Below, in pieces: positions 1-57,438 of a DNA stretch of 57,438 nt (the stretch's first letter is position 1; the number at the start of each line of letters is the position of its first letter). Source of the DNA: Bacteroidota bacterium. Lineage in GTDB: Bacteria; Bacteroidota; Bacteroidia; AKYH767-A; OLB10. The translations under genes were made by a program, and so were the position numbers. The DNA lies in contig JBJTMY010000265.1 of assembly GCA_046073825.1 (NCBI GenBank), forward strand, positions 1 through 57,438. Direction: 5' to 3'. The notes under the pieces were generated by a model. That model had not been told where the DNA came from. It was given only the letters and a program-made list of their open reading frames with translations, and did not search any database.

Positions 1-1786
1 GTTTGAAGAATTTACAAGTGAAAACTGTGGCCCGTGCGCTGCAACCAATGGACCTTTAAATGCACTACTTAATTCAAATGCCAATGAGGTAGTATCTATC
101 AAATATCAAAATACTATTCCTTCACCTGGACCACTATACAATCATAATCCAACGGATGTAGGTGCCCGAATGACCTATTATTCGAACAGTTACTCTCCGA
201 ATGGTATTCTTGATGGAAACGTTTATAATGACCAACCTGCTTCATTAACCCAAGCAGATATCAGTAATCGTTATGCTGTTACTTCTCCATTTACTGTAGA
301 TATCACACATGCTATTAATGGTACGGATGTAAACGTTACAGCTGTAGTTAAAATGACAGGAAGCGTTTCTACAACTGGTTTATTAGCTCGCTTTGCAATA
401 ATTGAAAGAAATATTTATTTCACTACTGCACCTGGATCAAATGGTGAAAAGCACTTTGAGGGTGTTATGGTAAAAATGTTGCCTGATGCTAACGGTACTG
501 CATTACCATCAACAATGGTTCAAGGGGATTCAGTAGTTTATAACTTCACTTGGACAATGGCAAATGTATATGACCAAAATCAAATTGCGGTTGTTGGTTT
601 TGTACAAGATGATGCAACAAAAGAAGTTCATCAAGCAGGATATAGTCGTACATTAATTCAAAATGATGCTGGAATTACCGCTAATCAATTGACGTATTTA
701 AATTGTGATAGCGTAGTTGCTCCAACTGTTACGGTTTACAATTATGGGGTAGCAGATATTAATTCATTAGATATTCTTTATAAAGTAGATGCTGGTAGCT
801 ATCAAACTTTTAGCTGGACAGGAAACATTCCATCAGGAGGAACTGCTCAAATTACATTACCTGCAATCACCTTAGCCGTTGGTTCGCATACGATAACGAC
901 TGCAACTTCTAACCCGAATGCTTCAACAGATCAAGACACGCATAATGACTCTTACGTGACGCCTGTTTTAATTGCTGCTGCTCCTATTGCAACGCCAATT
1001 ATTCAAGGATTTACAACTGGCGCTTTCCCTCCTGCTGGATGGGCACGTTATAACCCTGATGCAGGATATACTTGGACGCGTGTTGCTTCAGGTGCTGCAG
1101 GAACAAACGGTTCAGCAAAAATTGACTATTACAACTCTGTTGGAGGTCAAATAGACGAATTGTTTTTGCCTCCATTCTCTTTAGTTGGAGCAAACAACGC
1201 ATACCTTACATTCTATGTTGCAAAAGCAAGATATAGTGCTGCCTATAATGATGAATTAGATTTTAACGCAACAACAGATTGTGGAACAACGTGGAGCCAA
1301 CTTTGGGGGAAAACAGATGATTTAGGATTAACCACTAACACTACTGCTCAAACTAATGCATGGACACCAGTAGCTGGATCAACAACAGATTGGAGATTAG
1401 AAACAGTTGATCTTTCCTCTTTATTAGGGCAAAGCGATATCATTGCTAAGTTTACTGCTATCAGTGGATATGGAAACAACGGATACATTGATGATATTAA
1501 TATTACTCAAAATGTTGGTGTTGGTGAAAATGCTGTGAATGAAACAATCAGTATTTATCCTATACCTAGTGCTGGCAATGTTAGCCTAACACTAAATAAT
1601 TTAAAGGCAACTACGTTTACACTATCTGTTACCGATCTTGCAGGAAAAGTAATTTCAAGAACAGAAAATGTTGCTAATAATGGAAATTTATCTGTTGATT
1701 TATCAAGCTATGAAAATGGATCGTATTTAATCAGCATTGAAACTCCTGGTCAAAAAATTATTAAAAAAGTAATTTTAGACAAATAA
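1..1786 (+). CDS. 5'-truncated Omp28-like thioredoxin-fold protein with CARDB/Ig-like domain, jelly-roll (choice-of-anchor J/MAM-like) module and T9SS type A C-terminal domain
   Basis: The frame of ORF 170..1786 is open back to base 2 and reads FEEFTSENCGPC (Omp28-type EEFT..CxxC). Later HFEGVMVKMLP...VVGFVQD...EVHQA matches the Omp28 C-terminal part. It ends IYPIPS...GSYLISI...KKVILDK, a T9SS CTD. The true start lies upstream of the window. Confidence 0.85.
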   Translation, partial: FEEFTSENCGPCAATNGPLNALLNSNANEVVSIKYQNTIPSPGPLYNHNPTDVGARMTYYSNSYSPNGILDGNVYNDQPASLTQADISNRYAVTSPFTVDITHAINGTDVNVTAVVKMTGSVSTTGLLARFAIIERNIYFTTAPGSNGEKHFEGVMVKMLPDANGTALPSTMVQGDSVVYNFTWTMANVYDQNQIAVVGFVQDDATKEVHQAGYSRTLIQNDAGITANQLTYLNCDSVVAPTVTVYNYGVADINSLDILYKVDAGSYQTFSWTGNIPSGGTAQITLPAITLAVGSHTITTATSNPNASTDQDTHNDSYVTPVLIAAAPIATPIIQGFTTGAFPPAGWARYNPDAGYTWTRVASGAAGTNGSAKIDYYNSVGGQIDELFLPPFSLVGANNAYLTFYVAKARYSAAYNDELDFNATTDCGTTWSQLWGKTDDLGLTTNTTAQTNAWTPVAGSTTDWRLETVDLSSLLGQSDIIAKFTAISGYGNNGYIDDINITQNVGVGENAVNETISIYPIPSAGNVSLTLNNLKATTFTLSVTDLAGKVISRTENVANNGNLSVDLSSYENGSYLISIETPGQKIIKKVILDK

Positions 1787-1800
1787 TAACGTTCAATTTG

Positions 1801-1830
1801 GAAAGGCTCAATTGTGTTGGGTCTTTCTTT
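1801..1830 (+). terminator. Intrinsic terminator-like hairpin
   Basis: GAAAGGCTCAA-TTGTG-TTGGGTCTTTC followed by TTT, just after the stop at 1786. Confidence 0.55.
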
Positions 1831-1841
1831 AAACAAGTAAT

Positions 1842-2348
1842 ATGAAAAAAATAATCATTTCAATCGTTGCTATTTTCTTAGGCACCTTCGCTTTCGCTCA
1901 AACTACTTCTTCTATATCAGATGTGGGACATGCCAGTGTTAAAACATTGGAGGGAAAAGAGTTCAATACTTCTTCTATCAGCAATGATGGCAAGCCATTT
2001 ATCATTGATTTTTGGGCTACATGGTGCAAACCATGTGTTGCGGAATTAGACGCTATTAATGAGGAATATGCAGAATGGCAAAAAGAAACCGGAATTAAGG
2101 TATTCGCTGTATCAATTGATGATAGTCGATCAATGAGCCGCGTGGCACCTTATGTTGCAGGAAAAGGTTGGGACTATACTATTTTATTAGACCCTAACGG
2201 TGATTTTAAAAGAGCGATGAATGTTAATTCGGTACCTCATACTTTCCTGTTTGATGGAACTGGAAAATTAGTAGCCCAGCACAATAACTACTCTGCAGGT
2301 GATGAAGACAATTTATTTGAAGAAATTAAAAAACTTTCGGGTAAATAA
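1842..2348 (+). CDS. TlpA/ResA-family thiol-disulfide oxidoreductase with signal peptide
   Basis: Signal peptide MKKIII...AFA; DFWATWCKPC active site; cis-Pro loop SVPHTFLFD. Confidence 0.92.
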   Translation: MKKIIISIVAIFLGTFAFAQTTSSISDVGHASVKTLEGKEFNTSSISNDGKPFIIDFWATWCKPCVAELDAINEEYAEWQKETGIKVFAVSIDDSRSMSRVAPYVAGKGWDYTILLDPNGDFKRAMNVNSVPHTFLFDGTGKLVAQHNNYSAGDEDNLFEEIKKLSGK

Positions 2349-2402
2349 TTCCTAATATTTAAATAAATTCGGGGACTTTACAGATTGTTAGGTTCCCGTT
2401 TT

Positions 2403-2410
2403 TATTTTTG
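2403..2410 (+). promoter_or_regulatory. Bacteroidota sigma-70 -7 element
   Basis: TATTTTTG (TAnnTTTG) 17 nt before the ATG at 2428. Confidence 0.5.
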
Positions 2411-2427
2411 CACTTTAATTAAATAAA

Positions 2428-4068
2428 ATGAATAAGAAATTACGAATTGTTGGCGTTGGGCTACTCTTAGTGCTTTTTTCTTTTAACCACTTGAATGCTC
2501 AGCAGTCACCTACGATGTCTAATTTGTCTGGTAATTTTGAGGTTAACTCTCAGTATTACCGACCAGACAGTGCGATTCTTGCACCCGATGTTCCTGAAAA
2601 ATTATTAAGTAATGGATTCTTTAATCTTAACTACGAATCCGGGAACTTTAAAGCAGGATTACGTTACGAAAGTTATTTAAATGCATTGCAAGGATTTGAC
2701 CCTAACTACCGTGGTAGTGGTATTACTTATCGCTTTGCGCAGTTCACCAAAGATGAAATTACTATTACTGCCGGTAATTTTTATGATCAGTTTGGTAATG
2801 GTTTGATTTTTCGCAGCTATGAAGAACGTGCATTAGGCGTTGATAATGCAATGGATGGATTACATATCAAGTATAATCCCTATAAAGGAGTTATACTAAA
2901 AGGATTTGTTGCTGAGCAACGTAATTTCTTTTCTAAGGGACCTGGAATAGTTCGCGGTTTTGATGGCGACCTTCAACTCAACGAATTATTTGATTCATGG
3001 GCTGACAAAAAACTTCGGCTAGGCATGGGCGGTAGTTTTGTAAGCAAATATCAGAAAGATAATGTACCAACTAGAATACTCCCTGAAAATGTTGGTGCTT
3101 ATGCATTCAGAACGAATATCGGCTATGGCAATTGGCTGATAAATGCAGAATATGCAAACAAAATTAATGATCCTTCCATCGTTAATAATTTCATTTATAA
3201 AAATGGAGAAGCGTTGTTAGTGAATATTAATTATGCGAAGAAAGGTTTTGGTGCTCAGATATCTGGTAAGCGTGTAGACAATATGAATTATCGATCAGAT
3301 AGAGGAGCCACAGGAAATAGTTTATTTATCAATTACCTACCCGCAATCAATAAACAATTAACGTATAGGCTAAGTACACTATATCCTTTTGCAACACAAC
3401 CAAACGGTGAAATGGGCGCAGCGGGTGAAATATATATTTACTGTAAACCAGGAAGCGCTTTAGGAGGAGAACATGGCACTAAATTCAGTTTATCTGCTTC
3501 TGCCGTAAACGATATTAAACGTGGACCTGTAAGTAATGATACATTAGGTTACACTTCTGATTTTTTTGCAATTGGCAACAACCGTTATTACCAAGACGCG
3601 ACTTTTGAGATGAATAAAAAGATTTCTAAGAATGATAAATTAATTCTGACGTATATCTATCAGATATATGATAAGAATGTAATTGAAGGTAAAATTGGTG
3701 AAAAGGAAGTTACAGCACATATTGGTGTAATTGATTATTTGCACAAGTTTGATTCAAAGCATAGCTTAAGAACAGAATTGCAGCATTTGGCAACTGCTGA
3801 AGACAAGAAAAATTGGGCGATGCTTTTACTCGAATACAGCGTTTCTCCGAAATGGATTATCACTGCCTTTGATGAATGGAATTATGGAAATCCTGATCCA
3901 GAACATCGCTTCCATTATTACAATGGGAGTTTGGTATATACTAAAGGACCAACACGCATTGGATTGGGCTATGCTCGTCAGCGTGCAGGATTATTATGTG
4001 TAGGAGGGGTTTGTAGATATGTGCCAGCGAGCAATGGATTTAATGTAACAGTAACAAGCAGATTTTAA
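2428..4068 (+). CDS. Outer-membrane beta-barrel protein, DUF6029-like
   Basis: Signal peptide, amphipathic beta-strand pattern, GNFYDQFGNGLIFRSYEERALGVDNA segment, C-terminal GLLCVGGVCRYVPASNG and terminal Phe (BAM signal). The family name is from recall. Confidence 0.75.
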   Translation: MNKKLRIVGVGLLLVLFSFNHLNAQQSPTMSNLSGNFEVNSQYYRPDSAILAPDVPEKLLSNGFFNLNYESGNFKAGLRYESYLNALQGFDPNYRGSGITYRFAQFTKDEITITAGNFYDQFGNGLIFRSYEERALGVDNAMDGLHIKYNPYKGVILKGFVAEQRNFFSKGPGIVRGFDGDLQLNELFDSWADKKLRLGMGGSFVSKYQKDNVPTRILPENVGAYAFRTNIGYGNWLINAEYANKINDPSIVNNFIYKNGEALLVNINYAKKGFGAQISGKRVDNMNYRSDRGATGNSLFINYLPAINKQLTYRLSTLYPFATQPNGEMGAAGEIYIYCKPGSALGGEHGTKFSLSASAVNDIKRGPVSNDTLGYTSDFFAIGNNRYYQDATFEMNKKISKNDKLILTYIYQIYDKNVIEGKIGEKEVTAHIGVIDYLHKFDSKHSLRTELQHLATAEDKKNWAMLLLEYSVSPKWIITAFDEWNYGNPDPEHRFHYYNGSLVYTKGPTRIGLGYARQRAGLLCVGGVCRYVPASNGFNVTVTSRF

Positions 4069-4072
4069 TACC

Positions 4073-4933
4073 ATGATGAAACATATAAAATTATTTACGC
4101 TTAGCACTTCACTTATTCTAGGGGTTCTTTTCTTTGGATGTGATAAAGTAGAAGGCCCTTATGGAGTAAGTGGAAATGCAACTCCTCCAGATTCAACAGC
4201 TGATACGATTGTTCGAAAAGTTTTATTGGAAGATTTTACCGGTCATACTTGTCAGGCTTGTCCTGCCTCCCACGCCGAAGCAAAAAGATTACAAGATATT
4301 TATGGCGATCAATTAGTAGTGTTAAGTGTACATGCTGGTTTTTTTTCATGGCCACAAAACGCGCCTTTCCAGGATAACTTTCAAACGACAGAAGGAACAG
4401 CTATTGCAACTGATTTTAACTTGATAAACTTATCATTCCCAAAAGGGATGATTAATCGACTATATAAACAATCAAGTGCTGCGCAATATATTTTTGACTG
4501 GCCTGACTGGGAAACTACAATTGATACCATATTACAGCGTCCTGCGGATGCTTGGTTAGCTATTACTAATTCATTTAATACCGCTGATAGCATGATGACG
4601 ACATCGGTGAATGTTAAAATGATTAATAACTATCCAAATCCCGTAAATCTAGCCGTGTATTTTGCAGAAGATAGTATAGTGGCGCCCCAAAAAAATGGGT
4701 CTGTAGATGTTTTAAACTACGTGCATCGTCACATGCTAAGAGGATCCTTTTCTGGCACCTATGGAGAAACGATTGCTAGCGTAGGAATTGCTGGGCAAGA
4801 ATTGAATAGGAACTACAGCTATAAACTAAAACCATCCACTGCAAATGTGAATCAGGTTTATATTTATGCTTTGCTGTTTGATAACGTGACCAAGGAAATA
4901 ATTCAAGTGGAAGAAAAAAAGCTGATTCCATAA
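4073..4933 (+). CDS. Omp28-family outer-membrane lipoprotein (thioredoxin-like CxxC)
   Basis: Lipobox FFGC followed by DKVE; RKVLLEDFTGHTCQACP; YVHRHMLR motif. Confidence 0.88.
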   Translation: MMKHIKLFTLSTSLILGVLFFGCDKVEGPYGVSGNATPPDSTADTIVRKVLLEDFTGHTCQACPASHAEAKRLQDIYGDQLVVLSVHAGFFSWPQNAPFQDNFQTTEGTAIATDFNLINLSFPKGMINRLYKQSSAAQYIFDWPDWETTIDTILQRPADAWLAITNSFNTADSMMTTSVNVKMINNYPNPVNLAVYFAEDSIVAPQKNGSVDVLNYVHRHMLRGSFSGTYGETIASVGIAGQELNRNYSYKLKPSTANVNQVYIYALLFDNVTKEIIQVEEKKLIP

Positions 4934-4951
4934 TTATATAAAATACTAAGT

Positions 4952-4982
4952 AAAGCCTCTTCATTTGAAGGGGCTTTTTTTA
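4952..4982 (+). terminator. Intrinsic terminator
   Basis: AAAGCCTCTTCA-TT-TGAAGGGGCTTT followed by a T run, after the stop at 4933. Confidence 0.8.
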
Positions 4983-5091
4983 TCACTAACAATTACCTGT
5001 TAATTGCTAAACGTTTGTAAACGGATAATCATTTTATGCAGATGTATTTTTGACTCATCAATTTAAATATCCTTTCAAAAAAACAAACAAA

Positions 5092-5547
5092 ATGAAAAAA
5101 CAAATCTTAACACTTGTTATGCTGATAGCAAGCATGAACATGTTGCCAGCTAAGGCTGAAAAGTTGAATCAAGGTACAACTTGTATTCGTCCACCCAAAA
5201 TTCACATTGTTATTGTATTTGGCAAACCCAAGTACGACTGTGAAGTATATCCGGGCATGTGTGTATTTCTATATGGCACATTCGATCGATCAAACCCACT
5301 TTCTGCTGGCACTTATACTTCTTACGAAGACCATGTACTTCAAATAGAAATTCAGAAAAACGAGATGAATGAAGCTTTAAGTAAACAACTTCAAGAACAT
5401 AACATATTTGACTTGGATGAATCCTTTGAAATTCCAGATGACATTAGTAGAGATTTAGGGAGTGAGGAAGGAATAACATTGTTACCTGGTCATTACGAAA
5501 TTCAAGAACTAGAAAATGCATATATATTAACTATTGGTTGTCGTTAA
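5092..5547 (+). CDS. Secreted hypothetical protein with a G-x5-C-x4-GxC motif
   Basis: ATG 5092 gives signal peptide MKKQILTLVMLIASMNMLPAKA; FGKPKYDCEVYPGMC; TATTTTTG at 5045-5052 argues against the longer TTG start. Confidence 0.7.
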   Translation: MKKQILTLVMLIASMNMLPAKAEKLNQGTTCIRPPKIHIVIVFGKPKYDCEVYPGMCVFLYGTFDRSNPLSAGTYTSYEDHVLQIEIQKNEMNEALSKQLQEHNIFDLDESFEIPDDISRDLGSEEGITLLPGHYEIQELENAYILTIGCR

Positions 5548-5643
5548 ATTGCCTTCGAGCCCGTAAGCCCGAATTTTAAAATGCCCCAGGGGGCTGAGCC
5601 CGTAAGCTCTCCCCCTCCCTTTATTGAACATAAAAAAAACAGG

Positions 5644-6246
5644 ATGAAAAACATCTTATTTATCGGACTATTTCTACTAGCTACTAGTTGTACAAAAATT
5701 TTAATACGTGCAAATGGATATAAACCTCCAAGATTTCAATCGGTAGAAAGCATTAATAATTTCGTTAGTCGCCACACTATTGACCGAAAAAAAATAGTGC
5801 TATTGAAAGACTCTTTTGAGTTAAATAAAACACTCCATCTTTTTTCGAATTCTCCGGGAATTATCATAGCTGATTCGAATTTTGCCCGACTACAATTTCA
5901 AAGCAAAAAAGAAAATTGTGCTGCACCCGTCGAAAACTTATTAATGCATTTATGTGAAATTTCTTCGAATGAGGTTTTTCACAAAGACACCAACCTCATT
6001 GCTTTAAGAAAAATAATAGAAAATAATGAAAATTACATTCAGCCATTAAATGCAAGTCACTATGTAATGGTGGTTTGGAATACCTCTATGGGAAAGAATA
6101 TTACTAAGGTTAAAGATTGGGAATCAATCGTGAACAAACAGGCTAATTGCAATGACCAATTCATCTGGATTAATGTCGATTTTAGAGCTTCTTGGTATAA
6201 AGCAAAAGCTGGCAAGCGGATTCATTACAAAGTAGAGCGTAAATAA
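5644..6246 (+). CDS. Hypothetical lipoprotein
   Basis: ATG 5644 gives MKNILFIGLFLLATSC (lipobox). The upstream ORF extension runs through a GC-rich hairpin and is unlikely to be coding. Confidence 0.7.
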   Translation: MKNILFIGLFLLATSCTKILIRANGYKPPRFQSVESINNFVSRHTIDRKKIVLLKDSFELNKTLHLFSNSPGIIIADSNFARLQFQSKKENCAAPVENLLMHLCEISSNEVFHKDTNLIALRKIIENNENYIQPLNASHYVMVVWNTSMGKNITKVKDWESIVNKQANCNDQFIWINVDFRASWYKAKAGKRIHYKVERK

Positions 6247-6307
6247 TTGATTTTGTTTTTCTGAACTATTTTAAACGGAAGTTGTTTCATAAATTAAGTG
6301 TAAATTT

Positions 6308-6315
6308 TACCTTTG
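6308..6315 (+). promoter_or_regulatory. -7 promoter element
   Basis: TACCTTTG upstream of ATG 6355. Confidence 0.6.
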
Positions 6316-6354
6316 CGACCTGTATTTTAGCAGACTAATTTAACAATACAACTT

Positions 6355-7533
6355 ATGGCAAAAGATCGTTATCAAGCGCACGACTATTATTTAATGGACG
6401 AATTACTTACGGATGAGCATAAATTAATCCGTGATGCGGCTCGTGAATGGGTGAAGAGAGATGTATCTCCAATCATTGAAGATTATGCTCAAAAAGCGGA
6501 ATTTCCGAAGCAAATTATAAAAGGCCTTTCAGAAATTGGTGCTTTTGGTCCTTATATTCCGACGGAATATGGTGGAGGCGGATTAGACCAGATTTCTTAT
6601 GGTTTGATAATGCAAGAAATTGAAAGAGGGGATTCTGGTGTTCGTTCTACTGCGTCTGTGCAAAGTTCGTTAGTTATGTATCCTATTTACACTTTTGGTA
6701 CTGAGGAACAAAGAAAAAAATATCTGCCTAAACTAGCTTCTGGTGAATGGATGGGTTGTTTTGGATTAACAGAGCCTGATCATGGTTCGAACCCTGCAGG
6801 AATGGTCACTAATTTTAAAGATGCGGGTGATCACGTGATATTAAACGGAGCAAAAATGTGGATTTCTAACGCTCCATTTGCAGACTTGGCAGTTGTATGG
6901 GCAAAAGATGAAAATGGAGACATTCGTGGGTTAGTGGTTGAGAGAGGAATGGAAGGATTCTCCACACCAGAAACACATGGAAAATGGTCATTACGTGCAA
7001 GTGCTACCGGCGAGTTAGTGTTTGATAATGTGAAAGTGCCAAAAGAAAATATATTCCCAACCATTAAAGGATTAAAAGGTCCTTTAAGTTGTTTAAATTC
7101 TGCACGTTACGGTATTGCCTGGGGTGCTATTGGAGCAGCATTAGACTGCTATGATACGGCCTTGAGATATTGCCAAGAGCGTAAGCAATTTGGAAGACCA
7201 ATCGGCGGATTTCAATTACAGCAAAAGAAACTGGCTGAAATGATTACTGAAATCACAAAAGCACAACTACTAACTTGGCGTTTAGGGGTTTTAAAGAATG
7301 AAAACCGTGCAACTCCTGCTCAAATTTCTATGGCCAAACGCAATAATGTGAACATGGCTATTAACATTGCTAGAGAGGCTCGTCAGATGTTAGGTGGAAT
7401 GGGCATTACAGGTGAATATCCGATTATGCGTCACATGATGAACTTAGAAAGTGTCATTACTTACGAGGGCACACACGACATTCACTTACTGATTACAGGT
7501 ATGGATGTAACAGGGTTTAATGCCTTTACATAG
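6355..7533 (+). CDS. gcdH: Acyl-CoA dehydrogenase, glutaryl-CoA dehydrogenase type
   Basis: GCFGLTEPDHGSNP, NGAKMWISN, C-terminal TYEGTHDIH typical of glutaryl-CoA dehydrogenase. Confidence 0.88.
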   Translation: MAKDRYQAHDYYLMDELLTDEHKLIRDAAREWVKRDVSPIIEDYAQKAEFPKQIIKGLSEIGAFGPYIPTEYGGGGLDQISYGLIMQEIERGDSGVRSTASVQSSLVMYPIYTFGTEEQRKKYLPKLASGEWMGCFGLTEPDHGSNPAGMVTNFKDAGDHVILNGAKMWISNAPFADLAVVWAKDENGDIRGLVVERGMEGFSTPETHGKWSLRASATGELVFDNVKVPKENIFPTIKGLKGPLSCLNSARYGIAWGAIGAALDCYDTALRYCQERKQFGRPIGGFQLQQKKLAEMITEITKAQLLTWRLGVLKNENRATPAQISMAKRNNVNMAINIAREARQMLGGMGITGEYPIMRHMMNLESVITYEGTHDIHLLITGMDVTGFNAFT

Positions 7534-7646
7534 AATTTTATATTGATTTACACTAACTTATATCAAGCTAAAAAGTTTGTTGTAACTATTTAGGAATTGT
7601 TTAGTTTAAGTCGGCTGTAAATTCATTGGGATATTTATTTTTTTTA

Positions 7647-7654
7647 TAAGTTTG
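7647..7654 (+). promoter_or_regulatory. -7 promoter element of tRNA-Cys
   Basis: TAAGTTTG 14 nt upstream of the tRNA 5' end. Confidence 0.65.
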
Positions 7655-7668
7655 CCCCACAATTAAAG

Positions 7669-7739
7669 GGTCGTGTGGCCGAGCGGTTAGGCAGAGGTCT
7701 GCAAAACCTTGTACAGCGGTTCAAATCCGCTCGCGACCT
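7669..7739 (+). tRNA. tRNA-Cys (GCA)
   Basis: Acceptor stem GGTCGTG/CGCGACC, discriminator T, anticodon arm GAGGT-CTGCAAA-ACCTT, T arm AGCGG-TTCAAAT-CCGCT; CCA not encoded. Confidence 0.96.
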
Positions 7740-7740
7740 C

Positions 7741-7778
7741 AAAAAAACCTGATTGAAGAAATTCAGTCAGGTTTTTTT
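7741..7778 (+). terminator. Intrinsic terminator after tRNA
   Basis: AAAAAAACCTGATTGAA-GAAA-TTCAGTCAGGTTTTTTT. Confidence 0.85.
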
Positions 7779-8002
7779 CATTTTAAGAGATCATTAGAAT
7801 TGTTTCCGAATAAGAAAATACATGGATTTAAGCGGAAAAAACGGGGATGAATAGAAATTCCGTTTAGAAGTACCAATTAGCACTTTTTTTTACAATTCAG
7901 AGGTGAAAATAATCATCCTTTTACAAGGGAAATAAATTGATTTTTACTTACTTTGATGCCCCTTAACAACCAAAACAAAAGTTCAACCTTACTAACTAGT
8001 TT

Positions 8003-11000
8003 ATGAAAAAACTACTACTTGCAGTATTCTGCTGTATTGGTGCATTAATGCTAACCACACAAGATGCATCAGCAACCCACTTAATGGGAGGTAATATGAC
8101 CTATACTTATTTGGGTCTTAATTCAGGTACTGGATTATATGATTATCGCGTTACATTAAAAATTTATCGTTTATGTGACCCTGGAAGTTCTCAATTACCA
8201 ACGAGTACTTCTATTGGAGCGTATCAAGACAATCCTGGAAACCCTAGTTTAAAACAGCGCGTTGCTGTAGCCACATTAAACTTGATTTCTCAGCAAGCAA
8301 TTGTACCTCCTAACGCTGGGGCTAGCTGTTCTTTTGCACCTAACGTTTGTGTAGAAGAAGGTATCTATCAAACCACTGTTTCCGTTCCAGCAAACACTAC
8401 AGGATATTACTTTATTGCTGACCGTTGTTGTCGTAATAATAATATCGCTAACTTGAGTAACCCAGGTGCAACGGGTGAAGCATATTATGCTTATGCTCCA
8501 GCTCCATCAATTATTAATAACTCTCCGACATTTGCGGTACCACCAGTACCTTTTATTTGTGCAAATGATACAGTAAGTATATTAAATCAAGCGATTGATG
8601 TGGATGGTGATTCATTGAGTTATTCATTCGTCACCCCTTTTTCAGGAATTTCTAGTTCTGGTTCTCCTAGTCCAACAGCTCCCACTACTTATACTTGGCC
8701 TATTCCAACAGTAGCTTACGCTACGAATTTTAGTAACACACAACCTTTCGGTTTGAATAGCTATGCATCAATGAATCCAACCACAGGACTCGGTGTATAT
8801 GTTTCGCCAAACCAAGGGTATTATGTTGTTGCCGTTGAAATCAGTGAATACAGAAATGGTGTGTTAATCGGATTGTCAAGATTAGATATTCAAATTATTG
8901 TTATTAATTGTCCAACAAATCCTGCTCCTACGTTATCTTCCTCTCAAACAACTTATACCATTCAAGAAGGACAAACACTTTGTTTTAATGTTGGTTATTC
9001 CGATCCAAACGGAGATAGTTTGTTCATCACGCATACAGGAGATATTTTTAATTCAACATTAGTAAATCCAACAGCGACACTCGCAAACGCATCAGGTGAT
9101 TCAACAGTTAGTACTCAATTTTGTTGGACAACATCATGTAATCAAGGAAGATCTACTCCTTATCAATTTTCAACTTCAGCTACTGATAATGGATGTCCTG
9201 CAAAAGTGACAAACACTGTTTATACTATTAATGTAATTAACACGCAAAAGCCAACCGTAATGAATGGGCCAGATACGTTGTGTTTGAATGCAGCAACGGG
9301 AATTGCTTATTCTGTTTCATCAACATCTGGTTATACTTATCATTGGATTGTTACGAATGGAACTCAGGTTGCTGGAACTAACACTGCGTCTGCATCTGTA
9401 AACTTTTCCTCTTCAGGATTAGCTACTGTAAGTATTGTTGCGTTAAATCCATTTGGCTGTCCATCTGATACCTTAACAAAAACAGTTTATATTAAACCAC
9501 AGCCTGCAGCTGTTGCAGGAAGTGATGTTTCATTTTGCTCTGGGGGTCAATCTACTTTAGGAACTAGCTCAACCACTGGCTATTCTTATTCATGGTCGCC
9601 AGCAACAAATTTGAGCAGCTCTACTATTTCTAATCCAGTAGTTACGATTAGCAATACAAGTTCTACACCAACTACTACTACTTATATTTTAACCACTACT
9701 TTAAATGGTTGTACTAACAAAGATACTGTTGTAGTAACTGCAAATCCCTACCCAGTTGCTAATGCAGGTAACAACGTATCTATTTGTAGTGGAACAAGTG
9801 CTCCATTAGGAGCCTTATCAACATCAGGTTATAATTATTCGTGGACGCCAACGAATGGATTAAGCAACTCTGCTATTTCTAATCCTGTATTTACATTAAC
9901 CAATACTGGAAATACTCCTGATACATTGCATTATGTGGTTTTGGTTTCTAACAATTTTACATGTAGCGCAACAGATACCGTTCAAATTATTGTTCGACCA
10001 GTTCCTACTGCAGTTGCTGGAATTGATACCAGTTTTTGTTCTGGTGGTAGTGGTACCATTGGTTCTTCTAACACGAGTGGATATACGTACAGCTGGACAC
10101 CATCGAACGGATTAACTTCACCAACTGGTAGTAGCTCTAGTGTTTCTCTTACCAACAGTACAACGGCAAATGATACTGTTAATTATATTCTTACGACTTC
10201 TTGGTATGGTTGTACTGCAAAAGATACTGTTAAAGTTATTGTAAAACCAGTGCCTACTGCAAATGCAGGAAGTAATTTGTACTTATGTTCAGGAGTTAAT
10301 GGACAATTAGGAACTATTTCGACAAGTGGCTATAATTATATATGGACACCTGCAACAGGATTAAGTAATCCGAATGTATCTAACCCTGTTGTGTCATTAA
10401 CTAATAATGGATCCACTACCGATACTGTTTTTTATTACTTAAATACAGACTTAGCGGGTTGTCAAAATAATGATACCGTTCGCGTAGTAGTTGCGCCAAT
10501 TCCAACAGCTAATGCCGGTGTTGATCAAACTTATTGTTCTGGTCAGACAGTTACTATTGGAAGTACAACAACTAGCGGATATTCATATTCATGGACACCT
10601 GTAACAGGTTTATCAACTCCAACAGGAAGTACATCCACTGTAACATTAACTAATACTACGACGGCTAATGATACCGTTAGTTATATTCTAACTACCACAT
10701 GGTTTGGTTGCACAGCTAAAGATACCGTAAAGGTGATTGTTAAACCTGTTCCAACAGCCAATGCAGGTAGCAATTTGTATTTATGTTCAGGAGTTAATGG
10801 ACAATTAGGTACGATTTCTACTAGCGGTTACAATTATTCATGGACACCAAGTACGGGATTAAGTAATCCATCAATTTCAAATCCTGTTGTTTCATTAACT
10901 AACAATGGCGCTACCACTGATACTGTTTTCTATTACTTAAATACTGATCTTGCTGGTTGTCAGAATTACGATACTGTAAGAGTTGTTGTTGGACCTGTAC

Positions 11001-14000
11001 CAACAGCTAATGCTGGAACTAGCCAAACCTATTGCTCAGGACAAAGTGCTACTATTGGAAGTACATCAACAAGTGGTTATACTTATTCTTGGACACCAAG
11101 TACGGGATTAAGTAGTACAACTGTTTCTGACCCAACATCTGCTGCAACTAATTCAGGAAACTCCCCAATAACAATTACCTATTCGGTTATAACAACTTGG
11201 TTCGGTTGTAAAGACACAGCAACAGTAGATGTTACAATCAAGCCTGTACCTGCATCTGTTGCTGGAGTAAATCAATTACTTTGTTCAGGAAGCACTGTCC
11301 AATTAGGAGGAACAACAACTAACGGTTACACCTATACGTGGTCTCCTGGAACTAACTTAAGTGATAGTTTGATTTCTAATCCTACTCTTTCAGACACTAC
11401 CACTGCACTAACCCCAGACACTTTATTTTATTCTGTTACAACAGAATTAAATGGTTGTACCTCTTCTGATACCGTACAAGTAGTTTTAAGTCCTGTACCT
11501 ACTGCGCAAGCAGGTAATGATATTACTTTCTGTTCAGGACAATCTGGCACTATTGGAGATTTATCGATAACCAACTATAATTACTCTTGGTCTCCATCTA
11601 CTGGGATTTCAGGACCAACTCAATCTTCAACTACTGTTACGCTAAATAATAGCACCACTGCTATTGAAACACACAACTATATCTTAACCACCAACTTATT
11701 TGGATGTCTTGACCATGACACTGTTGCTGTAAATGTAAAACCACTTCCTATTTCAGAAGCAGGTACTGCGATTTCTTCTTGCAACGGCGATACGGTTTCC
11801 ATTGGAGCAAATGCAACTAACGGTTACACCTATGTGTGGACACCAAATACGGCATTATCATCTGACACAACATCTACAACTCAAGTTTACATTAGCAATA
11901 CTGGAACTTCGGCATCTACTATTTATTACACAGTTGTAACAACATTAAATGGTTGTACTACTTCTGATAGTGTTGCTGTTACTTCGAATCCACTTCCAAT
12001 TGTTACTACTCAAGCAAATCCATCAGCAATTTGTATTGGACAATCTACCACAGTAAGTGCTTCTGGAGCATCGACCTATAATTGGTATGATATATTATCT
12101 CCTGGGGTTGCTGTAGGAACAGGAAGTGCTTTAACGGTAACACCACAAACAACCACTACTTATTTTGTAGAAGGGACAAGTGCTGCTAATTGCATTAGTT
12201 ACGATACAATTACGATTACCGTTAATCCATTACCAATTGTGCAAATTTTAACTGCATCTACTAATTTATGTTATGGCGATACAATGACATTGACAGGTAG
12301 TGGCGCAACAAATTATTCTTGGACAGAATTAGCAACTGGAAATTCATTGGGTAGTACATCCTCCATTAATGTTGCTCCCACCTCAAATACAAGTTATATA
12401 TTAAATGGAATAGATGGTAATTCATGTGCAAATGCAGATACGATTGATATCACTGTTAATCCTGCTCCAACTGTAAATGGAATTACAGGAACTTTATCCG
12501 TTTGTCCAGGAGCAACAGGTGTTCAATATTGGGTGAACAATCCAAATCCTAGTTCTAGTTACAATTGGATAATTACCAATGGAACTATTGCTTCAGGGCA
12601 AGGTGGGGATACAATCACAATCGACTGGCCTGGAATCCAAACTCCGGCTTTAGTTTCTGTGGTTGAAGTAACGGACAAAGGTTGTCCTTCAGATACAGTT
12701 ATGCTACCGGTTAACATTAATGTTGTTCTTGACCCTCTAGCTCCTACTGGTGCAAATACGTTATGTGCGAATCTTGCTCAAGGAATTTCATATACAACAT
12801 TAAACACTCCTGGATCGGTTTACACATGGCATGCACAAGGTGGTACAATTATCAGTGGTGATGGGACTAATAATGTAGTTGTTGACTGGAACGTTGCGGG
12901 TCCGCAAATAGTAGCATTATGGTACGACGAAAACAGTACAACGATCGATACTGTTTGTGCGGGAGTATCTGACACCTTGTATGTAACTATTAATCCTATT
13001 CCATCTACAAGTGCAATTACAGGAAATAATGCAATTTGTGTTGGCGATTCAGCAACATATAGCGTAATTAATACCACTGGAAGTACATACAGCTGGAATA
13101 TTTCAGGTGGAACATTTAATGGAATATCGACATCCAACTCTACTACTGCTACTATGACAACTGTTCCAAGTGCAGTAGTAAGTGTTCAAGAAACGAATAA
13201 TTATGGTTGTATTGGTACAACAGTAACATACAATGTTACTGTCAATGCACTGCCTAACGCAGATGCAGGTACGACAGCTACCATTTGTTCAGGTACAACA
13301 ACCACATTAAATGCAAGTGGAGGAACATCTTATGCTTGGACGACAAATAGCACATTGGATAATCTTACTATCTCAAATCCTGTGGCATCGCCTACTACTA
13401 CTACAACTTACTATGTTTTAGTTACAGATGCAAATGGATGTAAAAAATCAGATAGCGTTATGGTAGTTGTTAATCAATTACCAAATGTAACTGCTAGCAA
13501 TAGCACAGCAATTTGTATTGGAAGTTCGACAACAATTACCGCTTCTGGAGCGAGTAATTATGTATGGACACCAACAACAGGATTAAGTAGTTCAACAATT
13601 GCTAATCCAGTTGCAAATCCAACAAGCACAACTACCTATTCAGTAGTTGGAACTGATAACAATGGTTGTTCAAACTCGGCAAACACAACAATAACCGTAA
13701 ATCCTTTACCAATAGCTGTCGTTTCAAGTGGAGGAGTTATTTGTAATGGAGGAAGTATAGCCTTAACTGCAAGTGGTGGCTCAACCTACAACTGGAGCCC
13801 TTCAACAGGATTAAATAATGCAACAATTGCGAATCCGATTGCTTCTCCGACTGTTAATACCACCTATACTGTTATTGTAACAGATGCAAATGGATGTACT
13901 GACGATGATCAAGTTACTATCAATGTAAATGATCAGCCAATAGCAGACTTTGCTATTGACAGCGCTGTTACTGTCATTGGTTGCCAGGGAGTAGAAATCA

Positions 14001-14458
14001 CTTTAATTAACAATAGCACTAATTCCTTAAATTATGAATGGAATTTTGGTGATGGCAATACTACAACGGATGCAAACCCTACTCATATTTATGCATTTGG
14101 ATCAACCATCAACATTACACTAATTGCGTATAACAATCAATGTTCGGATACATTAGTAGCACCATTTGGACCTGGCTTATTAGCAGATTATTTCAACAAC
14201 GTACCTAATATCTTCACACCAAATAATGATGGTGTAAATGATTGTTTCAACTTAGGGGCTAACACCAAATTTGAAGATTGTACGTCATGGGAAATATACA
14301 ATCGTTGGGGCACAAAAGTATTTACAAGCAGTTCGGCACAAACATGTTGGAATGGTAAAAAAGATAATACGGGTGAAGATCAACCGGCAGGAACCTATTT
14401 TTACATTCTCAAAGCTGGAAGCAATGAATTTAAAGGTACAGTCTTATTGAACCGATAG
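8003..14458 (+). CDS. Giant Thr/Ser-rich surface adhesin-like protein with Ig/PKD-like repeats and T9SS type B (gliding-motility-associated) C-terminal domain
   Basis: Signal peptide then ATHLMGG N-terminal domain with RCCRN; many ~80-aa repeats (PxAxAG...CSG...YSWxP...GC...DTV); PKD WNFGDG; ends PNIFTPNNDGVND...IYNRWG...GTYFY...LNR. Confidence 0.92.
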   Translation: MKKLLLAVFCCIGALMLTTQDASATHLMGGNMTYTYLGLNSGTGLYDYRVTLKIYRLCDPGSSQLPTSTSIGAYQDNPGNPSLKQRVAVATLNLISQQAIVPPNAGASCSFAPNVCVEEGIYQTTVSVPANTTGYYFIADRCCRNNNIANLSNPGATGEAYYAYAPAPSIINNSPTFAVPPVPFICANDTVSILNQAIDVDGDSLSYSFVTPFSGISSSGSPSPTAPTTYTWPIPTVAYATNFSNTQPFGLNSYASMNPTTGLGVYVSPNQGYYVVAVEISEYRNGVLIGLSRLDIQIIVINCPTNPAPTLSSSQTTYTIQEGQTLCFNVGYSDPNGDSLFITHTGDIFNSTLVNPTATLANASGDSTVSTQFCWTTSCNQGRSTPYQFSTSATDNGCPAKVTNTVYTINVINTQKPTVMNGPDTLCLNAATGIAYSVSSTSGYTYHWIVTNGTQVAGTNTASASVNFSSSGLATVSIVALNPFGCPSDTLTKTVYIKPQPAAVAGSDVSFCSGGQSTLGTSSTTGYSYSWSPATNLSSSTISNPVVTISNTSSTPTTTTYILTTTLNGCTNKDTVVVTANPYPVANAGNNVSICSGTSAPLGALSTSGYNYSWTPTNGLSNSAISNPVFTLTNTGNTPDTLHYVVLVSNNFTCSATDTVQIIVRPVPTAVAGIDTSFCSGGSGTIGSSNTSGYTYSWTPSNGLTSPTGSSSSVSLTNSTTANDTVNYILTTSWYGCTAKDTVKVIVKPVPTANAGSNLYLCSGVNGQLGTISTSGYNYIWTPATGLSNPNVSNPVVSLTNNGSTTDTVFYYLNTDLAGCQNNDTVRVVVAPIPTANAGVDQTYCSGQTVTIGSTTTSGYSYSWTPVTGLSTPTGSTSTVTLTNTTTANDTVSYILTTTWFGCTAKDTVKVIVKPVPTANAGSNLYLCSGVNGQLGTISTSGYNYSWTPSTGLSNPSISNPVVSLTNNGATTDTVFYYLNTDLAGCQNYDTVRVVVGPVPTANAGTSQTYCSGQSATIGSTSTSGYTYSWTPSTGLSSTTVSDPTSAATNSGNSPITITYSVITTWFGCKDTATVDVTIKPVPASVAGVNQLLCSGSTVQLGGTTTNGYTYTWSPGTNLSDSLISNPTLSDTTTALTPDTLFYSVTTELNGCTSSDTVQVVLSPVPTAQAGNDITFCSGQSGTIGDLSITNYNYSWSPSTGISGPTQSSTTVTLNNSTTAIETHNYILTTNLFGCLDHDTVAVNVKPLPISEAGTAISSCNGDTVSIGANATNGYTYVWTPNTALSSDTTSTTQVYISNTGTSASTIYYTVVTTLNGCTTSDSVAVTSNPLPIVTTQANPSAICIGQSTTVSASGASTYNWYDILSPGVAVGTGSALTVTPQTTTTYFVEGTSAANCISYDTITITVNPLPIVQILTASTNLCYGDTMTLTGSGATNYSWTELATGNSLGSTSSINVAPTSNTSYILNGIDGNSCANADTIDITVNPAPTVNGITGTLSVCPGATGVQYWVNNPNPSSSYNWIITNGTIASGQGGDTITIDWPGIQTPALVSVVEVTDKGCPSDTVMLPVNINVVLDPLAPTGANTLCANLAQGISYTTLNTPGSVYTWHAQGGTIISGDGTNNVVVDWNVAGPQIVALWYDENSTTIDTVCAGVSDTLYVTINPIPSTSAITGNNAICVGDSATYSVINTTGSTYSWNISGGTFNGISTSNSTTATMTTVPSAVVSVQETNNYGCIGTTVTYNVTVNALPNADAGTTATICSGTTTTLNASGGTSYAWTTNSTLDNLTISNPVASPTTTTTYYVLVTDANGCKKSDSVMVVVNQLPNVTASNSTAICIGSSTTITASGASNYVWTPTTGLSSSTIANPVANPTSTTTYSVVGTDNNGCSNSANTTITVNPLPIAVVSSGGVICNGGSIALTASGGSTYNWSPSTGLNNATIANPIASPTVNTTYTVIVTDANGCTDDDQVTINVNDQPIADFAIDSAVTVIGCQGVEITLINNSTNSLNYEWNFGDGNTTTDANPTHIYAFGSTINITLIAYNNQCSDTLVAPFGPGLLADYFNNVPNIFTPNNDGVNDCFNLGANTKFEDCTSWEIYNRWGTKVFTSSSAQTCWNGKKDNTGEDQPAGTYFYILKAGSNEFKGTVLLNR
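10000..11000 (+). repeat. Intragenic 498-bp (166-aa) tandem duplication; boundaries approximate
   Basis: TTATGTTCAGGAGTTAATGGACAATTAGG occurs at 10283 and 10781; KDTVKVIVKPVPTANAGSNLYLCSGVNGQLGTISTSGYNY is identical in both copies. Confidence 0.9.
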
Positions 14459-14475
14459 TATTTTATAAATATTTG

Positions 14476-14506
14476 AAACGGAGCCTAAAAAGCTCCGTTT
14501 TTTTTT
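14476..14506 (+). terminator. Intrinsic terminator
   Basis: AAACGGAGC-CTAAAAA-GCTCCGTTT followed by a T run. Confidence 0.85.
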
Positions 14507-14578
14507 AACCTTTTTTTGGATTTAACGTAGAACGTCCAAATTGAATGAATTCACCTACTTCATTCAAAAAGACTAATT

Positions 14579-17500
14579 ATGTTAAAATTAAAAACGGGAA
14601 CATTCAGAAGAATCGATAAAAAGATTGAGAGTTCATTTTTAATTGTATTAGTGGTAGCTGTATTAAGTGTTATCGTGAGTTTTTTTGTAATAAAAACGAA
14701 TCAAGACAAAACGGCTGAATTAATCAATAAAACAAATCCCACACTACTGCAAATAAACAAACTGCAGTTATTGGTTCACAATTCTGCCTTATATACCTCC
14801 AATGCAGTTTACAATCAACAGGAATCATATTACCTAGATAGCCTAAGACAATTAAAAAATTACGATTTTATAAAAATAAAATCGAAGTTAATTGCACTTA
14901 ATAAGGTAGATAATCCAGATTACTTTGCACTGAATGAATGTTTATCTAAATATGAAACTATTCTCGATGCAGAGAGTAAATTATTAAATGTTCTATATGC
15001 TAGAATAAATAACGCAGATGCGATTCAAACTGATAAAGCGCAGCTTGCACTGCATAATGAAATACTACCTGCATCAAATGCTATTAGTTACCAACTAAAG
15101 AAAATATCCAATCATCAATCAAATGTATTAATTAAAATACAGGATGAAATGTTATATAGCTATAATTGGATTTTAATAGTTGTAGTTGGTCTTTCATGTA
15201 TGCTTTTAATATTGATGTTAAATGCTGCCTTCATTATAAAAAAACAAATTGTACGTCCTGTACTAAAAGTACAAAATGCCTTATTTCAGCTAGGTCGCGG
15301 AGAATTACCAGAAATCAATATTGAAACACCAGATAATGCTATTGGTGTTATGATTACAGAATTAAAAAAATCAATAATTAGTCTTAGAAAAAAAGCGGCA
15401 TTTGTCGAGGAAATTGGAAAAGGCAATTTTAATCAATCATTTGAGCCATTAAGCGAAAAAGATGTTCAAGGGAAAGCATTAATCGAAATGCGTAATCGTT
15501 TAGCTATTTCCTATGAATCAGAAAAATTAAGACGTTGGCAACACGATGGCTTGGTACAGCTCAATGAAATTATGAGAACCAGTAATAAAGATTTTACTGA
15601 GTTGTTAGAGAAAATTATTGAATCAATTGTAACACATCTAAGAGTTGATCAGGCCGCAGTGTTCTTATTACATAATGAAGACATGAATGATTTACACATT
15701 CAACTTGGAGCCTATTATCAACTAAACACAAAAATTTTAAATAGCAAACGATATGAATTGAAGTCGAGTTTAATCGGAAGAGTCCTTGAAACAAAAACCA
15801 CCATTATTAGTAACGAAACATTTGACCCCTACTTTACCATTGAATATTCCGACGGCAGTGAATCGAATGCATGCAATATAGTAGTAATTCCCTTAATAAC
15901 CAGTGGTACTGTGGTAGGAGCTATTCAAGTAGCTAAATTAAAATCATTTATTCGAGAAGAGGTAGAGCTACTGGAAAAAATGGCTGAACCAATTGCGGCT
16001 AACTTATATAACGTTCGTGCTAATTTAAAAACCAATCAACTTTTAATTGAATCACGTAAGCAGGCGGAAGAATTAGCTTTTCAAGAGCAAGAACTGAAGA
16101 AAATAAATAATGAACTCATTCAAAAGTCAGAATTACTAGAGGCGAGTGAAGAAGAATTGAAATATCAACAAGAAGAATTAAAGAAGGTTAATTTAATTCT
16201 TGAAGATAAAGCCAAGTTATTAGAGGAAAAGAACAGTGCAATTGAGGAAGCGAGGAAACATGTTACTGCTAAAGCACAACAGTTAGAGCAAAGTAATAAA
16301 TATAAGTCGGCCTTTTTGGCAAATATGAGTCATGAATTAAGAACGCCATTAAATAGTATTCTTATTCTTGCAAAATTACTATCAGAGGACAAGACAAATC
16401 ATTTGAATGAAAAACAAAGAGAGCATGCTCAAGTAATTCACAAATCGGGTAGTGACCTTTTAATGTTAATCAATGATATTCTTGATTTATCAAAAATTGA
16501 AGCAGGTAAATTAGATTTGCAATTTGAAAAAATTCCAGTAGAGGAAATCATTGATGATATAAACTCTCTTTTTATTGAATTAGCGAATGAAAATAAAATT
16601 GTTTTTGATATTGAAACAACAATTACAAAAGATGAGTTTATTATCACCGATCGTATACGAGTAGAACAAATATTGAAAAATTTATTGTCGAATGCTTTTA
16701 AATTTACACCAGCTCATGGACGAGTGCATTTGCAGTTTGATTTAGATGATAATCAAAGTAATTTAATAATTAAAGTAAGTGACTCGGGAATTGGAATTCC
16801 TCTTGATAAACAATCGTTAATTTTTGATGCATTTCAACAAGCAGACGGATCGACGAGCAGGAAATTTGGTGGCACAGGATTAGGACTTGCCATTTGCAAA
16901 GAACTTACAACCATGATGGGGGGAAAAATTGAACTCATTAGTGAAAGTGGAAAAGGCAGTTGTTTCATAATAACATTGCCACAAGTAAACAATGAACAAA
17001 TCGAACGAAACAACAACGAGGCAATTAACAAAATTGAAATCAAAAAAGAAGAAATTTTCAAAGAAGAAAATTATAATCATTTAGTTTTAATTGTTGAGGA
17101 CGACATTGTTTTTTCAAGTGTACTTGTTGAATATTGCAAACGGAACAACTTAGATTATTTAGTTGCACATAATGGTGCACAAGCATTTGAATTAACAAAA
17201 ACTTACAGACCTACTAGTATTATCTTGGATTTGATACTGCCGATTATTAATGGTTGGGAATTTATTGAACTAATGAAAGATAATCCAATGCTCTCAACAA
17301 TTCCTATTCATGTTATTTCAGCTGCTGAACAGTCAATGAATGCAGAGACATTAAATGTTAACTCTTACTTACCAAAGCCAGCAACAAAAAAAGACCTTGA
17401 TATATTATTTGATACAATTAAAGCAAACAAAAGGAATACATCACGAATTGTATTTGTTGGAACGCCAAACGAAATTGATAAAGATGTAATTGAATCGCTA

Positions 17501-18184
17501 AATAAATTCAATCACTCAATTCAAATCACCTTTATTGAGGAAGGTTGTGATATGCAAATGAATCAACATGTTGACTGTATTTTAATAAGCAATAATTATG
17601 TAATAAATCAAGACAATTTATCGAAACAATTATTTACCAATTACACTTTAAGTGACAAACCATTAGTTTACATTAATGATTCAACTGATGAATGCATACG
17701 TGAGATTACAACCATCATCGCTCAGGAAAAAATGATGAATGCAGTTGAGATAGAAGATAATTCCAATAAAATTACGGATGTTTTTAGCGACGTTCTTATA
17801 GGTAAAAATGTATTGGTTGTTGATGATGATGTTAGAAATATTTATTCATTAACCAGCATTTTAGAAAATGAACAAATGATTATTCATACCGCCTTTGGGG
17901 GTGATGATGCGATTGAAAAAATCAAATCAGATAAAATAGATATTGTTCTCATGGATATTATGATGCCTGGTAAAAACGGTTACGATACAATGAAAGAAAT
18001 CAGAGCTATGGGTCTATTCAATGATCTTCCACTTATCGCTGTTACAGCGAAAGCGATGAAAGGAGATAAAGAATTATGTATAGAAGCTGGAGCAAATGAT
18101 TACTTAACTAAGCCAATACATACAGAACAATTAATTAAAAAAATGAAACAACAATTAAACACTTTAAAAAATGAAAATGCTTAA
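14579..18184 (+). CDS. Membrane hybrid sensor histidine kinase (periplasmic sensor, HAMP, GAF, coiled coil, HisKA, HATPase, REC domains)
   Basis: Two TM segments; FLANMSHELRTPLN H-box; NLLSNAFKFT, DSGIGI, GGTGLGL boxes; receiver domains VLIVEDD..IILDL and VLVVDDD..VLMDIMMP..KP. Confidence 0.93.
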   Translation: MLKLKTGTFRRIDKKIESSFLIVLVVAVLSVIVSFFVIKTNQDKTAELINKTNPTLLQINKLQLLVHNSALYTSNAVYNQQESYYLDSLRQLKNYDFIKIKSKLIALNKVDNPDYFALNECLSKYETILDAESKLLNVLYARINNADAIQTDKAQLALHNEILPASNAISYQLKKISNHQSNVLIKIQDEMLYSYNWILIVVVGLSCMLLILMLNAAFIIKKQIVRPVLKVQNALFQLGRGELPEINIETPDNAIGVMITELKKSIISLRKKAAFVEEIGKGNFNQSFEPLSEKDVQGKALIEMRNRLAISYESEKLRRWQHDGLVQLNEIMRTSNKDFTELLEKIIESIVTHLRVDQAAVFLLHNEDMNDLHIQLGAYYQLNTKILNSKRYELKSSLIGRVLETKTTIISNETFDPYFTIEYSDGSESNACNIVVIPLITSGTVVGAIQVAKLKSFIREEVELLEKMAEPIAANLYNVRANLKTNQLLIESRKQAEELAFQEQELKKINNELIQKSELLEASEEELKYQQEELKKVNLILEDKAKLLEEKNSAIEEARKHVTAKAQQLEQSNKYKSAFLANMSHELRTPLNSILILAKLLSEDKTNHLNEKQREHAQVIHKSGSDLLMLINDILDLSKIEAGKLDLQFEKIPVEEIIDDINSLFIELANENKIVFDIETTITKDEFIITDRIRVEQILKNLLSNAFKFTPAHGRVHLQFDLDDNQSNLIIKVSDSGIGIPLDKQSLIFDAFQQADGSTSRKFGGTGLGLAICKELTTMMGGKIELISESGKGSCFIITLPQVNNEQIERNNNEAINKIEIKKEEIFKEENYNHLVLIVEDDIVFSSVLVEYCKRNNLDYLVAHNGAQAFELTKTYRPTSIILDLILPIINGWEFIELMKDNPMLSTIPIHVISAAEQSMNAETLNVNSYLPKPATKKDLDILFDTIKANKRNTSRIVFVGTPNEIDKDVIESLNKFNHSIQITFIEEGCDMQMNQHVDCILISNNYVINQDNLSKQLFTNYTLSDKPLVYINDSTDECIREITTIIAQEKMMNAVEIEDNSNKITDVFSDVLIGKNVLVVDDDVRNIYSLTSILENEQMIIHTAFGGDDAIEKIKSDKIDIVLMDIMMPGKNGYDTMKEIRAMGLFNDLPLIAVTAKAMKGDKELCIEAGANDYLTKPIHTEQLIKKMKQQLNTLKNENA

Positions 18185-18581
18185 AGAAAGTAAAATTCTT
18201 ATCGTCCATCACCGACCTCAATTTATATTGGCATTAGAGGCTACTTTAAATAGAAACAATCGTGTTTTCTTAAACGCAACTTCTGCATTAGAAACAATAT
18301 CAATGACGCAAATTGATGATGTAGATTTAATTATTTTAGATTCGAAAATGGAAGACGCCGATATCATTTCATTGACAGGCATTTTAAAAATTCAAGATAA
18401 AACGAAAAATATTCCTCTCATTATTTTAAATGAAACACCTTCTATTTTAGAACATTATTTTCAATCGTGGCCAACGGGAAGTGTAGATTTTGTACAATAT
18501 CCAATTGATGCTAATAAGATTGAATCATCCATTAAAATGTTTGAAAAAAATGAATTCAAATGGAACGTAAAAGTTAAATAA
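18171..18581 (+). CDS. Atypical stand-alone receiver-domain protein
   Basis: KILIVHH...DLIILDSKM...KTKNIPLIIL...VDFVQYP receiver fold; overlaps the kinase stop. Confidence 0.75.
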   Translation: MKMLKESKILIVHHRPQFILALEATLNRNNRVFLNATSALETISMTQIDDVDLIILDSKMEDADIISLTGILKIQDKTKNIPLIILNETPSILEHYFQSWPTGSVDFVQYPIDANKIESSIKMFEKNEFKWNVKVK

Positions 18582-18626
18582 CAAAAAGATGGTTTTAACC
18601 ATCAAGCTTTTAAATTATAATTAAGT

Positions 18627-18668
18627 AAAAGCGATGAGCTGCCGAAGGCAAAGCACATCGCTTTTTTT
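18627..18668 (+). terminator. Intrinsic terminator
   Basis: AAAAGCGATG...GCC-GAA-GGC...CATCGCTTTT followed by a T run. Confidence 0.75.
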
Positions 18669-18699
18669 AATTCATGGAGAATACCTACTTTTATCTTAA

Positions 18700-20169
18700 A
18701 TGAAAATTTTAGAAGAACATGTCTACAAGCAGATTTTAGTACTATCCATTTTGGTCTTTATAGGGGTGCATTTGATTTATATCAATCTGCCGCCTTGTAG
18801 TATTCATGTTTGGAGACAATGCAATACGCTAGCGGTGGCGCAAAACTTCTATGATGAGGGTTTAAATATTCTAGAGCCAAGAGTAGATCGTCGTTTTGAC
18901 AGTAACGGTATTACTGGTACTGCCTTTCCATTGTATGAATGGGTACTTGCATTAATATACAAGGTAATTGGCGTACATAAATGGGTGCCACGATTATTTT
19001 CATTAGCTATAACAGTAACAATGTTTGTATTCTCCTTTCTGTTTTTAAAAAACATTACGACCAATAAAATTGTTGCAGCTGTTTCATGTTCACTGCTGTT
19101 GTGGTCGCCAGAAATATTTTATCAAAGTATAAATGCATTACCTGATCTACTTGCGCTATGTTGTGGATTTATTAGTTTGTACTTTATTACCAATAGGGAT
19201 AAAAACACGACAACACTTTTTGCAAGTTATTTTTTTCTTGCCTTGAGCGGCTTAGTCAAAATGCAGTACTTGATGATTGGCATATTTCATCTGATAGAAA
19301 TGATAAATAATTATTTTTTCCAAAGAAATATGAATTCAATTGTATTCCTGCAAATATTTTTGGGGGTTATGTGTTTAATGCTTGTATTTAGCTGGTATCA
19401 TTACTCTTTAGGCTTAATTGAAGAATCGAATTTGCGCGACTTTGGAATTGAAATTCGATCTGCATGTAATTTAACTGATGCCTATAAAACAATTAAGAAA
19501 AATACTATCAGTGATTTTCCAGAACTTGTTTTCGGATTTGCTAATACGCTTGTTATATTGTTGGGAATTTACTTTTCACAGAAAAATTGGAAACACCACT
19601 ACTTTATATCGTTTGCTATTTTGATTGGAATTTATATTACCTATCACCTTCTAGAATTGCGACAAATGGATGTACATCACTACTATATGATGCCTATTTA
19701 TTTTTCTTCTTTGGCTTTGCTATATCAAGGGATTTCATTTTTAATGCAAAAGCGATTCACCTTTATCATCTTGTTCCTCCTCCTCCTTCAACCAGCCTTG
19801 GCTTGTGTGAGAATTATTCCTGCAAGATGGGGCAAAAGCGATTTAGGAATTAGTTCTACTTTTAGTGATGAAAAAAAATTAAATGAATTAAAAAGAAACA
19901 TACCTGCCAATGCGAAAGTCATTGCCGGCCCAGATGAATCAGGATGTATCTATCTCTACTTCCTCCACAAAAAAGGATTTGGATATGAAAGAGCTTTTCA
20001 GCTTTCAACTTTTAACAACGGGAAGCCACTTATTGAAGATTATATTCATCGTGGTGCTGCCTATTTAATTACCTCGAACGAGTCAGATGTAAAAAATGAT
20101 ACACTAGTAACATACTATCACGAAATAAAAAAACTTAATGAGTTTTATATTATTCAATTAAAAAAATGA
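18700..20169 (+). CDS. GT-C fold (ArnT/PMT, GT39-like) membrane glycosyltransferase
   Basis: HVWRQCNTLAVAQNFY first-loop motif, FPLYEW, many TM helices, LPD motif, HHYY. Confidence 0.78.
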   Translation: MKILEEHVYKQILVLSILVFIGVHLIYINLPPCSIHVWRQCNTLAVAQNFYDEGLNILEPRVDRRFDSNGITGTAFPLYEWVLALIYKVIGVHKWVPRLFSLAITVTMFVFSFLFLKNITTNKIVAAVSCSLLLWSPEIFYQSINALPDLLALCCGFISLYFITNRDKNTTTLFASYFFLALSGLVKMQYLMIGIFHLIEMINNYFFQRNMNSIVFLQIFLGVMCLMLVFSWYHYSLGLIEESNLRDFGIEIRSACNLTDAYKTIKKNTISDFPELVFGFANTLVILLGIYFSQKNWKHHYFISFAILIGIYITYHLLELRQMDVHHYYMMPIYFSSLALLYQGISFLMQKRFTFIILFLLLLQPALACVRIIPARWGKSDLGISSTFSDEKKLNELKRNIPANAKVIAGPDESGCIYLYFLHKKGFGYERAFQLSTFNNGKPLIEDYIHRGAAYLITSNESDVKNDTLVTYYHEIKKLNEFYIIQLKK

Positions 20170-20516
20170 AAAAAAGAATTGCCAGTTTCCAATTCGCCAT
20201 CAATGGTATTAAATTACTTTTCAAAAGCGGTATAAATTTCAATATTCAATTTGTAATAACCCTGATTACCTTATTTGCGGGTTGGTATTATGAAATTACA
20301 AAAACAGAATGGGTAGTTATTTTATTATGTATTGGATGTGTATTGGTAGCGGAAGCTTTTAATACTGCCATTGAAAAAATGGTGGATCATCTTGCTCCAG
20401 AAAAAAATATTTATGCAGGAGAAATTAAAGACATTGCTGCAGGTGCTGTTCTGCTTTTTTCAATCATCACCGCCTTTATAGGTATAATAATTTTCCTACC
20501 CTATTTGACCAACTAA
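20166..20516 (+). CDS. dgkA: Diacylglycerol/undecaprenol kinase (DgkA family)
   Basis: SFQFAINGI; EAFNTAIEKMVD; IKDIAAGAV. Confidence 0.9.
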   Translation: MKKRIASFQFAINGIKLLFKSGINFNIQFVITLITLFAGWYYEITKTEWVVILLCIGCVLVAEAFNTAIEKMVDHLAPEKNIYAGEIKDIAAGAVLLFSIITAFIGIIIFLPYLTN

Positions 20517-21079
20517 AGTCCGGCGTTCGTTCTAAATAACTTTACAGCAATCGCCATCAATACCACTCCAAATACTTTTCGAATAATACTAATCCCTGCT
20601 TTTCCTAAAGCTTTTTCTAACGGTGCGACCATCCGTAAAACAACATACACAACAATCATGTTGAGTGATATGCCGATTAAAATTGTAGGGATATCGTATT
20701 GAGCACGCAAAGAAATTAAAGTTGTCATCGTTCCCGTTCCTGCTATCAATGGAAAAGCAATTGGAACAATGGATGCAGTTTCTGGAATATCATCGCGATA
20801 TAAACGAATACCCAAAATCATTTCCAATGCTAAAAAAAAGATGACTAATGAACCGGCAATCGCGAAAGAAGATACATCAATCCCAATTAGTTTTAAGATA
20901 CTTTCCCCGAGAAATAGAAATAAAACCATTATCACTAAAGAGGCGAAGGTGGCCTTTTCTGCGTGAATCATACCCACCCTATTGCGTGTTTCTATAATGA
21001 CGGGTAATGATCCTATGATGTCAATCACAGCAAATAAAATCATTGTAACAGAAATAATATCTTGAATGGAAAATGTCAT
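20513..21079 (-). CDS. MarC-family membrane protein
   Basis: FAVIDIIGSLP, SFAIAGS, IVPIAFPLIAG; start placed at ATG 21079 because TAGCTTTG lies at 21102-21095 on the minus strand. Confidence 0.9.
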   Translation of the reverse strand: MTFSIQDIISVTMILFAVIDIIGSLPVIIETRNRVGMIHAEKATFASLVIMVLFLFLGESILKLIGIDVSSFAIAGSLVIFFLALEMILGIRLYRDDIPETASIVPIAFPLIAGTGTMTTLISLRAQYDIPTILIGISLNMIVVYVVLRMVAPLEKALGKAGISIIRKVFGVVLMAIAVKLFRTNAGL

Positions 21080-21161
21080 AGTGTTAATTTTAGCCAAAGC
21101 TAGTCAAATTGTTTTAATACTGTAATTCAATTATTTAAAAGATTTTTTTCTGATATTTTTG

Positions 21162-21178
21162 TTTAGAATCATTCTAAA
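21162..21178. promoter_or_regulatory. Perfect 8-1-8 palindrome, candidate Fur-family operator
   Basis: TTTAGAAT-C-ATTCTAAA directly upstream of the -7 box TAGTTTTG (21182-21189) of the gene at 21209. Confidence 0.7.
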
Positions 21179-21208
21179 TAATAGTTTTGACCCACCAAAA
21201 TACATCCC

Positions 21209-22057
21209 ATGAAAAATACCGTAACCACTTTATTTCTTTGCCTATTTGGCCTATCACACATTCAATTAAAAGCACAGGATCGCGTTTTTGCTAGAACTTA
21301 TCAGTCAAATGTTTTAGCCAAAGGCAACTTCGACATCGAGTTTTGGTCAACTTTGCGAAGCGGCAAAACCGGTGAAAACACAAATTATCTATTGGGTCGT
21401 AGAATGGATCAACGTTTAGAGTTGGAATTTGGCTTAGGAAAAAATGTTCAAACTGCATTTTACCTTAATTATTCTAAGGGAATATATATTAGTACGATTA
21501 ACGACACCAGTGCTTTGACCGAATTAAAACAAAACACTTCTATTAGTAATGAATGGAAGTTTAAACTCTCTGACCCAGTAGCGAATGTCATAGGAACTGC
21601 ATTGTATTTCGAATTAGAAGCAGGTCCTGATGAATATGAAATTGAATCGAAAATCATTCTAGACAAAAAAATTGATAAGCACTTATTTGCTTGTAATATC
21701 ATAAGCGAAGTAGAATTTGAATCAGAGATTGAGTTAGAGAATGGACGTCTGAAAAAGGAAATGGAAATTGAGACTCCCCTTGAACTAACGGCTGGGTATA
21801 TGTATTTTCTTAAACCATGGTTGGGAATAGGCGCTGAAGTTAGAAACTACAATGGCATATCAAAAGAGGATGGTTGGGAATACAGCGCATTATTTGGTGG
21901 TCCGACATTATTTTTTAGCCAAGGTAGATTATTTGGAACATTAAATCTAGCTCCACAATTTTCAAATCTTCATAGAACAGATCATGAAGATGGCAAACTT
22001 GTTTTAAATGATTTAGAAAAATCGGAGTGCCGTTTAATTATTGGATATAGTTTCTAA
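21209..22057 (+). CDS. Predicted outer-membrane beta-barrel protein (DUF6662-like)
   Basis: Signal peptide ending KAQ; QDRVFARTYQSNVLAKG; KFKLSDPVAN..GTALYFE; C-terminal LIIGYSF BAM signal. The family name is tentative. Confidence 0.7.
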   Translation: MKNTVTTLFLCLFGLSHIQLKAQDRVFARTYQSNVLAKGNFDIEFWSTLRSGKTGENTNYLLGRRMDQRLELEFGLGKNVQTAFYLNYSKGIYISTINDTSALTELKQNTSISNEWKFKLSDPVANVIGTALYFELEAGPDEYEIESKIILDKKIDKHLFACNIISEVEFESEIELENGRLKKEMEIETPLELTAGYMYFLKPWLGIGAEVRNYNGISKEDGWEYSALFGGPTLFFSQGRLFGTLNLAPQFSNLHRTDHEDGKLVLNDLEKSECRLIIGYSF

Positions 22058-22059
22058 GT

Positions 22060-22332
22060 ATGAAAAAATATTTTTCTATCGCATTTCTATTCACGCTAAT
22101 GGCGTGTCAATCGAAGTTATATATGCCTTTAAAGGAAGATAGAAATTACACTCAGTTAATGAGTGGAAGAAATTTATACATTCAACGATGTGGGTCTTGT
22201 CATAATCTCTATTTACCAAAAGATTACACTTCAGAAAAATGGTTAGCAATAATTCAGCAAATGCAAGTACGAGCTAAAATCAATGAAGAAGAAAAAAGTT
22301 TAATTACCCAATATTTGCTTCATTCTAACTAG
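22060..22332 (+). CDS. Small monoheme cytochrome c lipoprotein
   Basis: Lipobox LMAC; GRNLY..RCGSCH heme-binding motif; W-x6-M candidate distal Met ligand. Confidence 0.85.
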   Translation: MKKYFSIAFLFTLMACQSKLYMPLKEDRNYTQLMSGRNLYIQRCGSCHNLYLPKDYTSEKWLAIIQQMQVRAKINEEEKSLITQYLLHSN

Positions 22333-22405
22333 TATAAAACTTTTATGAATACTAATTGTTATACCTTTTAAATTGATTTATTCCATCACCTTTTACATTA
22401 ACAGA

Positions 22406-23368
22406 ATGAATCTGCACCTATTACTTGAAAACCTGACTAATCCGGCACTATTATTTTTTGTATTGGGAATAGTGGCTGTTTATTTAAAAAGTGACTTAGA
22501 AATTCCACCTAATTCTTCGAAATTCATCTCACTATATTTACTATTTGCCATTGGATTTAAAGGAGGACAAGAGCTTTCGAACGAGTCATTTACTACTGAA
22601 GTAGGCATGTCGATGGTTTTTGGTATATCCCTATCGTTAGTAATTCCATTATACACTTTTTTTATTTTAAAAAAGAAGTTGAGTATTTACGATGCGGGTG
22701 CCATTGCCTCTGCCTACGGGTCAGTTAGTGCAGTTACTTTTGTTACCGGGGTAAGTTATATGGAAGCCCAGCATTTACAGCTTCATGGACACATGGTAGC
22801 TATTATGGCGATGATGGAATCGCCTGCAATTATTATGGGATTGTTATTGCTTTCTATTTATAATAAACATTCTTCAGAAGCCATCGATAAAAAAAGTGCA
22901 ATTAGACATTCCTTTACAAATGGAAGTGTTGTTTTAATTTTAGGAAGTTTAATTATTGGTTACTTAGCAACTGCAAAACAAGCGGAAGGGATCAAACCAT
23001 TCACGAACGATTTATTCAAAGGGTTTTTAGCCATATTTCTGTTGGATATGGGAGTTACGAGTGGTAAGAAATTAAAATCATTTTTCTCGTTTGGCTGGTT
23101 CCCCGTTTTATTTGCTATTACCATTCCCTTGCTTAATGGAATTATTACAGCTTATTTAAGTTCAATAATTACCAATGACATTGGCAGCAGATTTATTTTT
23201 GCTGTTTTAGCTGCGAGTGCATCATATATTGCAGTTCCTGCTGCGATGAAAATTTCTGTTCCAAAAGCAAACCCAGGATTATTTCTTCCCATGGCCCTCG
23301 CCGTTACCTTTCCTGTTAACATAACTATAGGTATGCCCCTCTATTTTTTAGTCATACAAAACACTTAA
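22406..23368 (+). CDS. sbtA: Sodium-dependent bicarbonate transporter family permease (SbtA-like)
   Basis: KSDLEIP, AIGFKGG, YGSVSAVTF, MESPAII, FLLDMG, ASASYIAVPAAM, TFPVNITIGMPLY. Confidence 0.9.
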   Translation: MNLHLLLENLTNPALLFFVLGIVAVYLKSDLEIPPNSSKFISLYLLFAIGFKGGQELSNESFTTEVGMSMVFGISLSLVIPLYTFFILKKKLSIYDAGAIASAYGSVSAVTFVTGVSYMEAQHLQLHGHMVAIMAMMESPAIIMGLLLLSIYNKHSSEAIDKKSAIRHSFTNGSVVLILGSLIIGYLATAKQAEGIKPFTNDLFKGFLAIFLLDMGVTSGKKLKSFFSFGWFPVLFAITIPLLNGIITAYLSSIITNDIGSRFIFAVLAASASYIAVPAAMKISVPKANPGLFLPMALAVTFPVNITIGMPLYFLVIQNT

Positions 23369-23388
23369 GCACCAGTTGTATTAAAATA

Positions 23389-23419
23389 AAAATCCCCGAG
23401 CATTTACTCGGGGATTTAT
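23389..23419. terminator. Bidirectional terminator between sbtA and accC
   Basis: AAATCCCCGAG-CATTTA-CTCGGGGATTT flanked by A- and T-rich tracts. Confidence 0.85.
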
Positions 23420-24757
23420 TTATTTCAATTTAAATGTTTCCATAAACTTGGTAGTATAATTTCCTTTCCTAAAATCTTCATTCAACATTAATTGCTGGTG
23501 AAATGGAATAGTTGTTTTTACTCCTTCAATTACAAATTCACTTAACGCTCTTTCCATTGTTTGTATCGCTTCTTCACGCGTTTGTGCAATCGTAATTAGC
23601 TTAGCAATCATTGAATCATAATATGGAGGAATAGTATATCCAGCATAGATATGTGAATCGACACGCACACCATGGCCACCAGGTTGATGCAAAACGGTAA
23701 TCTTACCTGGAGAAGGACGAAAATCATTATAAGGATCTTCTGCATTTATACGACATTCGATCGCATGCATTGTGGGATAGTGATTATTGCCACTAATAGG
23801 CACACCTGCTGCAATTTTAATTTGCTCTTTAATTAAATCGTAATTGATTACCTCTTCTGTAACAGGATGTTCTACTTGAATACGTGTATTCATTTCCATG
23901 AAATAAAATTTTCCATGCTTATCTACTAAGAATTCAATAGTACCTACACCTTCATAATTACTAGCGATCGTTGCTTTGATAGCTGCTTCTCCCATTTCAT
24001 GACGTAATTTTTCAGTCATGAATGGAGAGGGCGTTTCTTCTAATAATTTTTGATGGCGACGTTGAATTGAGCAATCACGTTCACTTAAATGGCAAGCTTT
24101 GCCATATTGATCACCGGCAATCTGTATTTCGATGTGTCGTGGTTCTTCAATGTATTTTTCCATATACATCCCGTCGTTTCCGAAGGCAGCACCGGCTTCT
24201 GTACGTGCTGTATCAAAAGCTTTTTCTAATTCATCTTCTTTCCAAACGATGCGCATTCCTTTTCCACCACCACCAGCTGTTGCTTTAAGAATGACAGGAT
24301 ATCCTATCTCTTTTGCATCCTTTTTCGCATGCTCGATATCGGAAATTAAGCCTTCCGAACCAGGAATAGTAGGAACACCGGCACGCTTCATAGTTTCTTT
24401 TGCATTGGCTTTATCGCCCATTGCATCAATTTGCTCAGGGGTAGCACCAATGAATTTAATCCCGTGCTTTTGGCAAATAGCAGAGAACTTTGAATTTTCA
24501 GATAAGAAACCATATCCTGGGTGAATAGCATCCGCGTTAGTAATTTCTGCGGCAGCTATAATTCGAGGAATATTCAAATATGAATCGCGGCTTTGCGGAG
24601 GTCCAATACATACTGCTTCGTCTGCGAAGCGAACATGTAAACTTTCTTTATCTGCTGTAGAGTAAACAGCCACTGTACGAATTCCCATCTCTTTACAAGT
24701 ACGGATAATGCGCAAGGCTATCTCACCTCTATTGGCAATTAATATTTTCTTAAACAT
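23420..24757 (-). CDS. accC: Acetyl-CoA carboxylase, biotin carboxylase subunit
   Basis: [43 protein letters not shown]. Confidence 0.98.
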
Positions 24758-24788
24758 AATTGGCTATTTAATGATTAAATAAATTGTC

Positions 24789-25274
24789 TTAGCTAGGATC
24801 AACTAAGAACAATGGTTGATCGTACTCAACAGGAGAAGAATTATCGACTAATACTTTCACGATTCTTCCTGAAATTTCAGATTCAATTTCATTAAATAAT
24901 TTCATTGCTTCGATGATACAAACTACTTGACCAGCTTTAATTTCATCTCCTACATTTACAAAGTTGGGTTTATCTGGACCAGAGGCACGATAAAAAGTTC
25001 CGATCATCGGACTTTTCACTGTGATGTATTTCGATTCATCTTTTGTTGCTGCAGGAGCTGCTGCTGCAGGAGCGGGAGCTGCTGCTACTGGTGCGGGAGC
25101 TGCTGCCATTGGCATAGGCATTTGCATCATTGGAGCAGAAGTTACTACTTGCTCAATTACTCGAGGTGCTGCATTTTTGATAGTGATCTTTACAGCATCG
25201 GTTTCTAAGCTAACTTCGCTTACACCAGATTTTGATACGAACTTAATAAGTTCTTCAATTTCCTTTTTGTTCAT
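24789..25274 (-). CDS. accB: Acetyl-CoA carboxylase biotin carboxyl carrier protein
   Basis: SPMIGTFY, IEAMKLFNEI biotinylation site, Ala/Pro linker. Confidence 0.98.
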   Translation of the reverse strand: MNKKEIEELIKFVSKSGVSEVSLETDAVKITIKNAAPRVIEQVVTSAPMMQMPMPMAAAPAPVAAAPAPAAAAPAATKDESKYITVKSPMIGTFYRASGPDKPNFVNVGDEIKAGQVVCIIEAMKLFNEIESEISGRIVKVLVDNSSPVEYDQPLFLVDPS

Positions 25275-25296
25275 AGAAGGAGTTTTTATATGCTGT

Positions 25297-25343
25297 CAAA
25301 AATAAGTTATTTTGATTAAAAACTAATTGATTTTGATTAAAAA
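25297..25343 (-). promoter_or_regulatory. accBC promoter with an upstream 14-bp direct repeat
   Basis: TATTTTTG at 25304-25297 (minus strand); ATTTTGATTAAAAA at 25309 and 25330. Confidence 0.5.
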
Positions 25344-25458
25344 TAGGGCAAAAACAAGGAATTTTCTCCAAAAATTGAAGGAAATCGCAAAATCTACTTT
25401 GCCAAAATCAAATCCTAACTAAATGCTAATTGTAAAAATGATGGGGCTTCAAAAATTA

Positions 25459-26448
25459 TTAATAAGCCCATTTCACCCAAATAGAACCCCAAGTAAATCC
25501 TCCACCAAAAGCAGCGATAATAATATTATCACCTTTTTTGAATTTACTTTCCCATTCCCATAAACAAAGAGGGATTGTTCCATTGGTAGTATTACCGTAA
25601 CGCTCAATATTCAGCGTTACTTTATCATCGCTAACGCCCATACGACGAGCGGTAGCATCAATAATCCTTTTATTTGCTTGATGAGGAATTAACCACGCAA
25701 CATCATCCGAAGTTAAATGATTACGCTCCATAATTTCAGCGCTTACATCTGCCATATTGGTGACTGCAAACTTAAATACAGTCTGACCTTCCTGATATAC
25801 GTAATGTTCTTTTGCCGCTACTGTTTCGGCTGATGCGGGCTTTAAGCTGCCGCCTGCTTTTTGATGCAAGTGTGCGCGACCAGAGCCATCTGTTCTAAGA
25901 ATGGCATCCATAATTCCGTAGCCGTCTGTATTAGGTTCTAACAGTACCGCACCACCGCCATCACCAAAAATAACACAGGTAGCACGATCAGTGTAATCAA
26001 TGATAGAAGACATTTTATCTGCGCCTACTACAATTACTTTTTTATACTGACCTGATTCAATAAATTTTGAACCGGTTGTTAATGCAAAAATAAACCCTGA
26101 ACAAGCAGCATTAATATCGTAACTAAACGCATTTTTTGCTCCCACTTTATCCGAAATGATATTTGCCGTTGCCGGAAATTGCATATCAGGTGTTGTGGTT
26201 GCACAAATAATCAAATCGATTTCTTCTGCTGAAATACCCCTTTTTTTCAAAAGACCCTCGACTGCTCTTGCTCCGATATCGGAAGTAGCTTCGCCAGGTG
26301 TTTTTAAAATATGACGTTCTTTAATTCCAGTACGCGTGGTGATCCACTCATCCGTAGTATCAATTAGGGTTTCTAACTCCTTATTTGTTAAAACATATTC
26401 AGGAACCCATGCGTTTACCGCAGTTATTGCAGCTGTAATTTTTGTCAT
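25459..26448 (-). CDS. fabH: Beta-ketoacyl-ACP synthase III
   Basis: AACSGF, PHQANKRI, YGNT, FGGGFTWG. Confidence 0.97.
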   Translation of the reverse strand: MTKITAAITAVNAWVPEYVLTNKELETLIDTTDEWITTRTGIKERHILKTPGEATSDIGARAVEGLLKKRGISAEEIDLIICATTTPDMQFPATANIISDKVGAKNAFSYDINAACSGFIFALTTGSKFIESGQYKKVIVVGADKMSSIIDYTDRATCVIFGDGGGAVLLEPNTDGYGIMDAILRTDGSGRAHLHQKAGGSLKPASAETVAAKEHYVYQEGQTVFKFAVTNMADVSAEIMERNHLTSDDVAWLIPHQANKRIIDATARRMGVSDDKVTLNIERYGNTTNGTIPLCLWEWESKFKKGDNIIIAAFGGGFTWGSIWVKWAY

Positions 26449-26451
26449 ATT

Positions 26452-27405
26452 TTAATGGGCAATACTTACCTGCATCGCCTGAGCAATTTTCTCTGTCAGA
26501 CGAGCAGCTGTAACTTTTTCTGTTATGTGAATCATATTTTTTACTGCACGGGCATTTGAAATTCCGTGAGCAATAATCACAGGGGCATTTAATCCTAAAA
26601 CTGGAGTGCCGCCATAATTTTCATAGTTGAATCGATCAAAATATGCATCATTAATTGAACGCTTTTGAATCAAATCATAAAAGGATTCTGCTAATTTCAA
26701 GATTACATTTCCAGTAAATCCGTCGCATACGATTACATCGGCTTTGTCATTAAACAAATCGCGACCTTCTACGTTTCCAACGAAATTAATATCCTTTGTT
26801 ACCTTTAACAATTGATGCGTTGCTTGAGTAAGCACACTTCCTTTTTCTTCTTCTTCTCCAATATTCATCAAACCGACCTTAGGTTGCTTAAAGCCATGTA
26901 CGTGTTCCAAATAAAGACTACCTAAAACACCAAATTGCTGCAACATTTCCGGTTTGCAATCTGCATTCAATCCAACATCTAAGAATACTCCCCAAGGGCC
27001 ATCTTCTTTAGGTAAAACTGAACAGACAGCAGGACGTAAAACACCAGGAATAGTTTTTACGCTAAACATAGCTCCAACCATCATTGCTCCGCTGTTGCCA
27101 GCACCACAAAACGCATCAATTTCACCACGTTTTAGGTATTCAAACCCTCGTGAAATGCTAGAATCTTGTTTTTGAGTAATTGCTTTGGTTGGATGTTCAT
27201 CCATTCCGATCACTTCTGTTGTTGCAACAATAGAAACTTTCGAAATATCAGCACCTGCTTCATTAAATTGTTGTGTGATAGCAGCGATATCTCCAAACAA
27301 AACAAGCTGAACACCTTCCCCTAAATGAGGTAGTGCTTCAATGACTCCTTTCGTTATCTCAAGAGGGGCAAAATCCCCACCCATGATATCAACACCAATC
27401 TTCAT
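26452..27405 (-). CDS. plsX: Phosphate acyltransferase PlsX
   Basis: VDIMGGDFAP, AGNSGA, NIGEEEEKG, VCDGFTGN. Confidence 0.96.
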   Translation of the reverse strand: MKIGVDIMGGDFAPLEITKGVIEALPHLGEGVQLVLFGDIAAITQQFNEAGADISKVSIVATTEVIGMDEHPTKAITQKQDSSISRGFEYLKRGEIDAFCGAGNSGAMMVGAMFSVKTIPGVLRPAVCSVLPKEDGPWGVFLDVGLNADCKPEMLQQFGVLGSLYLEHVHGFKQPKVGLMNIGEEEEKGSVLTQATHQLLKVTKDINFVGNVEGRDLFNDKADVIVCDGFTGNVILKLAESFYDLIQKRSINDAYFDRFNYENYGGTPVLGLNAPVIIAHGISNARAVKNMIHITEKVTAARLTEKIAQAMQVSIAH

Positions 27406-27464
27406 GATGAATGTCTTTCCTTTAAAGAAATTTTGAAAATATTATTAAAGATTAAAAACTGCAA

Positions 27465-27650
27465 TTAAGCTTCACGCTCCATTACAACTTTTCCCTTATA
27501 CATCAATTTTCCTTCGTACCAGTAAGCACGGTGGTAAAGATGAGCTTCTCCTGTTGTTGCATCAACAGCAATTGTAGGTGCAGTTGCCTTATAGTGCGTT
27601 CTGCGTTTGTCTCTTCTTGATTTCGAGTGTTTATGCTTTGGATTTGGCAT
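27465..27650 (-). CDS. rpmF: 50S ribosomal protein L32
   Basis: [21 protein letters not shown]; position between yceD and plsX. Confidence 0.96.
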
Positions 27651-27670
27651 AGTACTTAATTATTTATTAG

Positions 27671-28204
27671 TTAATTCAATTTTATTTTTTTTAGTGCGCT
27701 CCATCTTTCATCCTGAATTTCCTTTGGCTTATCCTCTTCTTGATTATCAGATAAAGCATCTAAGGCCTCGTTTACACAACCTGGTTTATCATCGATATCA
27801 GGGTGCGTTGGATTGTACGGAATTTCCAATGTAACAAAGTCGTAAATATGATTATTTAAGACGATTTCACTGGCGGAATTCGCAATATGAATCGTATCAT
27901 TATCATCATCTTCTGCATCAGGATTTTCAACCATTCTGATCAAGACATGTTGATGGGCATTCACTGGGAGCGTAAAGTTTTCCAAACATCTGCCACACTC
28001 TACTTCCACCTCTCCATCAATTTCAATGTCCATTTCCATGGTTGTTGACTTTTGCAGAGCAACCTTTACTTCCAGTTTTGCCTTGTGAATAATACTATTC
28101 GAATACTGTTCAAAGAACTCATTCCCCATGTGAAAGTTAAATTCATGTATTCCAGCTGGTAAGCTGATGAACTTAATAACTAAATCTTTATTATGCGTTG
28201 CCAC
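27671..28204 (-). CDS. yceD: YceD/DUF177 family protein
   Basis: ECGRCLE, C-terminal DERWSALKKIK, GTG start, position upstream of rpmF; TACTTTTG -7 box at 28249-28242. Confidence 0.9.
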   Translation of the reverse strand: MATHNKDLVIKFISLPAGIHEFNFHMGNEFFEQYSNSIIHKAKLEVKVALQKSTTMEMDIEIDGEVEVECGRCLENFTLPVNAHQHVLIRMVENPDAEDDDNDTIHIANSASEIVLNNHIYDFVTLEIPYNPTHPDIDDKPGCVNEALDALSDNQEEDKPKEIQDERWSALKKIKLN

Positions 28205-28545
28205 TTTTCAACATTTAATTTACACAAGGGTGTAAGGGGTGCAAAAGTAATAAATGTCGCTTAGCTACGAAAGAATTTCAGCAATAAATGCAGATTATAT
28301 TGACTTTATTATCCAAAGGCCCGTTTCAAGACACAGTTTCAAGATACTGTTTTTCAATCATATAATGTAATATGAGGTTAAATCCGAAATTGATTAAAAA
28401 TATCCTGAATTAGGGCCAATATTCACCTTTAAGACAATTTTCTTTCTTTTAATTCAACGAAACGCTCCTATTCCTACCATTAAAATTGTTTGTAATTGTC
28501 CTATTTTAAATAGATGTTTGCAACAAATCCCAATTATTCCTTCCC

Positions 28546-29586
28546 ATGCGTAATTTAATAGCCCTTCTGTTTATTGCCTGTTTCCAAATTGCTCATGCAC
28601 AAGATGTAAAATCGAAGGACGGAATTTCGCTGGGGAAAAGAAGTGATTTTATTATGGCCTGTGTGAAGGGCGCGAATAAAAAGTTAATGAACTTAAACGG
28701 GCTTGAAATTGAAACCGAGAAATATTGTTCCTGCGTTTGTGACAATTTAATTCCGCAAATTAATAGTTGGGAAATGGAAGAAGCGGCCAAGAAAAATAAA
28801 ATGACGGATCTTTTTCTTAAGGATGATAATTTAAAAATCCTAATGGATTGCCTTGAGGGGAATTATACAATTTCAGACGATTATAAATTTGGGAAAGGAG
28901 AAAATTCGGATTTGCAGATTAAGGTAGGAATTAAAAATTGCGTATCCGAATTAATGAATGATTCTGCAGCCAAAGAAATTTGGACAGAAGAAATGGCTAA
29001 TGAATATTGCAGTTGCGCTGTAGAAAAATTATTTAAATCTGGCTATACCTACAAAGACCTTCAAGAAATTGAAAACGAAAATAGCCCAATCTATAACGAA
29101 ATCGCGTTGCCATGTATTTCTGCCGTTTTTAATAAAAGTACAGAGTCCGCATTTTCTGTTAAGAACACTTATGCCGCTTCTGATATTTCGGGTGGTGGCA
29201 AAATGTGCAATGTTCCGTTAACAGATTACTTAGGCAAAGGGTTTAAAGTTAAAATAACGTTAGACGGTATTACTCGTTACTTTTTATTTGATACCGGTGC
29301 AACAGATTTAATTATTGATAGCGACACTGAAAGAGAATTATTGTTGAATGGTTCTATTAAGCGAGAAGACTACCTAGGAGAAAAGGAATACACAATGGCT
29401 AACGGACAAACTGCAAAAGCAAGATTAGTAAACGTTAATCGTTTGGTAATTGGCGACTATAGCGTAAACAATGTGGTCATAGGAGTTATTAAAGAGGGTT
29501 CCTTACTTTGCGGGAAAAGCTTTTTAGATAAGTTTAGAAAGTGGGAATTGAATAAAGATGCAATGAAGTTAATTCTTTATAAATAG
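28546..29586 (+). CDS. Secreted retropepsin-like (clan AA) aspartic protease with a duplicated Cys-rich N-terminal domain
   Basis: Signal peptide; FLFDTGA catalytic motif; YTMANG flap; SLLCGKSFL; YCSC occurs twice. Confidence 0.85.
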   Translation: MRNLIALLFIACFQIAHAQDVKSKDGISLGKRSDFIMACVKGANKKLMNLNGLEIETEKYCSCVCDNLIPQINSWEMEEAAKKNKMTDLFLKDDNLKILMDCLEGNYTISDDYKFGKGENSDLQIKVGIKNCVSELMNDSAAKEIWTEEMANEYCSCAVEKLFKSGYTYKDLQEIENENSPIYNEIALPCISAVFNKSTESAFSVKNTYAASDISGGGKMCNVPLTDYLGKGFKVKITLDGITRYFLFDTGATDLIIDSDTERELLLNGSIKREDYLGEKEYTMANGQTAKARLVNVNRLVIGDYSVNNVVIGVIKEGSLLCGKSFLDKFRKWELNKDAMKLILYK

Positions 29587-29604
29587 TCCTTTCAAAACAA
29601 ACTA

Positions 29605-30321
29605 TCAATTTCCCAGTTTAACTTCATACTCATCCAATAATTCCTGGCCTTTAAAGCGGAGCAGAATCTGCATAACTGTAATTACATCTTTTCGGCAATA
29701 AGTTACAATTCGCTCGAGGTTGTTTTCGTTCCAATACACGTTCCCTACCTGGCTTCCATCAATGTCGTCTTTCGGACTTGGAATGCCTAATACGTTCGCT
29801 AATAAATTAAGGGGTGTATAGCTTTTGTAATCACCGAACTTCCATAGTTCCATCGTATCTAAGTGTGGCACTTCCCACGGTTTCTTTTGGCTGTTATTTA
29901 ATTGAGGAGGAAGCTCAATACCATTGATTATCATTCTACGGGATATATAAGGAAAATCGAACTCTTTCCCGTTATGTCCACATAGCAACATACTTGGTTT
30001 TACCTTTCTTAATAGTTGTGCAAAGTCGTCCAGTAACTCTTTTTCATCATGTCCATAAAATGATTTCATACGAAACTCTCTGCCATCACTTGTATGATTT
30101 AAAAATCCTGTAGATATACAAATAATTTTTCCGAATTCTGCATATATACCTGCGCGATCGTAAATACTGATATAATCTTCCGTATCCTCTTTTTTTAAAT
30201 TATCTGCCTTTCGCTTCCATAAAGGACGAATATCGTCGGGCACATCATCAAATGATTTATACTGAGGAACAGTTTCGATATCGAGACATAAAATATTGTC
30301 TAATGAAATTGATTGAAGCAT
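29605..30321 (-). CDS. PolB-like 3'-5' exonuclease (DEDDy)
   Basis: LDIETV, HNGKEFDFPYI, YCRKD; start set at ATG 30321 because TATTTTTG lies at 30341-30334. Confidence 0.9.
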   Translation of the reverse strand: MLQSISLDNILCLDIETVPQYKSFDDVPDDIRPLWKRKADNLKKEDTEDYISIYDRAGIYAEFGKIICISTGFLNHTSDGREFRMKSFYGHDEKELLDDFAQLLRKVKPSMLLCGHNGKEFDFPYISRRMIINGIELPPQLNNSQKKPWEVPHLDTMELWKFGDYKSYTPLNLLANVLGIPSPKDDIDGSQVGNVYWNENNLERIVTYCRKDVITVMQILLRFKGQELLDEYEVKLGN

Positions 30322-30550
30322 ACTATTTTTTTTCAAAAATAAGCATCCTCCTTTACTATTAGCAAGGATTAATTACTTACAAACGTTTAATTAGGGTGGG
30401 GTTCGAAAGTAAACTTGAAAAGAAGTTGATTAGGTGCTTGGGAGATAAAATAAGCGTTTGTAAACGGCATTGTGGAATGCCCCCCCGGGGATAAAAATAA
30501 ATACAAAAAGCAAGAGTTATTCTATAACAAATAGTTACAAACGTTTAACT

Positions 30551-30949
30551 TCATCGTATCACCACCCCACTTCGATCGATAAAAGGAATACGTACAAAAT
30601 TATCTTCGGTAATGGATTCAGGAAGGAAGATAAATTTCTTATCATATATTTCTCTTCCAATATAAAAACTTACCCAATACTCATTATTCAACCCGAATAC
30701 TTCTTTTTGAATTGGTTCAATCATTCTTATATCCAACGGCTGAAATGATCCTAAATAATGGCGCAACACCGATGTCTTAACTTCTTCCCCTTTATATTGT
30801 CCATAACCCTTACTTGCTACAATCACATTCTCCAAGGCTACTTCTTTTAGGTTAATCATATAGACCTCCCAAATTTTTTCATCTTCTAATCCTGGCACTA
30901 CTGCAATGGCAATATCTTCTACCTCTTCTCTAAATATATCTTTTAACAT
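30551..30949 (-). CDS. Conserved hypothetical protein
   Basis: Clean ORF starting 1 nt after the upstream stop; WEVYMIN, SKGYG, KTSVLRH, LNNEYWVSFY, DKKFIF. Confidence 0.8.
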   Translation of the reverse strand: MLKDIFREEVEDIAIAVVPGLEDEKIWEVYMINLKEVALENVIVASKGYGQYKGEEVKTSVLRHYLGSFQPLDIRMIEPIQKEVFGLNNEYWVSFYIGREIYDKKFIFLPESITEDNFVRIPFIDRSGVVIR

Positions 30950-30950
30950 G

Positions 30951-32096
30951 TTATTTTCCGTTTGTCCATTTTAAAACTTCGTCTACATACACTGGCAAAT
31001 CAGTGAGTGTGCCGTCTGCATTTTTTTCACCTCGTTTATGTCCTAAACGAACAAAAACAATGTTTTCGTCTGGAATAACACAAATATATTGTCCAAGTAT
31101 TCCTCGACAATAAAATACTTTTTTACCCGAATAATTTCCGATCCACCATTGATAACCATAAATTGCATTAGGCTTTCCATTGTTATCTAACGGATAGGGA
31201 GTAACGCTTTCAGTCACATAAGAGGAATCAACGATTTGTAAACCTTTCCAATTTCCTTCATGCAAATACAAATCACCAATGCGTGCAAAATCTCTAGCGT
31301 TAGAATAAAAACAGCAATAGGCTTTTTCCATTCCATCTTTTTTATCTAAACTCCATTGTGCATTATGAACTGCATTTAAAGGATTCCAAAGTTTTTCAGA
31401 AGCATAATCAGAAATGTTTTGTCCCGTCGCTTTTTCTATCACCATTGCCAGTAGCTGAGAAACTCCACTTTGGTAATTAAATTTCTTTCCAGGCTCTTCA
31501 ACCACATCTTGCTTTAATATTAATCCTTTCAAATCATCCCCATAATAGGCTTCCGTAGTTGGACCTAAGGGATTTATATAGGACTCTTCCCAACTCAATG
31601 CCGCCGACATCGTTAATAAATGTCGGATAGTTAATTTATTTCGATTACCTACCTTAAACTCTGGAATGAATTCGCCAACCTTTTGATCCAAACTTTTAAT
31701 TTTTCCTTCCTTTAATGCAACGCCTGTTAATACACTTATAAAACTCTTCGCCATTGAAAACGAATTTGTCAAAGAGGAATCATTATAGCCATCCCAATAA
31801 TATTCATTAAGTACCGAATCATTTTTTAGCACAAGGAACGCTATGGATTCATAATCCTTCAAAGTATTCATCAACTTTTCAGGCATTGGAGTTTTATTAT
31901 AATTTACTGATGTAGGCCACTCCAATGGCTTATTTGATTTAATCGTTCTTGTATCAAATAAATGTAAATCATCGATACCAACAAAATTGTAAACAAGTGT
32001 TTTAAACAAATATGTTTTCCCACTTACAAAAATAAATAGGCAAAGCAATAAGGCTATCAATGCCAACGCTTTTAAAATAAACTTCATTGCTTTCAT
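30951..32096 (-). CDS. Serine hydrolase, beta-lactamase/class C-like family
   Basis: SFSMAKS (SxxK), HLLTMS, FNYQS, ARDFARIG, YGYQWW. Confidence 0.9.
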   Translation of the reverse strand: MKAMKFILKALALIALLLCLFIFVSGKTYLFKTLVYNFVGIDDLHLFDTRTIKSNKPLEWPTSVNYNKTPMPEKLMNTLKDYESIAFLVLKNDSVLNEYYWDGYNDSSLTNSFSMAKSFISVLTGVALKEGKIKSLDQKVGEFIPEFKVGNRNKLTIRHLLTMSAALSWEESYINPLGPTTEAYYGDDLKGLILKQDVVEEPGKKFNYQSGVSQLLAMVIEKATGQNISDYASEKLWNPLNAVHNAQWSLDKKDGMEKAYCCFYSNARDFARIGDLYLHEGNWKGLQIVDSSYVTESVTPYPLDNNGKPNAIYGYQWWIGNYSGKKVFYCRGILGQYICVIPDENIVFVRLGHKRGEKNADGTLTDLPVYVDEVLKWTNGK

Positions 32097-32848
32097 ATTA
32101 TTGAAGAGTTTTCATTTTCATTCCAAGGTAATGTTTCATTCGATGGCGTGAGTATGCTGAATTGAAATAAATCTTGCATGTGTAAAAGTACTTTTGATTT
32201 CACTTCTTCTAAATTGATTTCACGACCCAACTCTTTTTGTAAAGAGGTAACACCTTTATCTGTAATTCCACAAGGCACTATCATGTTGAAATAACTTAAA
32301 TCACTATTCACATTAAAGGCAAATCCATGCATGGTTACCCATCTACTACAGCGAACACCAAATGCACAAATTTTACGTGCATGAATAGGTTCTTCAATAT
32401 CTAACCATACACCTGTTAATCCTGGTATCCTTCCTGCCTGCAGACCATAATCTGCACAGGTTAAAATTATGGCTTCTTCCAAAAATCGCAAGTATTTATG
32501 GATGTCGTTAAAGAAAAAATCTAAATCAAAAATAGGATAACCGACTAATTGTCCTGGCCCATGATAGGTTATATCTCCTCCACGATTAATCTTATAAAAT
32601 GTTGCTTGCTTCGCTTTCAGAATATTTTCATCCGCTAACAAATGATTAGCTACTCCACTTTTGCCTAATGTAAATACATGAGGGTGCTCGCAAAAAAGCA
32701 AATAATGTTTAGAAGATGTTCCTGTGTTTTTTTCCTGATTACGATGGAGCATTTTATCATTGACAATTCCAGTCAACAATCGTTCTTGCAAATCCCAGCA
32801 TTCTTTATAATCTACACTCCCCAAATCATGAAAATATACTTGCTGCAT
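32093..32848 (-). CDS. lipB: Lipoyl(octanoyl) transferase
   Basis: CEHPHVFTLG, RGGDITYHGPGQLVGYP, HGFAFN, IVPCGI; ATG 32848 avoids overlap with ispG. Confidence 0.96.
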   Translation of the reverse strand: MQQVYFHDLGSVDYKECWDLQERLLTGIVNDKMLHRNQEKNTGTSSKHYLLFCEHPHVFTLGKSGVANHLLADENILKAKQATFYKINRGGDITYHGPGQLVGYPIFDLDFFFNDIHKYLRFLEEAIILTCADYGLQAGRIPGLTGVWLDIEEPIHARKICAFGVRCSRWVTMHGFAFNVNSDLSYFNMIVPCGITDKGVTSLQKELGREINLEEVKSKVLLHMQDLFQFSILTPSNETLPWNENENSSII

Positions 32849-32874
32849 TTCTTTCGGTATTACTAACTTTTGAA

Positions 32875-34863
32875 TTATTCGACAACGGGCTCGACCCAAT
32901 CGCCATGTTCTTTTATTAAATTGATTAGCGCATCCACCGCACCTTCCGATTGAATGTTCTTTGTAATTACTTCACGTCCTTTGTAAAGCGTTATTTTTCC
33001 AACACCTGAGCCAACATATCCATAATCAGCATCTGCCATTTCTCCTGGACCATTTACAATGCACCCCATGATGCCAATTTTAATTCCTTTAAGATGACTT
33101 GTGCGAGAGCGGATTTTCGCAGTTGTCTCTTGTAAGTCGAACAAAGTTCTTCCACAACTTGGACAACTTATGTATTCCGTTTTAGAAATTCTTGTTCTAG
33201 CTGCCTGTAAAATACCAAAAGAAAGATTATTAATCATTTGCGGGGATGCAGTACCGTTAGCACAAAGAAATAATCCATCTCCCATTCCATCTAATAAAAG
33301 TCCACCTGCATCGGCTGCTGCATACAGCTGATAGTTTTCATTATTTGTTGTATAATCTCGCTCTATTATTACTGGCAACTTAATTTGCTTATCAAATAAA
33401 GCTACAAATGCTCGTCTTAATGCAGGCATTGCATGACTATTATTCGAATAAAGCATCAGAACAGTTTTCGCAGGAATATTCGCAAAATCTAATGTTTGTA
33501 CTTGTGTTGCATCACATCGAACAAAGTTCAGCGAATCATGCCATTCATTGTCTTCTAAATTTGAATCTGCATTCATAAGTGGAAATGAATTTTGTTTATT
33601 AGCCAATCCTTTCCAGGTAGCATAATTATAAATCACTCCCAATGTTCCTGGTATATCAAAATCTAACAATTTATCTCCGGCATAAATATAATCACAGGCC
33701 AAGTCGGTAATGTTCCATTTATCAAGTGAAACCTGATAATTATAACCAACTCCAAATAACGAGGCTGCAGTAATTTTTTCATGCACAGAATAATCCGCAA
33801 TTACAATTGGCACTTTTTCACCACCTATATTTTTTACTCCTGTACTTTCTCTACGGGTGTACTGAAACGGAGAATAAGGAATTCCCGCAATTTTCGGTAA
33901 TTCATTCCTGTTAGTTAAATCCATTGTAATTTTATTATTCAATGGAATTATTGTCTCGTGCGAATTACGATGTATGTATCTATTTACGAGTGCTTTCGCA
34001 ACAGGTATTTCAAATTCTGGATCTTCTGTTAACGATACACGAATCGTATCTCCTATTCCATCTTCAAGCAAAGTACCTATTCCCTCTGCAGATTTAATTC
34101 GGCCATCTTCTCCTTCTCCTGCTTCCGTAACTCCTAAGTGTAGAGGATAATTCATTCCCTCGGCATTCATACGTGCAATTAACAAGCGATAGGCTTGAAC
34201 CATCACCTGAGGGTTGCTAGATTTCATGCTTAATACAATCTGATGAAAATTCTCTGCTTCACAAATTCTTAAAAACTCGAGTGCTGATTCTACCATTCCG
34301 TGAGCGGTATCACCGTACCTACTCATAATGCGATCGCTTAACGAACCATGATTCGTACCAATGCGCATTGCAGTTCCATACTCCTTACAAATTTTAACTA
34401 GAGGAATAAATCGTTCACGAATTCTTTCTAACTCTGCGTTATATTCCAGATCAGAATATTCAATTTCTTCAAATTTCTTTTTGTCGGCAAAATTACCTGG
34501 ATTAATGCGTACTTTCTCTACAATTCTTGCAGCAACTTCTGCAGCATTAGGTGTAAAATGAATATCTGCAACTAACGGTGTTGAATATCCCCTTTTACGT
34601 AATTCAGCTTTTATATTCTCTAAATTCTTTGCTTCATTAATACTTGGAGCTGTGATTCGAACCAATTCGCATCCGGCTTCAATCATTCGGATTGACTGCT
34701 CAACTGTACCAATCGTGTCCATGGTATCAGTAGTAGTCATACTTTGCACGCGAATAGGATGATTATTTCCAAGTAGCAAATCACCAATTTTTACCTCACG
34801 TGTTAGCAGACGTTGGTACTGCGTTAAACTATTACAATAAAGTCCTTCGAGGGTGTTTTTCAT
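32875..34863 (-). CDS. ispG: (E)-4-hydroxy-3-methylbut-2-enyl-diphosphate synthase, long form
   Basis: RVQSMT, VADIHF, RINPGN, RIGTNHGSL, HLGVTEAG, SCPSCGR, MGCIVNGPGE. Confidence 0.97.
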   Translation of the reverse strand: MKNTLEGLYCNSLTQYQRLLTREVKIGDLLLGNNHPIRVQSMTTTDTMDTIGTVEQSIRMIEAGCELVRITAPSINEAKNLENIKAELRKRGYSTPLVADIHFTPNAAEVAARIVEKVRINPGNFADKKKFEEIEYSDLEYNAELERIRERFIPLVKICKEYGTAMRIGTNHGSLSDRIMSRYGDTAHGMVESALEFLRICEAENFHQIVLSMKSSNPQVMVQAYRLLIARMNAEGMNYPLHLGVTEAGEGEDGRIKSAEGIGTLLEDGIGDTIRVSLTEDPEFEIPVAKALVNRYIHRNSHETIIPLNNKITMDLTNRNELPKIAGIPYSPFQYTRRESTGVKNIGGEKVPIVIADYSVHEKITAASLFGVGYNYQVSLDKWNITDLACDYIYAGDKLLDFDIPGTLGVIYNYATWKGLANKQNSFPLMNADSNLEDNEWHDSLNFVRCDATQVQTLDFANIPAKTVLMLYSNNSHAMPALRRAFVALFDKQIKLPVIIERDYTTNNENYQLYAAADAGGLLLDGMGDGLFLCANGTASPQMINNLSFGILQAARTRISKTEYISCPSCGRTLFDLQETTAKIRSRTSHLKGIKIGIMGCIVNGPGEMADADYGYVGSGVGKITLYKGREVITKNIQSEGAVDALINLIKEHGDWVEPVVE

Positions 34864-34934
34864 GTACGACAAAGATAAGAGAGAAGAATAAATAACTAAA
34901 CAAATAAGACTTATTTATGGTTTTGATGATCAAA

Positions 34935-34958
34935 TAAAAAGTCCACCGAAGTGGACTT
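34935..34958 (-). terminator. Intrinsic terminator with C(UUCG)G loop
   Basis: Minus strand AAGTCCAC-TTCG-GTGGACTT followed by a T run, after the stop at 34964. Confidence 0.85.
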
Positions 34959-34963
34959 ATCTT

Positions 34964-35386
34964 TTATTGTTGTTTCATTTCCTTTTGCGTAACGAAATAA
35001 TCATTCAGAGGATCAAGTACAAAATCAATCCAGCCATTACCGCTTCGATCTGCAATATCTTGCGATGGAAAATCAGAATGAATAAGGACAACATCTGTTC
35101 CTGCTGAATGTGGTTTCAATTTTATATTTACCTGTGAATCTTTCGTTCGTTTATCCCATTCTATCGGTTTCCAGCTAAATCCTAATTCTTGTCCTGGTGA
35201 ATAAACAGTTATTTCGCCTTGTACATCTCCATCAAACCATTCGAAATGGCCCCCTATTCGGTTCTCAACGATTCCGATACCACCTCCCCAAGCGCCAATA
35301 ATTCCTGAATCTGTTAAGGCTTCGAATACCTCTTGCGGTGTTGCATATACCACATAAGTAGTTTTAAAAGTGAAATTATCTGCCAT
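34964..35386 (-). CDS. SRPBCC/AHSA1-like protein
   Basis: ATPQEVFEALTD, GGHFEW, FSW, GTDVVLIH, GW. Confidence 0.85.
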   Translation of the reverse strand: MADNFTFKTTYVVYATPQEVFEALTDSGIIGAWGGGIGIVENRIGGHFEWFDGDVQGEITVYSPGQELGFSWKPIEWDKRTKDSQVNIKLKPHSAGTDVVLIHSDFPSQDIADRSGNGWIDFVLDPLNDYFVTQKEMKQQ

Positions 35387-35396
35387 ACAATTTTCG

Positions 35397-37484
35397 TTAT
35401 TTAATAAATGAAATTTGGTTAGTATATTCCTGGTTATCGAAACGACATTTCAATAAATAAATGCCATTCAAATTTTGTCCAGCAATAATTAGTTGATGTT
35501 CTCCTGCGAATAAATTTTGGTCAACGACCGTATTAATTAAACGTCCGGTAACGTCTAGCAATTCAATTTTTACATGTTGATTTTGTGGTAAATCAAATTT
35601 AACATTTGCAGATTCACGAGCTGGATTTGGGAACACTGCAAAGGAATAATTGCTTTCCAATTCATCATTAATTCCTGTATAATTACCCGAAATATTGATA
35701 TCATCTAAGTAGATGTTATTTCCTAAATAATTTACATATTCAAAGCGAGCTCTTACGCTAGGCTTATTGGTAAATGTACTGGAAGAAAGACTAATAGTTT
35801 CTGTTCTCCATTGTGAAGCATTTGGAACAAATGGACTTATTTGCGCTGTCGCAGTGGCGAGTGTTGAACCTTTTTTCATGTAACGCTGTGTCCACGAATT
35901 ACCACAGTTCGTACTAAAATAAACATGTAATTCAGAAGAGTCGGACAAACTACGTGAAGCAAAAGCTACTTTAAAACTACATTGAACGGCGTTATAATTT
36001 GTAAAATCGTACACAGGTGATAATAACTGATCAACGCTGCCTGTTGCATTGCCAGATAAATTATCTACGCGTACAGATTTAGTTCCTGACGCTGCAGCAA
36101 GAGCATTAATTGTCCAAGTGTTATTGTTATTTTCATTGATAATTTCCCAATCGCTGCCCGAAAAATTTAATGTTTCAAATCCTTCTGAAAAAGGAATTAA
36201 ATTATTTCCGGGATTCGGTAATACGTGAACGTGAGCCGTACGAGTGATAGAATCTGTACCTAAACCATTTGTCACTACTAACTTCACATCATATACTCCA
36301 GGAACATTATAGATAACTGATGGAGCCGAAACAGTATCGATTGCTGGAACACCTCCATTAAAATACCAAGTTCGTGATGTAATGTCGCCATTCCATGATT
36401 TATCATTAAATGTAACCGAACTTCCAGCACAGATGTAAATTTTCTGAATGGCAAAATCTGCTCTTGGAGCACATGAAGCAAGAACATGTCCGTTTTCTGT
36501 ACCTGTTGCAATTAGGTTAGCATTTGATACAAGATTATCTCTACCACCAGGAGAAGATTGCAACGCTACATGCATCGCATCTTTTTGTCCTTCTGTAAAC
36601 ATTTTATGACAACTTGCATAGTCCATATAATTTTGAACATTATCAATTTGTCCGCATGTATTTTGAGCGGTATTGCAAGTGAAATTTCCTACCCCAATTG
36701 TATTGGGTGTATCTCCAATTCCATCATCAATGCCACAATTGCTAGCCAGACCAGGTGTATTACTTGAACCCCAAGTATGAGGTAAATTCAACCAATGTCC
36801 TACTTCATGCGACAATGAACGCTCTGTATAATTTGAATTGTTTGCCGTACCAAAACTTCCTGTGTAATCATGACGCATCACAATTCCATCGATATTCGAA
36901 CTGATGCCAGGATAATAAGCATATCCTGCCGCACCGCTTGCGATGTTTTTTACAACCCAAATATTTAAATATTTATCACAAGGCCAATCAATAAGGGCTT
37001 TCACGTTATCGCCTGCAATGCTTGTCAATTCTGTATAGGTACGAGTAATTCCGTCTGTACAATTTCCATCTGGATCGATGTTCGCTAATTCAAATCCGAT
37101 TTCGCAATTGGCAAAGATGGGTTGAAATAAAGGAATTACATCACCTGTATCAGGGTTCAATTTCTGATAGGCTAAATTCAAGCTATTTACAGCATCTTGT
37201 ATTTGCGCTTTACTTATATTTTCAGGTCCATAGGTATGCATTACGTGAAACACAACAGGAATTTTGTACTGAATAACCCCCGTAGGAGTAATGATTTTTG
37301 TTCCAGGCAGTTTTCGTGCACCTGATAATGGAATTGTAGATCTACGAATTGCTGCATCTGGATCTGCCTTTATCGCTTCTTTCCACATTTCTTCGGTAGC
37401 ACATGACCGATAGACTGGTGACTGAGCGAAAGTATGAGAAACAGCAACTACAAATAAAATAATGGATAGGTATATCTTTTTCAT
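35397..37484 (-). CDS. M43 (pappalysin/ulilysin-type) zinc metalloprotease with PKD, jelly-roll module and T9SS CTD
   Basis: IPVVFHV, YLNIWVV, HEVGHWLNLPH, NYMDY Met-turn, FTEGQ, VFPNPA CTD. Confidence 0.93.
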   Translation of the reverse strand: MKKIYLSIILFVVAVSHTFAQSPVYRSCATEEMWKEAIKADPDAAIRRSTIPLSGARKLPGTKIITPTGVIQYKIPVVFHVMHTYGPENISKAQIQDAVNSLNLAYQKLNPDTGDVIPLFQPIFANCEIGFELANIDPDGNCTDGITRTYTELTSIAGDNVKALIDWPCDKYLNIWVVKNIASGAAGYAYYPGISSNIDGIVMRHDYTGSFGTANNSNYTERSLSHEVGHWLNLPHTWGSSNTPGLASNCGIDDGIGDTPNTIGVGNFTCNTAQNTCGQIDNVQNYMDYASCHKMFTEGQKDAMHVALQSSPGGRDNLVSNANLIATGTENGHVLASCAPRADFAIQKIYICAGSSVTFNDKSWNGDITSRTWYFNGGVPAIDTVSAPSVIYNVPGVYDVKLVVTNGLGTDSITRTAHVHVLPNPGNNLIPFSEGFETLNFSGSDWEIINENNNNTWTINALAAASGTKSVRVDNLSGNATGSVDQLLSPVYDFTNYNAVQCSFKVAFASRSLSDSSELHVYFSTNCGNSWTQRYMKKGSTLATATAQISPFVPNASQWRTETISLSSSTFTNKPSVRARFEYVNYLGNNIYLDDINISGNYTGINDELESNYSFAVFPNPARESANVKFDLPQNQHVKIELLDVTGRLINTVVDQNLFAGEHQLIIAGQNLNGIYLLKCRFDNQEYTNQISFIK

Positions 37485-37553
37485 TGATGGGGTACTTATA
37501 TAAATCCCCCGCAGTATGAAACCACGAGGGATTTTTTGCTTATACTTTTTAAA

Positions 37554-39662
37554 TTACTTAATAATCGATTTCTTAGTTATTGTGTTATTACCGAATGATA
37601 ATCGCACAAAGTAAACTCCACTTGCTAAATCATTATTCATAGTATACTGATGTTCGCCTTCTGGTAAGAAATCAGCAAATGAAGACATCAAACGGCCTTC
37701 CATATCCAACACTTCAATTTTTACATCTCCAGCTGCGGCCATTGTAAAATCTACATAGGTAATTCCTTTTGAAGGATTTGGATAAATATTCATATCAGCA
37801 GAAGAAGCATTTATTTCATTCACTCCTGAGATGGTTCCATTAAGGTTGATGTTATCGACGTAAATATTGTTAGAAGATTCGTGTGTAAATTCGAAACGGA
37901 AACGTACATTTGATTTATTATTAATTGTATTTCCGAAGCTTACTGTTTCTGTTCTCCATTGAGAAGCAGTAGGGATAAAATTTCCTGTGATGAATCCTGC
38001 TGTTGTTTGCAGTGGTAATCCCTGACGCGTGTAACGGACTGTCCATGTTTGACCGCAATTAAAAGAATAAGCAACTGCTAATTTATCTGTTGTGGTATCA
38101 CGCAAACCACATGCTAAGTCAAAGGTCATACTTGCATTAGTAACACCCGTTAAATTAAATGCAGGAGTTACAAATTCATCAGGACCTTTTTCGTTCGATT
38201 GATAACCTGTGGCGGTATTTAAGTAATTGTAAATATAAAGCGACTTACTTCCTTGCGAAGCTGCTGCAGAAGTGACAGCCCAAGTGTTTCCACCATTTGC
38301 ATTATATAGATAGTAATCGTTAAATGGCCAAGTGCCATTTTCAAATCCTTCATTAAATGGAATTACACTTGTAACGTTTGATGGAGTAACTATCACTTTT
38401 CCAGCTACCGTTTTAGAATTACTTCCAGCTGTATTATTAACTGTTAACGTTACATCATACACGCCTGGCGCAGTATACATAACCATTGGATTCGCAATCG
38501 TATCTGTTGATGGCGATCCTCCGTTAAACGTCCATGTACGAGATGTAACATCGCCACCCCATGAACCATCATTAAATTGAACACTACCACCAGCACAAAT
38601 CATCATCGGCTTTGGAATAAAATCAGCCACTGGCGCACATAACGTTGATGGAGTACCGTCAGTACCGGTAGCAATCAAATTCGACGTAGTCCATAAATTA
38701 TTTCTACCGCTCACTGCCGATGTTAAAGCTGCCTGCATACGTGCAACTTGACCAGCAGAGAACATATTCTGACAAGGACCATTGGTATAATCCATATAAT
38801 CGGTGAACATATCACCGTTAGGAGCATTGCCTGTACAATTAGAGACACTTGGCCAAGTAGGACAAGTAGAAAGGTTAGCAGCATATTGCGTGGGCGTATC
38901 ATTCACATAATCATTTCCGCAAGTTGCATCACCCCAAATATGGCGAAGGTTTAACCAATGACCCACTTCATGCGTAGCTGTTCGGCCTGCACCTTGTGAA
39001 CTAGCTGCTGCACCAATTGTTCCCATATAATCATACTTTATTACCACACCATCGGTTGAATCTGCTCCTCCTGGAAATTGAGCGAAACCGATAACTGTTC
39101 CTGGAGAACCATTTACATTTGCTATACTATTTACTACCCAAATATTTAGATACTTATCGCGTGGCCAGCAACGCAAAGACTTTACATTGTTACGAGCATT
39201 GTATGTTAGAGGCGAATAAATTCTAGTCACCCCATCCGTACAATTACCATCAGGATCTAGCTGAGCCAAGCGAAATTCTATTCCTGCATTACCTGCTAAG
39301 GGTTGGAAAACGGCAGGGGTATTTACCGTATCAGGGTTTAATCGCTGGTAATCTTCATTTAACACACGAATCTGATCTTCAATTTGTGCTTTACTGATAT
39401 TTTCTGCTCCGCCATAATGCACTACATGCACTACTACAGGAATTACTTTAACAACGCTAGCAGCCCGAGCAGCCGCTCCGCTATTCACAAAATCTTGCGT
39501 ATAAGTTTCTAATTCTTCACGATTGCGAAGAACCTGAGGGTCTTTAGCCGCAGCCTCTTGAAACATAATTTCTGCGTGGCACTTATCATTCGACAATTGC
39601 GCGTTTCCATTTTTTTGCAAGCCGAAGCACAAAAGGGCAGCAACAAACAAGAACTTTTTCAT
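37554..39662 (-). CDS. M43 zinc metalloprotease paralog with PKD, jelly-roll module and T9SS CTD
   Basis: IPVVVHV, YLNIWVV, HEVGHWLNLRH, DYMDY, IYPNPS...GVYFV CTD. Confidence 0.93.
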   Translation of the reverse strand: MKKFLFVAALLCFGLQKNGNAQLSNDKCHAEIMFQEAAAKDPQVLRNREELETYTQDFVNSGAAARAASVVKVIPVVVHVVHYGGAENISKAQIEDQIRVLNEDYQRLNPDTVNTPAVFQPLAGNAGIEFRLAQLDPDGNCTDGVTRIYSPLTYNARNNVKSLRCWPRDKYLNIWVVNSIANVNGSPGTVIGFAQFPGGADSTDGVVIKYDYMGTIGAAASSQGAGRTATHEVGHWLNLRHIWGDATCGNDYVNDTPTQYAANLSTCPTWPSVSNCTGNAPNGDMFTDYMDYTNGPCQNMFSAGQVARMQAALTSAVSGRNNLWTTSNLIATGTDGTPSTLCAPVADFIPKPMMICAGGSVQFNDGSWGGDVTSRTWTFNGGSPSTDTIANPMVMYTAPGVYDVTLTVNNTAGSNSKTVAGKVIVTPSNVTSVIPFNEGFENGTWPFNDYYLYNANGGNTWAVTSAAASQGSKSLYIYNYLNTATGYQSNEKGPDEFVTPAFNLTGVTNASMTFDLACGLRDTTTDKLAVAYSFNCGQTWTVRYTRQGLPLQTTAGFITGNFIPTASQWRTETVSFGNTINNKSNVRFRFEFTHESSNNIYVDNINLNGTISGVNEINASSADMNIYPNPSKGITYVDFTMAAAGDVKIEVLDMEGRLMSSFADFLPEGEHQYTMNNDLASGVYFVRLSFGNNTITKKSIIK

Positions 39663-39727
39663 AGTAAGGGAATCTGATGTTTTGAGTTGGCTAATTTACG
39701 AAAATTAGCGACTTTCTCCTAAAATGC

Positions 39728-39762
39728 AAATGCCCCATAGCAATGAGCTACAGGGCAATTTT
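39728..39762 (-). terminator. Terminator-like hairpin after the DUF349 gene
   Basis: TGCCC-CA-TAGC-AATGA-GCTA-CA-GGGCA imperfect inverted repeat. Confidence 0.55.
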
Positions 39763-39783
39763 ACAATCCAATTATAAACTATT

Positions 39784-41751
39784 TTATACGTTTCTTAGCT
39801 CATTCATTTTAGCTTTTAACTTGGTAATTTCCTCTTTTGCCTTTTGAATTTTTTGTTCGTACTCTTCCCGTAGTGCACTCGCATTTTTTGAGTTGGCAAA
39901 GAACCCTAAGTTATTCTCAAGAAGTTGAACCTCAGAACTTAATTTCTCCATTTTTGATTTCAGGTTACGGGAATCGTCCCCTCCTTTCTGCTCATTATTT
40001 CTTGGAGCACGATCTTGGCGCTCTGGGCGATCTTGACGCGGGCGGAAAGCCTGTTTGTATTCTGGTTTTGATTTTAAAGCATTAAAGTGTTCTTGAATTG
40101 CATTTCTAAATCGTGTTTGAATTGCTTCTTTTTCTTTAATTGGGACTAAGCCAATCTCTGTAAAAGAACGTTGAAACACTTTTAGTTGCTCAATTGCTTC
40201 ATTCGCATCTTCCGGAATTTTATATTGTTCCACTTCCGATATCAATGCCATTTTCTTTTGAAGGTTGTCCCCTTGCTGAGCATCCTGCACAGCAAAATGA
40301 GCGGTTTTACGAGCAAAAAATTCATCGCTTACCGATTTAAATCGCTGCCAAATCTTATCATTTTTATCGCCAGCTGGTCCAATCTTCTTCCACTCTTGTT
40401 GTAAACGAATTAACTCTTGTGTAGTAGCTTTCCAATCATTACTATCTTTTAAGGCTTCTGCTAAAACACATAAATCTGTTTTTAACTGAAGGTTATTGGC
40501 AAATTCTTGCTTTTTATTCTTGTAGTAATTGTCTTTATTTTTAAAAAAGTGATCACAGGTAGTTTTGAATTCATTCCAAATTGTTTCATTACTTTCCTTA
40601 GGCGTTGGACCAATCTTTCTCCACTCAGTTTGTAAATCTAATAATCGCTGTAAGGCTTCTTGCCAAGCAGTATGCTTATCGTGGCTTTCACTAACAATCG
40701 ATTTTGCTTTTTCTAAGAGGGCTGTTTTTGCTACTAAATTCGATTCAAATTGCTTTTGCTGTGCTTCAGAATACTGACGCTTATTTTCGAAAATTTTATC
40801 GACAGCTTCTTTAAATCGCACCCAAATTTCTGTTCTTTTTTCTCGAGGAACACCACCTATTTCTCTCCATTTATTTTGTAATACTTGTGATTCTTGTATT
40901 GCCTTATTTAATGAAGGTTCTAACATCAACTCCTCAGCCCGTTCACATAATTGAATTTTCATTTCAAGATTTTTCTTCATTTCTAAATCTTGTAACTCAC
41001 GATTCAACTTAATAAATTCAAAGAAACGATCGCTATATAACTTGTAGGTCATCCATAAGTCGTTAGCATTTTGAGGCGGAACAGGACCAACTGCTCTCCA
41101 TTTCGCTTGCAGCTCGTGAAATTCATTAAAAGCCTTCGACATATCCTCTTCTTTTTGCAAAATATTTTTCATTTGCAGAAGGATGTCATTCTTCAGTTTT
41201 ACGTTGGCTTGACGGATTTTTTCTTGCCCTAAAACATAATCCGAACGGCGCTTTTGATAATGCTTGTAAGCATCAAAAAATTTAATTTCCAATTGATCCT
41301 GGTAGTCAAATTCTTCTTTTACTCCGCCTTCTTCTAAAAATTTTGCAAGGGCAACACTTTTTTCTTGTTGTACAATGCCTTGAAAAGTATCACGGGCGGC
41401 ATTAACCCTATTTTTTACAGCATTCACATTTTCATGCTTGCTGTATGTTTCCATTTTTTCTACTAGCTCTTGTTTAGATAACTGAGAAAAATCTTCATCA
41501 GGTTCAACTTCTGTTTCTTCAATTACTTCAACTGGCATTTCATTTAAGTGGGCCTCTTCCGCCTGAACTTCTGGTTGAATTTCTTCTACCCCAGAGTTAG
41601 TCTCTGCCGAGGCTTCTAATGTTGTCACTGTTTCTTCTACAGTATTTTCTTCCATTACAGGAGAAGAATTTTCGTTCTCCATTTCTTGACCTTGATTAAG
41701 GTTCTGTGATGCATCATCTTGATGCTCCATGCTTGCAGGATTCTGATCCAT
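39784..41751 (-). CDS. DUF349 repeat protein
   Basis: Five helical repeats of type LQxxW(R/K)xxGxxP...W..F...F; acidic disordered N-terminus. Confidence 0.92.
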   Translation of the reverse strand: MDQNPASMEHQDDASQNLNQGQEMENENSSPVMEENTVEETVTTLEASAETNSGVEEIQPEVQAEEAHLNEMPVEVIEETEVEPDEDFSQLSKQELVEKMETYSKHENVNAVKNRVNAARDTFQGIVQQEKSVALAKFLEEGGVKEEFDYQDQLEIKFFDAYKHYQKRRSDYVLGQEKIRQANVKLKNDILLQMKNILQKEEDMSKAFNEFHELQAKWRAVGPVPPQNANDLWMTYKLYSDRFFEFIKLNRELQDLEMKKNLEMKIQLCERAEELMLEPSLNKAIQESQVLQNKWREIGGVPREKRTEIWVRFKEAVDKIFENKRQYSEAQQKQFESNLVAKTALLEKAKSIVSESHDKHTAWQEALQRLLDLQTEWRKIGPTPKESNETIWNEFKTTCDHFFKNKDNYYKNKKQEFANNLQLKTDLCVLAEALKDSNDWKATTQELIRLQQEWKKIGPAGDKNDKIWQRFKSVSDEFFARKTAHFAVQDAQQGDNLQKKMALISEVEQYKIPEDANEAIEQLKVFQRSFTEIGLVPIKEKEAIQTRFRNAIQEHFNALKSKPEYKQAFRPRQDRPERQDRAPRNNEQKGGDDSRNLKSKMEKLSSEVQLLENNLGFFANSKNASALREEYEQKIQKAKEEITKLKAKMNELRNV

Positions 41752-41925
41752 GTTAAAAATTTGTTTAGTACAACTGGTTGCCCAGTTCTAAGGGTTAATT
41801 GACTTTAATTTATTAGATACACTTTTAGTACGAATCTTTCTATAAGGGGCAAATATACCCACAGTTGATAAAAAACGTTGCCTTTATACGTGAGCGTTGT
41901 AAAAAGGTTGGTGAATGTCCGTTTT

Positions 41926-42516
41926 TTATACCTCGTCTCGATGAAGCCACTGTGGAATAGGAGGGGATATATAATGATTGAGTTTATTCATCAATTTATG
42001 AAAGTCGCTTTCCATTTGCAATATATGTTGATGGACCGGAGCTACAAATCCGTTTTCTCGCATAGAGTTAATAAAAGTAATCAACCCATCATAATATCCT
42101 TCTGTATTTAATATTCCTACTGGCTTTTGATGTAATCCTAATTGCGCCCATGTTAATATTTCGAATAACTCATCCAATGTTCCATAACCACCTGGCAAGG
42201 CCACAATGGCATCACACATTTCACTCATCATTAATTTTCGCTCATGCATAGAATTAACGACATGTGTAGTTGTTAAATTTTCATGAATAATTTCTTTAAC
42301 AGATAAAAATTTTGGAATCACCCCCGTAATTTCTCCTCCCTTAGATAAAACGCCATCGGCAACTGCACCCATTACACCAATCATTGCACCACCGTAAACA
42401 ACTTTAATTTGTTGCTCTGCCAGGTATTGTCCAAATAAAAAGGCTTGTTCTTTATATTGGGGATTTACACCTTCTTTTGATCCGCAAAAAACCAACAGTG
42501 AATTTATTTTTCTCAT
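41926..42516 (-). CDS. LOG-family (TIGR00730) nucleotide phosphoribohydrolase
   Basis: VFCGS, VYGG, MHERK, PGGYGTLDELFE. Confidence 0.95.
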   Translation of the reverse strand: MRKINSLLVFCGSKEGVNPQYKEQAFLFGQYLAEQQIKVVYGGAMIGVMGAVADGVLSKGGEITGVIPKFLSVKEIIHENLTTTHVVNSMHERKLMMSEMCDAIVALPGGYGTLDELFEILTWAQLGLHQKPVGILNTEGYYDGLITFINSMRENGFVAPVHQHILQMESDFHKLMNKLNHYISPPIPQWLHRDEV

Positions 42517-42517
42517 C

Positions 42518-45202
42518 TTATTGAATAATGATTGTACTTGATCCTAAATTAGTACTTCCTTCTAACTTTATATAATAAAGACCTTTTGATTCATTTAACT
42601 GAATGGTGGTTAAATCGCCTGCATCCATTATTTCTTGCTTTACTACTTTCCCTAAAACATCCAAAATGGTCATCTTTAATTTTTGTTTTTCAACATCTCG
42701 TAAATCGATTGTAAAGATTCCATGGTTAATTGTTGGAAATATACTGATTTTATTCTGGGAAGTCGCTGATGTAGGAAGTCCAGTAAGAGCTGTTAAATCT
42801 GTTTCCCAAATACCCCTACCAAATGTAGAAACATAAATTTTATTTTTCACCTGGTTAAATTCAATGTCAGTGGTAATCACATTAGGTAATCCCTGACTAT
42901 ATAAAATCCAATTCATCGAAGCTGAATCTAACTTGTAAATTCCAATATCGGTGGCGGCCAACAGCATAGGTGTACCTGGAACATTTTTTATACAATTAAC
43001 TGGAAGATTAGGCAAGTTGTAGGTGATGTTTTGCCATGTTAATCCGTTGTTATCACTTTTAAATACTTTTTGTCCATTAACAAATCCTGCCATCGAAACA
43101 TAAATTGTGTTAGATTGACTTCGATTTACTTCAACTGAAGTATAATACAATGAGTCGGGCAAACCTAATGTACGATCGTTCCAACTTGCACCACCATTTG
43201 TTGTTACATACAAAGCTCCCGGTTCATTGTATTCATAACGAACACGTCTAGCCGCAACAATAACATTCGGATTGTTTTGCCCAATTGCTAGCGCCGACAA
43301 CTCTACTGCAGTACCTGTTTGCGTAGTAAAATTAGAAATGCTTTGCCAGGTGTTTCCATTATCAACTGACTTGACAACATTTTGAAAACCAACATAAAAT
43401 GTTCCTGGGTTAGCATAATCTGCTACAACTGGAGTCGTCCATTCCGCCAATTCACTATTGATATTCGGATAAAATCCCTGGCTAGATAGTCCATTATCCG
43501 TAGAATAATAAAAGCCTCCGTATTGACTGCTTCCTAATACAACATTATCATCCATTGGATCTAAATAATTATCCATCCCATCTCCACCAAAAACACAAGA
43601 CCAGGCATTGCCATCAAAATAAAAAGTAGAATTATCTTGCGCACCAGCCACTATTCGACCAGTAAGATTTTTTGAACTCGATACTCGATAAAAAGAGGTT
43701 ACTCCTAAGCCATAGCCAAGGTTTGTCCATTGAGTAGGCCAAGGTGTTCCACTATTGGCATCGTTCCACGATTGACTAATAATATTTGTAGTTCGTGATA
43801 TTCCACCATCATTGCATACAAACACATTTCCTGTTAGAGGCTGCTGTTTGATTGCATGCACATCTGCATGAATGGTAGGACCATAACTAGTTGTCCAATG
43901 ACTTACAGGATTAAATGTTTGTCCACCATCTATGCTCTCCCATATATTTATACCACCAACATATACTTCATCTTTATTCGTTTGATTTACGCATAATGCT
44001 AAATCATACGTTCCTTGACCACCACTTCCAGTCCCGTCGCCATAATCCAATAGATTTAAACCCACATTCATGTTCGTCCAAGTAGTTCCTGCATTAGTTG
44101 ATTTATACAAACCTTCCATACCACTGTTTGCATCTACCGTTAGCGCATAAATACAATTGGGATCGTTTGGAGCAATACAAATTTTTATTCGTTGAATATA
44201 TCCTGTTGCAGGAAATCCAGTGTTTAACACTGACCATGTTTGTCCGAAATCGGATGATTTATAAATGGCCGCACTACCTATACCTGCATTGCGCACCCAG
44301 CCACTAGCAGCATACAAAATTGTGGGCGTTACTGGATCTTGTACCATATCCCACATTAACGAATCCAGCGTTTTATTCCATGTTTGTCCTGCATCATTAC
44401 TTGCATAAACACCATTCACTCCGCAGGCTATAACTTTATTTGAATTATTCGGATGAATAAGTATTTTTCTTATTAATGAAGCATCGCCTTGCTGCAGTGT
44501 AAATCCTAATCCTGTTGAATTCCAAGTTAATCCTCCATCCGTCGTTTTATAAACGCCAAGTCCATAATGCGTATTTCTTTTTTTACCATTTAAGAATAAA
44601 CCTATGCCGATGTATTCATAATCACAAAGTGAAATATACATGACATTAGGATTATTCGCATCAATTTCGATATCACTGACACGTGTAATTGGTAGTTGAT
44701 CCGTGAGCGGCATCCACGTTTGTCCATTATCAGAAGTTTTCCATACACCACCTTGAGCAACACCTACGAAATAAGTATTAGGATCAGTTGGATGAAAAGC
44801 AATGCAATTAATTCTACCAATGCCATTCTCCATATATCCAGTTAAGTTATTAGGAATGACATAAGGACCAACTGGCAACCAATTTCCTGAAGTAATTCGA
44901 TTGAGCGCATTGGAATTTTTTTGATGAGAGGCATCGACTAATGCTTGCAAATAATTTGTAGATGAAACAGTATTCCCACTTGCATCGGTATGTAAATAAA
45001 TTTCTGAAGCTAATCGTCTGTACGACTTCCAACCTTTTATTTTTGAAATATCCGTTTTCGATTTCCAATCATTAAATTGCTTTTCCGCCTCAAGAAAAGT
45101 AATACCTGAATTGCTTTGTTTTTGTAAAAATGGTTGAGAATAAGAAGGAGTATTTAAAATAAATAGGAGAAGAAATAATATAATTCGTTTCATTGTTTCC
45201 AT
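42518..45202 (-). CDS. BNR/Asp-box (VPS10-like) beta-propeller protein with T9SS CTD
   Basis: Repeated SxDxGxTW boxes, IHADVH, GAQDN, STFGRGIW, C-terminal GLYYIKL; start 45202 or 45193 gives a signal peptide. Confidence 0.88.
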   Translation of the reverse strand: METMKRIILFLLLFILNTPSYSQPFLQKQSNSGITFLEAEKQFNDWKSKTDISKIKGWKSYRRLASEIYLHTDASGNTVSSTNYLQALVDASHQKNSNALNRITSGNWLPVGPYVIPNNLTGYMENGIGRINCIAFHPTDPNTYFVGVAQGGVWKTSDNGQTWMPLTDQLPITRVSDIEIDANNPNVMYISLCDYEYIGIGLFLNGKKRNTHYGLGVYKTTDGGLTWNSTGLGFTLQQGDASLIRKILIHPNNSNKVIACGVNGVYASNDAGQTWNKTLDSLMWDMVQDPVTPTILYAASGWVRNAGIGSAAIYKSSDFGQTWSVLNTGFPATGYIQRIKICIAPNDPNCIYALTVDANSGMEGLYKSTNAGTTWTNMNVGLNLLDYGDGTGSGGQGTYDLALCVNQTNKDEVYVGGINIWESIDGGQTFNPVSHWTTSYGPTIHADVHAIKQQPLTGNVFVCNDGGISRTTNIISQSWNDANSGTPWPTQWTNLGYGLGVTSFYRVSSSKNLTGRIVAGAQDNSTFYFDGNAWSCVFGGDGMDNYLDPMDDNVVLGSSQYGGFYYSTDNGLSSQGFYPNINSELAEWTTPVVADYANPGTFYVGFQNVVKSVDNGNTWQSISNFTTQTGTAVELSALAIGQNNPNVIVAARRVRYEYNEPGALYVTTNGGASWNDRTLGLPDSLYYTSVEVNRSQSNTIYVSMAGFVNGQKVFKSDNNGLTWQNITYNLPNLPVNCIKNVPGTPMLLAATDIGIYKLDSASMNWILYSQGLPNVITTDIEFNQVKNKIYVSTFGRGIWETDLTALTGLPTSATSQNKISIFPTINHGIFTIDLRDVEKQKLKMTILDVLGKVVKQEIMDAGDLTTIQLNESKGLYYIKLEGSTNLGSSTIIIQ

Positions 45203-45206
45203 ACAA

Positions 45207-45659
45207 TTATACGCCAAATTGACGGAGGTGATGATCAAGATGTTTATACATACCAATTCCCCATTGTTCAGGAGTTAAATGACCAAAAAAACCATGCGGC
45301 GCTTTCGTACATTTTGATGGACCATTATTTGAAAATGTTTGGATGTGTTGAATTAATTGATTCTTCTCGTTTTCAAAATCATAATCTCCCTTCATTAAAA
45401 ATAAATCAGCGGTTGCCCAATTTTTTTCAAATGGCTTCTCATTATAAAAAGTTGCTTTAAACAATGGTCCTAACAAGTAACCGATAAAAACGCGTTTAAC
45501 TGTTTTTTGTCCCATTGCCACTTCAACACCAACTTTACAATGTGCGAGCATTTGAGAAACATTCATTTTACCCCACAATTGTTCTGAAACAGGTGTTAAA
45601 TTATGAAGACGATTTATTAATTCTTCACAAACAGACTTATCATATAAAGACTTTACCAT
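45207..45659 (-). CDS. DUF1569 (DinB-like) protein
   Basis: WGKMNVSQMLAHC; HGFFG.LT..QW...YKHLDHHLRQFG. Confidence 0.9.
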   Translation of the reverse strand: MVKSLYDKSVCEELINRLHNLTPVSEQLWGKMNVSQMLAHCKVGVEVAMGQKTVKRVFIGYLLGPLFKATFYNEKPFEKNWATADLFLMKGDYDFENEKNQLIQHIQTFSNNGPSKCTKAPHGFFGHLTPEQWGIGMYKHLDHHLRQFGV

Positions 45660-45719
45660 AGCATTTAGTTTATCCTACAAAGTTACTTTTAATTTATGGT
45701 ATTTAATCTATGTTATTAA

Positions 45720-46349
45720 TTAATCGTGAAAGCCTTTTCCTGAAACTATCTTAGGAATATATTTCTGGATTCTTGATGTACGCGTTGCTGATTGTTTAGC
45801 CCCAGAAAAAAATAATAAATAACCACGTTGTCGTCCTGGTGTTAACTTAAAAAATGCTTGTTCGAATTGTGCATTCTTATCAAAAATAGATTGCAACTCA
45901 GGTAATATTTCTAGCTCTTTTTTTGCAGATGTCAAAACTTTTTTACCCGACTTTTCTATCGCAATTGCTTCTTGAATATACTTACGAATCTCTTTTTCCT
46001 GTTTTATAATTTGACTAACGCTAGTAAATCTAATCTGACGAACTGTATTTGAATTTTCACCTGGACTTACTAATAATTTTTTTTCGTCATTCAATAAAGC
46101 TCCTTTAAAAAAGGCTAAGCAACAAAATTCTTTATAAGCACTTAGCATGATAACATTTTTAGTGTTAAACGTGTAGCAAGGCATACTCCATTTTAATTCT
46201 TCTGTTAATTCACTTTTGAGAATGAGCTCTCTTAAATAGACTAATTCATTCGACCAAGTATGTACCCTACATTCCGGTGTCTGAAATAATTTACATCGAC
46301 CGCAGCCTTCCGTTAGGTATTGATTAATTGAATTAATTTTAGTTGCCAT
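45720..46349 (-). CDS. YdeI/OmpD-associated family protein (DUF1801 plus OmdA)
   Basis: GCGRC, EELKWSMPCY, FFKGALL, LTPGRQRGY...AKQSATRTSRI. Confidence 0.9.
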   Translation of the reverse strand: MATKINSINQYLTEGCGRCKLFQTPECRVHTWSNELVYLRELILKSELTEELKWSMPCYTFNTKNVIMLSAYKEFCCLAFFKGALLNDEKKLLVSPGENSNTVRQIRFTSVSQIIKQEKEIRKYIQEAIAIEKSGKKVLTSAKKELEILPELQSIFDKNAQFEQAFFKLTPGRQRGYLLFFSGAKQSATRTSRIQKYIPKIVSGKGFHD

Positions 46350-46411
46350 TATTTGTTAATTACAATGGCAAAAATAGAAATAGAACGGATTGAAACAACT
46401 CTTCAAAAATA

Positions 46412-46810
46412 TTATTCCATCGGATAAGTTTCGATGATACTTTTTAATTTTTCAATAGTTAAAGTTTTTTCAATAAAACCAGTAACGATTGGATAGGCCA
46501 GAGATTTTTCTTTATCTCGCTCGGCGAGTGAAGAACTTAAAACATAAATGCGCAAGTCTTTAAATTTTTCGATGGGATAATTCATCAAAGCGTCTAAATA
46601 TTCAAAGCCATCCATTTCTGGCATGCGAATGTCAAGAAACAAAAAGTGAGGCATCTCTCCTTTTCCTTCCAATGCTTCTTCTAAAAATTGTAATCCTTCA
46701 GGACTTGCATTGAATAAATCAATGTGTGCACTTGAATCAACTGTTTTTATAACCTCTGTATGCAAGAAGTTAAAAATAGTGTCATCATCAACTAATAAGT
46801 ATCTTCTCAT
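46412..46810 (-). CDS. Single-domain response regulator
   Basis: LLVDDD, FLDIRMPEMDGF, LSSS, EK. Confidence 0.92.
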   Translation of the reverse strand: MRRYLLVDDDTIFNFLHTEVIKTVDSSAHIDLFNASPEGLQFLEEALEGKGEMPHFLFLDIRMPEMDGFEYLDALMNYPIEKFKDLRIYVLSSSLAERDKEKSLAYPIVTGFIEKTLTIEKLKSIIETYPME

Positions 46811-49745
46811 CTTTATCTATATTTAATCGCGGTAATATGACCGTCATTTTTGTTCCCTCGTTTACTTTCGACTCAACAGATATGCGACCACCTAATTTGT
46901 TTAATATTTCTTTTGTTATGTATAGTCCTAATCCAGTTCCCATACTTGAGCTTGTTCCTCTGTAGAACATATCAAATATTTTAGAAATACTTTTTTCTGC
47001 TATTCCCATTCCATTATCTTCTACTTCAATATGGAATTCGTTTCTACGATGACGCATTTTAAATTTCACAAATGAATTTTCAATAGATGTACGGCGATAT
47101 TTAACAGAATTTCCAATAATGTTCTTTAGCAATGCATTTAATCGCGCCTTATCTGATACAATGATAGATGGCTCTTCAATATCGATGAGGAACTCCATGG
47201 TTAATTCAGCAGAAAACTTCAAATCTTCAAAAATAGATTGCACTAATATTTTCAAATCAACTTCTTCTGGTTTGATATCCATTCGTGCATTACGAGAATA
47301 CTCTAATATTTCCTGAATACTACCATCTAATCGTACGGCAGTTGATTCTGCCATTTTCAGATAATCGACTGTCTTTTCGTTTACATCTTGCGAATTTATA
47401 ACCAATGATAGAATTCCTTTAATCGACAATAATGGAGAACGTAAATCGTGAGAGACACTGTATACAAAATTATCCAGCTCTGCATTAATTTTCTTTAACT
47501 CCTCATTCTTATGTATTACATCTTGTTGAATCTTCTTTAAATCAGTGATATCTATTCCAGAAATAACGACATATTCTACTTCCCCAATTTCGTTGCAATG
47601 TGGCAATATACTTCGAAAAATATATTGCATATCATTGAATTCATCCAATCTCTCATCCTCCATTTGAACTAGCTGATTTATTTTTATTGCATCATTAACA
47701 TAATTAATCAATGAATTAATACGATCTTTCTCATCAGGATTTTCGTCAATTAGGTTTTTGAGATTTTTCCCTTCAGAATTATTAAAATATTTTTCATTTT
47801 CAATCAACCTATTGTTTACCAAACCAATATTTAAATCAGGATAAATAACTGCTACCTCAGAAGGGGTCTGATTGATAATATTCTCATAAAACATTTTTAA
47901 TGTATTTACATGATTCAAAGACGCATCACGTTCTTTTAATGCTTTCTCTAAATTAACCTGTAAGTTTTTAACAGATGTAATATCAAGATAAATACTAATA
48001 AATCCTGTAATTTTATTATCTTGATTTAATACAGGAGCATTACTTACCAATAAGTGGATTAACTCATCTGAATTTTTTAAATAATCAATTTCAAATACTG
48101 ATTCCTCAATTCTTCTATACGATTGAATAATTCCTTTTTCTATTTTTGAATTGAGCTCTTCAATAATATTTTCAGTAGTTACAAGAGGACTTGGGTCTTT
48201 TAGCAAAGTTAAGTCGTGGAATTTTTTATTGCTAAATAATACTCTTCCATTCATATTGACCTCTACTAATCCAAGATTCATGTTGTCTATAATACCTCGG
48301 TATTTTTCTTCACTCGCTCTCAACTTTCTTTCCGCTTCTTTACTTTCAGTTACATCAACGGATGTCCCGATTAGACGTAATAAATTTCCTTGACTATTTC
48401 GTTCGCCTACTACTAAACACTTAAGCGTCCTAATAGATTGATCATTTTGTCGGATAATTCTAAATTCTTGCTCCATCAGTTCTTTTTGAGCATGCATGAA
48501 GGAATTGACTTCTCCAACAATTCGTTCTCTATCGTCCTCATGAATAGATCGCTGCCAAAAATCAAATAAGTTATCTCCAAACTCATTTTTACTAGTACCG
48601 TATTGTTCTATTAATACATCATTCCATATTAATCGATGATTATTTGGATCAAATTCCCAAATACCTATCATCGACTTGGTAGTAATTAATTCAAATCGTG
48701 AATTAATTCTTAATAGGTCCTTTTGATATTTGATTTCTGATGTAATATCTTTTTGAAGCGAAATAAAATTGATATGATTCCCTTGTTCATCAAACACTGG
48801 AGTAATCACTAATTGATTGTAGTATTTAGTACCATTTTTATGATAATTCGTTACGGTAACTTCTACGTTTTCTTTATTGGCCAGAGCTCTCGATAATGTT
48901 TGCTGTGTCTCGTTGTCAACATCTTCACGCTGTAAAAAGTCTTTTGGCTTTTTCCCTCTTACTTCTTCTAGGGTATATCCTGACATGCTAACGAAGGAAT
49001 CATTCACCCATTCAATTTTACCTTGACTATCAGTAATAACCACTCCATTTTTTGTTTTTGTAGCAATAAGTGATAATTTCTTTAATTCAATTTCGGAAGC
49101 AGATATTTTTTTAATCTGCTCTTTAATTTTATCACTTTTAATTCGGTTCGACATCAAGGCCTGTACTTGCTGCGAGAAGACACTAAAAATAGTCTCGTGC
49201 CTTGCTTGTAATTTCTGATACAAAGGAGCATTCTTAATTGAAATCAGTCCAGCAATATAAACGGTAAAACCTAACTCAGCATCATGGAATGCAGTAAAAA
49301 GCGCATCCGAAAAACGCCTCATGATTGGATATCCTCGTAAACTACTTTCTTCTAATATATGACTCTTGTTAAATCCAAGTATTTTTGAAGCTTCTTTTAA
49401 TTCACTTTGTAATAACTTGATTTCATCTGAAGAAATACTAAATCCCTCCGTCAAGAATATCGGGATATGTGGGTAAGACTTATCAAACTCCACAAACAAA
49501 ATCGAATTCTCCACTTCAAATACATCCACTACACTTTCTAAAATCAAACGATAATACGCTTCCTCATTATTGTCTCGAAGTGCTAATGAACTAAATTTAT
49601 TTAGTCTTTTATAAAGCTCTAACTCATGGTCTAAACGATCACGTGTATTGATGAGCTGTTGTTCAACAAAGGAAAAGCGAGTTACTCTTAATTGTAACTC
49701 GCGGTAGTCTTGCAATAACTTTTCAGGATCGTTTATTGGTTCCAT
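46788..49745 (-). CDS. Cytoplasmic multi-PAS sensor histidine kinase
   Basis: No obvious TM segment; N-terminal GAF-like region; several PAS/PAC repeats; SVSHDLRSPL H-box; DNGMGI, GTGLGL. Confidence 0.92.
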   Translation of the reverse strand: MEPINDPEKLLQDYRELQLRVTRFSFVEQQLINTRDRLDHELELYKRLNKFSSLALRDNNEEAYYRLILESVVDVFEVENSILFVEFDKSYPHIPIFLTEGFSISSDEIKLLQSELKEASKILGFNKSHILEESSLRGYPIMRRFSDALFTAFHDAELGFTVYIAGLISIKNAPLYQKLQARHETIFSVFSQQVQALMSNRIKSDKIKEQIKKISASEIELKKLSLIATKTKNGVVITDSQGKIEWVNDSFVSMSGYTLEEVRGKKPKDFLQREDVDNETQQTLSRALANKENVEVTVTNYHKNGTKYYNQLVITPVFDEQGNHINFISLQKDITSEIKYQKDLLRINSRFELITTKSMIGIWEFDPNNHRLIWNDVLIEQYGTSKNEFGDNLFDFWQRSIHEDDRERIVGEVNSFMHAQKELMEQEFRIIRQNDQSIRTLKCLVVGERNSQGNLLRLIGTSVDVTESKEAERKLRASEEKYRGIIDNMNLGLVEVNMNGRVLFSNKKFHDLTLLKDPSPLVTTENIIEELNSKIEKGIIQSYRRIEESVFEIDYLKNSDELIHLLVSNAPVLNQDNKITGFISIYLDITSVKNLQVNLEKALKERDASLNHVNTLKMFYENIINQTPSEVAVIYPDLNIGLVNNRLIENEKYFNNSEGKNLKNLIDENPDEKDRINSLINYVNDAIKINQLVQMEDERLDEFNDMQYIFRSILPHCNEIGEVEYVVISGIDITDLKKIQQDVIHKNEELKKINAELDNFVYSVSHDLRSPLLSIKGILSLVINSQDVNEKTVDYLKMAESTAVRLDGSIQEILEYSRNARMDIKPEEVDLKILVQSIFEDLKFSAELTMEFLIDIEEPSIIVSDKARLNALLKNIIGNSVKYRRTSIENSFVKFKMRHRRNEFHIEVEDNGMGIAEKSISKIFDMFYRGTSSSMGTGLGLYITKEILNKLGGRISVESKVNEGTKMTVILPRLNIDKDEKILIS

Positions 49746-49767
49746 TGAAAAATGAAAAATTAATTAA

Positions 49768-50952
49768 TTATCGATAAATAACATACAATGCAGAGGTATA
49801 GTTATGGTAGGTGTTTTTACCTCCTAATCGGGCAAATTCACCAAATCCATACATGCCTAACCATGGCGGACATACGCCATTTGTATAAAACGGGGTTTGC
49901 ATACTGCTAACTAATTCTTCTTTAATGATTCGATTAAATAAGAATCGACCACGAGCTAAACAATCTGCATGAAATACGGCAACTGGTTTTTTACCCGCTC
50001 CACGTTTTTGCATAGCATCGGCCATCTTATTCATTTCACTAAATATTAAATCTTCATCACGTACCGTTAACCAAAGTTGCGTACCTACAGGACAAGTAGT
50101 AGCATAATGCATTTTACTTCCGTCATGTTTGGTTACTACTCGTAAGATATGCTTGTTACCATATTCGGCAGCTAAGTCATCCGACAGTCGCTCTCCTAAG
50201 GCCCCAATAGGAATTGAATCTCCACATGTTGCATCTAACGGTAAGCCTAACCGAGTTAAATATTCTTCCCATGCTGGTTTACCATTTAACTCTTCAATAA
50301 TATGACCTGTTGATTTTGTTACTACCAACGGTTCTCCTACTGCTACAAATCCATGAGTGGCTTGTGTATCTACCGTCAACGTTGGATCCGCAAAGCCTAT
50401 TGCGTAAGCGCCATGTTCGTAAACATTATCATCTACCCCTTGATAACTAATAAATCCTTTCATATTGTCAGAGGATGTTGCACCAAAAATGGTTACTCCA
50501 TCTCCAAAGACTTCTTCAAAAGCACGAATACATTCATTGTTATCGATGTCTATTCCTGAACCCAAGAAATAGATCATGTTAATTCCAGGTTTATTTTCCT
50601 TCATTTGCTTGGCCATCTCTAAACATTTTTCATACGAATTATGTCCGTAAATACCATCAACACTAGCCATCGCAAATTCTTTTCCTTTAACAGCCATTAA
50701 AGCGATATCTTTCATAGATTCACTTACACCCTCACGTCCAACAATACCGCAACAAGAGGCAGCAACTATTCGAGCATTTGGAGCCATCTCTTTCGATTGC
50801 TGCAAGATATCATTGAAATCATGTCCGATGGAAGCATGCCAAATTAATAAATCTGCATCCTTGTATTGATGATCCATCGCGGCTTCGAGGCATTCCATAA
50901 CGCCTCTTTTTGTGTTAATAACGCGAGCACTCGCGGAGAAGAATTCAAGCAT
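49768..50952 (-). CDS. FIST (FIST_N plus FIST_C) signal-transduction protein
   Basis: IFGA..SD, HGF...G..L.VTK..G..I.ELNGKPA, DCLARG, GMYGFGEF, YHNYT. Confidence 0.88.
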   Translation of the reverse strand: MLEFFSASARVINTKRGVMECLEAAMDHQYKDADLLIWHASIGHDFNDILQQSKEMAPNARIVAASCCGIVGREGVSESMKDIALMAVKGKEFAMASVDGIYGHNSYEKCLEMAKQMKENKPGINMIYFLGSGIDIDNNECIRAFEEVFGDGVTIFGATSSDNMKGFISYQGVDDNVYEHGAYAIGFADPTLTVDTQATHGFVAVGEPLVVTKSTGHIIEELNGKPAWEEYLTRLGLPLDATCGDSIPIGALGERLSDDLAAEYGNKHILRVVTKHDGSKMHYATTCPVGTQLWLTVRDEDLIFSEMNKMADAMQKRGAGKKPVAVFHADCLARGRFLFNRIIKEELVSSMQTPFYTNGVCPPWLGMYGFGEFARLGGKNTYHNYTSALYVIYR

Positions 50953-51183
50953 AGTTGTATATGTTAAAAATGTTAAAAATCAATCTTGTTCTTCTTGTAA
51001 AAGTAATTTCCAATTTTAAGCTCCGTGCATGACCAAAATCAGTTGCAACCGTAAATAAAATCAGAAGCCTTCAATCAAGTTTAAATGTTAACGAATATAA
51101 TCATTTTAGGTTTCATTATATTCGAAGATATTTTAACTACTTTTTGGCTTTTGATATTTATCAATCATTTACCTTAGTCACCT

Positions 51184-51894
51184 ATGAAAATCAAATCCTT
51201 TTTCCTTCTCATAATGTTGATGATAGCTACAATAAGTGGCAAGTGTCAACGTGTTTTTATCTATGGAAAAGTAATCGATGAGGAATATCCTTCTTTACCG
51301 TTGCAACAGGTCATGGTTGTAAATCAACAATCACAAATGGGCATTTTTGGTGGCAATGATAATAGCTTTCAAATTCAGATGGATAAAAATGATACTATTA
51401 TCATTTCAGCATTAGGGTACGCACGCAAAATAATTGGTTTAAAAGACTCCATTGTTAATGGAGAAGCGCATATTATTATTGGACTACATCGCTTATCATA
51501 CGACCTATCTGAAATAACGGTAAGACGTCAACGTGAACTTCGACAAATTAGCGAAGACATTAAAAAATTGGGCTATAACAAAAGAGACTTTAAACTTACA
51601 AATGTGGATGCATGGCAAAGTCCTATTACTGCACTTTACCAAAGTTTTAGCAAGAAGGAACAAAATAAACGAGCGCTTGCACAAATGATAAATGATGATA
51701 ATCGAAGAGCAGTTTTGAAAGATTTACTTTATCTCTATAATCTTACTGAGTTAATCAGAATGCCCGAAAGTGAATACAACGATTTTATCGACTACCTAAA
51801 TGTTAATGATGAACAAATGCAATCGATGAATGATTATGATCTCGCTATTTTTATTCGTGATCGTTATTTAGTTTATATGAATCATAAACGATGA
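51184..51894 (+). CDS. Hypothetical secreted protein with an N-terminal carboxypeptidase-regulatory-like domain
   Basis: Signal peptide; IYGKVID...DTIIISALGY...LSEITV; SPITALYQSFSK. Confidence 0.75.
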   Translation: MKIKSFFLLIMLMIATISGKCQRVFIYGKVIDEEYPSLPLQQVMVVNQQSQMGIFGGNDNSFQIQMDKNDTIIISALGYARKIIGLKDSIVNGEAHIIIGLHRLSYDLSEITVRRQRELRQISEDIKKLGYNKRDFKLTNVDAWQSPITALYQSFSKKEQNKRALAQMINDDNRRAVLKDLLYLYNLTELIRMPESEYNDFIDYLNVNDEQMQSMNDYDLAIFIRDRYLVYMNHKR

Positions 51895-52057
51895 AATAAA
51901 CGTTTACATCCATTTAATTTTTCTTAATCGGATAATTCCTAATTCATTCATAGCTAAAGTTTTTACAAGTTTGTGTTTGTGATTAGGAGGTAATTCAGTC
52001 GCAACCTTGTTTGGTTTCGTTTCCAACTGCAATTATTCTTGCAAGAAAATTATTTGC

Positions 52058-54610
52058 ATGAGACGATTGCTTTTATGTTTAATGTTAGTCAATTTTAATT
52101 TTTCATTTGCACAAAGTTGGAAGTCTGTTAACTTCATGTTTGAACCTTCATCAAATATAAACTATAAAATAGGTCTTATTGATTTCAAAACGTTATACCT
52201 ACATCCAACAAAGAAAAATATTAGATATCTTTTATCATCTAAAGGCGGATTGTATATTTCTAAAGATGGTGGCGTAACTTGGATTTTATGTAAAGGTTCG
52301 AATCAGTTACCTGCATGTGAATTAACAAGCATTGTAGCAGATTCATACAATGAGAATATCTTATATCTCGGAACTAACAACAACAATAATTGTGGCGGTC
52401 TTTGGAAATCAAATAATGGCGGGAATACTTTCGTGCTTTTACAGAATTTTTTTCATTCAGTTAATGAGATTTCCATTTCACCAGTAAATCGATATCTATT
52501 GCATATCGCAACGACGGATGGACTTTACAAATCGCTGAATGGCGGAGTAACTTTATCAAAAATAAATTCTGTTCCATCTATAAACTTTTTTCATCTAAAA
52601 AGAAATACGAATATGTCGAGCCATTATGTTTATGCAACAAGTAATACTAACTTTTATTTTTCATCTGATGAAGGAACAACTTGGAATACTTCATTGTCGA
52701 TAAACACAGCTCTTTGCCATGAAATAGGTTTAATTAGTGCTGATAGCAATTGCATATACCTTTTTAATGGCAATCATAACGGAGAAGTATATGCGTCGTT
52801 TAATAAGGGAATTAGTTTTTCCATAATTAAAACCGATTCTGTTCCATCTTTAAATGGGATTAACCTTTCTGATACTTTGAATAATTCATTAAATAATGGA
52901 TTTATACTTCCTGAAATTACGAATTCAACTTCATTTTATTCAGGCAGTAAAATCATCTTAAATTACACTTACTTCACGGGTTTTACACCGATCATCCAAT
53001 ATCAAAAACAGTTACCTATCCTGATTCATGAAATTAAGTATTCAGATGTGGGGGACACCTTATTTGCGTGTACTTCGGGTGGATTATATTCGAGTTGGGA
53101 CAATGGTATTACCTGGAACTATGTAATGAATGGAGTACAGAACCTGGAAGGAGTATCAATGAATTTAGCGGAACAAGATTGGAAAATCTTTACAGCTAAC
53201 AACGGTATTTTTGAATTGATAGATGACACACTTAAATCAACTAATTCTGGTATAGTTAGTTTGGCTGATAGTATTTTTCAAGATGTAGTTGATACTAATT
53301 TATGGTTTAAGATTTCGAATGCTCATTCTATTTTCTATAAAAATAAAGCTAATACTTCTTGGGTAAATTTAAGTACTGGACTGCCTACTCGATGTAAAAT
53401 AAGTGATATAAAAGTCGATTTTCATAAATTGCCGAATTGCTTAGTAGCGCTTACGGAAGGATGCGGAATTTATTCTCTTTCGATTGATTCATTACGATCA
53501 TTGAAAGCAAATTTTGATGTTAGTCCGCACTATTTCTGCAAGAATGATAGGATTACTATATCAGATAAAAGTGTTGGAAAACCAGATAGCATTCATTGGG
53601 AAATTAATGGAGCAGCAATTATTTCATCCAACAATAATCAATTAACTATACAATTAAATAATTTGCAACAATTTTCTGTAAAACTAATCGCATATAAAAA
53701 CAATTTGAGTGATACTTGTATCTCCAATAAGAAATCTTTTTATTCCAATCAACTTTATAAAATTGACTCTGCCAATTATTTAGGAAATTTTTTCTCTGAT
53801 TCAATCATTCATTCATCAAACTCCAATTTTCAATGGATAGTTACTTATACTGATTCTATACATACTAACGCCTATGCATTTCCGAATTTTAATGTAAACG
53901 CAACGGGCAACAATGAAACACTTTTATCGTCCATTTTTATACTTCCTGATTCGACAAACGCAACTTTACGATTTGATTATGCTTATGCGAACTATAGTCG
54001 AGAATATTCCGACACATTAATTATCAAAGTACACTTACTCTGCTTAAATAAAGAAATAATACTGTTTCAAAAAGGAGGTTCAGAACTGCGAACCATCAAT
54101 GATTCACTCACCATTCCTTTTATTCCAAATGCTAACGAGTGGCGCAACGATTCACTTGATCTCGGAAGCTGTGTTGGAGCTGGTCCGATGCAAATCATTA
54201 TTGAGAATAAAGGTCACTATGGAAATAATTTATACCTCGACAATTTACAAATTGATAGCAATTATTTTCCTGCAACATTTCAGATAAATGTAAACTTTTT
54301 TATTGAAGGATATTATTGCGGTCAACAACGGATGCGCCCTGCGTTATACAATGCAGGAATAAGTAATAATGAAGATGAAACGGATAGTTTTCGATTACAA
54401 CTTTTGGATAAAATCGATCCTACTATTGTTAAATATGAAGTCGCAGGGATAGTTAAAACAGATGGGACTAGTCGAGTGAATATTCCGATAAATTATTGTT
54501 CGGATTCTTACTACCTGGGACTCATTACCCGCAACGGAATATCGGTTTATACCCAAGCACCAGTTTATCTTTCGCGCTGGGGATACCAGGAATGGGAACT
54601 GAGGTGGTAA
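52058..54610 (+). CDS. Secreted BNR/Asp-box beta-propeller protein with PKD-like and jelly-roll modules
   Basis: ATG 52058 gives signal peptide MRRLLLCLMLVNFNFSFAQ; SKDGGVTW, SNNGGNTF, SSDEGTTW, SWDNGITW; YGNNLYLDN. Confidence 0.8.
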   Translation: MRRLLLCLMLVNFNFSFAQSWKSVNFMFEPSSNINYKIGLIDFKTLYLHPTKKNIRYLLSSKGGLYISKDGGVTWILCKGSNQLPACELTSIVADSYNENILYLGTNNNNNCGGLWKSNNGGNTFVLLQNFFHSVNEISISPVNRYLLHIATTDGLYKSLNGGVTLSKINSVPSINFFHLKRNTNMSSHYVYATSNTNFYFSSDEGTTWNTSLSINTALCHEIGLISADSNCIYLFNGNHNGEVYASFNKGISFSIIKTDSVPSLNGINLSDTLNNSLNNGFILPEITNSTSFYSGSKIILNYTYFTGFTPIIQYQKQLPILIHEIKYSDVGDTLFACTSGGLYSSWDNGITWNYVMNGVQNLEGVSMNLAEQDWKIFTANNGIFELIDDTLKSTNSGIVSLADSIFQDVVDTNLWFKISNAHSIFYKNKANTSWVNLSTGLPTRCKISDIKVDFHKLPNCLVALTEGCGIYSLSIDSLRSLKANFDVSPHYFCKNDRITISDKSVGKPDSIHWEINGAAIISSNNNQLTIQLNNLQQFSVKLIAYKNNLSDTCISNKKSFYSNQLYKIDSANYLGNFFSDSIIHSSNSNFQWIVTYTDSIHTNAYAFPNFNVNATGNNETLLSSIFILPDSTNATLRFDYAYANYSREYSDTLIIKVHLLCLNKEIILFQKGGSELRTINDSLTIPFIPNANEWRNDSLDLGSCVGAGPMQIIIENKGHYGNNLYLDNLQIDSNYFPATFQINVNFFIEGYYCGQQRMRPALYNAGISNNEDETDSFRLQLLDKIDPTIVKYEVAGIVKTDGTSRVNIPINYCSDSYYLGLITRNGISVYTQAPVYLSRWGYQEWELRW

Positions 54611-54636
54611 GGCCCAATTTCGAGCTTTTTTCGCCC

Positions 54637-54702
54637 TAATCCCCAATTTTATAGGGTTTTTGGTGATTATAATCCCCAATAATATAGTATATTTGGGGAT
54701 TA
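54637..54702. promoter_or_regulatory. Two abutting 33-bp palindromic units overlapping the promoter and start codon
   Basis: TAATCCCCAA-N13-TTGGTGATTA (54637-54669) then TAATCCCCAA-N13-TTGGGGATTA (54670-54702); TATATTTG at 54688-54695. Confidence 0.8.
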
Positions 54703-55835
54703 TGATAAAAAGGACACTTTCAGAAGTTATTCAAAAAAGGTTTTTCAATGGGAAAGCCATCCTCTTATTGGGGCCTAGGCAGGTTGGTAAAACCACACTG
54801 ATTAATGAGTTAATCAACGAAAAAGAGTTCCTGTTTTTAAATGGAGATGACCCTTCCATTAGAAGCATGCTCGAAAATGTTAGCACTACCCAACTACAAT
54901 CAATAATCGGCAATTATAAAATTGTTTTTATTGACGAAGCCCAGCGGATTACTAATATTGGTTTAACATTAAAACTTATAACCGACCAATTTAAATCGGT
55001 GCAACTGTTAGTGAGTGGTTCTTCTTCATTTGAAATAAATAATAAAACACAAGAGCCATTAACAGGTAGAAAATTCGAATATCATTTATATCCTATCAGC
55101 TGGGAGGAATTTGAAACTAATATTGGGTATGTTCTAGCACAACAACAATTAGATGAAAGATTAATTTATGGGATGTACCCAGATGTAATTAATAATCGCA
55201 ATGATGCAAATGCGGTATTAAGAGAGCTCGCCACGAGTTATTTATATAAGGATGTCTTATCGCTCATTGGAATTAGAAAGCCAGAGATTATTGAAAAACT
55301 GCTTAAAGCATTGGCATTGCAGATTGGAAATGAAGTTTCATATAACGAATTATCTAATTTATTAGAAATCGATAAAGCAACAGTTGCCAAATATATTGAT
55401 CTACTACAAAAATCATTTATCCTATTTGAACTAACCAGTTTCAGTAGAAACCAACGCAATGAAATTAAAAATAACCGTAAGATTTATTTTTATGATAACG
55501 GCATTCGAAATATGATTATCAATAATCTTAATCCGATAGATGTGAGAAGTGATAAAGGTGCCTTATGGGAAAATTTTCTAATTGCTGAGCGAATTAAAAT
55601 TCAAAATTACCACGAGCATTTTTCAAATAATTATTTCTGGCGAACTATCCAACGACAAGAAATAGATTTTATCGAAGAGCGAAATGGAACAATAAGCGCT
55701 TTCGAATTCAAATGGAAAAGTGGTGGCAGAAATAAAATTCCTAAATCGTTCTTGGAAAATTATCAAGCAACTGGAAAGGTAATCGATAAAAACAATTTCA
55801 GGGAATTTATTTTACCTGGTGGTTTGATAAAATAA
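54702..55835 (+). CDS. AAA+ ATPase (AAA_14) with HTH-like region and DUF4143 C-terminal domain
   Basis: Walker A GPRQVGKT, Walker B VFIDEAQ, SGSS, LTGR, KIYFYDNG, EIDF...FEFKW. Confidence 0.93.
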   Translation: MIKRTLSEVIQKRFFNGKAILLLGPRQVGKTTLINELINEKEFLFLNGDDPSIRSMLENVSTTQLQSIIGNYKIVFIDEAQRITNIGLTLKLITDQFKSVQLLVSGSSSFEINNKTQEPLTGRKFEYHLYPISWEEFETNIGYVLAQQQLDERLIYGMYPDVINNRNDANAVLRELATSYLYKDVLSLIGIRKPEIIEKLLKALALQIGNEVSYNELSNLLEIDKATVAKYIDLLQKSFILFELTSFSRNQRNEIKNNRKIYFYDNGIRNMIINNLNPIDVRSDKGALWENFLIAERIKIQNYHEHFSNNYFWRTIQRQEIDFIEERNGTISAFEFKWKSGGRNKIPKSFLENYQATGKVIDKNNFREFILPGGLIK

Positions 55836-55853
55836 TTTCAATTCCGAATTTAA

Positions 55854-55880
55854 ATAGCGTAGGGTTTAAAACCGATGCTA
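55854..55880. repeat. Degenerate REP-like palindrome
   Basis: ATAGCGTAGGGTTTAAAACCGATGCTA, similar to the two intact copies. Confidence 0.5.
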
Positions 55881-55911
55881 AAATTGGTGCGATACAAATT
55901 CCAAATTTGAT

Positions 55912-55954
55912 TGAATAAAAACAGCGATAGGTTTAAACCCATCGCTGTTGAATA
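55912..55954. repeat. REP-like palindrome, copy 1
   Basis: TGAATAAA-AACAGCGATAGGTTTAAACCCATCGCTGTT-GAAT. Confidence 0.8.
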
Positions 55955-55985
55955 AAATTTCATAAATTAAAATCTTTTTTATCCT

Positions 55986-57212
55986 TCACTTATGCAGCCT
56001 CTGCGACTGTCCAACAAAATACCACTGATAAGCATTGTTCGCATATTGCACTCCGTAGTAATCGAAGGGGCCATTGGCGCGATCTCCATTTGCATCAAGC
56101 ATGATTGGACCGGTGATTCCATTATATCCATTTGCTGCATTTGAAAATGCATTGTGTAATGCTAAACCAAATTCAGGTAGACCATAGTTTTGTTGCACCA
56201 TCTTCGCCATTACTTTCACAATATCATATGAGTTTAAAGTAAGTGCATCTCCTTGTTGTCCGCTGAGGTTATCTATTTTATTCAGCAAGGGTGACCAAAT
56301 ATTTTGCGTAGCCATTGGTAAACTAAATCCTGGACTATAAAAATTAGTATTCACCGCAAACTGCGATGCATTCACATTCGCCAATAAGTTTTGATTTTTA
56401 TAAAACCCTACTCCGCCATACCAATGAACACTCGATAATATTGAATCGCCGTCTGCTTGATTAAACAATAAAATTGATTCATCAAACGAAGTAGAAACTA
56501 CTCCTATTTCAGCTCGTGGATGTGTTACTGAATAAGCGATGATTTGATTTTTAACGTTGGATAATACCGAAGTGAAATCAGTAGTTGTTCCGGCAAAGGT
56601 GGCTACTAATGCAGTATCGTAACCAAGATTTGCAAAGTTGGAAGCATAAGCAGCGTTTAATCCTAGACTACCAATATCGTTTCGAGAAATAAGCACCAAT
56701 GCTTTCTTCCCTTCATTCGCGATAGAATTCGCCATTGCTTGTCCAACAATTTGTTCTCCTGGTGCAAAGCGGTACACCATATCGTTAGGAAGCGATAAAG
56801 AGCTAGCGGTACTCGAAGGACTCACCACTAAGACCCCAAGACTATCAGCTATTGGTTTAATGGCTGACAACTCTGCGCTTGTTTGCGGACCAATTACTAA
56901 ACGACAACCTGAAGCAGCAATTGATTGCATGGCTTGAAGGGCGAGTGTTGGATTTATTTGTGTATCATACACCTTTAATGAAAATCGGAAAGGATAATTT
57001 TTCTGCTGAAAATCTTGATTAATTTCATCAATTGCAATTTCTAATGCAGCTTTCGAGCTTAAACCTAAATACGATAACCCGCCTGTCTCCGACAACAAGG
57101 CAGCAACAGGAATCGTAATAACTTCTCCATTGCTTTCTTCTTTTTTATCACACGCAGTAAAGAAGAATAAGATGATGCAAGAGCATATAATTAATTGTCC
57201 GGCGTTTTTCAT
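55986..57212 (-). CDS. Type I periplasmic-binding-fold (LivJ/branched-chain amino acid-like) substrate-binding lipoprotein
   Basis: Lipobox FTAC then DKKEE; ALLSETGGLS, VIGPQTS, VSPSSTA, YNGITG.I.LDANGDR. Confidence 0.88.
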   Translation of the reverse strand: MKNAGQLIICSCIILFFFTACDKKEESNGEVITIPVAALLSETGGLSYLGLSSKAALEIAIDEINQDFQQKNYPFRFSLKVYDTQINPTLALQAMQSIAASGCRLVIGPQTSAELSAIKPIADSLGVLVVSPSSTASSLSLPNDMVYRFAPGEQIVGQAMANSIANEGKKALVLISRNDIGSLGLNAAYASNFANLGYDTALVATFAGTTTDFTSVLSNVKNQIIAYSVTHPRAEIGVVSTSFDESILLFNQADGDSILSSVHWYGGVGFYKNQNLLANVNASQFAVNTNFYSPGFSLPMATQNIWSPLLNKIDNLSGQQGDALTLNSYDIVKVMAKMVQQNYGLPEFGLALHNAFSNAANGYNGITGPIMLDANGDRANGPFDYYGVQYANNAYQWYFVGQSQRLHK

Positions 57213-57236
57213 TGAATGCAAAAGTGGGTTGTTTTA

Positions 57237-57279
57237 TGAATAAAAAACAGCGATGGGTTGAAACCAATCGCTGTTGAAT
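57237..57279. repeat. REP-like palindrome, copy 2
   Basis: TGAATAAAA-AACAGCGATGGGTTGAAACCAATCGCTGTT-GAAT, in direct orientation with copy 1. Confidence 0.8.
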
Positions 57280-57297
57280 GATAAAATAATTTGCAAT

Positions 57298-57324
57298 AAA
57301 AAAGGAGCAACATAGTTGCTCCTT
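57298..57324 (-). terminator. Intrinsic terminator
   Basis: AAGGAGCAAC-ATA-GTTGCTCCTT with an A run on the left, which is a U tail on the minus strand. Confidence 0.8.
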
Positions 57325-57351
57325 GGTGAAATAAATGGGTTGGGGGTTAAT

Positions 57352-57438
57352 TTATCTTCCGTAATTTCTCGAACGACTAACTCGCCCAGTATTTGGATTA
57401 TAATTTCCAGGATAACTAAAATTATCCTTCCTTGTATT
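57352..57438 (-). CDS. 3' end of a hypothetical protein entering from beyond the window
   Basis: Minus frame reads NTRKDNFSYPGNYNPNTGRVSRSRNYGR*, followed by a terminator. DN(Y/F)SxxGNxNPxTG is a motif I recognise from small conserved hypothetical proteins. Confidence 0.6.
   Translation of the reverse strand, partial: NTRKDNFSYPGNYNPNTGRVSRSRNYGR

Follow-up and report, generated by a model that had tools for sequence, protein, structure and literature searches.

The first four genes of the contig examined here (g1–g4) are best read as a Bacteroidota-wide envelope thiol-disulfide module organised around a large outer-membrane barrel predicted to be plugless. We tentatively propose, with a confidence somewhat short of even, that the module extends the DsbD-to-TlpA reducing branch to thioredoxin-fold proteins at the barrel and on the cell surface; arguments for such a branch come from a dedicated TlpA subfamily, gene linkage, genome co-occurrence, a DsbD encoded in the same genome and the predicted thioredoxin-like character of g4. 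No paper describing the g1–g4 module was found in the literature.

Positions 1–4933 of the window, that is, of the entire 57,438-nucleotide stretch analysed, were confirmed to hold a single operon (Table 1), in which successive genes are separated by 55, 79 and 4 bases. The four same-strand open reading frames with cysteine motifs described in the original prediction were all recovered, with motifs that translate exactly; the family assignments, which it had proposed to confirm by HMM, agree with Pfam and NCBIfam matches, and the targeting signals are as described, namely a T9SS domain in g1, a signal peptide in g2, a TSRF end in g3 and FFGC followed by DKVEG in g4. Judging from the alignments, the four cysteine pairs are conserved far more than expected by chance. 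Because the window edge cuts g1, this gene is incomplete in the window, where its open reading frame spans 2..1786; the gene begins 78 bases farther upstream, on contig C216 (L003:11959), which also encodes the signal peptide (MRKIYS...) and the last 141 bases of which are identical to window positions 1–141. A terminator-like hairpin would close the operon 3′ of g4; since the overall scan returned 5 such sites versus 3.9 expected, position and strength alone carry weight for this one.

Table 1. Features of the operon and the evidence on which each is based (window coordinates)
Feature	Coordinates	Strand	Basis
g1, HBP35/Omp28-like thioredoxin-fold protein with T9SS type A sorting domain	1..1786	+	ORF, Pfam, hhalign
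CGPC motif of g1	26..37	+	translation
T9SS C-terminal sorting domain of g1, residues 518-591	1553..1774	+	PF18962 and TIGR04183 matches
g2, putative soluble periplasmic TlpA/ResA-like thiol-disulfide oxidoreductase, barrel-linked subfamily	1842..2348	+	Pfam, A3 profile
WCKPC active-site motif of g2	2022..2036	+	translation
g3, DUF6029 outer-membrane beta-barrel, predicted ~24 strands and no N-terminal plug	2428..4068	+	PF19494, AlphaFold2
CVGGVC, cysteine pair around the GG turn of the last hairpin (loop L12) of g3	3997..4014	+	translation
g4, Omp28-family lipoprotein, predicted thioredoxin-like domain with CxxC plus beta-sandwich	4073..4933	+	Pfam, NF033782, AlphaFold2
Lipobox cysteine of g4 (FFG-C-DKVEG)	4139..4141	+	translation
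CQAC motif of g4 (C60, C63)	4250..4261	+	translation
Terminator-like hairpin 3′ of g4	4952..4977	+	11-bp stem, 5 G-C pairs, T-run

The neighbourhood of the barrel gene was compared in a non-random sample of loci, comprising 79 taken from the top 80 of 97 tblastn hits, 29 that gave the best Pfam matches and 20 hand-picked to span weak scores. Linkage was counted over the 92 related loci in which the barrel is flanked on either side by 1.4 kb or more of sequence: TlpA is adjacent in 74, a second, surface-sorted CxxC thioredoxin-fold partner in 85, both in 67, and none has neither. The anticipated conservation of the gene cluster therefore holds in that such a neighbour is present at 92 of 92 loci, but not gene by gene, as TlpA is non-adjacent in 18 of them, the surface-type partner is non-adjacent in 7, and g1-type genes were found upstream in only 15 of 54 loci; g1 is an accessory member of the module. 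Two of the 18 loci without an adjacent TlpA have one within 4 kb, and all six sampled genomes of this kind that were checked encode an orthologue elsewhere (240–257 bits). In the closer set, 60 of 61 loci have the Omp28 lipoprotein immediately downstream of the barrel, and 55 of 70 have TlpA immediately upstream of it (52 assigned by rule, 3 by inspection). At loci L123–L129 an Omp28–T9SS tail fusion takes the partner position, and the most distant barrels (L130–L133) have CPHC redoxins instead of an Omp28 partner: a Redoxin-family lipoprotein with CPHC replaces Omp28 at L131–L133, and a Redoxin protein combining CPHC with a T9SS tail is present at L130–L132, with Pfam confirming both families for the two L131 partner proteins. 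This swap of partners indicates that the conserved trait is a thioredoxin fold with CxxC and a surface-type sorting signal, and no particular family.

The gene set also stays together across the phylum Bacteroidota. Among 401 sampled genomes, 99 encode both the barrel and the TlpA subfamily, 5 only the barrel, 4 only TlpA (the four weakest matches) and 293 neither, while for the barrel and Omp28 the corresponding numbers are 69, 35 (mostly of the clade with CPHC partners), 9 (all weak matches) and 288, counts which overstate the statistical weight because related genomes are not independent.

Judging by its signal peptide, which looks cleavable, g2 is probably soluble and not membrane-anchored. 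The CxxC of this protein is kept in 53 of 53 sequences. It matches the Pfam families AhpC-TSA (68.9 bits) and Redoxin (61.8 bits) as well as Thioredoxin, and falls far under the cut-offs of the ResA (73 versus 170 bits), DsbE (49 versus 123) and TlpA (41 versus 230) families. The TlpA profile A3 recovers PDB entry 2m72 at 216.8 bits, compared with 79 bits for the best ResA, and by these scores g2 belongs with 2m72 to a TlpA subfamily of its own. A DsbD/CcdA-type reductant had been expected upstream of TlpA, and the same genome does encode a three-domain DsbD (DsbD_N, TM and thioredoxin domains); at locus L086, DsbD directly follows the barrel on the same strand. In known pathways leading from DsbD or CcdA to TlpA, ResA or CcmG, the periplasmic carrier is likewise a Redoxin/AhpC-TSA thioredoxin-fold protein with a W-C-x-P-C motif. 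However, these pathways end at periplasmic targets (for instance apocytochrome c or Sco), whereas g2 is tied to an outer-membrane barrel and surface-sorted partners.

g4 scores 64.6 bits against Pfam Omp28 and 136 bits against the Omp28 lipoprotein subfamily NF033782 (cut-off 150). In Foldseek, its AlphaFold2 model (pLDDT 89.9) is matched best by HBP35 (5y1a; E 6.4e-11, TM 0.60 over 267 columns) and also by the Omp28 domain of the P. gingivalis crystal structure 2r2c, so that model and structural matches agree with the thioredoxin-like fold previously ascribed to Omp28 proteins. In a separate comparison, g4 matched 2r2c at E 1.8e-10. The lipobox cysteine (C23) is kept in 61 of 61 sequences, and the motif that runs downstream from it, C-D-K-I-E-x-P-Y, is conserved; C60 is likewise kept in all 61 and C63 in 60, the remaining sequence having an X. 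Besides C60 and C63, the invariant residues of the lipoprotein alignment (A2) are H87, P123, E199, Q206 and R223. The surface-export signal attributed to g4 stands in part: in the N-terminus (C-D-K-V/I-E) the lysine is present at +3, yet a single acidic residue stands where the published signal calls for (D/E)2. We infer that g4 is probably surface-exposed, although, given this partial fit, it may face the periplasm. One Omp28 paralogue of the same genome lacks CxxC. Selenocysteine is a mark of redox-active sites; the NCBIfam model 'Omp28-related selenoprotein' gave weak matches with both g1 and g4, and no selenocysteine codon was found at the active site in any fetched locus.

The closest solved relative, HBP35 (P. 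gingivalis PG0616), consists of a thioredoxin-like CxxC domain followed by a beta-sandwich, as predicted for g4, and has a T9SS C-terminal domain and surface display, like g1. By contrast, no T9SS tail is present in g4, which is a lipoprotein, and HBP35 has been studied alone, without an associated barrel or dedicated TlpA. According to the available text of PMC2907840, the thioredoxin activity of recombinant HBP35 is abolished by mutating its two cysteines, a modified form resides on the cell surface, haemin is bound through the non-thioredoxin part, and the protein is required for growth when haemin is scarce. The last two properties would suit an uptake or surface-binding complex in which barrel and lipoprotein form a TonB-independent nutrient channel or receptor, for example for haem or metal, the thioredoxin-like proteins capture or release the ligand, TlpA only maintains their cysteine state during periplasmic passage, and the barrel cysteine pair is a structural disulfide. 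Conserved polar residues of the g4 sandwich (invariant E199, Q206 and R223, with Y216 and H218 kept in at least 90% of rows) together with the size of the barrel, its predicted lack of a plug and its conserved inward or outer loops, are consistent with such a complex, and disulfides spanning hairpin tips are commonplace structural elements. Yet the distant-clade replacements of Omp28 keep the thioredoxin fold and CxxC and lose the beta-sandwich, so a ligand-binding sandwich cannot be the conserved function; moreover, of the 108 genomes with barrel or reductase, 99 have both, and so dedicated a reductase would be costly for mere maturation; no TonB box, plug or inner-membrane transporter is linked to the locus. 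Such an uptake or surface-binding complex is, in our estimate, unlikely.

The match of g3 to DUF6029 (PF19494) is strong (616 bits, E 7.6e-185), and its AlphaFold2 model (pLDDT 92.5), with 24 long strands, suggests a large, plugless barrel of about 24 strands without periplasmic domains. Variable barrel cysteines had been named as an outcome that would speak against a relay; instead, C524 and C529 are kept in all 74 sequences covering the columns (80 rows, 6 truncated), and the pattern C-x-x-G-x-C recurs in 49 of 49 barrel tails of a wider set, even at a Pfam E-value of only 1e-7. Conservation along the barrel is highest in three loops, L3 (mean identity 0.82, with 12 of 23 columns at least 90% conserved), L12 (0.82, 11 of 16) and L7 (0.67, 11 of 43). 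In the model, the hairpin of L12 is formed by strands 521–525 and 528–532, and by the usual barrel topology the cysteine pair appears to lie on the outer face. From a position at the outer hairpin tip the pair alone could not carry electrons across the membrane; the step from periplasm through barrel cysteines to surface, as initially envisaged, is conjectural.

LptD–LptE is a large barrel with its lumen filled by a partner lipoprotein. It is found among the fold matches of g3 together with the FimD/PapC ushers, these being large barrels (24–26 strands) with a lumen filled by lipoprotein or plug, but TM-scores reach only 0.3–0.46 at about 10% sequence identity and, unlike the ushers, g3 is predicted to have neither plug nor periplasmic domains. 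The 24-strand ushers are the best structural neighbours (Z 18.2), with 18-strand porins at Z 17.7 and the alginate exporter AlgE at Z 14.7. The AlgE match would accord with a polysaccharide export porin, a role suggested in print for DUF6029 from its HHpred likeness to Wzi-type barrels near OPX genes (PMC9603273, available text). We nevertheless consider this highly improbable: no OPX, PCP or glycosyltransferase was present among the unmatched neighbour ORFs inspected (seven scanned with Pfam), a CxxC thioredoxin-fold neighbour accompanies the barrel at all 92 adequately flanked loci, and the predicted strand number is about 24 as against 18.

The surface-sorted g1 scores 48.9 bits against PF18962 (cut-off 27) and 34.0 bits against Pfam Omp28, slightly below the cut-off of 34.9; its residues 1–217 align with the lipoprotein alignment A2 (hhalign probability 96.4, E 1e-9) with CxxC aligned. 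A PDB search with g1 matched the sorting domain only and did not reach HBP35 at the sequence level. Of 16 upstream g1-type proteins, 15 retain the CxxC and one has SxxS. A fifth, PorA-like gene, encoding a small T9SS protein, lies just upstream on the adjoining contig and is transcribed divergently relative to the operon; neither this gene nor the likeness to HBP35 figured in the original prediction. Its N-domain profile resembles P. gingivalis PorA (6kjk, E 0.0023), its cysteine pair is invariant (36 of 36), and it neighbours the module in 39 of 128 loci, or 19 of the 57 flanked by 3 kb or more. Consecutive locus tags in P. gingivalis are PG2172 (PorA), PG2173 (Omp28), PG2174 (described as uncharacterised in the available text of the source) and PG2175 (thioredoxin-domain protein); of these, only two have been studied, PorA for T9SS regulation and Omp28 as an antigen that has been called an adhesin, and neither as part of a module. 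The present operon differs in its divergent PorA-like gene and in an additional HBP35-like gene at its head.

Such an association could point to export or assembly, whereby an usher-sized barrel would carry or anchor across the outer membrane the cysteine-pair proteins that the module itself encodes (Omp28 lipoprotein, PorA-like protein), TlpA would keep the cargo reduced and fit for transit, and the outer-loop cysteine pair would aid oxidation or latching outside the cell. The consecutive P. gingivalis tags, the adjoining PorA-like gene with its invariant cysteines and the usher match are compatible with this, as is the arrival of PorA at the surface in P. gingivalis mutants without T9SS translocon parts, by a route left unexplained in the available text (PMC7712824). 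However, about two-thirds of loci showed no PorA-like gene within 4 kb, most partners bear their own T9SS tail or lipobox and hence do not lack a route of export, ushers are matched no better than 18-strand porins are, and, as far as the available text of PMC12152298 goes, the signalling role of PorA did not need its four cysteines. An export function therefore seems to us rather improbable.

In layout, the operon is similar to MtrCAB-type conduits, in which a large outer-membrane barrel is combined with a redox protein on its periplasmic side and an outer-face redox lipoprotein. The analogy is one of layout only, as MtrCAB is haem-based and a haem-site histidine after CxxC/Cx4C is absent from all four motifs in the g1–g4 sequences inspected. 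For the favoured reading, a DsbD-to-TlpA reducing branch extended to the barrel and the surface, we infer the electron-transfer steps, their reducing direction and the physical contacts between the parts as follows. Electrons would flow from cytoplasmic thioredoxin to the inner-membrane, three-domain DsbD, which would reduce the dedicated soluble periplasmic g2; this would in turn reduce the Omp28 lipoprotein g4, working at or in the DUF6029 barrel g3, and thiol-disulfide exchange would then proceed to the surface-displayed HBP35-like T9SS cargo g1 and to the PorA-like neighbour. The conserved outer-face loops of the barrel, including the invariant Cys-x4-Cys hairpin, may provide the docking or exchange site, and, by analogy with HBP35, the final substrate would perhaps be surface disulfides or a nutrient such as haem or metal.

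The four genes at the 5' end of the window encode an HBP35/Omp28-like T9SS protein (g1), a TlpA-like reductase (g2), a DUF6029 barrel (g3) and an Omp28 lipoprotein (g4). Judging from the sequence, we read them as one operon, with intergenic gaps of 55, 79 and 4 bases. The cysteine motif that the original prediction had assigned to each protein is found exactly on translation of the window. A sigma-70 promoter scan, a type not designed for Bacteroidota promoters, returned 24 sites against 24.3 expected, that is, chance level. The truncated g1 can be followed further in the assembly, which consists of 266 contigs, the window being contig C265. Positions 1-141 of the window are identical to the final 141 bases of contig C216 (L003:12036-12176), which looks like an assembly k-mer overlap at which the two contigs join, and on C216 the g1 frame begins 78 bases upstream of the window, with a signal peptide that starts MRKIYSLFTCLLFSGAVFSQ. 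Because the gene order across this junction also matches that of close relatives (L006-L012), the two contigs almost certainly abut. The T9SS translocon protein SprA is encoded on C216, with two more ORFs between it and the module. Beyond the terminator, two small ORFs with several cysteines each yielded no convincing family, only one weak Pfam match below the cut-off; their homologues follow the module in close relatives only (9 and 6 ORF matches, respectively). A very large T9SS cargo is encoded further downstream.

Features of the module, its flanks and related genes at other loci
Feature	Sequence	Position	Strand	Remarks
g1 ORF	window	2..1786	+	cut by window 5' end
g2 ORF	window	1842..2348	+	
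g3 ORF	window	2428..4068	+	
g4 ORF	window	4073..4933	+	
CGPC of g1	window	26-37	+	translation
WCKPC of g2	window	2022-2036	+	translation
CVGGVC of g3	window	3997-4014	+	translation
CQAC of g4	window	4250-4261	+	translation
Terminator-like hairpin	window	4952-4977		11-bp stem, T-run; directly 3' of g4; strong
Small ORF	window	5050-5547	+	secreted protein
Small ORF	window	5581-6246	+	likely lipoprotein
Large T9SS protein	window	8003-14458	+	2151 residues; many repeated Ig/PKD-like units; CHU_C (type B) sorting domain
PorA-like protein	L003 (contig C216)	11087-11797	-	just upstream of window start; 236 residues, T9SS tail; divergent from operon
SprA	L003 (contig C216)	609-7841	-	2410 residues; PF14349, 677 bits
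Omp28-domain protein	L138 (contig C32, same genome)	2873-3805	-	lipoprotein without CxxC
Omp28-domain protein	L139 (contig C128, same genome)	1833-3887	+	684-residue T9SS cargo, CGWC
Omp28-domain protein	L140 (contig C49, same genome)	2790-3617	-	lipoprotein, CPPC
DsbD (DsbD_N + DsbD_TM)	L086 (relative)	1-1468	-	directly after barrel, same strand
Rhodanese-domain gene	L090 (relative)	3265-4338	+	3' of barrel; possibly tRNA selenouridine synthase type
Possible rhodanese-domain gene	L091 (relative)	3247-4440	+	3' of barrel

The central component, g3, is a single-copy gene whose product matches DUF6029 (PF19494) with 616 bits against a cut-off of 27, over profile positions 8-538 of 538. A C-terminal hairpin motif, C-x-x-G-x-C, is present in 74 of 74 aligned sequences and in all 49 tails of a wider set; its use as a mark of the family is our own description rather than that of Pfam. 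In the AlphaFold2 model (66-row alignment, pLDDT 92.5), 24 long strands start at residue 31, with neither a plug nor a periplasmic domain, and a short hairpin (521-525/528-532) lies between strands 23 and 24, where C524 faces C529 across the G526-G527 turn. Both ends of such outer-membrane barrels usually reside in the periplasm, and by this rule the cysteine hairpin (loop L12) would be placed on the outer face. L12 and loop L3 (residues 119-141, NFYDQFGNG...) are the most conserved segments of the barrel alignment, with a mean identity of 0.82 each, whereas strands average 0.60 and periplasmic turns 0.57; loop L7 comes next, with 11 of its 43 columns at 90% identity or more. Conserved outer loops are uncommon in outer-membrane proteins, and here they suggest that the barrel does its work at its outer face or inside the lumen. 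Structure comparison recovered FimD (Z 18.2), PapC (Z 17.3) and OccK porins (Z 17.7), with TonB-dependent transporters and LptD at TM 0.3-0.46; these are generic large-barrel matches, a 24-strand usher scoring 18.2 against 17.7 for an 18-strand porin, and they single out no specific barrel family. Searches of the PDB gave no match with the single sequence and one chance match with the profile (E 0.77), and the ESM Atlas sequence search returned only Bacteroidota clusters without names, OprD and DUF1302 scoring at chance level.

The gene neighborhood of the barrel was surveyed in two sets of loci. The first derives from a barrel-based search for relatives, of which the best 80 of 97 confirmed matches gave 79 loci (40-90% identity), with neighbors called using profiles built from the window proteins. 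The Omp28 lipoprotein directly follows the barrel in 60 of the 61 loci with sufficient room, the exception (L076) having two redoxin-T9SS genes inserted between the two. Of 70 loci, 55 have TlpA directly upstream of the barrel; the rule detected 52 of these, and in the other three (L019, L025 and L076) the gene was masked by over-long ORF calls. A g1-type gene was found upstream in 15 of 54. The second set consists of 29 loci with the strongest Pfam matches in a sample of 400 genomes and another 20 that we picked so as to cover weak scores. There, TlpA adjoins the barrel in 43 of 49 loci, divergently in some, and the C-x-x-G-x-C motif is kept even in barrels with Pfam E-values of only 1e-7 to 1e-13. 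Among the pooled 92 loci with at least 1.4 kb on either side of the barrel, an adjacent TlpA is present in 74 and another thioredoxin-fold partner with CxxC in 85; the two are combined in 67, and no locus lacks both. The original prediction had named a lack of conservation as refuting it, and the outcome is the opposite. Distance matrices from 37 loci correlate between barrel and lipoprotein (Pearson r 0.87) and between barrel and TlpA (0.80); computed without a control for species phylogeny, these values speak for joint inheritance only, and we give them no weight. The open-access paper that we found on DUF6029 concerns polysaccharide export and describes no module. A likeness to Wzi-type barrels by HHpred, reported in the accessible part of PMC9603273, speaks for such a function, yet the neighborhoods lend it no support, and we regard it as very improbable.

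The same association is evident at the level of whole genomes. In an even sample of 401 genomes of the phylum Bacteroidota, DUF6029 is found in 104 (and in none of 14 control genomes), the barrel-linked TlpA subfamily in 103 (profile E-value up to 1e-25, one match per genome) and Omp28 in 78; counted over the 400 complete genomes, the barrel is present in 103, about a quarter. Barrel and TlpA subfamily occur together in 99 genomes, the barrel alone in 5, TlpA alone in 4 and neither in 293; kinship among genomes is ignored in these counts, so that p-values carry no weight. The four TlpA-only genomes hold the four weakest matches of the subfamily, and in all six sampled genomes without a barrel-adjacent TlpA an orthologue is encoded elsewhere (240-257 bits). 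Barrel and Omp28 co-occur in 69 genomes, with 35 having only the barrel, 9 only Omp28 and 288 neither. The 9 Omp28-only genomes show weak matches throughout, and the 35 genomes with the barrel but without Omp28 mostly belong to a family with CPHC partners.

Such replacements of the partner are recorded at several loci. The partner encoded downstream in L123-L129 combines Omp28 with a T9SS tail in one protein, and L130-L133, which have the most distant barrels, contain no Omp28. Instead, a Redoxin-family lipoprotein occupies the Omp28 position in L131-L133 and a Redoxin protein with a T9SS tail is encoded in L130-L132, all with CPHC; Pfam confirms both Redoxin-type families for the two proteins of L131. 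TlpA-like domains fused to T9SS tails are present in L040 and L076 as well. What evolution has kept beside the barrel, as far as sequence can tell, is thus a thioredoxin fold with a CxxC motif and a signal normally targeting the outer membrane or the surface. The partner family swaps while the CxxC thioredoxin fold stays, and this is our strongest argument that the module turns on cysteine chemistry and not on the Omp28 sandwich. The swap also weighs on the idea of an HBP35-like complex for uptake or binding, which we consider unlikely: haemin binding by HBP35, the surface thioredoxin of Porphyromonas gingivalis, agrees with it, but the sandwich domain is dispensable in evolution.

Both Omp28-type proteins of the operon were compared with HBP35 and with the Omp28 family. 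The family assignments of the original prediction stood for g3, for g2 as a Redoxin/AhpC-TSA protein and for g4, which scores 64.6 bits against Omp28 (PF11551; gathering score 34.9), whereas g1 falls slightly short of that cut-off (34.0 bits) and g4 does not reach the score of the Omp28 lipoprotein subfamily NF033782 (136.2 bits against 150, covering model positions 7-261 of 264). g1 carries a T9SS type A sorting domain (PF18962, 48.9 bits; TIGR04183, 42 bits), and the sorting domain accounts for all of its matches in a single-sequence PDB search; g4 has a lipobox cysteine and no T9SS tail, and matches the crystallized Omp28 domain 2r2c with E 1.8e-10. Profile alignment of g1 residues 1-217 with the whole g4 family (hhalign probability 96.4, E 1e-9) covers both domains with coincident CxxC motifs, which identifies the two as paralogues, one exported by T9SS and the other lipidated. 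The AlphaFold2 model of g4 (51-row alignment, pLDDT 89.9) consists of a beta-alpha-beta unit with CxxC at the helix start, followed by a beta-sandwich. Its top solved Foldseek match is HBP35 (5y1a; E 6.4e-11, TM 0.60 over 267 columns), followed by 2axo, a thioredoxin-like Agrobacterium protein; 2r2c matches the sandwich part alone, and DipZ C-terminal domains appear lower in the list. A CxxC thioredoxin-like domain plus beta-sandwich is therefore common to HBP35, g4 and, through its alignment to the g4 family, g1, but of the operon's two Omp28-type proteins only g1 has a T9SS C-terminal domain. Invariant residues of the g4 family are the lipobox cysteine, C60, C63, H87, P123, E199, Q206, R223 and G231, P123 probably being the cis-proline of the thioredoxin fold. 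For HBP35 itself, and for it only, the accessible text of PMC2907840 reports assays of thioredoxin activity and haemin binding. Three further Omp28-domain proteins are encoded in the same genome. Both g1 and g4 weakly match the NCBIfam model 'Omp28-related selenoprotein'. The in-frame TGA codons of four Omp28 matches near barrels proved to be merely gene ends or upstream codons. A scan of the collected loci, with duplicates of the window excluded, detected no U-x-x-C or C-x-x-U within an Omp28 or TlpA domain, and we found no open-access paper that joins Omp28 with a selenoprotein.

The surface-export signal published for Bacteroidota lipoproteins is C-X-K-(D/E)2-X right after the lipidated cysteine, and K followed by a single acidic residue is insufficient, according to the available portion of PMC5080379. 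The N-terminus of g4 is C-D-K-V-E-G (family consensus C-D-K-I-E-x-P-Y), in which K at +3 fits, +4 is hydrophobic and +5 is the sole acidic residue.

The reductase g2 contains WCKPC and matches AhpC-TSA (68.9 bits) and Redoxin (61.8 bits) over their cut-offs, with Thioredoxin also matched, but lies far under the curated NCBIfam scores for ResA (73.1 against 170 bits), DsbE (49 against 123) and TlpA (41.2 against 230). Searched against the PDB, the profile of the barrel-linked subfamily scores 216.8 bits with 2m72 and 79 bits with the best ResA; the subfamily forms a distinct orthologous group, with 2m72 as its solved member. The genome under study contains one DsbD gene, whose product combines N-terminal, membrane and thioredoxin domains, and its Redoxin-type genes number eight altogether. 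A DsbD gene adjoins the barrel at one locus only (L086), an isolated case from which we draw no rule. The rhodanese-domain gene near the barrel in L090, and perhaps L091, was considered as a module partner and taken as coincidence.

A candidate fifth member is the PorA-like protein encoded upstream. Homologues of its N-domain lie beside the module, on either strand, in 39 of 128 loci (19 of the 57 with at least 3 kb of flank). Its cysteine pair (C75 and C80) is invariant in 36 of 36 sequences, and PF18962 is found in 28 of 28 members. The profile of these 28 matches the PorA N-domain (6kjk) with E 0.0023 and 20.5 bits, a weak match, yet the sole one outside sorting domains; when the 28 proteins were compared with Pfam at a threshold of E 1, neither a recurrent N-domain family nor DsbD_N was detected. 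PorA of P. gingivalis (PGN_0123/PG2172) is, in the accessible parts of PMC7712824 and PMC12152298, an Ig-like protein of 246 residues with Cys92 and Cys96. Our protein resembles PorA in its length of about 240 residues, T9SS tail and Ig-like N-domain, the last by the weak 6kjk match; its C-x4-C pair at 75/80 compares with Cys92 and Cys96 of PorA. In partially available sources, consecutive P. gingivalis locus tags read PG2172 PorA, PG2173 Omp28, PG2174 an uncharacterized protein found in vesicles and PG2175 a thioredoxin-domain protein; in the accessible portions of open-access papers, PG2173-PG2175 (PGN_0124-0126) figure only as rows of proteome tables. A rival explanation takes the module as an export or anchoring route for its own proteins, which would suit the usher-like size of the barrel and the as yet unexplained way in which PorA is displayed at the surface independently of the T9SS. 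Most loci, however, lack a PorA-like gene and the remaining partners have export signals of their own, and we hold this explanation to be quite improbable.

We favor, tentatively and at slightly under an even chance, a reducing branch that leads from DsbD through TlpA to the Omp28 lipoprotein at the barrel and on to surface thioredoxin-fold proteins. Soluble TlpA would be reduced by DsbD and would in turn reduce the lipoprotein, after which disulfide exchange may take place at the conserved outer loops of the barrel with surface-anchored thioredoxin-fold proteins, perhaps including the PorA-like protein. We infer all transfers and contacts of this scheme, and its reducing direction would follow from the TlpA family and DsbD. 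Counting against it are the partial fit of the g4 N-terminus to the surface-export signal, the minority of loci in which TlpA, or else the surface partner, does not adjoin the barrel, and the one Omp28 paralogue of this genome that lacks CxxC. Its weak point is the membrane crossing: with the cysteine pair of the barrel apparently located outside the cell, the lumen has to be spanned by some component. Other large barrels have an occupied lumen, LptD by LptE, MtrB by MtrA and the ushers by a plug; by analogy, a plugless 24-strand barrel would need a filler, and the lipoprotein or TlpA could lodge there. Complex prediction for barrel residues 28-546 and lipoprotein residues 23-286, run with the respective family alignments and without controls, scored 0.00 twice against a mark of 0.32 and bears on binding neither way. 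A precedent for hairpin chemistry is the N-terminal domain of DsbD, in which a hairpin cysteine pair trades disulfides with thioredoxin-fold partners. Carried furthest, these analogies would turn the module into a redox link that crosses the outer membrane by means of cysteines instead of haem, the thiol equivalent of MtrCAB. TlpA would carry DsbD electrons to a thioredoxin-fold lipoprotein lodged in the wide barrel, and the invariant outer-loop Cys-x4-Cys hairpin, working like that of DsbD, would hand them to thioredoxin-fold proteins anchored at the cell surface. We think this improbable, and the likeness is one of layout only: MtrCAB employs multihaem cytochromes (CxxCH), whereas no CxxCH occurs at the cysteine pair of any of the four proteins.

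Taken singly, the parts of the module are of known kinds: the reductase is TlpA-like, the thioredoxin-fold protein is of the HBP35/Omp28 type and the third part is a large barrel. We found no open-access paper that describes their combination, in which an outer-membrane barrel and surface-sorted thioredoxin-fold proteins are linked to a dedicated periplasmic reductase; in their accessible parts, papers on Omp28 with thioredoxin treat no module, and those on Omp28 with TlpA concern unrelated topics. In our reading, the module would extend DsbD-TlpA reducing pathways to the outer membrane, and no Gram-negative pathway is known to us that keeps proteins at the outer face of that membrane supplied with reductant. 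A true thiol relay across it, should one exist, which we doubt, would be categorically new and could allow Bacteroidota to hold surface thiols reduced in oxic water or host tissue; if the module is merely a transporter, it would represent a new type of outer-membrane channel. The locus tags and structure matches suggest that the module also neighbors porA in the gum pathogen P. gingivalis, in which PorA reaches the surface independently of the type IX translocon. The role of surface thioredoxin-like proteins such as HBP35 is called unknown in the available text of PMC2907840. In each module, such proteins are linked to a large barrel and to a periplasmic reductase dedicated to it, which offers DUF6029, Omp28 and the 2m72-type thioredoxin, all three widespread and of unknown role, a function that can be put to the test.
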